64,000 bases of DNA from a virus (Duplodnaviria > Caudoviricetes), in the IMG/VR virus record IMGVR_UViG_3300037067_010449, positions 6,143 through 70,142 of that record; one strand, 5' to 3'. Of the stretch, positions 1 through 64,000 are shown piece after piece; position 1 is the stretch's first letter; each line of letters starts with the position of its first letter. The notes beneath the pieces were generated by a model that was not told where the DNA came from, made no database searches, and saw only the letters and a program-made list of their open reading frames with translations. The position numbers and the translations under genes are program-made.

Positions 1-424
1 GAATAAAATAAGTAAAGAGGCGTCAAGGCTTTATAAATATTTCAATGACGGTGATATTGAAGTGAAGGATATAGAGTACAGAGGAAAGCCAGGAATAAGT
101 TATCAGTTGACAGACGTTATGGGTTCGAGAGAATATGAGCAGTTAAGTACAGGTCAAAAGGTTCTACTTCCTTTGTGTGTGCGTTTGGCGGTATCCTTTA
201 TTTTACGTTCACAGTTAAAGATTAATACAGATGTGTTAATGTTAGATGAGGTGGCGGCTAATCTGTCGGAATTAAAAAGAGATAGGTTGGTTGTTTTTAT
301 TGTGGAAGTTTTGAAAAAGTATTTCAAACAGATTTTTGTTATAAGTCATAGTCCTTTGAGAGATGTGTTTGATACTTCGTACAGTGTAAGTTTGGTTAAT
401 GGCGAAAGTACAATAAAAAAATAA
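1..424 (+). CDS. SbcC/Rad50(gp46)-like ABC ATPase, C-terminal part (gene starts before window)
   Basis: Signature LSTGQK, Walker B LMLDE, H-loop VISH; frame is open back to base 2. Confidence 0.85.
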   Translation, partial: NKISKEASRLYKYFNDGDIEVKDIEYRGKPGISYQLTDVMGSREYEQLSTGQKVLLPLCVRLAVSFILRSQLKINTDVLMLDEVAANLSELKRDRLVVFIVEVLKKYFKQIFVISHSPLRDVFDTSYSVSLVNGESTIKK

Positions 425-444
425 TTGAGGAGGTTATTTTACAC

Positions 445-795
445 ATGGGGATTTGTAAAGATTGTAAGAGTGCTTGTTTTGAAATATTGGATACTGGTAA
501 AGTAAAAGTCCATTGCAATAGTGAAAGAAATAAATTTGTGAATTTTATTACGGGAGAGAGCTATAAGAAGTCTGTAACGGCGCTAAATAAATTAGGTTTA
601 TGTTTGTTTTTTGTTTCGATCGATAAGTCTGTTAAGCAGGCTCTTAAAAGAGATGTACTTAGGCGTAAGAAAAATAATTCTAAAGTTTGTTGGTTGTGTA
701 GGGGTGTAGATTTTAATGAGGGATGTAAGTTGCGAATGGTTTTAGAAGACGGGGAGAATAAATGTCGTGAATACGATTATTGTACAGGAGATTAA
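445..795 (+). CDS. Cys-rich hypothetical protein
   Basis: RBS GAGGAGG; CxxC pairs (CKDC, CWLC); no family recognised. Confidence 0.6.
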   Translation: MGICKDCKSACFEILDTGKVKVHCNSERNKFVNFITGESYKKSVTALNKLGLCLFFVSIDKSVKQALKRDVLRRKKNNSKVCWLCRGVDFNEGCKLRMVLEDGENKCREYDYCTGD

Positions 796-958
796 TATGG
801 TGGAGCAATCGGAAGTGACTGAAATCGTGGCGGTTGAAAGTGTAAGTTTATCTTTGGAAGAAATAGATAAAGCTATATTTTCGCAAAAGAAAAGACCAGT
901 AGTTTTTGCTTGTGAAAGAGCTGATCCTTTTGGTAATCTGATGCAAATTGGTTTTTAA

Positions 959-1288
959 ATGAAAAAAATAGAATTCGAGAATTCAATATTACACAAAGCA
1001 GATAACGATATTGAATGGAGTAGAGAAGTAAAAGAAAAAAATAATTATAAGTGTATTCTGTGCGGTAGTAAGTCAGAAGCCGCACACATTTTTAGAAGAG
1101 GAAATAAAAATACAAGATTGATTACAGAGAACGGTGTTAATTTGTGCAATCGACACCATTCTACTTTTGATAAAGCCTCACCTAAAGAACACAGGCGGTA
1201 CGCTATTTTATTTGTGGGCGCTTTGTTATACGGTGTGTTAGAGCATTTAAGCAAGGTGAGAAAGGAATATGTAAATTTATGGAACTAG
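959..1288 (+). CDS. HNH endonuclease (NinG-like)
   Basis: CILCG...AAHIF...NGVNLCNRHH zinc/HNH pattern. Confidence 0.75.
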   Translation: MKKIEFENSILHKADNDIEWSREVKEKNNYKCILCGSKSEAAHIFRRGNKNTRLITENGVNLCNRHHSTFDKASPKEHRRYAILFVGALLYGVLEHLSKVRKEYVNLWN

Positions 1289-1863
1289 TAGAGTTAAATG
1301 GTCGAGTGTTTCAGGGAAAAGAGATAACGATAGAGTCGATTAAGGAAAATGATTATACGATAGAGCGAGGTTATTTTTTTGAACATGGTGGGATAGCTGT
1401 TTGTTGGAAGTACTGTAAGAAAAATATTCTGTTAGTTAAGAAAAAAGAAGGCGGTTGTTTGAACTGTGTGTCACATAACGTTAACGTAGACGGTTACCCT
1501 AAAGTGTCTTTTAATAATGTAACGTACAGGCTTTCTCATTTTATTTTTTCTCTTTATCACAATATCGATATCGAAGAAATGAAGGGAAAATTACTTTTAC
1601 ATTCTTGTGATAATCGAACGTGTGTAAATCCAGAACATTTACACTTAGGGACACACGATGAAAATATGCAAGAGATGAAAGATAGAAATAGACAAGCGAA
1701 AGGTGAACAGATAAGTACAGCTAAATTAACTGTAGATAACGTAAAGCTTATGAAAGATGATGGGTTTGTTAAGCCAGATGAATTTTATTCTGGTTTGTTT
1801 GGTGTTAGTAAATCAACAATAAAATTAGTAAGGGAAAATAAAATATGGAAACACGTGCAATAG
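1279..1863 (+). CDS. HNH homing endonuclease
   Basis: LLHSCDNRTCVNPEHLHLGTHDENMQEM motif typical of phage HNH endonucleases. Confidence 0.85.
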   Translation: MELVELNGRVFQGKEITIESIKENDYTIERGYFFEHGGIAVCWKYCKKNILLVKKKEGGCLNCVSHNVNVDGYPKVSFNNVTYRLSHFIFSLYHNIDIEEMKGKLLLHSCDNRTCVNPEHLHLGTHDENMQEMKDRNRQAKGEQISTAKLTVDNVKLMKDDGFVKPDEFYSGLFGVSKSTIKLVRENKIWKHVQ

Positions 1864-3464
1864 ATTTTTTCGGTAAGCCTGATTTCAGGAAAGGACAGAA
1901 AGAGGCGATTGAAAAAGTAGAAGACGCATTTAATAGGGGTGTTAGGTTTGTAATATTGGAGAGTCCTACGGGTACAGGGAAGAGTCAAATTGCGGCTACT
2001 TTTGCCAAGTGGTTTGGTAATGCGCATATTCTCACAGTGCAAAAGATATTGCAGGATCAATACGCTAAAGACTTTAAAGATGAAATGTACGTTATGAAAG
2101 GTCGCCGAGCGTATACTTGTATAGAAAAAAAAGAAAGTGGTGAGCGTAGAACGTGTGCAGACGGCTTGTGTAAATTGTACAAGGCGATCAAGCACGGGGA
2201 TTGTCCGTATAAATTAGCTTTAAAGGAAGCAGAGGACGCGAGGATAACAGTACACAATTTTGATTCTTTTTATTATCAATCGAATATAGGTTGTTATTCT
2301 GACAGAAAGGTTTTAATTTGTGATGAGTGCCATGCTTTAGAGAATAAGTTTTTGAATTACACGTCGTTTACAGTGAGTAATAAAAGGCAGCCGAATTTAA
2401 TAATCCCTAATTTTGATAGGGTGGATGACTACGATGAATTTTTGACAGGTGTTTTAGTAGAGTTAAAAAAACAAGAAGATTTGTTAGGTGAGTTGGAAGA
2501 GTTAACAAATGAAACTTTTAAAGAGTTAGAAGAAGTAAAAGAGTTAATCCTAAAGATTAATGTTTATTTTAAAAAGAAGAAAACAAATGAGTTTATTCAT
2601 GAGTTTATAAATCACGAAGGTATGTATCAGTCAGTTACTTTTAAGCCGGTGTTTGTTGATCAATTTATTGTAGAACATTTGTTTCCGTACGGTCAGAAAG
2701 TTTTGTTGATGTCTGCAACAGTGTTGGATAAAAAAATATTTTGTAAGTCAGTCGGAATAAAAGAAAGCGAAGCGGAATTTATTTCTATCCCTTCTTTTTT
2801 CCCTGTTGTACATCGACCGATATTGATGTCGTTTTGTGGTTCGATGAATTATAATAATATAAACGTCACATTGCCTTTAATGGTTAAAGCTTTAAAGCTT
2901 ATTTTAGAAAAAAATAAAGGCGTTAAAGGAATTATTCACACGGTGTCAGAGAGGGTGGCTAATTACATTAAAGAGAAATTAAAAGATAGGCGCTTAACGT
3001 TCAATAAAGATTTTCCGTCGGTGAACGATATGTTGGAAGTACACGCCGAAAAAGAAGGGAGTGTTATTGTAGCGTCTGGACTAAAGGAAGGTCTTGACCT
3101 GTTTGGCGATTTAAGCAGGTTGCAGATTATTGTTAAAGTGCCTTATCCTTCGTTAGGGGACAAGAGGGTAAAAAGAAGACTTGAAATAGATAAAGGTTGG
3201 TACGGCTATCAGACGGCTTTATCTTTTGTGCAGAGCATAGGAAGATCGGTGAGAAGCGAAGATGATACGGCGGTTACCTACGTGTTAGACGCTGACTTTC
3301 AAAAGTTTTATAATATGAATAAACAGTTTATCCCTGGTTATATCAAAGAATCGATAATGACGCCGAGTAGATACGAGGAATTGCAAGGTTTACGTAAAGT
3401 TGAACCCGTCGTTATTCAACCACGTAAAAATGTAAAAAGAAGAAAGGAACAGGTGTTAGGTTAA
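1845..3464 (+). CDS. DinG/Rad3-like SF2 helicase
   Basis: Walker A ESPTGTGKS, DECH, MSAT, EGLDL, QSIGRSVR. Confidence 0.9.
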   Translation: METRAIDFFGKPDFRKGQKEAIEKVEDAFNRGVRFVILESPTGTGKSQIAATFAKWFGNAHILTVQKILQDQYAKDFKDEMYVMKGRRAYTCIEKKESGERRTCADGLCKLYKAIKHGDCPYKLALKEAEDARITVHNFDSFYYQSNIGCYSDRKVLICDECHALENKFLNYTSFTVSNKRQPNLIIPNFDRVDDYDEFLTGVLVELKKQEDLLGELEELTNETFKELEEVKELILKINVYFKKKKTNEFIHEFINHEGMYQSVTFKPVFVDQFIVEHLFPYGQKVLLMSATVLDKKIFCKSVGIKESEAEFISIPSFFPVVHRPILMSFCGSMNYNNINVTLPLMVKALKLILEKNKGVKGIIHTVSERVANYIKEKLKDRRLTFNKDFPSVNDMLEVHAEKEGSVIVASGLKEGLDLFGDLSRLQIIVKVPYPSLGDKRVKRRLEIDKGWYGYQTALSFVQSIGRSVRSEDDTAVTYVLDADFQKFYNMNKQFIPGYIKESIMTPSRYEELQGLRKVEPVVIQPRKNVKRRKEQVLG

Positions 3465-3766
3465 TGGGAGAAGTAGATAGATATAAGCCTATAATCGAAT
3501 TTGTGAATAGTAGAGGTCACTACGCTTATAGAAATTCTGTAGGCGCTAGAGGTTACAGAAAGTTCGGTAAAAAAGGTCAATTTGATATTTCAGGCGTAAC
3601 AAAAAAAGGAATTCGTTTAGAGATAGAAGTTAAAAAAGATGAGTCAGAAGTTTTAAGCGAAGATCAAATTGAATTTAAAGCAAATATGAAAAGGTGTAAT
3701 GCGATTGTTTTGGTAGTTGTTACGTTAGGGGATGTGATAGCGGAATTTAACGCGAGGGGTTTATAA
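3464..3766 (+). CDS. VRR-NUC domain nuclease
   Basis: GQFDI...IEVKK...LSEDQIEF PD-(D/E)xK pattern. Confidence 0.8.
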   Translation: MGEVDRYKPIIEFVNSRGHYAYRNSVGARGYRKFGKKGQFDISGVTKKGIRLEIEVKKDESEVLSEDQIEFKANMKRCNAIVLVVVTLGDVIAEFNARGL

Positions 3767-4664
3767 TGAAAGATTTAATTAAAGAAGATTTAGATTTTGT
3801 TCCAGATATTTTGTTGATTGATGGAATGAATTTGACAAAAAGGTATCATCATGCGTTGTCTGTTTTAAGTGACGATCACGGTGTTCCTATGGGTGCACCC
3901 TATGGAATTTTCAAGTATATTCTAGAGTGGCGAAAGAAAGTAAGAAGAATTAAAATTTATGTTTTGTGGGAAGGTAAAATGTCTTACCGTAAAGTAATGT
4001 ATCCTGAGTATAAGAACAGAAATAGGAAACAAGGGAACGATGAATTGTTTAACGAGAGTATAAAAGTACTTAAAGAAGGTTTACGGTTGTTAGGTGTTAC
4101 ACAGGTGACAGGTTCAACGGTTGAAGCGGATGACCTCGCAGGTTATTTTGTTAGTCAATTTTGTACTAAAAATATTTTGTTGTCATCTAACGATAAAGAT
4201 TGGTTTCAGTATTTGACGACGGATAAAATCAGAATTCAATCTGATTTAAAAACAATTAAGTCTAAAGAGGGTGTGGAAAAAGAATTAGGTTTTCCGCCTT
4301 GGCGAATTGTGATCTATAAATCTTTGACGGGGGACAGTAGTGATAACGTTAGGGGGTAGACAGATTTCCACACAAACTAGCACAGTTTATTTGTAATAGT
4401 TGTTTACAGAATAAAATATCTATAGTTGACGTTATACTGAGTGCTGACTGGAGTCTGTCGGAAGTTAATACTTGGTCGAAGTGGTTAGATAAATTTAAGG
4501 AAAGTAAGAGACAGGTGGAATTTGCGTATGACTTGATGAAGTACGACTCTGCTAAAATAAACGGGGAAAGTTTGGAGCAGGTTTGTCTAAAGACGGACAC
4601 TGTGGGGTTTATGAATTTGTTGGAAAAAAAGAAAATGGTAAGTCTTTTGAATTATTTCAGTTAA
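3766..4664 (+). CDS. 5'-3' exonuclease (FEN/PolA-N family), split by a -1 frameshift at 4352-4356
   Basis: LLIDG, YKNR, EADD, SNDKD, GDSSDN motifs; stops at TAG 4357-4359, but the -1 frame 4356-4664 is open and continues (G)VDRFPHKLAQ..., restoring the DNxxGV motif. Confidence 0.8.
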
Positions 4665-4668
4665 AGGT

Positions 4669-4696
4669 TAAAGTTTTTGTTTATTTTTTACGATAA
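4669..4696 (+). promoter_or_regulatory. sigma28-like promoter, copy 1
   Basis: TAAAGTTT-N12-TACGATAA; one of 7 copies with identical spacing. Confidence 0.75.
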
Positions 4697-4704
4697 TGTA
4701 ATTA

Positions 4705-4862
4705 GTACAGATTGGGAATGCAGTCAATAAGTAAGCGGTTAGTTTTTAATTGCGGTCGGTAATGGTGTTTTCTGACCGTAGATGGTGTAATCTTATGTTT
4801 ATTTGTTGTTAGGTCAAACACACTATACTGACATGTGAACAGTTCAATTCTGTTCCTGTACT
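4705..4862 (+). ncRNA. tRNA-like RNA (158 nt) with long internal insertion
   Basis: Ends GTACAG/CTGTAC pair; T-arm AACAG-TTCAATT-CTGTT abuts the 3' stem; internal hairpin TGCGGTCGG/CTGACCGTA; starts at the predicted TSS of promoter copy 1. Confidence 0.5.
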
Positions 4863-4892
4863 GTTTTATTTTTTAAAAGGAGAAAAGTAAAA

Positions 4893-5165
4893 GTGAACGA
4901 AGACAAAAATAAATGGCTAACGTTTAAGAATTTTATGTACAACGAATTGAAAATAACGAAAGACGATATTCACGAGTGGGTAAAAGAAGCCGTTATCTAG
5001 GAAGCTGAGAAACTTGTTACACAACACAAAATAGACGTGTTAGAGTTGGCTAGTGGTTTAATGAAAAAAGAAATGCTTGGTGACCGTTATGTTGTAAGTG
5101 ATGAAATAAAAAGTAAAGTGGCGCGGTTTATTGCGGATACAGTAATCGTTATGTTAAAAGAGTAA
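4893..5165 (+). pseudogene. 90-codon phage hypothetical ORF with in-frame TAG at 4998-5000
   Basis: RBS AAAGGAG, GTG start; MNEDKNKWLTFKNFMYNELKITKDDIHEWVKEAVI*EAEKLV...MLKE stays in one frame across the stop. Confidence 0.6.
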
Positions 5166-5174
5166 GTTTTAAAT

Positions 5175-5313
5175 CGGTGTTTTGCGCAGTGGAAGCGTGA
5201 TCGCGGAGAACAGGCGAATGATTTTTATTGTTTGCGTGTTTGCTCTGTCAAGTAATACGCGCGATTGTCTGAAACGGAGATAGACAGCAAGGGTTCGATT
5301 CCTTTAGCACCGA
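5175..5313 (+). ncRNA. tRNA-like RNA (139 nt): cloverleaf with a 56-nt insert in place of the anticodon loop
   Basis: Acceptor CGGTGTT/AGCACCG, D-arm GCGC-AGTGGAA-GCGT, stem ATCGC/GCGAT, variable arm TGTCT/AGACA, T-arm AAGGG-TTCGATT-CCTTT. Confidence 0.75.
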
Positions 5314-5332
5314 ATTTTTTAGAGGAGAAAAA

Positions 5333-5683
5333 GTGACAATAGACAATGTACCTGTTGATGATATTTCGTTAAAGTATATAGATGCTAGACCTGAAATTCG
5401 GAGTGCGGTTTCTTTATTATTAGAGGAGGGGGATCAATTTCTTTTATATACTGAAAAGGGGGATTCTCGGGTATTTATACACGATGTGATGGAAGAGGCG
5501 CATACGAACTGTCTGTATAATATTTTGAGTACGTTTGTGCAGCGTTATGGGCACTATCCTACGCTTAAATTTTTCGCTCATTTTTTTAATTCGTCTAACG
5601 CAGATTTGTCTATAGTGGAATCGTGGTTAAATTATTTTAATCAATTGAGAGAAAAGATGATAAAAAGGGAGTCTGGTAAATGA
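5333..5683 (+). CDS. hypothetical protein
   Basis: RBS GAGGAG; stop overlaps the polymerase start. Confidence 0.7.
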   Translation: MTIDNVPVDDISLKYIDARPEIRSAVSLLLEEGDQFLLYTEKGDSRVFIHDVMEEAHTNCLYNILSTFVQRYGHYPTLKFFAHFFNSSNADLSIVESWLNYFNQLREKMIKRESGK

Positions 5684-8184
5684 GGTGTGACTCCTGTAAT
5701 CGTTTATGCAAACATGCTAAAAATAACTGTATGCCATTTTCAGGAAATAAAAAATCTGATTTATTAATTGTAGGCGAATTCCCTACCGACGAATCAGACG
5801 GTCAGGGTTTACCGTTTGCAGGGCGTTATGCGAGATATTTAGATAAACAAGTTTTGTTGCCTGCTGGAATAGATAAAAGTAAAATTGCATTTGATAATGC
5901 AGTGAAGTGCGCTTCTCCAAAAAATAAGAAGCCGTCTGTCGGTGAAATGCGAAATTGCAGACAGTACTTATTTAAAACGATTCGAGATATGAAACCTAAA
6001 GTAGTTGTTGCTATGGGCAACATTCCTTTGTATTCTCTTCTTTATCTTGACGGTGTGAAAGTGACAGACGAAGAAAAAGGAGAAAAGAAAAAAGACGGTG
6101 GGATGTCTGGTATAACTAAATGGAGAGGGAAACAATTATGGCACCGTGATTTGAATTGTTGGGTGGTGCCTGCGTACAACCCCTCACAGATTTGTTTATC
6201 TGCGTATAATGGGATTCATTTTCCTACTAAACAAACTATAGCCGACTTGGAATTGGCTTTTAGTTTGTCTTGTCAGAAATTACCTGTTCAAATTTATCCT
6301 TTAACATACCATATAACAAATAAAAAAGAAGCTTTGAATCTTATGCAGGTAGCTTGTCAGTTACCTTATTTTGCTATAGATACTGAGGCGGAAGGTCTTG
6401 ATTGGTGGCAGACTAAGTTGACTGGAATTTCATTATCTGCTTTAGAGTACGGGAATAAAGGTTATTTTATCGACTTACAAGAGTTAGACGTTGACAATGT
6501 GGAAATAAGAAAAGGAATCCAGAATTTATTGATTAGTGATTCTATAAAGGTATTCCACAATTCAGCTTACGATATAAAATTGTTAAGAAGTCAAGGTTTT
6601 CGGGTAAATGATAAAATTCACGATACGATGTTAGACGCTCATTTACTCGATGAGAATTTTTATAAAGGATTAAAAAATCTTACTTGGCGTAATCTGAATT
6701 TTGGAGGGTATGATTACGTGTTGGACGAGTATCGTAGAGATAATAAAATCAAGGGTTTTAAGGGAATTCCAGGAAGCGTGTTAGCCCCTTATGCTGCGTT
6801 AGACGCTGTTGCTACTATGCAGCTGTACGAGAAGTTTAATGTTGAATTGAGAAAAGAAGGTATGTCTTCTTTAAGCAATAATATCTTACACCCTTCTCGC
6901 AAAGTGTTTACCGGAATGGAGTTTGACGGTATGCGAGTCCATATGCCGAGAGTAAAAGCTGTTGATCGTGTAATGCTCAGACTAATAAAAGCAGTAGAGA
7001 AAGAAATATATAAAGAAGTAGGTTATGAATTTAATTTAAAGAGTGGGCAAAAAAAACAGAATCTGTTTTTTAAAGAGTTAAAATGTCAGCCGATAAAAGC
7101 TACAAAGACTGGATTTAGTATCGATGGCGATACGTTAAAATATATTGGAGAGAAAAAAGGAAAAGCCGCGGACATCGCTAATCTTTTGTTAGATCATAGT
7201 TATCTTACAAAACAACACAGTACTTTTGTGAAAGCTATTTTGAATAATGCTAGACAGTTAGGTGAATGTTGGTTTATCCATACAAATTATAATACGACAG
7301 GGACAGCGACACTAAGAGTAAGTTGCAGTAATCCCTGTACACATAACATACCTAAAGACGGGATAATAAAAGGGATGTACATTCCTAGTGTAGGGAATGT
7401 TTTTGTTTATTCAGATATTAAAGCGGCTGAAATAAGAGTATTGGCTGTAGTTGCTATGGAAGAAACGTTGTTAGACGCTTTCCGAAATAATATAGACCCT
7501 CATGTTGCTACTTGGCGTTTGATGTTTGATAAATTAGAAAGTGAATTTCCGACAGAGGAAGAAAGAACAGCAATAAAAAGAATTGCATTTGGAATTATTT
7601 ATGGAATGCAGATCAAAGCACTGGCAAGAAGAACAGGAAAGACGCTATCAGAGGCGAAAATATACTATGAACGCTGGTTTGGCAGTATGAAAAAAGTTAA
7701 GGTCTTTCTTAAAGAGACGAATGAGTTTTTGAGGAAGAATGGGTATGTGAGGACTATCTTTAATTCAAAGAGAAGATTCCCTGATATTGCAATAGATGAT
7801 TTTTGGGCTGTTGCCAGAATGGAGAGACAAGCAGGAAATGTGAAAATACAGACGCCTGCGGCCTTGTATACGTGTGTATGTTTGAATCGTATATCTGTTA
7901 GGTTAAAGAAAGAAAAATTAAAAGCCATTATTGTACACTCCATTCACGACTGTATAATAATTGACTGCCCTAAAAATGAAGTAGAAAGAGTATCCGAAAT
8001 TGTAAAAGAAGTTTTCAATATTCAGTTAGAAATTCTTCCTATTCCGATGGAGGTCGATACGCACGTTATAAATAGTTGGGGGGAAGGAAAAGAAAGTAAA
8101 GTTGCTAATCTGATATCTAAAGTTAGTTTAAAGTTGACGTTAGACGAAAGAAATTTATTGAAGGAGTGGTTGGTAAAGAAATGA
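5680..8184 (+). CDS. polA: Family A DNA polymerase with N-terminal family-4 UDG-like domain and 3'-5' exonuclease
   Basis: UDG-like CDSC, IVGEFP, GLPFAG; exonuclease IDTE, HNSAYD, DAVAT; polymerase motifs SDIKAAEIRVLA, KRIAFGIIYG, IHDCI. Confidence 0.92.
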   Translation: MRCDSCNRLCKHAKNNCMPFSGNKKSDLLIVGEFPTDESDGQGLPFAGRYARYLDKQVLLPAGIDKSKIAFDNAVKCASPKNKKPSVGEMRNCRQYLFKTIRDMKPKVVVAMGNIPLYSLLYLDGVKVTDEEKGEKKKDGGMSGITKWRGKQLWHRDLNCWVVPAYNPSQICLSAYNGIHFPTKQTIADLELAFSLSCQKLPVQIYPLTYHITNKKEALNLMQVACQLPYFAIDTEAEGLDWWQTKLTGISLSALEYGNKGYFIDLQELDVDNVEIRKGIQNLLISDSIKVFHNSAYDIKLLRSQGFRVNDKIHDTMLDAHLLDENFYKGLKNLTWRNLNFGGYDYVLDEYRRDNKIKGFKGIPGSVLAPYAALDAVATMQLYEKFNVELRKEGMSSLSNNILHPSRKVFTGMEFDGMRVHMPRVKAVDRVMLRLIKAVEKEIYKEVGYEFNLKSGQKKQNLFFKELKCQPIKATKTGFSIDGDTLKYIGEKKGKAADIANLLLDHSYLTKQHSTFVKAILNNARQLGECWFIHTNYNTTGTATLRVSCSNPCTHNIPKDGIIKGMYIPSVGNVFVYSDIKAAEIRVLAVVAMEETLLDAFRNNIDPHVATWRLMFDKLESEFPTEEERTAIKRIAFGIIYGMQIKALARRTGKTLSEAKIYYERWFGSMKKVKVFLKETNEFLRKNGYVRTIFNSKRRFPDIAIDDFWAVARMERQAGNVKIQTPAALYTCVCLNRISVRLKKEKLKAIIVHSIHDCIIIDCPKNEVERVSEIVKEVFNIQLEILPIPMEVDTHVINSWGEGKESKVANLISKVSLKLTLDERNLLKEWLVKK

Positions 8185-8942
8185 AAAAAGAAAATTTAGT
8201 TGTCTGTGTTGATTTTCTTAACTCACATATAGAGAGCGGTTCTGTTGATTTAGTTGTAACTAGTCCGCCTTATAATATTGGGATAGAGTACGATGTTTAT
8301 AAAGATAAATTATCTTGGAAAGCTTATTATGATTGGTGTGGTGTTTGGTTGCGTGAGTGTAAGAGAATTCTTAAAGAGGATGGTCGAATAGTCATAAATC
8401 ACTATTTATCTTTAGGAAATGCTAAAGAACGTACAGCGCCTTTGATGCGATTAAATGAAATAGCTCTGACGATGGGGTTTAAACATCACAGTGTGGCTGT
8501 TTGGTTTGATAGGACGTTAGCGAAAGCGTCTGCTTGGGGGAGTTGGTTGTCTGCAAGCGCGCCTTATGTAAATTCACCTAATGAAGGTTTGTTAATCCTT
8601 TATAACGATAAGTGGAAGAAAAATAAAAAAGGCGTTTCCGATATTGATAAAGATACTTTTGTAAAATTGACACGTGGGATATGGGAAATAAAGAACGAAA
8701 CTAAACCTAAAACTAAGTGTTGTTTTTCAGAGGATTTGGCGGATAAGTGTATTAGACTGTTATCGTATAAGGGTGATCTAGTTTGTGACCCTTTTTCTGG
8801 GTCAGGTACGGTAGGTGCTGTGGCTGTTAGGTTAGATAGACGGTTTAAGGGCTGTGAAATTTCTCCTGCGTACACTGAAATAGCAAACAGTAGAATTCAC
8901 AAAGAATTAAATAAAAAAATTGAAAGTGAGGTTATTAAATAA
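8166..8942 (+). CDS. DNA methyltransferase, beta class (N4-C/N6-A); likely start ATG 8181
   Basis: TSPPY precedes DPFSGSGT. Confidence 0.88.
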   Translation: MVGKEMKKENLVVCVDFLNSHIESGSVDLVVTSPPYNIGIEYDVYKDKLSWKAYYDWCGVWLRECKRILKEDGRIVINHYLSLGNAKERTAPLMRLNEIALTMGFKHHSVAVWFDRTLAKASAWGSWLSASAPYVNSPNEGLLILYNDKWKKNKKGVSDIDKDTFVKLTRGIWEIKNETKPKTKCCFSEDLADKCIRLLSYKGDLVCDPFSGSGTVGAVAVRLDRRFKGCEISPAYTEIANSRIHKELNKKIESEVIK

Positions 8943-9673
8943 TGGGTATAGAAGAGATTGACGCAGACATTCCCAGTCTGTTAGTTGAAGAAAAGGTGAG
9001 AAAAGGAAAGTGTTTTTCTAAAGTGAACCGAGGTCAGCGTATCGGTTCGGATGGCTATCAAACACCTTACAGCATGACTCAGCAGGGTATAGACGTGTTT
9101 TGTATTGAAAAGAGTAAAAGAATACTAGAGCCTGCGTGTGGCGAAGGTGCGATTGTAAAAGTATTAATGGATAACGGATACGTGTCCGTTAGTAGTTATG
9201 ATATTGATCAAAGGAAAGAAGGGGCAGACGTTAGAGTAAGCTCATTTAATTTTTTTAATGAAAATGAAAAATATGACGTTATTATAACTAATCCGCCTTT
9301 TAAAATAGCGACTGATTTTATTATTAAAGCATCTACAGTTTGTTTGGAGCGCACTTTTTTTCTCATGCCTTTAGTTTATTTGCACGGGAAAGAAAGGTTC
9401 GATAAAATATTTTTAAAAGGTATTGACGGGTTTAAATTAAAACACGTTTATATTTTTGTGCGTATGCCGATGCTGTCTCCTGAAATTAGAGAGGATGGGA
9501 AATATCCGACAGGTATGCAAGTGTATGCGTGGTTTGAATTTGTTAATTGTGGGTATTCTAAATTACCTAAAAATAGGCTGCCTACATTTTCTTGGATAGA
9601 TAACAGTCCTTATGTGTTAAGGAAAAAAGATTTAATACTTGACGTTGTAACGGAACGAGATGTACAGTGTTAA
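8942..9673 (+). CDS. DNA N6-adenine methyltransferase
   Basis: ILEPACGEG precedes ITNPPF. Confidence 0.85.
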   Translation: MGIEEIDADIPSLLVEEKVRKGKCFSKVNRGQRIGSDGYQTPYSMTQQGIDVFCIEKSKRILEPACGEGAIVKVLMDNGYVSVSSYDIDQRKEGADVRVSSFNFFNENEKYDVIITNPPFKIATDFIIKASTVCLERTFFLMPLVYLHGKERFDKIFLKGIDGFKLKHVYIFVRMPMLSPEIREDGKYPTGMQVYAWFEFVNCGYSKLPKNRLPTFSWIDNSPYVLRKKDLILDVVTERDVQC

Positions 9674-10420
9674 TGTTGTTAGAGCGTACTTACTGTTGAT
9701 TGCTGCTATTAAAACGCGAGCTGAAAGAGATAATGAATTAAAAAGTTTTAATTCCTTTTGGGTCGATTCTAAGTTTGGACGTAAGTTTTTACGTACTGTG
9801 ATAGATTATCTCCCTTGTATGCAGGTTATCGAGAGGGATAAGGAAAAAAATAAAGTTTGGGTGTTGATGGAAGAGAGGTTAAAGAACAAATGTTGACTGT
9901 TAGGTTATCTTGGTATGTCGTGTTTAAACAGTCTGATAAATCGTCAAGAGGTGTTATTCGGAGTGGTATTTGTAGGTTTTTAAGTAAGCTCAATAAATTA
10001 GGAGTTAGGTTGATTGTAATGGCGCCTGCTAAAGCGTTGTCGAATAGGCTGAATGCTTTGTGTAGCTGTCTTAAAGCGAACAAAATAAGTTTTTGCAGCG
10101 TGTCTTTTTATAATCCTTATTTTTATTTGCTTGAAAGTAGAAGAACAAAATATCAGATCATTAATGAATTTAATGTTTCTGTAGTTGATTTTTATACGCG
10201 GTATTTTGGTTTTTTATTCTTTCTTAAATTCAAAATTAACAAATGGGTAAAGGTTAGGTTAGAAAAATGACAGTGTATTATGATAAATTTGGAAAGCGTA
10301 TATCCGCAGATAAGGTAAGATGTTTGGCTATTTCTCAGTTGGATGGGTCTAAAGAAGACATTAAAATAAAGAAAGAATTAATTTCGAATTTAGATAATCA
10401 AACGTTAGTTGAGCAAATAG

Positions 10421-11422
10421 GTGGGTCGTTTAACGTATTTAAAAAAGAGGAGAAAAAATAAAATGGTTGTTGGCTTAATTGGTTACGGGAAGATGGGGAA
10501 AATTCACCTTAAGACTTTGGAGTCTTTGAAGAAAGAAGGTTTGATCGATAAGATAAGAGTCTATGACGTTATGTGGGAGTACGCCAATTTAGTCGATGTC
10601 CCGAACGAAGTAGGGTTGAAAGCGTGGGTAGATTTTGATCTGTTTGTTGAAGGTTTGGATAAGGTCATCGTTGCATCACCCACAGATACGCATTTAAAAT
10701 ATGTGAAGTTATTTAGATATTATAATATTCCTGTTTTGTGTGAGAAGCCGTTTATTTATTTGGTTGATGGAGTTGACTCCGTCGATGACAGTTTAGGAAT
10801 ATCGGAATTTGTGACAGACGATTTTTTGGTTAATTCTTTAATGGTCGGTTATGTTGAACGGTTTAATAAAGTTATTAATGTGCTTTACGATAAGTTAGTA
10901 CACGCCACAGTATGTGATAAAGACGTTGTTTTGAACGTGGATGTTTTACGGGTCAATTCGGTGGTTAAAGAAGATTTGAGAGCGGACAACATAGTTCACG
11001 ATTTAGGTGTACACGACATTGATATTTTGAATCAGCTTTTTTCTAAAGTGGAGGTTGTAGACGGGGTGGGTGTAATTGATGATGGAAAGTTAGTTCATGT
11101 TAATGGTCGTTTAACGTTAGACGGGTCTATCCCTTGTAATTTATTCTTATCCTGGGTGGCGGCAGAAAAGAAGAGGGAGATAACAGTTATGTTGGAGAAG
11201 TCGGTCATTAAAGCAGACTTAATAAACCAAACTGTTGTTGTGTGGAATAGGGTGACAGGCAGACAAGAAAGTACGTCTGTTAAGATGGAGCCTATTTACG
11301 CACAGGATAAGGAATTTATTTTAAATAGGGGTTCGGTTAAGTTTAGAGACCCCTACGGTCTACATACGCAGTGGTTAGCTTGGGATTTGAATAACAAATT
11401 AAGAATAACGAGGAGAAAATAA
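10421..11422 (+). CDS. Gfo/Idh/MocA NAD-dependent oxidoreductase (WbpB/WlbA-like); likely start ATG 10463
   Basis: GLIGYGKMG, CEKP, GYVERFN, DLGVHDID. Confidence 0.88.
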   Translation: MGRLTYLKKRRKNKMVVGLIGYGKMGKIHLKTLESLKKEGLIDKIRVYDVMWEYANLVDVPNEVGLKAWVDFDLFVEGLDKVIVASPTDTHLKYVKLFRYYNIPVLCEKPFIYLVDGVDSVDDSLGISEFVTDDFLVNSLMVGYVERFNKVINVLYDKLVHATVCDKDVVLNVDVLRVNSVVKEDLRADNIVHDLGVHDIDILNQLFSKVEVVDGVGVIDDGKLVHVNGRLTLDGSIPCNLFLSWVAAEKKREITVMLEKSVIKADLINQTVVVWNRVTGRQESTSVKMEPIYAQDKEFILNRGSVKFRDPYGLHTQWLAWDLNNKLRITRRK

Positions 11423-11423
11423 A

Positions 11424-12644
11424 ATGCGAGAGATATCTTTTACCGGTTTGAAACAGCAATATAAAGAACACAGAGGAGAATATAATAAAATATTTGATCA
11501 GGTGTTAGAGAACACTGATTTTATAGGGGCGTACAACAATCAGAGTATTTGTAAGACAGAACGTGCTATTTCAGATTTTATTTCGTCGCGTGGGAGTGGA
11601 GATAAGTTAGACATCTGTTTGTGTAATTCAGGAACCACGTCTCTTTATGTTTTGTTGATGGCTTTAGGGGTAGGAAAGGGAGACGAGGTAATTTTACCAG
11701 ATTTTAATTTTATAGCTGCATTAGAGGCTGTTTTATTGCTAGGAGCTAATCCGGTGATGGTTGACGTTTCACCTTTTAGTTTTATGTTGGATTTAGAAAA
11801 AGCGGCGGACGCTGTGACAGTCAAGACTAAAGCGGTTATTTATACTGACATATTTGGTAGGGTGTTTGACCCGTCACAAATTGATTGGTTTAGGAGTGAG
11901 ATAGAAAAGAAAAATACAAGCGTGTTTCTTGTTGAAGACGCAGCACAGTCGTTCGGTGCGTATTATAGAAATAAAATTGGGCATGTTAAAGTTGCAGGAA
12001 CTTATGGGGACGCAGCTATAACTTCTTTTTATCCAGTTAAGCCACTAGGAACAGCCGGAGAAGGTGGTGCGGTTATGTCTCACGATAAAAAACTAATTGA
12101 GAAAGTAAGGTTTATAATTAATCATGGCGCAGCTTCAAAGTATAATCATCAAGTGTTAGGTTTTAATGGCCGTCTGGATGTTTTGAAATCGGAAATTTTA
12201 AGGTGGAATTTACAAAATGTGTTTGTAAATGATTTTGATAAGCGAGAAGCGGTCGCTAGATTGTACGATAAATTGTTATCTAATTATTTGGCGAGTGAAA
12301 GGTTTATGTTTATAGGTACGTGTAAGGTTCGGTCTGCTAATGCGCAGTATACTCTTGTGTTAGACGACGTGTTAAACCGGGATGCTTTTATCCGAGAATT
12401 GAGTCAGCGTTATGGCATCCCTTGTGCAGTACATTACCCTGCGTCTACGTTAGATGTTATGTTGGGCATTGTACCTCGTAATGAGATTGAGTATCTATCC
12501 ACTAAAGATAATGTAACGGATAAGTTGTGTAAGTCCGTTTTTTCTTTACCTATTCACGCTTATTTGACGGTTGAAGACGTTTTGTATATTTGTGATAGTG
12601 TGAATGAACTCTATAGAGAATTTAAAAATAAAAAGGGGTTGTGA
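11424..12644 (+). CDS. DegT/DnrJ/EryC1/StrS PLP aminotransferase (WbpE-like)
   Basis: NSGTT, EDAAQSFGA, SFYPVKPLG (PLP Lys), GEGG. Confidence 0.92.
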   Translation: MREISFTGLKQQYKEHRGEYNKIFDQVLENTDFIGAYNNQSICKTERAISDFISSRGSGDKLDICLCNSGTTSLYVLLMALGVGKGDEVILPDFNFIAALEAVLLLGANPVMVDVSPFSFMLDLEKAADAVTVKTKAVIYTDIFGRVFDPSQIDWFRSEIEKKNTSVFLVEDAAQSFGAYYRNKIGHVKVAGTYGDAAITSFYPVKPLGTAGEGGAVMSHDKKLIEKVRFIINHGAASKYNHQVLGFNGRLDVLKSEILRWNLQNVFVNDFDKREAVARLYDKLLSNYLASERFMFIGTCKVRSANAQYTLVLDDVLNRDAFIRELSQRYGIPCAVHYPASTLDVMLGIVPRNEIEYLSTKDNVTDKLCKSVFSLPIHAYLTVEDVLYICDSVNELYREFKNKKGL

Positions 12645-12649
12645 AATAA

Positions 12650-13156
12650 ATGGATAATTATGTTCCTAGTAGAAAAGTTATAATTGGTGACGGGGCAGTT
12701 ATAGGCTCTAATGTTAGAATATGGTATTTTACGCAGATAAGAGAGGGTGTAAAAATAGGAAACGATGTTTTGATTGGTAAAAGTGTATACGTAGATTCTG
12801 ACGTTGTAATTGGTAATTTTTGTAAGATTCAGAACAACGTTTCAATTTTTAAAGGGGTAAAAATAGGTAATGGCGTGTTTGTTGGCCCACACGTTTGTTT
12901 TACTAACGATATGTGGCCGAGAGCGATGGACGATGAAGAAAAAGGTTTAAGACTTGTATCTGATTGGGTATGTGTACCTACAGATGTTAGAGACGGCGTG
13001 TCGATTGGCGCAAACAGCACTATTCGTTGTGGTGTTACGTTAGGCGAAAGATGTATGATAGGTTGCGGTAGCGTTGTTCTTACCGATGTCCCAGCAGGCG
13101 AAGTGTGGGCGGGTAATCCGGCTAGGAAAATAGGTGTAATAAAGGAGAAAAAATAA
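12650..13156 (+). CDS. Hexapeptide-repeat N-acetyltransferase (WbpD-like)
   Basis: Left-handed beta-helix repeats, KIQNNVS, GPHVCFTND, WAGNPAR. Confidence 0.9.
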   Translation: MDNYVPSRKVIIGDGAVIGSNVRIWYFTQIREGVKIGNDVLIGKSVYVDSDVVIGNFCKIQNNVSIFKGVKIGNGVFVGPHVCFTNDMWPRAMDDEEKGLRLVSDWVCVPTDVRDGVSIGANSTIRCGVTLGERCMIGCGSVVLTDVPAGEVWAGNPARKIGVIKEKK

Positions 13157-13157
13157 A

Positions 13158-14549
13158 ATGAGGGAAGAAATTTTAGTTGTAGGTTTAGGTGTTATAGGGT
13201 TGCCGACAGCGTTGAGTTTTTTTGAAAGAGGTTATCCTGTAATAGCGTACGATAAAGATGTGGCGAAAGTGGCTGAGTTGTCTTTAGGGTTTTATAAGAG
13301 CCAGTGCCCTAAAGATATGTTAGGTGTGTACGAGAATTCTCTATGTGAATTTTCTTCTCTCCCCTACGTTAACCAAATAGAGATAAGTAAATTGAACGAT
13401 ATAACAGCGGTTATAGTTTGTGTTAACGCAGATTATAAAGAAGAAGCGAGGGGTTTTGATTTAAGTAACGTGTTTTCTACGTTTGAGAATGTTATTTTAC
13501 CTTTGTTAGACATTAGAAAAAATAAAGAAGGCCAAAAACCTTTATTGATTTCGATTGAGTCTACTTTACCTATAGGCGGAATGAAAAATCAGATTCTGTC
13601 CTTGTTGAAAGATTTTGAGGAAGTGGAGGATTACATACTAGTTTATGCGCCTGAAAGAATAACGTTAGAGAGACCTATGTATAATTTGCAGAATATGCCT
13701 AGAGTGTTAGGTTTATCTTTTTCTTTAGTGTGGGATAAAGAAGTTTTTGCGGGGATTGAAGATCGCGTCATTAATCTGTATAAGGGCAATTGTAGTTGGC
13801 AATGTAGTTTTGTTTCTTGGGAAACGGCGGAAATTGTTAAGCTTGCTGAGAATGCGCATCGGTATGTCAATATTGCGTTTGCTAATCAGATAGCGGAGAT
13901 TTGTGATATGCAAGATGTTAACTATAACGACGTTATGCGATGCGTTAATTCTTTGCCTAACGTAGAAGGAAATGAAAGAATAAATCCAGTGCGTAATTTG
14001 ATGTATGCAGGGGTAGGGGTAGGGGGTTATTGTTTGGAGAAGGATACACGTGCGCTTTCTAGTTTTTTTGAGTCGTCGGACGCTACGTGCAAGCAGTCTC
14101 TTTTAAGGGCGTCGTTGTATTTTAATGCGTGTAAGGTTCGTCAGTGTGTTGGTGAACGTGTCATTGATTGTTTGAACGGTTACAGGAATTTGGAAAAGGT
14201 GGTTCGTGTTTTGTTTCTTGGTGCGACAGGGATACCCAATACTGGGGATTCTAGAAATTCTTACACTTATGGTTTGATGCGGGATTTGAATTCTGTTTGT
14301 GTAATTAGCTCATTGAGAGTTACATTCGATTACTTTGACCCGTACATTAATCCAGCACAGGGGGATAAAACTAACTTGGAAGAGTTTGATGTAGCGATGA
14401 AAGGTGTTGATGTTTTAATTTTGTCTGTACCCCATAATATTTTTAAATGTTGGTTAGACCCTTCTTTTTATTACGAATTAGAGGGTAGACGTGTTTTAGA
14501 CTTGAATAAGTGGAAGGGAAAAGTTATTAGAGAAGAAGAAGGAAAATAA
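13158..14549 (+). CDS. UDP-GlcNAc/UDP-glucose 6-dehydrogenase family (WbpA-like)
   Basis: VVGLGVIG, IESTLP, YAPERI, KLAENAHRYVNIAFAN, GVGGYCLEKD. Confidence 0.9.
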   Translation: MREEILVVGLGVIGLPTALSFFERGYPVIAYDKDVAKVAELSLGFYKSQCPKDMLGVYENSLCEFSSLPYVNQIEISKLNDITAVIVCVNADYKEEARGFDLSNVFSTFENVILPLLDIRKNKEGQKPLLISIESTLPIGGMKNQILSLLKDFEEVEDYILVYAPERITLERPMYNLQNMPRVLGLSFSLVWDKEVFAGIEDRVINLYKGNCSWQCSFVSWETAEIVKLAENAHRYVNIAFANQIAEICDMQDVNYNDVMRCVNSLPNVEGNERINPVRNLMYAGVGVGGYCLEKDTRALSSFFESSDATCKQSLLRASLYFNACKVRQCVGERVIDCLNGYRNLEKVVRVLFLGATGIPNTGDSRNSYTYGLMRDLNSVCVISSLRVTFDYFDPYINPAQGDKTNLEEFDVAMKGVDVLILSVPHNIFKCWLDPSFYYELEGRRVLDLNKWKGKVIREEEGK

Positions 14550-14550
14550 A

Positions 14551-15147
14551 ATGCTTAAAGATGTAAAAATATTTTGTAAAGGAGCAGCTGAAATTGATCT
14601 TGACGAGTTGCAAGAATTTCAAGGTGCTTTAAAAGAGTTAACAGAAGAAAATTTTAATAAGCTCAAATCGGTTATTTTAAGACGTGGGATAAGAGCGCCG
14701 ATATTTGTTTGGGATAAAGAAGATGATTCTGTAAAGTTTATGTTAGACGGACATGCGCGGTTAAAGGTGTTAAAGTATTTGCGTATGTTGGGATACGTAA
14801 TCCCTAAGCTGCCTGTCTGTTATATTAATGCAGAGAACGAAAAAGAAGCAAAAGAAATTCTTTTAGAAATTGCATCGGATTACGGTAAGATGACTAAAGA
14901 AGGTCTTGACGATTATATTTTAAATGCTGGGATAGATAAAGAATTTATTATTGAGAGTACTTCGTTTACAGGGTTAAAGGTTGATTCGTTTGACGGGGAA
15001 GCGGTGTTTGTTGAAGAAGAAATTAAGCCGTATAACAAAGAACACATTTTACTTTCTTTTTCTCCCGACTTACTTACAGAGATGTACCCACACTTAGAAA
15101 AGATATTAGCTATAAAAGGAGTCGAAGTTGAACAGTCCGCAAATTAA
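14551..15147 (+). CDS. ParB/Srx-like N-terminal domain protein
   Basis: GIRAPIFVW...LDGHAR motif. Confidence 0.75.
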   Translation: MLKDVKIFCKGAAEIDLDELQEFQGALKELTEENFNKLKSVILRRGIRAPIFVWDKEDDSVKFMLDGHARLKVLKYLRMLGYVIPKLPVCYINAENEKEAKEILLEIASDYGKMTKEGLDDYILNAGIDKEFIIESTSFTGLKVDSFDGEAVFVEEEIKPYNKEHILLSFSPDLLTEMYPHLEKILAIKGVEVEQSAN

Positions 15148-15730
15148 AAATTATATTTCTCCTGAAAGTGCCGGTACAGATTTGACAGCGTTAGAGTTAA
15201 AGATAAAATTGAGACGTGATCACTTACCTGGCAAAGAAGTGATTAATGTGTTAGACGTTTTTCACGGGACAGGTAAAATTTGGAATTTTATAACGGACGT
15301 TGAGCTTAAAGAAAAAGGGAGAAAAATAAAAGTTCTTGGCATTGATAAGCGTAGTATTACCGGAGTAATTCAGCTTAAAGGGGACAACGTTAAATATTTA
15401 ATGAAAATGGATTTATCTAAGTTTGATGTTTTAGATGCGGATGCTTATGGTTCACCTGTTAAGATTTTAAGTACAGTATTTAAGAATGGTTCTTTTAAGG
15501 GCGTGGTGTTTTTTACACATATACAAACGCTTTTTGGAGCGTTACCTAAAGAAATGTTGGAAGGGTTAGGTTATACTCAAAAAATGACAAACAAAATTCC
15601 TTCTTTGTTTAATTCTAATGGGTTTGAGAAGTTTAAAAATTGGTTGTCTGTATTTGGGATAGACAGCGTTAGTTATTATAAACTAGAAGGGACTATGAAG
15701 TTTTATGGGGTTTTTAAGATAAAAAAATGA
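15128..15730 (+). CDS. Putative SAM-dependent methyltransferase-fold protein
   Basis: VLDVFHGTG, GIDK, LDADAYG resemble Rossmann MTase motifs. Confidence 0.5.
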   Translation: MNSPQIKNYISPESAGTDLTALELKIKLRRDHLPGKEVINVLDVFHGTGKIWNFITDVELKEKGRKIKVLGIDKRSITGVIQLKGDNVKYLMKMDLSKFDVLDADAYGSPVKILSTVFKNGSFKGVVFFTHIQTLFGALPKEMLEGLGYTQKMTNKIPSLFNSNGFEKFKNWLSVFGIDSVSYYKLEGTMKFYGVFKIKK

Positions 15731-15752
15731 CGTTTATTTTTCTATTTTTTAC

Positions 15753-15781
15753 TTGATTAATCTTAAAAATTGTATTATATT
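15753..15781 (+). promoter_or_regulatory. sigma70-type early-class promoter
   Basis: TTGATT-N17-TATATT; shares TGTATTATATTTGTATTA with the 63.1 kb promoter. Confidence 0.6.
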
Positions 15782-15811
15782 TGTATTAAGTTTATTTAAA
15801 AGCTTTATTTT

Positions 15812-16612
15812 TTGTTTGAAGGGAGTTTAATTATGGGATTGATTTATGAACCAAGAGGCCGTGCTAGAGAATATAGTCCGCTGGCTTTAAATCACTACAA
15901 GTCTTGTGATCACGGATGTCTTTATTGTTACGGGGTACGTTGCACTTTTAATAAGGAGTTTAATACAGACCCAGAAATAAAAATTGGTATTTTAGAACGC
16001 CTTGAAAAAGAGTTGAAAACTCACAAAGGAAAAAAAGATCAAGTTTTACTTTCCTTTATCGGCGATCCTTATTGTAATGCAGAATTAGAAAATAAAATCA
16101 CACCTACAGTTTTAAGTATGGTACACGAAGCCGGATTCCCGATTGCTATTCTGACTAAAGGAGGAGAAAGGGCTTTACGGGATTTGAGATTGTTTAAAGC
16201 GCTGGGGAACAAATTCAAATTTGGAACTACGTTAACTTTTATTGATAAAAATTTAACAGATGAATGGGAGCCGGGTGCGGCTACGTATCAACAACGTAAG
16301 AAAGCGATAATGAAAATAAAAGAAGCAGGAATAAAAACTTGGGCTAGCTTTGAGCCTGTAATTGACCCGGAACAGTCTTTACGTATTATGGTCGATGTAT
16401 CCCCGTTTGTTGATGAATTTAGAATTGGAAAAATAAATCAGTATAAAGGTTTAGACAAGAAAGTTGACTGGTCTAAATTTTTATCTTCTGCTTTACGCAT
16501 TTTACGGGCTGAGAAAAAACAGATTTATGTGAAGATTGATTTGCGGGAAGCTGCACCAGATATCCAGCTTAAAGAAAATGAAAAAAATTACGATTTATTT
16601 CTAGTTAAATAA
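15812..16612 (+). CDS. Radical SAM protein (SPL-like); likely start ATG 15833
   Basis: CDHGCLYC (CxxxCxxC), SFIGDPY, ILTKG, SFEPVI. Confidence 0.85.
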   Translation: MFEGSLIMGLIYEPRGRAREYSPLALNHYKSCDHGCLYCYGVRCTFNKEFNTDPEIKIGILERLEKELKTHKGKKDQVLLSFIGDPYCNAELENKITPTVLSMVHEAGFPIAILTKGGERALRDLRLFKALGNKFKFGTTLTFIDKNLTDEWEPGAATYQQRKKAIMKIKEAGIKTWASFEPVIDPEQSLRIMVDVSPFVDEFRIGKINQYKGLDKKVDWSKFLSSALRILRAEKKQIYVKIDLREAAPDIQLKENEKNYDLFLVK

Positions 16613-16627
16613 GGAGACGAGAATAGC

Positions 16628-16828
16628 TTGGTTAAAAAACTAAACTGGAAGAGAGTGTTAAAGTCTATTCGTTTGAAGATGCTAATGTCTCAGGAATCGT
16701 TTGCTAAATATCTTGGCGTTAGTGTATGTACGTTACGGGCATGGGAACAGGGGTTCAGAGTTCCTGGACTAAAGAATCAAGTTGTTTTAATGGGAAAATT
16801 GAAGAGGGAATTGAAGAATGAAATATAG
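16628..16828 (+). CDS. XRE-family HTH regulator
   Basis: MSQESFAKYLGVSVCTLRAWEQG. Confidence 0.85.
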   Translation: MVKKLNWKRVLKSIRLKMLMSQESFAKYLGVSVCTLRAWEQGFRVPGLKNQVVLMGKLKRELKNEI

Positions 16829-17495
16829 TACTTTGTATTACCGACCAGAAACAAACGATTTGCAAGTGTGGTCGGAGCGTAGGAATTATTTACCTTTGTT
16901 AGAAGGTGTGTCAAACTTAGACGGTGTGGTTTTAGATATTGGAGCACACACCGGTTCTTTTTCTATTTTGGCGGCTCAGTTAGGGTTCAAAGATATTCGA
17001 GCGTTTGAGCCAGAGCAGGAAAATTTTGATTTGTTAAGATTGAATGTTAAAGAGTCTAAGTTCAGTATTTTTTGTAGTCGGTATATGGTTTTGGGGGAGT
17101 ATTTAATATCTTCCGTAAATGTGGGGGAGGCAACACATAAAGAGTCTTTGTTTGTCGATGCCGGGTTTAATCGAGCTGCACATTCTGTGTATTCAAGTGT
17201 AACACGAAGAGAGGGACAGATTGTTAGGTGCGATTTATTTTATGAAGTTTTAAAGGATAGTTCCCCTACAGTAGTTAAAATTGATGTTGAAGGCGCTGAG
17301 AGTGCGTACGTGTTTTCTGCTGATTATTTGACGTCTGTTATCCGATTGGGGGTTGAGTTACATCCTGGACACACGAATGTGTTAAAGAAACATGAAGAAA
17401 TAGTTAGCGCTGGTTTTGAATTGATTACACCTATAGATTTTGATAAGTATAAAGGTAAGTGTGTGTTAGCCTTGTATAAGAGGATAGGAACTTGA
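16818..17495 (+). CDS. FkbM-family methyltransferase
   Basis: VLDIGAHTG, FEPE, KIDVEGAE. Confidence 0.85.
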   Translation: MKYSTLYYRPETNDLQVWSERRNYLPLLEGVSNLDGVVLDIGAHTGSFSILAAQLGFKDIRAFEPEQENFDLLRLNVKESKFSIFCSRYMVLGEYLISSVNVGEATHKESLFVDAGFNRAAHSVYSSVTRREGQIVRCDLFYEVLKDSSPTVVKIDVEGAESAYVFSADYLTSVIRLGVELHPGHTNVLKKHEEIVSAGFELITPIDFDKYKGKCVLALYKRIGT

Positions 17496-17521
17496 CTTTT
17501 TTTATTTTTTTGTGTTATACT
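17492..17521 (+). promoter_or_regulatory. sigma70-type promoter upstream of terminase
   Basis: TTGACT-N18-TATACT with TG extended -10. Confidence 0.65.
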
Positions 17522-17552
17522 TAACTCTGATATTTTTATTTGAGGAGCAAGT

Positions 17553-17954
17553 ATGGCGTTTACGAAAGGCGTGAGTGGGAATACACACGGTAGACCTAGA
17601 AAAGGTAAAGAAAAAAAAAGAGACGTGGTTGCTATTTTTGCAGCTATAATGCACAAGAAGGATGTGGCCGAGTATTTAGATAATTTGCCAACAGGGAAAA
17701 AGACAACAAGAGTAAAAGCTTTATTCGAAGTTGTTTGGTCTGAGGCGTTAAAGAAAAAGTCCTACAAACACCAAAAGTTATTAATGAATTTTATTTCTGA
17801 TTACGCTATTGGAAAACCCGCAACTATTGGAGAGACTAAAGATTTAATGTCTGACGAGAGGGATTTTGTTTTTGATAATATAGGTGTTGTTAGTCGTGAA
17901 GAGCTGGAAGCTGATTTGCAGAAGTACAGACCTAATTATGTTAAGTTGAATTGA
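17553..17954 (+). CDS. Terminase small subunit (DUF5681-like N-terminus)
   Basis: FTKGVSGNTHGRP motif; lies upstream of TerL. Confidence 0.7.
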   Translation: MAFTKGVSGNTHGRPRKGKEKKRDVVAIFAAIMHKKDVAEYLDNLPTGKKTTRVKALFEVVWSEALKKKSYKHQKLLMNFISDYAIGKPATIGETKDLMSDERDFVFDNIGVVSREELEADLQKYRPNYVKLN

Positions 17955-17991
17955 CGTTAGGGTTTGTCGTTAAAGAAAGGAGAATTTTTTA

Positions 17992-18354
17992 ATGTTGAAG
18001 TCGCCTGCTAATTTTATCTTTAAAATAGTTTTGTTTTTCATTTTACTTTTTTTATTGTCAGGTTTGTTAGTCGTTAAAGATTCAGGGATATTAGGCTCTA
18101 CTATGTCTGGTTTTGTGATTAATGTGTTTGACGTTGTTTTTATTTTGGTCTCTATGTTAGCGGGAATGAGTTTGTTTTGGTTAACGTATGTTCCTTCTGT
18201 GGACGTGTTGATATTTAGAATCGGGAATCCTATGATTGCGGCTTATGTGTTTATGTTGTTGCTGACAAAAATAAAATCAGAAAAGTGGGAGCCTGTTTTG
18301 GCAGAAGCGATTGATAATTATTTGAGTACGTTAAAGAAAGAAAAAAATAAATAG
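17992..18354 (+). CDS. Small membrane protein between TerS and TerL
   Basis: About three hydrophobic segments. Confidence 0.6.
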   Translation: MLKSPANFIFKIVLFFILLFLLSGLLVVKDSGILGSTMSGFVINVFDVVFILVSMLAGMSLFWLTYVPSVDVLIFRIGNPMIAAYVFMLLLTKIKSEKWEPVLAEAIDNYLSTLKKEKNK

Positions 18355-18363
18355 TGTCGGTGT

Positions 18364-20145
18364 TTGGTGAGTAAAAAAGATATTGATTTTCTATATGAGT
18401 ATTTAAAAAAGATAAAAGAAGATTACAATAGAGTAGAAAGTGAAGATTTAGGTTTAGATCATCGAGATTATTATGAGTCTTTAATTTACAGAACTGAATA
18501 TAAAATTGATAAGTTAGCTTGTTTTGAGTCTATGCGAAGCGTTATAGATTATTATGTCATTAATCCAGCTGCGTTTATCGAGTGTGAGTGTAAAATATTT
18601 AATCCTGAATTATTCCCGCCAGACGATAACCCCTTTTATCTTTATAAGTACCAGCGGGATTTTATAAATAATGATCTGTATCCTGCTTATTTAAATGGGC
18701 AATCCTTGTTAGATGAAAAAACAAGACAGATGGGCATGTCGTGGGTTTATTGCGCGTTTATGTTGTGGGGCTTGTTACATGACCCTGGGTTTTCAGGATT
18801 TGCACTTTCAAAGAAGGAAGCGTTAGTCGATGACGGGGGAGAGACTTCGACGCTTGATAGTTTGTTTGGTAAAATTAGGTATATGTACGGACATTTATCC
18901 AGCTCATATGTATTAGGCTACAAAGAAAAATATAGAAATAAATCTACAATTTTAAAATTTAAAAAACTTCGAATATGGAACCAGATGACTAATGCTTATT
19001 TAGTCGGTTCATCAGCTAACAGTGATGCCGGTAGAGGTGGGACGTATAAATTTGCTTTTTGGGATGAGACTGCCTCTACTCCAAAGAGCGAAACTATTTT
19101 TTCTGCTTTCAAGTTGGCTGGCAAATGTAAGTGCTATAATTCGACTGTTAGAGGGAGAGGTAATGTTTTTTCTCGTCTTCGTTGGAATAAAGATAGTGGA
19201 GTTAAGGTAGTTAATATTCATTGGACACAACACCCTAACAGAATAAAAAATAAAAAGTGGGATACAGAAACTGAAACGTGGGTATCGGATTGGTATCTGA
19301 ACGAGTGTAGGGATATGACACCGGAGCAGATAGCTCAGGAGTTAGACATTGATTATGATGTGTCGGTGTCAGGTAGAGTCTACACAGGTTTGAATGTTCG
19401 TACACACGTGACAGACGTTGTGTGGTGTGACGAATGGAAAGAGCGAACGATAATATCGTGGGACTTAGGCGTTAGTGATGAAACGTTTGCTACCATAATT
19501 CAAGTGGACAACCAAGGAAATTTTTTAATTGTTGATGAGTTATGTGGAACAGATAAAGAAATTAGATTTTATATTGACTTGATCATGGGGGTTCCACCTA
19601 AAGAATTTGAAAAGATGAATGTGAATGTCAGAGCGCCTTATGAAGCCTTTTTGAGAAGGTCAAGAGAACGTGAGTATCGTTATTTGTTAAATGTCGCAGG
19701 TGCCGATGTTGTAGCTAGGAGTATAAATTCTTTGAGGTCTGTTAAAGTACAGTTTACAACAGCGGGTAATTTTGCGAGAGATGACAATGGCGTTATTGTT
19801 AATAGGCGTTATGTGAATTTAAGAATGCACAATTTAACCGGATACAAAATACTTGATAGAATTGTAGAAGTGAAAAAAGCGATTGACCCAACACATAACA
19901 GAGTGTATTTTGCTAAAGAGTGCGTTCAGATTTGGGAACGCGCTATAAATTACAAATGGGCGCCTAATCCGTTAGGTGGGAATAATGAGACTCCCCTTCA
20001 CGATGAATTTTCACATGGCGCGGACTCTTTCGGGTATGGAATTTTGTATTTCACTAAAGAACTTAAAATAGGAATAAGACCTGGGAATAAAACAAAGAAT
20101 AAAGGACAGAGTGTTATAACAGGAAGAGGGATTGTAGATAAATAA
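18364..20145 (+). CDS. Terminase large subunit
   Basis: EKTRQMGMSW (Walker A variant), FWDE, SWDLG, HGADSFGY. Confidence 0.9.
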   Translation: MVSKKDIDFLYEYLKKIKEDYNRVESEDLGLDHRDYYESLIYRTEYKIDKLACFESMRSVIDYYVINPAAFIECECKIFNPELFPPDDNPFYLYKYQRDFINNDLYPAYLNGQSLLDEKTRQMGMSWVYCAFMLWGLLHDPGFSGFALSKKEALVDDGGETSTLDSLFGKIRYMYGHLSSSYVLGYKEKYRNKSTILKFKKLRIWNQMTNAYLVGSSANSDAGRGGTYKFAFWDETASTPKSETIFSAFKLAGKCKCYNSTVRGRGNVFSRLRWNKDSGVKVVNIHWTQHPNRIKNKKWDTETETWVSDWYLNECRDMTPEQIAQELDIDYDVSVSGRVYTGLNVRTHVTDVVWCDEWKERTIISWDLGVSDETFATIIQVDNQGNFLIVDELCGTDKEIRFYIDLIMGVPPKEFEKMNVNVRAPYEAFLRRSREREYRYLLNVAGADVVARSINSLRSVKVQFTTAGNFARDDNGVIVNRRYVNLRMHNLTGYKILDRIVEVKKAIDPTHNRVYFAKECVQIWERAINYKWAPNPLGGNNETPLHDEFSHGADSFGYGILYFTKELKIGIRPGNKTKNKGQSVITGRGIVDK

Positions 20146-20153
20146 AAAAGGAC

Positions 20154-38741: not shown

Positions 38742-39452
38742 TTGAGTCAAAGAAATTTTCTTGTACTTCCCAATCTCGAATGGTTTGGTGAAGGCGATAA
38801 ACCGGAGACGACGTTAGACGATATTGATGCAATTATGAAAGACGTAGATAAACTAACGCCGGAAGAGATGAAAGTCTTACTTAAAAAACAACAGGATAAA
38901 ATCCAAATTTTAGGCAGCAAGTCTAAAGAGTTGTTACATGAAGTGATGGACAAAAAAGACAAAATTAAAAAGATCGATGAAGAAAAAGAAGCCGCAAGAC
39001 TTCTTGAAATGAAACAGAAAGAAGACTATAAAAAATTAGCTGAAACGTTAGAAGCGGAGAACGTCAACTACAAACAAAAATTAGAAATGTTGACGTTAGA
39101 CTCTGCAAAAAACCTTGAATTGCACACGGGAGAATTAAATGATTTGAAAGCGTCTTTGCCGACTGAATATCAAGGTCTTATTCCACAAGTAAACGTAAGA
39201 GACCAAATTCTTTGGATAAAGGATTTTAAAAAGTCGGTAGTAGATAAAACTCCCCCGGCTAACACACCTCCTGTAGATACGTCCGCGGGTAATCCTACGC
39301 CTCCTGTTCGTACGGTAGGTAATCTAGGTACGCCTACAGGAACACCCCCTAACCCTACAGGGAAAGCAACATTACTTGAAAGAATTGCTAAATGTAATAG
39401 CAGCGATGAGTTAGAGACACTCCAAAACGAGTACGCTCGAACTCAACGCTAA
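38742..39452 (+). CDS. Capsid scaffolding protein (start reassigned to TTG 38742)
   Basis: RBS AGGAGG; coiled coil, Pro/Thr-rich linker; directly upstream of MCP. Confidence 0.75.
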   Translation: MSQRNFLVLPNLEWFGEGDKPETTLDDIDAIMKDVDKLTPEEMKVLLKKQQDKIQILGSKSKELLHEVMDKKDKIKKIDEEKEAARLLEMKQKEDYKKLAETLEAENVNYKQKLEMLTLDSAKNLELHTGELNDLKASLPTEYQGLIPQVNVRDQILWIKDFKKSVVDKTPPANTPPVDTSAGNPTPPVRTVGNLGTPTGTPPNPTGKATLLERIAKCNSSDELETLQNEYARTQR

Positions 39453-39544
39453 ATATAAACCAGCCATTAGGTTACAGATCGGTAACCAGATAAGTCCAGA
39501 AAAAGCGGATAAAGAATAAATTACACATTTTAAAAGGAGTATAT

Positions 39545-40528
39545 ATGAAAAGGAAAAATTTTATCCTTGTTCCGCTGACTTGGTTTGCCACTACCGATAC
39601 TAGTAACCTAACAGGTATTGTACGGACTGCATACAGTAAAGCGGTTGAATTTGCATTTAATCCCAACCTTTATTTCGCTCAGTTTGCGCAGGCGAAGAGG
39701 TGGAGAGTTGGAGACGCAGACCCTATGCCGGGGAATCCTGTAAGTTTCACTATTTTTGGTGCCCTTGCAGTAACTAGTACAGCATTGGGTGAGACTGCCG
39801 ACCCGACAGCTGAGACTATGACGGTTACCCAGAAAACTATCACACTTTCTGAGTATGGAAAAAGAATAACAACCACTCAAAAATTACGCACGACCTCATT
39901 TGCTAATATTGATTTATCGGTGGGTAGATTGGTAGGCGATAATATGGGTAGGACAGTAGACCTTATCGCAAGACAGGCTTATGACGTTGGAACTGCTGCG
40001 GCTAACATTAGTTATGCCAGTGGGAGTTCGGCTGCTTCTGTGCTTGCTACATCCACACTTAAAGCAGCTAAAGTGCGTTATGCGTTTAACAGACTGGCAC
40101 GTGCAAACGTACCGAAGTTTGACGGTCGGTATTATATCGCAGTATGTCACCCGGATTGTATTTACGATCTTCGTTCAGAAACTGGAGCAGGTAGTTGGAG
40201 ACAACCTAAAGAATACGTAGACCCGACCGAAATTTACAATGGTGAAATTGGGGAGTTTGAAGGGTTTAGATTTGTGTCTACAACCAATGCAAAAATTACG
40301 ACAGACGGTGCGAGTGGGACAGTCGACCTTTACACCAATTATTTTATTGGATTCCAGGCAGTAGGTTATGCGGAAGGTTTAGCACCTACTCTCGGTATGT
40401 CTGGCCCGTTTGATGCCTTACAGCGTTTAATGAACGTATACTGGTATGGCCTGTTCGGATTTGGCCCGTTAAGAGCTGATTCACTTCATAAAGTGTATAG
40501 TGCGTCTAGTGTAGGTGCCAATACCTAA
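39545..40528 (+). CDS. Major capsid protein (N4 gp56-like family)
   Basis: TITLSEYG, YIAVCHPD...DL, GEIGEFEGFRFV. Confidence 0.88.
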   Translation: MKRKNFILVPLTWFATTDTSNLTGIVRTAYSKAVEFAFNPNLYFAQFAQAKRWRVGDADPMPGNPVSFTIFGALAVTSTALGETADPTAETMTVTQKTITLSEYGKRITTTQKLRTTSFANIDLSVGRLVGDNMGRTVDLIARQAYDVGTAAANISYASGSSAASVLATSTLKAAKVRYAFNRLARANVPKFDGRYYIAVCHPDCIYDLRSETGAGSWRQPKEYVDPTEIYNGEIGEFEGFRFVSTTNAKITTDGASGTVDLYTNYFIGFQAVGYAEGLAPTLGMSGPFDALQRLMNVYWYGLFGFGPLRADSLHKVYSASSVGANT

Positions 40529-40551
40529 TCTTATTTTTTCATCTTTTCTTT

Positions 40552-40581
40552 ACAGGGTGGCATACGTCACCCTGTTATTTT
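40552..40581 (+). terminator. Intrinsic terminator after MCP
   Basis: ACAGGGTG/CACCCTGT plus TATTTT. Confidence 0.7.
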
Positions 40582-40605
40582 ATCGTTAAGGAGTTTTAAG
40601 TTTAC

Positions 40606-42741
40606 ATGGAAAGTATTAAAGACGTAACAAAAGGAAGAGCAACAGTATCGGTTGCAGTGATTGCCAAGAATGAGGCAGCGACAATTATCCCATTGATTGA
40701 AAGTGTGAGAGAAGTAGTTGACGAGATAGTGATTCTTGTAGACGATACTACGATAGATAACACTAAACAATTAGCAGAAGAAAATGGGGCTACAGTTTAT
40801 TCATTCACCTGGAAAGAAGATTTTGCAGGTGCAAGAAATGAAGCGATAAAAAAATGCACTAAAGATTTTATTTTTATTTTAGATGGGCATGAGATTCTCC
40901 ATCCGAAATCAAAACAAGTGTTAGTCGATATACTTTTTAGAGTATACGGTAATCGTGACTTACACGACACAGAAGTTTTTTTAGGTTATGCTTATTTGAA
41001 TCCAGAACAGTTAGGTGAAGGTGTAGAAAATCTACTTCCTGAAACTGCTCTAATGCAGCCTAGACTTTTTAGAAATAACGGGGATCACTATTACGTCGGG
41101 CGTGTACATAACTATCTATACACTAAAGAAACAAACAAAACATTAAAACGGCCTATTGCTGAATTAGTCGTTATACACAAACGTACAGAAGAGAACGCAG
41201 TAGTAAGACAGCAGCAACGGGCGGACATGAATGTCAGAATCTTAAAAGAAGAATTAGAAAAAGACCCGTCTAACACACGTAACCTTTTTTACTTAGCTAA
41301 CACGTATTACGAAACAACCCAATACGATCTTGCTATAGCCTGTTATACAAAGTATTTAACTTTATCCACATGGAAAACAGAAAGAGCAGAAGCAAGTTAC
41401 ATGTTAGGCTGTATCTATAGTGAGAAAAAAGATTATACTAACGCAGAAGCGATTATGTTAGACGCGATTAAAGAAGACAGTTATCGGCCTGAATTTTATA
41501 TCCTGTTAGGGGACATTATGTTCCAGCAACAGCAGTGGTATAATGCAGCACATTGGTACAAGTGCGCAACTGAAATGCGGCTTCCTGTAAAAACTGGAAT
41601 GTTCTTACGTGGCGCTTCTTATAGTTATCTTCCCTATCTTAAATTGGCTATGGTGTGGAGTACAACCGAGAATTTTTGGGAAGCGATTTTAGCTGGAGAA
41701 AAAGCGATACAATTAGGCTATAATAAACCAGACCTTTTAGATAAAATGAAAATATGGAAGGAACAGATGTCTTTAAAACCTAACGCTAAGAATATTATTT
41801 TTTATGACGAGAATGGAGCCTTCACATTCCTAAAGGATTTAATCAATCGGCTATCGGAAACCTATAACACTTGTACCGCAGACAACTATTCACATGAAGT
41901 CGCACAGTGGGCAAACGTTATTTGGTTCGAGTGGTGCGCAAGAAATGTAGTTCAGGCTACAGGAATGAAAAAGAAAGAAGGACAAAAGTGGATTGTTAGA
42001 CTGCACGGGTACGAACTATATTCCCCTAAACGCATTAATCAAATTCAGTGGGATAAAGTAGACGTACTTATATTTGTGGCCGAGCACATTAAAAAACACT
42101 TTAATGAGCTGTACACAATTTCACCTAACGTAAAACAAGTAGTTATCCCTAACGGAATTGAAATAAATAATTTTGACTTTGCGGATAGAAATTTAACGAA
42201 AGAAAAAAACATCGGAGTAATCGGCATTCTTACAGAAAAGAAAGGGCCTCAGCTTCTGATTCAAATTATGAGACATTTTGAGAAAGTTCACCCTGATTTT
42301 AAATTTCTTCTTCGATTTGATGTGCCTGAGAAGCCTAGCATGTCTTACCGTATTTTGATGCACGGTATTAGAGACCTAAAGAACTGGATATGGGTGGAAC
42401 GTCAAGAATCTCTTAATTCCTGGATGGAAAATCTCAAATATATTCTATCAACTAGCGAGCTTGAATCTTTTAGTTTTGTAGTCGGGGAGGCTATGACTAA
42501 AGGAATTAAACCTTTAATCTACGATTGGGTAGGCGCGAGCGAATTGTGGCCAGAATATCTGATCTGGAAAGACTTAATTGATTTAGATCGAATGCTTAAA
42601 ACACCTTACACTTCTTTAGTGTACAGGGAATTCGTATCTAAAAATTACAGCGCGGACAAATTGACAAGTTCAGTCATTCGTGAAGTCAATCATTTGTTAG
42701 GTGTGTCTTCTGGAATAGAAGAAGTAGGTAAGAACATATGA
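40606..42741 (+). CDS. Glycosyltransferase: GT2 + TPR repeats + GT-B (GT4-like) domain
   Basis: VIAKNEA, LVDDTTIDNT, DFAGARN; TPR (RNLFYLANTY, AEASYMLG); C-terminal EKKG...SELESFSFVVGEAM. Confidence 0.85.
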   Translation: MESIKDVTKGRATVSVAVIAKNEAATIIPLIESVREVVDEIVILVDDTTIDNTKQLAEENGATVYSFTWKEDFAGARNEAIKKCTKDFIFILDGHEILHPKSKQVLVDILFRVYGNRDLHDTEVFLGYAYLNPEQLGEGVENLLPETALMQPRLFRNNGDHYYVGRVHNYLYTKETNKTLKRPIAELVVIHKRTEENAVVRQQQRADMNVRILKEELEKDPSNTRNLFYLANTYYETTQYDLAIACYTKYLTLSTWKTERAEASYMLGCIYSEKKDYTNAEAIMLDAIKEDSYRPEFYILLGDIMFQQQQWYNAAHWYKCATEMRLPVKTGMFLRGASYSYLPYLKLAMVWSTTENFWEAILAGEKAIQLGYNKPDLLDKMKIWKEQMSLKPNAKNIIFYDENGAFTFLKDLINRLSETYNTCTADNYSHEVAQWANVIWFEWCARNVVQATGMKKKEGQKWIVRLHGYELYSPKRINQIQWDKVDVLIFVAEHIKKHFNELYTISPNVKQVVIPNGIEINNFDFADRNLTKEKNIGVIGILTEKKGPQLLIQIMRHFEKVHPDFKFLLRFDVPEKPSMSYRILMHGIRDLKNWIWVERQESLNSWMENLKYILSTSELESFSFVVGEAMTKGIKPLIYDWVGASELWPEYLIWKDLIDLDRMLKTPYTSLVYREFVSKNYSADKLTSSVIREVNHLLGVSSGIEEVGKNI

Positions 42742-43649
42742 AGATAGCAGTTATTTGTCGAGGTTCTCAGACTTTTCTTAATCCTTTAATTAAACATTGG
42801 TTAGATTGTGGGCATATACTTATAACCGACGAAAAAGAAATAGGAAAAGCAGACGTTATTTTTTGTGAGTGGGCTAATGAGCAGTCAGTAGAAATAATCT
42901 GGAAGACCGTAGGGAAAAAAGTAGTTATTAGGATGCACGGATCAGAATACTATCAAGGATTCCATAATCTTTGGAATATCCAAAAACTGGCAGCCGTAAT
43001 ATGTGCTAACCCCGATTATGTAATCCCTAACGTCAACGTAATTAACTGTGCTCTCCCTATAGACACTAACTTTTGGAAGCCAAATAAATCGGTTAAAAAA
43101 ATACCGAGAAAATTATTAATGGTTGGAAGTTTTTGTTATTCAAAAGGGCACGTTGCGTTATTGAATTTTATTTTAGATAATCCCGATTTCTTTTCTGATA
43201 TTTCGTTTGTGGGGTGTATCGAACCTAAAGACGACCCTGTACGTGCGTGCGAAACTAAGAAAGTTATTGCTGAGATCGTACACCTGTCAAGTAAATATAA
43301 CCTCCCGGTGAAAATAAAAAACGAAATGACAAGAGAATCTCTTCGTAAAGAGTATCAATCAGCAGAGTATATCGTCAGTAATTCAGTCAATGAGGGGTTC
43401 CATCTCTCTATAATCGAAGGTGTATTATGTGATTGTAAACCTTTAATACACGATTGGATTGGAGCAGATAAGATTTACCCAGAAAGTTTAATTTATTCAA
43501 GCGCTAAAGAATTTTGGAATTTGATAGGGCATTATCCGTCAGTAAAAGCGAGAGAACTCCAAACATTTATTATGGATAATTGGAACGAAGAAAAAATATT
43601 CGCAACAATAGACAATACGCTGTTAGATGCAGCAAGAGAGAATATGTAA
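42738..43649 (+). CDS. GT-B (GT4-like) glycosyltransferase
   Basis: FCEWAN, RMHGSE, SKGH, NSVNEGFHLSIIEG; similar to the C-terminal domain of the upstream GT. Confidence 0.75.
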   Translation: MKIAVICRGSQTFLNPLIKHWLDCGHILITDEKEIGKADVIFCEWANEQSVEIIWKTVGKKVVIRMHGSEYYQGFHNLWNIQKLAAVICANPDYVIPNVNVINCALPIDTNFWKPNKSVKKIPRKLLMVGSFCYSKGHVALLNFILDNPDFFSDISFVGCIEPKDDPVRACETKKVIAEIVHLSSKYNLPVKIKNEMTRESLRKEYQSAEYIVSNSVNEGFHLSIIEGVLCDCKPLIHDWIGADKIYPESLIYSSAKEFWNLIGHYPSVKARELQTFIMDNWNEEKIFATIDNTLLDAARENM

Positions 43650-44262
43650 AATGGAATTGAAAGAGTTGCAACACTTAGATAAAAAGTTTACATATCAACA
43701 AACTATAGAATATTGGACTAAGCGTTCTCCGTTTTGGATAACAGATATCGAAGCAGGGGAACACTCTTTTTCTAAAGAGTTAAAGGATTTGATTTCTTCT
43801 TTGTCTTTTCAATCGGTGTTAGATTACGGATGCGGTGTAGGTCAAGCGAGTGTCGAACTGTTTAACGATAAAGAATATAGAGGGTGTGATATAACACTTA
43901 ACATGGTTGTTGAAGCACAGAAGAGAAACAGGAATAAATTCTTTTTTTGGACAGACCCTAATTTTTCTTTAGCGTTACACGACCTTAAAACTGATCTGAT
44001 ATTTACACATACCGTTTTAGAACATATTCCCCCTAATCAGTACAAGGGGATAATCAACACGCTGTTAGACAACTGTAAAATAGGTGTGTTTGTTGAGAAT
44101 AATTTGTTATCGGCTGCGTGGACAGACAACGTTCCACATGGGTTTAATCACGATTATTTAAATGACCTGTCTAAATATGGGCAGGTTAAAGTAATCAAAA
44201 TAAAAGATTATTTAGCGGATACAAATAACGCTATTTATATTGCGAAAGGAAAACTTTCCTAA
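43627..44262 (+). CDS. Class I SAM-dependent methyltransferase (likely start about 43650)
   Basis: VLDYGCGVG, GCDIT, TVLEHI. Confidence 0.8.
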   Translation: MQQERICKMELKELQHLDKKFTYQQTIEYWTKRSPFWITDIEAGEHSFSKELKDLISSLSFQSVLDYGCGVGQASVELFNDKEYRGCDITLNMVVEAQKRNRNKFFFWTDPNFSLALHDLKTDLIFTHTVLEHIPPNQYKGIINTLLDNCKIGVFVENNLLSAAWTDNVPHGFNHDYLNDLSKYGQVKVIKIKDYLADTNNAIYIAKGKLS

Positions 44263-44491
44263 GGAGGAATTTATGGGCGGCCCAGGAAGTGGAAGAAAAC
44301 CAGGAAGTGGAAAAACTAAAAAAGAAATGGATAAAGGATTAAAAGGTTTAGTCGATAGTTATAAAGAAACCCGTAAGTACGGGAATGTCAAACTCGCTAA
44401 AAAAATAAAACGTCAAATAGATTCTGTTATAAAAAATAAGGGTTTAAACAGTACGTCTGTTTATGGAACGTATAAAAGTGTTAAAGGTTAA
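44240..44491 (+). CDS. Small basic protein (likely start ATG 44273, MGGPGSGRKPG...)
   Basis: RBS AGGAGG; Lys-rich. Confidence 0.65.
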   Translation: MRKENFPKEEFMGGPGSGRKPGSGKTKKEMDKGLKGLVDSYKETRKYGNVKLAKKIKRQIDSVIKNKGLNSTSVYGTYKSVKG

Positions 44492-44524
44492 TTAAACTTA
44501 CTACAAAAATAAAAGGAAAAATAA

Positions 44525-45439
44525 ATGAATGAGATAAAAGACGTACTAACAACAGTTATTCCCACGTATAACGAAAGAGAAGACCTGTTAAGAAAATCTA
44601 TAGAGACAATGTTAAACCAAACTTATCCGTATATTGAGCTGATAATGATTGACGACGGGTGTACAGACAACACTCCAGCAGTGTTGGCTGAATATGCTAA
44701 ACAGGATTCTCGTGTAAAAGTGTTTAGACGTGAGCGTGATCAACCAGACCCCACGTTAAGAAGTGTGCCTCAGGCATTTAGTTTGGGGTTAGAAAAAGCG
44801 ACAGGTAAATGGTGGCACCACGATGCGGCAGATTGTTGGCATGAACCAGATTTCGCAGAGCGTACGATCTACGCACTACAAGGTCAACCAGAAAATATTA
44901 TTGGAGCACACACCGATTTTATGTCTCATAAATTTGACGGGAGCGTCGAACATTATGACGTAAAGAAAAATTGGAAACCTAATTGGTCAGCGTTCGAGAA
45001 CTATATGCGAATGGAAGGTTTAGGCGGGATGGTTTTTCGTATGGACATCTGTAAAAAGGTCGGTGCTTGGGATTGGAGACTTCCGCGCAAGCATACTCGT
45101 GAGTGGACTTCTAAAGTATTACAGTACGGTGATCTTGTGCACGTCCCTAAAGTTTTGTGGCATTTTGTTTTTCATGAAATTGATCAGATGAAGAGGATAG
45201 CGAGTGCCAAGTATAGAATTTTAGTTGATCTTAAACACGGGTATAATTTAGAGACTAATTTCATAGCCAGCGCTACTTCGCATCACGGACGTTTGGCGGT
45301 TGCCGCAGCATTTAGAGATTTCTTTACCCTGCCTGAATGGGAAGAAGAAAGAAGATGTTCACCGTTTATGTCGCAGCTTGAAAAAGTAAACGTGCTTGCC
45401 ACTAAAGAAGCAAGTGAAACATGGGAGCCAAAAATATAA
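44525..45439 (+). CDS. GT2 glycosyltransferase
   Basis: VIPTYNER, NQTYP..ELIMIDDGCTDNT, HDAAD. Confidence 0.88.
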   Translation: MNEIKDVLTTVIPTYNEREDLLRKSIETMLNQTYPYIELIMIDDGCTDNTPAVLAEYAKQDSRVKVFRRERDQPDPTLRSVPQAFSLGLEKATGKWWHHDAADCWHEPDFAERTIYALQGQPENIIGAHTDFMSHKFDGSVEHYDVKKNWKPNWSAFENYMRMEGLGGMVFRMDICKKVGAWDWRLPRKHTREWTSKVLQYGDLVHVPKVLWHFVFHEIDQMKRIASAKYRILVDLKHGYNLETNFIASATSHHGRLAVAAAFRDFFTLPEWEEERRCSPFMSQLEKVNVLATKEASETWEPKI

Positions 45440-45858
45440 TGGGATTTTCGACTATTGCACAACTGAAAAAAAATCTTGTGTTTGCATCGGGAGCAATTAC
45501 AGCTACTAGCATGACGGCTAACATACAGGATGCGGACAACGAATTAAAAGATGATTTGTCTAAGTATCTTGATTGGACAGATGTTTTAGCTCTGACATAT
45601 GTGCCAAGAGTAATCAATAGGTTGTCTCAATATAAAGCTTGTGAGCTTACAGTAGCGCGTCAGTGGCTATCCCCCACAAACACTTTAGGGGGGGAGAGTG
45701 AAGACACTCAAAATTACGGTTATCAATATTGGATAAATAAATACGATCTATTGTTAGATCAAATAAAAAGAGGAGACATTGAGGTGTTAGACTCTAACAA
45801 CGATGCTTTTACAACGTCGATAGGAAAAGTAAACTTAGGATTGGGAAGAATCATATAA
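45421..45858 (+). CDS. Head-tail adaptor/neck protein
   Basis: Position; LLDQIKRGDI motif like Mu gp36-type adaptors. Confidence 0.55.
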   Translation: MGAKNIMGFSTIAQLKKNLVFASGAITATSMTANIQDADNELKDDLSKYLDWTDVLALTYVPRVINRLSQYKACELTVARQWLSPTNTLGGESEDTQNYGYQYWINKYDLLLDQIKRGDIEVLDSNNDAFTTSIGKVNLGLGRII

Positions 45859-45862
45859 ACCT

Positions 45863-46600
45863 ATGGTGGGTGTGACGATAGATATTAGTAAAGCAATTAA
45901 TGCAATCGACGGAGCTGCGGACATTATAAACAACCAAAAAAAATACAGGTTGTTTCGCACCGCTGCCGATCTATTGTTACGCAGCTATTGGTCGGAAACT
46001 TTCCTTAACGAAGGTGCCCGTAGAGGGCACCCTAAATGGGTTCCACTTAGTCCTGAATACGCCAAGTGGAAGTTAGGTGGTTACAAAGCAGAATTAAAAC
46101 GAATAGCTAAAATAGCAGTCGATAAAAAGATAAGGGAAAAGAAGAGGAAAGAAAAAGCTAAAAAGGATATTTTGAAACGTATATCCGATAAAGCAACAGG
46201 TAAAAAAGTATCTAGCTCTAAAAAGATTTTAAAGAGCGTGTCAAAGAAATTAAAAAAAGTAACAGGGTTTAAAAAAAAGAGGGTAAAAAAACAAAAGGTA
46301 TTAATTACTAAAACTAAACGGGCACCGAGGTCTAGAAAAATGTTAATCCTTACAGGACATCTACAAGGTTCACCTAAAATATTGAGTGAGTCACAGAACG
46401 ACCTATTATTTGGTACAGAAGTACCTTACGGACAGTATCACCAGTTAGGAGGTGGCGCATTCGGTCACCCTGGCAGACCCCCACAAAGGGAGTTTATGTT
46501 TATCACACAAAAGGACACAGAAGAAATAAATGATTTTCTTGTCGAAATGTTACAGAAAATCATAGACGCAAATATAGCGGCTAATAAAGGAGCCAATTAA
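45863..46600 (+). CDS. Virion morphogenesis (tail completion, P2 S/Mu G-like) protein with Lys-rich insert
   Basis: W.PLSP.Y..WK...LILTGHL...FGT.VPYGQYHQLG...PQREFM. Confidence 0.75.
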   Translation: MVGVTIDISKAINAIDGAADIINNQKKYRLFRTAADLLLRSYWSETFLNEGARRGHPKWVPLSPEYAKWKLGGYKAELKRIAKIAVDKKIREKKRKEKAKKDILKRISDKATGKKVSSSKKILKSVSKKLKKVTGFKKKRVKKQKVLITKTKRAPRSRKMLILTGHLQGSPKILSESQNDLLFGTEVPYGQYHQLGGGAFGHPGRPPQREFMFITQKDTEEINDFLVEMLQKIIDANIAANKGAN

Positions 46601-46602
46601 CA

Positions 46603-47079
46603 GTGGGTAGAAAATATACTAAAGAGGCTATTGACGCGATACACACTTATCTGAACTCGAATTTAAACACTGTGCTCGGCACCGTTAGAACAGCATGGAG
46701 CAGTTCGACTGTTCCGGCTAACTGTGCTAAGTTAGCGAAACGTGCAGACCCTACGCCTGTCTTTCCTAAAGTAGTAATTCAAAAAAGTACTACAGAAAGA
46801 AATTACGGGGATGAAGCAGCACCCTTAATTGATCCTTTTCTTTATCATAATGTTATAATTCAAATCACACATAAATGTGCAAACTTACAAGAGTTAGACG
46901 AGACTCTTATGGGATATGAAGAAGCAATAGAGAGATTGCAAGAAGCCAGCGATACGTTTGGCGGAGCTTTTATATGGGTTCGTGTAGGAACGACTGAATG
47001 GTTGCCAGTATACGAAAATCAAGAAAATAAAGTTGTAATGCAGAGTATTCAAATTCCTTTGCAGTGCAGAAGCATTTAA
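46603..47079 (+). CDS. Tail terminator-like protein
   Basis: Position before the tail tube; size. Confidence 0.5.
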   Translation: MGRKYTKEAIDAIHTYLNSNLNTVLGTVRTAWSSSTVPANCAKLAKRADPTPVFPKVVIQKSTTERNYGDEAAPLIDPFLYHNVIIQITHKCANLQELDETLMGYEEAIERLQEASDTFGGAFIWVRVGTTEWLPVYENQENKVVMQSIQIPLQCRSI

Positions 47080-47103
47080 AGATTAAAAGGAGTAAATAAA
47101 AAT

Positions 47104-48417
47104 ATGGGAACTGTAATTCTTAATCAAGTAAAATTCACAATAGGCGGGCCAGAAACATTAGCCGGTTCTGGTCACGCACTAGAATCCGTTGTCCCATTAC
47201 GGGGGACGCCGACTATAGACAAAAAGCCTGAATTTGTTAGAGACCCTGTAATCAGCGGTATCAACATGAAGTCAGGCTCTTATGTTGTAGTAAATAATGT
47301 TGCTGGGGGAATACCTCTTGCACCTAGAGCCTGCGCAGGTTTCGGAAAAGTTGTAAAGAGCATCTTAGGTTCAGAGGTTACCCCCGTTCAGATTGGAGCT
47401 ATGATTCGTTTCCGATATACCGGAGCAAGTGCGAGTTGTAAAATAGTCACTAACGCCACGGATAACACGATTATAGCAACTAAAGGCGTGTTAGGTTCTG
47501 AAACAGCGGATACAGACTTTGGGACAGGTGGGACTATAGATTGTGATACGGCCGCTTACGATACAGTTGACGAATTAGTTGCGGCTATCGAGGGGTATGC
47601 TAGTTATGCCTGTGAAAAAATATTTGAGCAATCAGCAAGTTATAATATAGCAACTAACAAAGTAATCGCGATTACTAATAAACAGGCAAAAAATACCTGG
47701 TGTTATGTGCTTTTTGCGTCTACTACATCTGGCGTGTATGCGCACGAAATGTATTTTGACCCTACAGCTACGACAGAACACGGAACATATACTACACAGT
47801 TAGATGGTAAATACGACAATTTTCTGTACGTTGGTGGAGTTGTTAACACTTTAAAATTAAATGCGGCTTTAAAAGGTTTAGTGGAAGCTGATGCGGAAAT
47901 GTTAGGTATGACTGAAACAATCGGACAAACTGCATCTGTATTAACTTTACCTGATAATGACCCGTTAATTTTTCATACTGGTTCATTCTCGATTAACGAA
48001 GATAACTACACCTTTATTAGAAATATGAGTCTCGACATTAATCAGAATCAAAATCCAGACGGTTATGGTCAGGGAAGTACGCTTCGTCAGTATCATCAGA
48101 GAGGCGAATGTGTTATTTCTGGGGATGCACAAGTTAGATTAGACGCTACTGCGTATGCCTTACGCGCAGATATGCTTGCAGGTACGCGCGCAGCAATAAG
48201 CTATTATTTTAAAGGGAATCAAAATTTTGGAACTACGTCGATTCCAGAAATGATGTTAGTCGAACTCCCTTATTGTACACTAACAGGATTCGAGTTTCCG
48301 GAAAATAACGGGGTGTTTGATGCGAAAGTAACGTATGACGTAGATACGATTAGAGGTACTCGGTATAATCAGCCTATAACAATAACGTTATTAACTACAG
48401 ACACAGTAGCTTATTAA
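47104..48417 (+). CDS. Major tail tube protein
   Basis: Position before chaperone and TMP; beta-rich, GG.V..LKL motif. Confidence 0.7.
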   Translation: MGTVILNQVKFTIGGPETLAGSGHALESVVPLRGTPTIDKKPEFVRDPVISGINMKSGSYVVVNNVAGGIPLAPRACAGFGKVVKSILGSEVTPVQIGAMIRFRYTGASASCKIVTNATDNTIIATKGVLGSETADTDFGTGGTIDCDTAAYDTVDELVAAIEGYASYACEKIFEQSASYNIATNKVIAITNKQAKNTWCYVLFASTTSGVYAHEMYFDPTATTEHGTYTTQLDGKYDNFLYVGGVVNTLKLNAALKGLVEADAEMLGMTETIGQTASVLTLPDNDPLIFHTGSFSINEDNYTFIRNMSLDINQNQNPDGYGQGSTLRQYHQRGECVISGDAQVRLDATAYALRADMLAGTRAAISYYFKGNQNFGTTSIPEMMLVELPYCTLTGFEFPENNGVFDAKVTYDVDTIRGTRYNQPITITLLTTDTVAY

Positions 48418-48450
48418 CGTTAGGTTAAAAATAAAAAGGAGAATTTCGAA

Positions 48451-49331
48451 ATGGAAAAGACAACGTTAAATATGGGGTGGAAAAAAATAGCCATTACCCG
48501 ACATAGAGGAGAGAAAATAGAACTTAAATCTTTGCCGGGTTATTGGATTATTCCTCAGAAATTTACTATGGACGTTATGACTGAAATCATAGCAAATAAC
48601 GGGATTGATTTAGACCCTAAAAAATTAGAGGGAAAAACAGAAGACGAAGTACGTGATTATGTAACGTCTGTTATCCGTAGAAAAACGGATAATCAAGGTT
48701 CTTTAGCAGACACCAGTTTAGTTAGTGCTATTCGGCTTTCTTTTCTTAATGGTGTATACGATCATAATTTTAACACGCCTAAAAATGAAAAGGGTGAGTT
48801 CGTTGACCCGGCGACGCTCCCTGATCCTGGAGACCTTACACAAGAAGCATATAACACACTCCTAAAGGAAAAAGGAATTTACTTTGAAAAAGTAAAATGG
48901 GATATCGATCTTTTCAACGAAATGAAAACGTATTCGGATACGTTACTTGAAATTCATACGTTGGTAGTGACGTTTAACAGCCCTTTGTCGAAACAGACAC
49001 CAGAGAAATCAGCGACATAACAGAAGCTATTTTTCGTGGTGTCACATACCAACGAACAGACGTGTTGCCCGATGCCACACCTATAGGAATAATACAGGAA
49101 AAATGGGCACCGTTTGTTTATGACTGTTTGATGTTATTAGACTCAGACGGTTGTTTTAATAAATGGAAATATCAGGGGGCATATGCAGATCAACCTTGGA
49201 TAGATATACAAATCTATCAGGTGATCCGGTCTAAGTGGGTGCAGTTACGAAATGAAGATATGGAAAATAAAACGAAATCCAATTCTTCACACAACCCAAC
49301 AAAGTCTAAGTATCAACGAAGGAGGTACTAG
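48451..49331 (+). CDS. Tail assembly chaperones G (48451-49020) and GT (-1 frameshift, ends 49331)
   Basis: Slippery heptamer C-CCT-TTG at 48981-48987; the -1 frame is open from there into ORF 49062-49331. Confidence 0.75.
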
Positions 49332-49334
49332 TTA

Positions 49335-52121
49335 ATGGCGAGACAGGCAGTCGTAGGAATTAACTTCACCGGTAAAGAATCCGGCGTAACAGAGTCCGTA
49401 AACAAAACAAAAAATTCTCTTGCTGGTCTAGTCCGTTCTTTTGTTGATATTAAGGCCATTATGGATGTTGCAGTTAGAGGATTCAACCTGATTCGTGGTG
49501 CGGCCATAGGTCTTGTCAGTGAATATATGGACGCAACAACAGCCAGTACTAAGTTAGGTCAAGTCCTTGAATCTACCGGAAATAAACTAGGTTTATCCCA
49601 AGCTTATTTACAAAAATACGCAACCAGCTTACAAGACATAACCGGCATTGACGATGATCTTATTGGGTCTAACATGGCGATGATGGCAACATTTACGAGT
49701 ATTGGAAAAGATGTTTTTCCCGAAGCAATTGCGAGAGCTGCCGACATGACAGACATGTTCGGCAGTATGGAAGCCGCCACTATGCAAGTAGGGAAAGCAT
49801 TAAATGACCCTATAGCAGGCGTGGGTGCATTACGCAGAGTAGGTGTACAGTTAACAGATCAGCAAGAAGCTATGATAAAATCTTTTGTTGCAGTCGGGAA
49901 TGTTGCAGGCGCACAGCAAATTATCCTTAAAGAATTAAAAGGTGAATTTGGGGGAGTAGCAGAGGCTATTGGGAATACATTTGTCGGTTCTATGCGAAAG
50001 TTAGAAGCTAATCTCGGATTCGTTAAAGAATTGTTAGGTGAACAGATAGCTAATTTTATTAAAGGTCCGATAGATAAGATAAATGAATTTATCGTAACAC
50101 ATCGAACACAAATAACTAACGCTGTTCAGAGCCTCCCAGAAATATTTAAACTTACTTATAAACTAATTTTAGATATTATAAAAACTACATTCGCTAAAGA
50201 AAATATAGGAAACTTATTTAAGCCTATGATTGATGTTTTCTTAGCAACCTGGAGTGCTGGTTTGGAGTTGTTACCTACTATGATATCTGGAATTTTCGAA
50301 GTTGGCGGCCCCTTGTTAGAGATCATTACTTTAAGTCTTTTTAATTCTATTGGTGCGGGGATGGCCAAAGCTTTTAATGTAGACATCACTAAAGATAAAG
50401 AATATATTAAATACAATAAAATGATCGAAGAAGATTACAAAAAGTTAGGTGCTGGACTATCTAATGTTTTTGAAAAGTCTGGGCCTGTAATTGATAAGTA
50501 CATCAGTAAAGTAAAAGACATTGGTAAAGCTTCTTTAGAGGGAATAAACCCTTTAACCGATCAATACGATAAAGACTTAATTGCAATTTTAAATAAACCG
50601 TTAGAAAAAAGTGATAGTAAAGCTGACATTGTGCCCACTGTAGACACGTCTCCTGCTATGAAAGAGTTAACAAAATTTCAAACAGATTTAAAAATGTTAT
50701 TTAGTGGAGGAATGGTTGAGTTAAAACTTTTAGACACTAGCTCTCTTTTAAAATCGTTTGAAAATCTAGAAGGCCCCGCGAAAGAAATTTTTACTAATTT
50801 TTATAACAGTTTAGACGCTTTACATTTACAAAAAACATATGGTTTAATCGACAATACGTCTGCTATACAGGATAGCGCTTCTCTCGCTAAACAGACATTA
50901 CAACAACTTGCCAATATTGGGTTTGGGAAAACAGAAGAAGAATTAAAAAAAGTTAAAGAGCTTTTAGACACTATCCAATATGCCGATAAGACGTTGACAG
51001 ACGCTAAAGCGGCACAAGATTTACTCGCAAAACAAAAATTACAGCAGTACAAATTAATGTGGGACATTCAACCGGCTAACGTGACGTCTCAAATACAGCC
51101 TGTCGAAGAAAGAAAAAAAGATACTAGAGTCGCTGAATTTTTTTCCTCTTCCTTAACGTTAGCAGGGGATGGATTGATGTATTTAGTAAATCAATTTGTC
51201 AGTCTTGTCACAGCTACGGACGCTTGGAAAAGTGTAATGGACTCCTTTAGTAGTACGTTAATTGGAATAGTTGAATTTGTAGTGACACCTTTAATTAATG
51301 CGATACAGCCTTTATTTACGATCATAATTGCTTTAGTGTCTGTTATTGCCAATTATGCAGTAGTTGCGTTTGAGCAGGTAGGTCTTTTTATTCAAGCTAT
51401 TCTTCCTTCTCTTATTGGGTTTGGAAACGTTATAATCGCTATAGCTAAATTATTTCTAACGTTGTTAGACCCTGTTTTAAAGTTAGGTGCCTTATTGTTT
51501 ACAACATTAAACCCTATTTTTAATTCTCTTACGTCAACTATAGACGTGTTAGGTGGGGTTGTAACGATGTTACTCCCTGTGTTTAATTTTTTAGGTAAAG
51601 TAATTCAAACTGTAGTCGCACCTGTACTTGCAACGATAGGGGCGACGTTCACTTGGCTTGTGAATATTCTCCATAATTTTGGGCAGTTTGTAACCAACAT
51701 GATAAACGATTTTTGGAATTCTAAAAATTGGGCTATCACTGGAATGAAAGAAACTAATTTAGCTAAATTGATAGCCGATTCTCTCGCACAGTCACAGACA
51801 AGTATGTCGGCAACGGCCACAGCAACAGGTGCTTGGGCACCCATGATAATCCCAACTACAGATTTTAATATGGAATCTTTGTTTAGCGATCAACAAACAG
51901 TTACAGGTTTTGAAAATATAACGCCTGGAACATCGGGGGGAGGTTTGTATGGAGGTGGAACTACAATAACACAAGTACCCGACATACACATACATCAATA
52001 TTTTAATCAAGCTGTAATTGGAGAAGGTGGAAAAGCATCAATAGGCCGTTATATGGTAGAGGCTATTCAGGAATACATGGGGACAGGCGGTAAAGTAACT
52101 TGGCTGGAAAATCCAGCTTAA
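49335..52121 (+). CDS. Tape measure protein
   Basis: 928 aa, helical; QVGKALNDPIAGVGALRRVGVQL TMP motif; amphipathic repeats. Confidence 0.9.
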   Translation: MARQAVVGINFTGKESGVTESVNKTKNSLAGLVRSFVDIKAIMDVAVRGFNLIRGAAIGLVSEYMDATTASTKLGQVLESTGNKLGLSQAYLQKYATSLQDITGIDDDLIGSNMAMMATFTSIGKDVFPEAIARAADMTDMFGSMEAATMQVGKALNDPIAGVGALRRVGVQLTDQQEAMIKSFVAVGNVAGAQQIILKELKGEFGGVAEAIGNTFVGSMRKLEANLGFVKELLGEQIANFIKGPIDKINEFIVTHRTQITNAVQSLPEIFKLTYKLILDIIKTTFAKENIGNLFKPMIDVFLATWSAGLELLPTMISGIFEVGGPLLEIITLSLFNSIGAGMAKAFNVDITKDKEYIKYNKMIEEDYKKLGAGLSNVFEKSGPVIDKYISKVKDIGKASLEGINPLTDQYDKDLIAILNKPLEKSDSKADIVPTVDTSPAMKELTKFQTDLKMLFSGGMVELKLLDTSSLLKSFENLEGPAKEIFTNFYNSLDALHLQKTYGLIDNTSAIQDSASLAKQTLQQLANIGFGKTEEELKKVKELLDTIQYADKTLTDAKAAQDLLAKQKLQQYKLMWDIQPANVTSQIQPVEERKKDTRVAEFFSSSLTLAGDGLMYLVNQFVSLVTATDAWKSVMDSFSSTLIGIVEFVVTPLINAIQPLFTIIIALVSVIANYAVVAFEQVGLFIQAILPSLIGFGNVIIAIAKLFLTLLDPVLKLGALLFTTLNPIFNSLTSTIDVLGGVVTMLLPVFNFLGKVIQTVVAPVLATIGATFTWLVNILHNFGQFVTNMINDFWNSKNWAITGMKETNLAKLIADSLAQSQTSMSATATATGAWAPMIIPTTDFNMESLFSDQQTVTGFENITPGTSGGGLYGGGTTITQVPDIHIHQYFNQAVIGEGGKASIGRYMVEAIQEYMGTGGKVTWLENPA

Positions 52122-52146
52122 TATAAAAAAATAAAAAGGAAAATAA

Positions 52147-55100
52147 ATGAGCTATTTTGTACCGGCATCGACCGGGTTTAATGCAGCGTTAAAGGTTAGG
52201 ACATCTGAACGCTATTATAAATTACTTATAGACACTAACGCCGATGGAAATTTAGAAGACGTTACAAGTCAGATTTACTTTAACGATCTTGGCGGCGGAT
52301 TTCAAAACGGTTCGTCTAACGAATGGAAGACTGTACTCAATAACGTAGGCGGCACATATCAAGAAGGTGACTTGGCTGGAGCTAAATGTCGAATAGACGC
52401 TAAGTGCGGTGTTGCTAATGAATACGTAACGATCTTTACGGGTTACGTTGACCGAATAGGTGTAGTTAGAAATCTAACAATCCCTAATGACGACACTGTA
52501 ATAATTAAAATGGTTGACTACACTAAGTATGTAGGGACTAACCGAAAGACAGGAAACTATACCTTGATAAACTTTAAGGTGTGTGATCCTTCCGCCACTG
52601 GTTCTTCTCTTTTCCATAAATTAGCGTTAGACATGGGTCTCACTGCTGGACAGTTAGATGTGTCTGCTACAGTACCTTTAACAAAAGACTATATCGGACT
52701 GTCAAATAAAGATGGCGCGTATAAAGAAATCCAGTCTTTATCGGATTCATTTATGGGAACTGTCTATCATAGGTATGACGGTAAACTTCGCCTTATAACA
52801 CCTTACGCAACAGGGTGGTCAGAGCCTACCAGTGAATACAAGTTTGGTGACAGTGTAGATTCTGATATGTGTATTCACTCTATAGAAGGCGGACGTAGTT
52901 CAGTAATCTGTAATCATGTATCTGCGGAATTTGATTCTTATCAAGCGTCTACAGAGAGGGTTGTACATAAAAATGTATTACTTTGGAATGCAGCAAACAA
53001 TTATAACGAGATTCAAGTTGCAGCAGGGGAATACTGGCCTGGGGAAACTGTAGAAGGAAAGAAAGCTACACTTGAATATAAAGACCCTAAAACAGGCGTT
53101 AGTTGGGATATGTGTATAAACATTCCGACACCTACTATCGGAGCATATGGGGAGTCTACTGCTTATGATATTGAATGTGCTAATGGTCTTCTTACTCTTC
53201 ATTCTTTTAATGGTACTGCCGGGACAGACTCTAGCCTAACAGAAAGAGAAGCAAAGGCAGCACAAATTATCTTAAAGAATAACACCGCAGGAACAGTAAC
53301 GATTCGTAAATTTGAAATTCGTGGAACACCTGTTAGAATAATTTCTAAAAACCAGGTTAAGGATTTTGATGCGACAGTTCCAGAATATGAAAGAATTCCT
53401 AAAGTAATAAATGGGCGTTATGCGACAGACATAAACCAAATTTACAAAACTTGTAAATGGTGGAATACGTATGGCAAAGAAAAAAGACAAAAATTCACAA
53501 TTGTTACTGACTGGTTACCGACAATTCAAAAAGGTGCAAAAATCTCTATAGACCTAACATCTACAGCTTATCCAGACGCAGGGATAGATCAAGACTTTAT
53601 GGTTGATGAATTTGAACATCTGTCTCCAGCAGGTAGTTCGATGACTAATGCGTATACGAGATTAATACTTTCTGAGTATCTTGCTTTTGACAACACAGGA
53701 ACTTCTCCTAATGAGAAACAAGACTTTATAGCTGTTCCTGCGCCTGAGGAAATAGAACAGACGTTAGACGGTTACCCTACCCATACAGAATTACAGACAG
53801 GCTATAATTTAGGAGGAGGAACCACTACACCGACTAAAGTAACGATTACGAAAATAAAAGGAATTTTCAAAGGTGTAAATTTATTTTGGGACGAACAAAA
53901 AAACCTAACAAACTTTGATTATTATCAAATTCAAGTAAGTAGCAACAACTCAGACTGGTATTCACTCCGATTTGACGGCGTAGATTGGAAAGATACTCTC
54001 GACGAATACACGCAAGTTTATGCCCCCACGATAACGCATACAGACATACCCTTAGGTGGAACGTCTAGTGACCCGGCGGGTGTACTCTTATACTATAGAG
54101 TCAGACGTGTGACAAAATCCGCTGTTGAAGGTACATTTTCAGACAGTGCCAGTACAACTACGAAAACAGTTAGTTTAGGGGAGTTGGCAAAGAATATAAT
54201 TTATGCTAACAATATGATAGCTTCTGAAATTGCAACGATGTTTTTGTTTGCGGGAGAAGCGGTAATTGTCGGATATGCTGGCACAGGAGATAACGCTTCA
54301 CCTGATGAAGGTGATAGACGTACAGTAATTGAAGACGATGAAATGAGACAGGAAGAATACACGGCAGGAGCGTGGAGTACAGTGAAAGGAATAAAAATAG
54401 GCGGGGCATTGACAGGGTTATTTTTAGCGATGATCGGATGTCATGGACTTTATCACCCGGAATTGCCGCCGACGAGCAATGAATTTTTTCCGAATAATAA
54501 TTTTCTGGTTTATAATTTTGATGCCGACAGTTATGTGAATCAATACGGGGCTGATGATTGGAATGCAAAGGCAAATCAGGGGACAAGCACGACACAGAAA
54601 AAATTTGGAGCACGTAGCTTTTTAGCATCCGCAGATACGGCGACGCTTACAAAATCGACGGGCGGGACTGTCGGCGGTTCTCAATCTTGTGGGCAGTGGC
54701 ATTATATAGATAAATTGGCAGCAGGCGATCTCCTTTCTGGATTGCAATTTGCACATGCAAGTAATTTAATAACCCTTAACCTATCGTCTTCGGACGGCGT
54801 GGCAAGAATTTCTTTAAGTGTAACAAAAAATTCATCTGTTATCTACGCGATGACAAAGGTGTGCGATGTGTCGATGGATGTCTGGATATTTATTGCGATG
54901 AGCTACAAGGCAAGCACAGATACTTTAAGCGTAATTGTTAATGGCACAATATATACTTATGCTTCGTTAGGCGGTTCATGGGGAAGTGGAACTTTAGTTT
55001 TTTCTTGTACATCTATGAACACTGCAAATACTGTCATATATACAGATGAGGTATGCATTGCCCCCGATCAATACGTCAACCCTGATATCTGGGTACAGCA

Positions 55101-55593
55101 CTATAACCACGGAGTCGCCTGGAACACGTCTTTTTCAGCTGCCGATTTAATTTTAGCTTGTAACACTGGTGGGCGTGTTAGATTTGATACAAAACAAGCG
55201 GAAGAAAGCTGCGGCACTCTGCACATGATACCGGAGGCTAGTCGGCCCGGAGACGAAATCTTAAATGGGGGCACTTCATCTACGTTTGCAGATGTTGACT
55301 TTTCCGCTTATACTCCGTACGGTGTTAGAGTTCTCCTGTTAAGAGTCATAATCGAATTTAATGGGAATGGCACTGCCGATTTGGGGGCGTTATTCATTAG
55401 AAAAAACGGGAGCACTGAAACTGATGTACAGAAACTCTGTTATTATCTTGTCGGACACGAAAATTTGACGAACGCCTACGAAGAGTATAGTAGTTTTGAT
55501 GTACTCGTGGAATGCGATTTAAATGGTGTAATAGAATATAAAGTAGATGCTCAAATAAAAGCATCTATGAACATAAAAGGATATGTTATATGA
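52147..55593 (+). CDS. Tail tip/hub protein with Fn3-like and LamG-like domains
   Basis: Follows TMP; YYRVRRV Fn3-like strand; WIFIAMSY...IVNG...DEVCI LamG-like. Confidence 0.7.
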   Translation: MSYFVPASTGFNAALKVRTSERYYKLLIDTNADGNLEDVTSQIYFNDLGGGFQNGSSNEWKTVLNNVGGTYQEGDLAGAKCRIDAKCGVANEYVTIFTGYVDRIGVVRNLTIPNDDTVIIKMVDYTKYVGTNRKTGNYTLINFKVCDPSATGSSLFHKLALDMGLTAGQLDVSATVPLTKDYIGLSNKDGAYKEIQSLSDSFMGTVYHRYDGKLRLITPYATGWSEPTSEYKFGDSVDSDMCIHSIEGGRSSVICNHVSAEFDSYQASTERVVHKNVLLWNAANNYNEIQVAAGEYWPGETVEGKKATLEYKDPKTGVSWDMCINIPTPTIGAYGESTAYDIECANGLLTLHSFNGTAGTDSSLTEREAKAAQIILKNNTAGTVTIRKFEIRGTPVRIISKNQVKDFDATVPEYERIPKVINGRYATDINQIYKTCKWWNTYGKEKRQKFTIVTDWLPTIQKGAKISIDLTSTAYPDAGIDQDFMVDEFEHLSPAGSSMTNAYTRLILSEYLAFDNTGTSPNEKQDFIAVPAPEEIEQTLDGYPTHTELQTGYNLGGGTTTPTKVTITKIKGIFKGVNLFWDEQKNLTNFDYYQIQVSSNNSDWYSLRFDGVDWKDTLDEYTQVYAPTITHTDIPLGGTSSDPAGVLLYYRVRRVTKSAVEGTFSDSASTTTKTVSLGELAKNIIYANNMIASEIATMFLFAGEAVIVGYAGTGDNASPDEGDRRTVIEDDEMRQEEYTAGAWSTVKGIKIGGALTGLFLAMIGCHGLYHPELPPTSNEFFPNNNFLVYNFDADSYVNQYGADDWNAKANQGTSTTQKKFGARSFLASADTATLTKSTGGTVGGSQSCGQWHYIDKLAAGDLLSGLQFAHASNLITLNLSSSDGVARISLSVTKNSSVIYAMTKVCDVSMDVWIFIAMSYKASTDTLSVIVNGTIYTYASLGGSWGSGTLVFSCTSMNTANTVIYTDEVCIAPDQYVNPDIWVQHYNHGVAWNTSFSAADLILACNTGGRVRFDTKQAEESCGTLHMIPEASRPGDEILNGGTSSTFADVDFSAYTPYGVRVLLLRVIIEFNGNGTADLGALFIRKNGSTETDVQKLCYYLVGHENLTNAYEEYSSFDVLVECDLNGVIEYKVDAQIKASMNIKGYVI

Positions 55594-56006
55594 AACGAAA
55601 TACAAAAATAGTTTACGAATATAAAACAGAAGTCTATCCAGACGGAAATCGTATAACGGGCTGGCAACAGTGGAATTTAAACATATACCCAAATAAAGCT
55701 AATTGTGAAAAAAACCATCCGCCTAACGCTGAAATGAGAAGTAATCTTTTTAACGGTGACGAAATACCTCGGTTTATCCTTAACGCAGACGGCAGTATAA
55801 CAGATTCGCCCCTGCCTGAAAATGAAAAGATAAAACTGAACAAGGTGAAAATAACAAGATTTGAAAAAGATTACCCTATAGAACTACAATTAGATATTCT
55901 AATGTTAGGTATAGAAAATAAAAATGACCCTGTCTATAGAGAATTTGACAGGAGAAAAAAAGAAATTAAAACTTTAAAGGAGTTAAAACAATATGCGAGC
56001 TACTAA
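55590..56006 (+). CDS. Tail fibre assembly-like hypothetical protein
   Basis: Position; YP.ELQLD...RKKEIK pattern. Confidence 0.45.
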   Translation: MKRNTKIVYEYKTEVYPDGNRITGWQQWNLNIYPNKANCEKNHPPNAEMRSNLFNGDEIPRFILNADGSITDSPLPENEKIKLNKVKITRFEKDYPIELQLDILMLGIENKNDPVYREFDRRKKEIKTLKELKQYASY

Positions 56007-56412
56007 AGATGTAATTAGAAATCTGGTTCAAGAAGCCCCATTTATTTGTGGGTGTGATGAACCAGAACGTGTTTCTTTTTCTTTTCTTACTATGTACGAT
56101 GCGACGAAAAATACAAAAACGCCGTACGATATAACGCCTCAGGACGTACTTATCCCTAACAACAGGTTCAAATTTTTCGACCTTACGAATGAACACTGGA
56201 GGGCTAAAGACTTGTTAGCCGCTAGAAAGGTTATGGCTTTATTAAACCTTTGTATGTGGTCTAATTGGTTTAGAAAAGGAAAAGTAGGAAAAGTAGAGCA
56301 CGATACAGCAATTGCCCGATTAATGACAGATGCGGAAATAGAAAATGCAGAAATTGACGCAATACTCCCCGCAGCGCAAGCAGCAGTTATGCAATTTTGG
56401 TTGGCGGGTTAA
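55993..56412 (+). CDS. hypothetical protein
   Basis: Translationally coupled to its neighbours. Confidence 0.55.
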   Translation: MRATKDVIRNLVQEAPFICGCDEPERVSFSFLTMYDATKNTKTPYDITPQDVLIPNNRFKFFDLTNEHWRAKDLLAARKVMALLNLCMWSNWFRKGKVGKVEHDTAIARLMTDAEIENAEIDAILPAAQAAVMQFWLAG

Positions 56413-57038
56413 TGACTATTAAATTCATTGAGATTTTAAAAAATACGAACGTTGTCTTTTTTTCTATTTCAGCGGTCGGCACAGTTTATAATGTTCTTTA
56501 TTTGTTTTTTGCAAACCAAATTGTGTCGGCCGATTATATTTCTTTAGCTGCAACAGGGTTAGGTTGTATAATTTTTTATGTTGGGATATGGAAACCAGAT
56601 AAACGATTTATTAAAATACAGATACTTGTTATTTTAATTTGTCTATTTATTAGTTTATGTAAACCTTCTGGAATTACAACATTAACGTTCGTTGTTATAC
56701 TGTATGTGTTATGTTTAGAATACGGGTTGTTTAAAAACAGATTCACGTTAGTTATTATAACGTGCATTATTCTCTCTATTTATTTAACTTGCTCCATCTT
56801 ATATAAAACATCTATAGACGACATTTTTAATTTTATAATTATGTCGATCACTTTAATTACGATATTCCAAAGAGTTAAAACAACACACGTAGATATGGTC
56901 ATTCAATATATGTCAAAAAACAACAAGATTTTAGAGCAATTAATAAATGAAAATAACACGCTCATAGACAAACTAGATGTTCAAAATAAAAAACTTTATG
57001 TTGTAGCAAAAAACAAGGAGATGTTAGACGATGTCTGA
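56397..57038 (+). CDS. Multi-pass membrane protein with C-terminal coiled coil
   Basis: About 5-6 hydrophobic helices. Confidence 0.65.
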   Translation: MVGGLMTIKFIEILKNTNVVFFSISAVGTVYNVLYLFFANQIVSADYISLAATGLGCIIFYVGIWKPDKRFIKIQILVILICLFISLCKPSGITTLTFVVILYVLCLEYGLFKNRFTLVIITCIILSIYLTCSILYKTSIDDIFNFIIMSITLITIFQRVKTTHVDMVIQYMSKNNKILEQLINENNTLIDKLDVQNKKLYVVAKNKEMLDDV

Positions 57039-57267
57039 GGCAGACCAAATTTATCAACTAATAGGAGATGTCGGAGCACTCAAAGAAGCGAATAGAAATT
57101 TAGAAATCCGATATGCCGAACAAAAAAAAGATTTCGACGACTATGTTAGAAATCAAAAAGGTGACAACCGAGCGACCGCACATTTGATTTTGAGTATCCT
57201 CGCCGTAGTCGTGTCTATAGCAGGGTTTGTGACTATGCTGATTTTTAATATCTCAAAAAAACCTTAG
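57031..57267 (+). CDS. Coiled-coil plus C-terminal TM protein (XhlA/holin-accessory-like)
   Basis: Architecture and position in the lysis region. Confidence 0.45.
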   Translation: MSEADQIYQLIGDVGALKEANRNLEIRYAEQKKDFDDYVRNQKGDNRATAHLILSILAVVVSIAGFVTMLIFNISKKP

Positions 57268-57269
57268 TC

Positions 57270-57298
57270 TTGCTTTTCTTTTTTTAACGTGTTATACT
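57270..57298 (+). promoter_or_regulatory. sigma70-type promoter before holin/endolysin
   Basis: TTGCTT-N17-TATACT with TG extended -10. Confidence 0.65.
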
Positions 57299-57323
57299 TA
57301 ACATAAAATAAGGAGTTAATAAA

Positions 57324-57623
57324 ATGGATATTTTAAGTTACGTACAAATCGGATTAGTTCTCGGTGTTGTTATCGTTATCCAGACAATAAAAAATATCAT
57401 AGATGCGGATAGGCGAAGAAAAACAAAAGCAAGAATTCAAGGAAGTGTTTGGTTGTTAATCGTCGTATTGTGTGGCCCCCTATTGTCTATAATTGTGTCT
57501 GGGATTGAAGAGTTCAAGAATTTCAATTTTTTTATTTTTCTTCGTGACGCTTTTATTTATAGTGCTGCGTCTACTTTCCTATACAAAGTGTATAAGGTGT
57601 CTAAAGAGAAAATTATAAAATAA
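57324..57623 (+). CDS. Holin candidate
   Basis: 99 aa, 2-3 TM segments, basic C-terminus, next to a peptidase. Confidence 0.6.
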   Translation: MDILSYVQIGLVLGVVIVIQTIKNIIDADRRRKTKARIQGSVWLLIVVLCGPLLSIIVSGIEEFKNFNFFIFLRDAFIYSAASTFLYKVYKVSKEKIIK

Positions 57624-57664
57624 AATGTTAGACGTTATAGGGAGTATAATTTTATGTAGTTTTA

Positions 57665-58423
57665 TTGGATTACAATTATACTTCCTTTATCGAATATTCA
57701 AGGAGAAAGAATAATATGGACAATATAGATAGTAGAAAAGTGTTAGGTGTTTTTGCGGATTACTGTATTCAAACAAATAACGCAGCCGTAAAGTTTGGTG
57801 AGCGTTATTATAGTTATGACAGTAATAAAGACGGTAAAAAAGAAAAAAATATTAAGTACGTTTCGTGTGGCCCGGAAAGTGCTGCGATGGGTCTATATGT
57901 CTCTGGTAAAGTAAAACACGTTGAGACTTGTTGTGGTCTAACTTTAGACATCCCTGGTGTGCAGTTAGGTGACACTATCATGATGGGGTTTCACAACCCT
58001 AGTAATGAGCCTATGTTTACCGCACGCCGACCTATGGATTTTTCTATTTATCCTCCTAATGAAGTTCCTCAATATTATGACGTACTTCTTAATAAAATGT
58101 TAGGTTTAAAGGAGTCTGATAGCGCTTGTAAATTCCAATACGGATTAACTTTTGAAACAATTCAATTTCATATTTCAAACAATAGACCAATGATGCTGTG
58201 TGGTGCCTTTCCTTGTGGAGGGCACTATGTTTTATGTGTAGGTTACGACAACCGCAAAACAATCAACGTAGTCATAAATGACCCGTACCCTAAACAGTGG
58301 AAAGATGAAAAAGGGTACAACATAGAATTTGTATTTGACAGGTCTACAGGTACGCCTATTTTAACGTCTGTTAAGTATCCAGAAATAAAAGTAAAACTCG
58401 ATAATTTTCTTATTTCTTTTTAA
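57665..58423 (+). CDS. Peptidase C39-like protein (endolysin candidate)
   Basis: SCGPESAAM, GGHYVLCVGYD, INDPY catalytic Cys/His/Asp. Confidence 0.75.
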   Translation: MDYNYTSFIEYSRRKNNMDNIDSRKVLGVFADYCIQTNNAAVKFGERYYSYDSNKDGKKEKNIKYVSCGPESAAMGLYVSGKVKHVETCCGLTLDIPGVQLGDTIMMGFHNPSNEPMFTARRPMDFSIYPPNEVPQYYDVLLNKMLGLKESDSACKFQYGLTFETIQFHISNNRPMMLCGAFPCGGHYVLCVGYDNRKTINVVINDPYPKQWKDEKGYNIEFVFDRSTGTPILTSVKYPEIKVKLDNFLISF

Positions 58424-58443
58424 CTATAGGAGACAACAATCTA

Positions 58444-64000: not shown

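Follow-up and report, generated by a model that had tools for sequence, protein, structure and literature searches.

A tRNA-shaped gene without a usable anticodon loop in an uncultured phage, possibly the relic of a recently disabled tRNA gene

What kind of RNA is specified by a phage gene that has the complete body of a tRNA, but in which the anticodon loop has been replaced by an insert of some 50 nucleotides? This question is raised by positions 5175-5313 of a 64,000-nt stretch of DNA (hereafter the window), for which an earlier note had proposed a tRNA mimic, acting as a decoy or in the manner of YrlA, or a tRNA with a novel intron. The window corresponds to bases 6143-70142 of a 70,142-bp IMG/VR virus record from an uncultured phage, which is classed as linear and is ~84% complete. 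It has a G+C content of ~35%, carries all genes on the + strand, and its gene starts have GGAG-type Shine-Dalgarno sequences. The coding strand shows a strong excess of G over C over the first 38 kb, with a skew of 0.3-0.4 at positions 1-38000 against ~0.1 at positions 38000-64000, the structural-gene half. The family A DNA polymerase has no close cultured relative, with at most 26% identity to that of GenBank phages, and shares 52-35% identity with its nearest metagenomic relatives. The reading preferred here, to which we assign a probability of roughly 0.5, is that the element is a recently disabled phage tRNA gene and hence a relic.

The tRNA body and the altered anticodon arm

The element consists of the following parts, all of which lie on the + strand:

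5175-5313, + strand: tRNA-shaped gene of 139 nt, CCA not encoded (ARAGORN -i and stems read from the sequence)
5175-5181 / 5306-5312, + strand: acceptor stem CGGTGTT/AGCACCG, six Watson-Crick pairs and one G-U pair
5184-5198, + strand: D arm, 4 bp, loop AGTGGAA
5200-5265, + strand: anticodon-type arm, 5-bp stem ATCGC/GCGAT (5200-5204 / 5261-5265), extendable to 6-7 bp
5205-5260, + strand: insert in place of the 7-nt anticodon loop, 56 nt (constrained folds)
5266-5288, + strand: variable region of 23 nt, 5-bp stem TGTCT/AGACA with an unusually large loop
5289-5305, + strand: T arm AAGGG-TTCGATT-CCTTT (sequence reading)
5313, + strand: discriminator A (sequence reading)

The body has the dimensions of a canonical tRNA, with an acceptor stem of 7 bp, a D stem of 4 bp, a T stem of 5 bp and a T loop of the type TTCRANN. 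Outside the loop no defect is found, as 21 of the 21 core stem pairs, the variable stem and ~12 tertiary positions conform. The latter include U8, A14, G18, G19, A21, G26, G53-C61, T54, T55, C56 and A58, and a Levitt pair G15/C48 is possible. The stem of the variable region forms with a pair probability of 0.8-0.85 in the unconstrained ensemble. The initial description of well-formed acceptor, D, long variable and T arms therefore holds, since all of them pair and the tertiary bases are present, and the ATCGC/GCGAT stem encloses exactly the 56 nt (5205-5260) that had been reported.

Detection by program depends on whether introns are allowed. In intron mode, one of the checks that the earlier note had suggested, ARAGORN calls a 'tRNA-Tyr(ata)' at 5174-5314 and puts an insert of 47 nt at position 32/33; over the whole window this mode makes only one further call, the tRNA-Gln discussed below, and on ten shuffled copies of the window (640 kb) it makes none. 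In default mode the element is missed and only tRNA-Gln 20451-20523 is found in the window. Rfam RF00005 has no match over 5000-5500, neither at the gathering score nor at E<=10, and the wider Rfam comparison that had also been suggested matched no family to 5175-5313. The fold of the whole element is only modestly better than that of shuffled sequences (z = -2.4). Taken together, 5175-5313 is a real, well-formed tRNA-shaped gene, with a shape far beyond chance.

Only tRNA-Gln(UUG) at 20451-20523 passes Rfam (40 bits) among the tRNAs of the window; it does not encode CCA and is preceded by a terminator-like hairpin. In addition, a marginal tRNA-His(GTG)-like remnant is located in an intergenic region at 35586-35657. 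It is called by ARAGORN only at a lowered threshold, has mismatched stems and is immediately followed on its 3' side by a long T-run.

The size of the insert is 56 nt when counted inside the ATCGC/GCGAT stem and 47 nt according to ARAGORN, which amounts to ~50 extra bases. In constrained folds, 5205-5260 forms an imperfect A/U- and G-U-rich hairpin (~5209-5240) of 14-15 stacked pairs with a TTTT tetraloop, followed by a single-stranded tail of ~19 nt, and it contains neither a TTCRANN motif nor CCA. The cloverleaf with this long hairpin has a predicted energy of -40.9 kcal/mol compared to -46.3 kcal/mol for the unconstrained minimum, and is thus not the structure of lowest predicted energy. 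A fold with an inner helix GCGTGTT/AATACGC, in which 7 bp close a loop of 13 nt, is less stable than either, at -36.3 kcal/mol. This helix had been described as displaying a canonical-looking Asp anticodon loop in a displaced position, a claim that has to be given up in view of the loop length (13 nt instead of 7) and the less favourable energy (-36.3 versus -40.9 and -46.3 kcal/mol). The RNA therefore has no usable anticodon loop and reads no codon.

A lineage-specific cassette with damaged neighbouring genes

The element is the last of three components of a short cassette located just before the polymerase operon. The features of this region are:

3766-4664, + strand: 5'-3' exonuclease (FEN-like) gene with a frameshift, break at 4352-4359
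4665-5332, + strand: lineage-specific cassette, 668 nt between the exonuclease stop (4664) and a small gene (5333)
4695-4862, + strand: structured element with a closing 7-bp helix AGTACAG/CTGTACT, a T-arm-like hairpin and then a T-run (z = -3.15)
4893-5165, + strand: small gene of the cassette, 90 codons, strong Shine-Dalgarno sequence, in-frame TAG at 4998-5000
5315-5320, + strand: T6 that begins 2 nt past the discriminator, followed by GAGGAG (5322-5327) and a GTG start (5333)
5680-8184, + strand: family A DNA polymerase with UDG, exonuclease and polymerase domains

Six relatives with gene maps were reached via the DNA polymerase (52-37% identity), and for five of these loci the DNA was examined. 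All six share the gene order 5'-3' exonuclease, small gene, polymerase, with genes that abut or overlap and gaps of at most ~24 nt. The cassette, which contains in order the structured RNA, its own small gene and the tRNA-shaped gene, is absent in six of the six, and no tRNA is present in any of the five loci with DNA.

The tRNA-shaped gene is tightly packed, beginning 9 nt after the stop of the cassette small gene and ending 19 nt before the next start. Only 1.1% of the positions in the window have a run of five or more T within 3 nt downstream, as the element does. T-runs directly follow the 3' ends of three elements, namely 5175-5313, the structured element 4695-4862 and the tRNA-His-like remnant 35586-35657. 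The structured element with its T-run lies 337 nt before the tRNA-shaped gene, and its T-arm-like hairpin (AACAG-TTCAATT-CTGTT, 4838-4854) is one of only four on the + strand of the window; ARAGORN makes no tRNA call for 4695-4862, even at low thresholds. The regions that follow the two structured elements, 4868-4906 and 5313-5346, are alike (73-76% identity over 21-26 nt): in each, a T-run leads into A(A/G)AGGAG, which an A-rich spacer separates from a GTG, and the first codons are similar. This shared junction may be a trace of the insertion of the cassette or may reflect a common start-site design in the phage.

The insert in the anticodon arm has no second copy in the genome and is not significantly similar to the structured element 4695-4862 (alignment scores of 29 and 24 versus 24 +/- 4.7 for shuffled sequences). 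On both grounds a repeated mobile element is ruled out as its source. A 22-nt partial complementarity between 4800-4821 and 5236-5257 (73%) is within chance.

When read through its TAG, the cassette small gene belongs to a widespread family of ~90-aa phage proteins (222 matches at E<=1e-3) with the motif DKW.MFKNFMHNELGITKEDI..W, the function of which is not known. Many members span the position of the TAG with both sides aligned, and in this variable column they mostly carry E, Q or D. The frame stays open and conserved beyond 4998-5000. For a second contig, 15,246 nt in length, an N-terminal fragment ending at the same TAG has also been recorded, and the lesion is therefore probably not a one-off assembly error. 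The closest homologue (locus L006, 1498-1767; 67% amino acid identity) is likewise interrupted, by a TAA at the invariant Trp of the family. Past the stops, the two genes differ by 22 synonymous versus 31 non-synonymous codons, with differences that are mostly synonymous or conservative, and judged from this comparison the codons after both stops look constrained.

The exonuclease gene just upstream of the cassette is also broken. Its frame stops at TAG 4357-4359, directly after a run of five G (4352-4356), and homology to the relatives resumes in the -1 frame (VDRFPHK...). The break may reflect the loss of one base or an error in sequencing; alternatively, the G run may be slippery, with the stop in the A site.

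With a G-run frameshift, a nonsense codon and an interrupted tRNA, three lesions fall within 1 kb of a metagenome-derived record, which might suggest that the element is an assembly artefact or a chance resemblance. Such an origin is nevertheless very improbable, as the shuffled sequences gave no ARAGORN call in 640 kb, the insert, which has no second copy in the genome, sits within a perfect stem, and the TAG-ended fragment of the small gene recurs on the second contig.

The position of the element, 175 nt downstream of a TAG in a gene that is open and conserved past this codon, also raises the question of whether it is an amber suppressor for TAG 4998-5000, or the relic of one from a TAG-recoded phage. 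A locus in another record has a comparable arrangement: in IMG/VR 3300033562_000919 (L018), an intact homologue of the same gene is followed after ~190 nt by an 87-nt class II tRNA(CUA) at 1820-1906, whose T arm is similar to that of 5175-5313. However, the triplet CTA, which would give a CUA anticodon, is absent throughout 5175-5313, and with an arm of this length the RNA is far from able to contact a codon; the element is thereby ruled out as a suppressor of the upstream TAG. Recoding of TAG in this phage is ruled out as well, since TAG ends 14 of the 84 long ORFs, and for the four ORF pairs that can be joined in frame across a TAG, the Pfam domains stay within one ORF per pair, which marks them as separate genes. 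Furthermore, the L006 homologue has a different stop (TAA), with no suppressor tRNA in the parts of its record that were examined, and the record with the tRNA(CUA) gives no clear sign of recoding in its coding density over the 40 kb examined. In either form, a suppressor origin is the least probable of the explanations considered.

Transfer RNAs are thus found beside the small-gene family elsewhere, and there they are ordinary ones: in addition to the tRNA(CUA), a normal tRNA-Ile(UAU) is located ~130 nt upstream of the L006 homologue. No comparable RNA is present near the closest full-length homologues (L004 and L005).

Splicing and known classes of structured RNA

If the insert were removed from the transcript, the element could still be a true tRNA interrupted by an intron of a new type, which host enzymes would excise to yield a working class II tRNA. 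Two observations speak in favour, namely that the intron mode of ARAGORN assigns 47 additional nt to the anticodon loop and that introns in phage tRNAs are on record (PMC6784885). The latter are the 'enigmatic' introns in the tRNAs of Lak megaphages (Devoto et al. 2019, PMC6784885). As in these tRNAs, the insert of the element occupies the anticodon loop and contains no self-splicing core. However, removal of the Lak introns leaves a normal loop and the introns recur across genomes, whereas here no loop is restored and the insert recurs nowhere.

The failure to restore a loop was established by removing each possible contiguous segment, one at a time and in three stem registers (162 cases). 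The criterion was that the remaining arm should have a stem of 5 bp and a loop of 7 nt in which position 33 is U and position 37 a purine. A 5-bp stem is kept in 28 of the 162 cases, but U33 together with R37 is obtained in none of them; the best candidates have the loops TAATACG, which is ARAGORN's own solution, and CTACGCG. The insert also has no T-loop motif, no CCA end and not the dimensions of a mini-tRNA. A relaxed scan for bulge-helix-bulge motifs returned promiscuous G-U matches only, none of which is placed so as to restore a loop, in agreement with the first impression that no clear motif of this type is present. The same holds for the remark that the insert is too short for a group I intron, as a group I core needs ~200 nt or more compared to 47-56 nt here, and no intron or small-ribozyme family of Rfam matches the element at E<=10. 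Finally, genes for Rnl1-type, Rnl2-type or RtcB ligases are not found in the 70-kb record (84% complete). With no excision that yields U33 and R37, no suitable bulge-helix-bulge, no ribozyme and no ligase, the proposal of a novel intron is disfavoured and has become improbable. Gene finders that tolerate introns would nonetheless label 5175-5313 as 'tRNA-Tyr(ATA) with intron', which is wrong; the element should be counted neither as decoding capacity nor as evidence for recoding.

Several other RNAs combine tRNA-like parts with additional structure. YrlA mimics the acceptor, T and D arms of tRNA without an anticodon, as does the element. The ends of the YrlA RNA are located on the 'anticodon' side, where they form part of a Ro-binding stem, and its gene adjoins a Ro orthologue. 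In contrast, the ends of 5175-5313 form an acceptor stem, and no Ro/TROVE domain is encoded in the 70-kb record (84% complete). Consequently, of the earlier term 'tRNA mimic' the shape stands, while a YrlA-like function does not agree with the topology and the intron variant is disfavoured for the reasons given above.

A tmRNA is not indicated either, as ARAGORN -m and RF00023 give no match. Moreover, position 3-70 is a G-C pair instead of the alanine determinant G3-U70. The intron, suppressor, YrlA and tmRNA readings all fail because each lacks a defining feature.

Theta ribozymes, which are minimal HDV-like ribozymes, directly adjoin phage tRNAs on the 3' side and cleave at the discriminator (Kienbeck et al. 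2024, PMC10879173). Ribozymes of the HDV-like type are defined by a core of nested double pseudoknots and a catalytic C. They resemble the present case in that a structured RNA of ~50 nt is joined to a phage tRNA without encoded CCA. However, the additional RNA of the element is located inside the anticodon arm, its 3' flank consists of a T-run and a ribosome-binding site, and no HDV-like family of Rfam is matched at E<=10.

Disabled tRNA gene or functional mimic

The element is an orphan, with no relatives in the collections searched. In IMG/VR, exact 21-23-mers retrieved no homologue, and a two-anchor pattern of D arm and T loop retrieved unrelated tRNA-Met only; in JGI metagenomes the two-anchor pattern gave two chance matches and one adjacent tRNA pair, again without a homologue. 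Among 185,579 species genomes, an exact 21-mer of T arm plus acceptor had 0 matches and a looser T-arm/acceptor pattern had 43, none of them a tRNA. Searches of GenBank phages by blastn with the whole element and with each half found only the generic T arms of phage tRNA-Ser. A covariance model (R1) run on 49 IMG/VR records with the neighbouring gene family gave one match, at E = 0.19, that is not tRNA-like, and querying other contigs for the proteins of the window gave no result. An origin from a host tRNA was rejected, since the acceptor (C1-G72 onward) matches no cellular tRNA sampled.

Covariation among related phages, proposed at the outset as a check, thus had no homologues to draw on, and conservation argues neither for nor against a function. 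The outcome that had been named as pointing to a simple pseudogene, a unique insertion that is not conserved, largely applies: the searched collections hold no homologue, and the cassette is missing in all six relatives.

On the preferred reading, the ancestor would have been a phage tRNA gene, by its shape of the long-variable-arm type, that suffered an insertion in its anticodon loop. The loop is now occupied by ~50 A/U-rich bases folding into a long weak hairpin and a tail; the acceptor, the T arm and the D/T elbow are intact. The element would have arrived on the 668-nt cassette as foreign DNA, landing between the exonuclease and the small gene that precedes the polymerase, in surroundings that appear impaired by the nonsense TAG in the cassette small gene and the frameshift in the exonuclease just upstream.

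RNase P, RNase Z and the CCA-adding enzyme recognize the stack of acceptor and T arm together with the elbow, not the anticodon. Since these three enzymes need only the intact top half and the elbow, the RNA would probably still be cut out of the transcript of the replication operon by tRNA-end enzymes. Such an excision would leave a stable, non-decoding RNA and would sever the transcript that joins the genes on either side. What the sequence itself shows is the tRNA shape, an anticodon loop that no single excision recovers, a position specific to this lineage and the lack of homologues in the collections searched; that the element is transcribed and processed and serves no selected function is what we infer from these observations.

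The damage to the neighbouring genes and the presence of another marginal tRNA remnant (35586-35657) in the same phage suggest a relic. So does the lack of genes for an RNA ligase, RtcB or a CCA-adding enzyme that could provide a dedicated maturation route; for the last of these, too, the 70-kb record (84% complete) contains no gene. A neutral relic requires that the insertion be recent, because the body is without defect, and an unblemished body after much neutral drift is unlikely. The unblemished body, the single lesion in the small gene and the frame that is open past the TAG all point to a recent event.

Phage tRNA pseudogenes provide a close parallel, as they are derived from tRNAs and non-decoding; the location beside damaged genes and the second marginal remnant in the same phage fit as well. 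Typical tRNA pseudogenes have scattered stem mismatches, whereas 5175-5313 has a perfect body that is disrupted only once, by a large insertion placed precisely at the anticodon loop. If the element is a relic, it matters mainly for annotation.

The main alternative, which we consider less probable, is that the element is a functional, non-decoding tRNA mimic. Its top half and elbow would attract the processing enzymes RNase P and RNase Z as well as the CCA-adding enzyme, and perhaps also a synthetase that does not depend on the anticodon, a type to which LeuRS and SerRS belong. Since none of these partners reads the anticodon, the anticodon region would be free to vary. The RNA could then serve as a processing 'punctuation mark' between the messages of the small gene and the polymerase operon, or as a sponge or decoy for a host factor that binds tRNA.

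Such a role would account for a flawless tRNA body despite the loss of the anticodon loop, and the tight fit between two genes, the T-run immediately after the element and the second structured element upstream, which is followed by a similar junction of T-run, GGAG and GTG, would look like a selected processing signal and thus weigh against a relic. The lack of an encoded CCA in both tRNA-Gln and 5175-5313 is consistent with a common host maturation route, as the host must add CCA in both cases. However, no homologue was found anywhere searched, so that neither conservation nor covariation lends support, and six of the six relatives do without the element. Furthermore, the upstream element is not tRNA-like to ARAGORN, the two elements are not significantly alike, and the cloverleaf is not the predicted minimum-energy fold.

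A more specific proposal, which we regard as rather unlikely, is that one or two anticodon-less tRNA look-alikes are built-in cutting signals or decoys that are excised by the tRNA-end enzymes of the host. If this were true, the flanking genes would be uncoupled, and a stable, CCA-tailed and possibly aminoacylated RNA would occupy host factors that bind tRNA; the system would be a counterpart in bacterial viruses of tRNA punctuation or of mascRNA-type processing.

If a mimic, the element would join the few phage tRNA-shaped RNAs that take no part in decoding, among them RNA C and RNA D of T4. Because its anatomy is simple, with only the anticodon arm replaced and the top half intact, it would then also be convenient material for learning how RNase P, RNase Z, the CCA-adding enzyme and synthetases that ignore the anticodon treat such RNAs in infected cells. 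Its interest is modest unless a processed and abundant RNA is expressed.

A precedent comes from phage T4, whose tRNA region encodes two stable small RNAs, RNA C and RNA D (also termed species 1 and 2), with a function that was unknown as of a 2010 review (PMC3014915). RNA C has the same length as the element (139 nt), a canonical T arm and expanded interior hairpins. However, inspection revealed no similarity in sequence to the element, whose acceptor and D arm are better formed than those of RNA C. The settings differ as well, as the T4 RNAs are part of a cluster of eight tRNAs while 5175-5313 is located between protein genes. When ARAGORN is applied in intron mode to RNA C (phage T4 70908-71046, 139 nt), which has two long inner hairpins, it calls the 3' part as 'tRNA-Leu(taa)' with a 5-nt insert.
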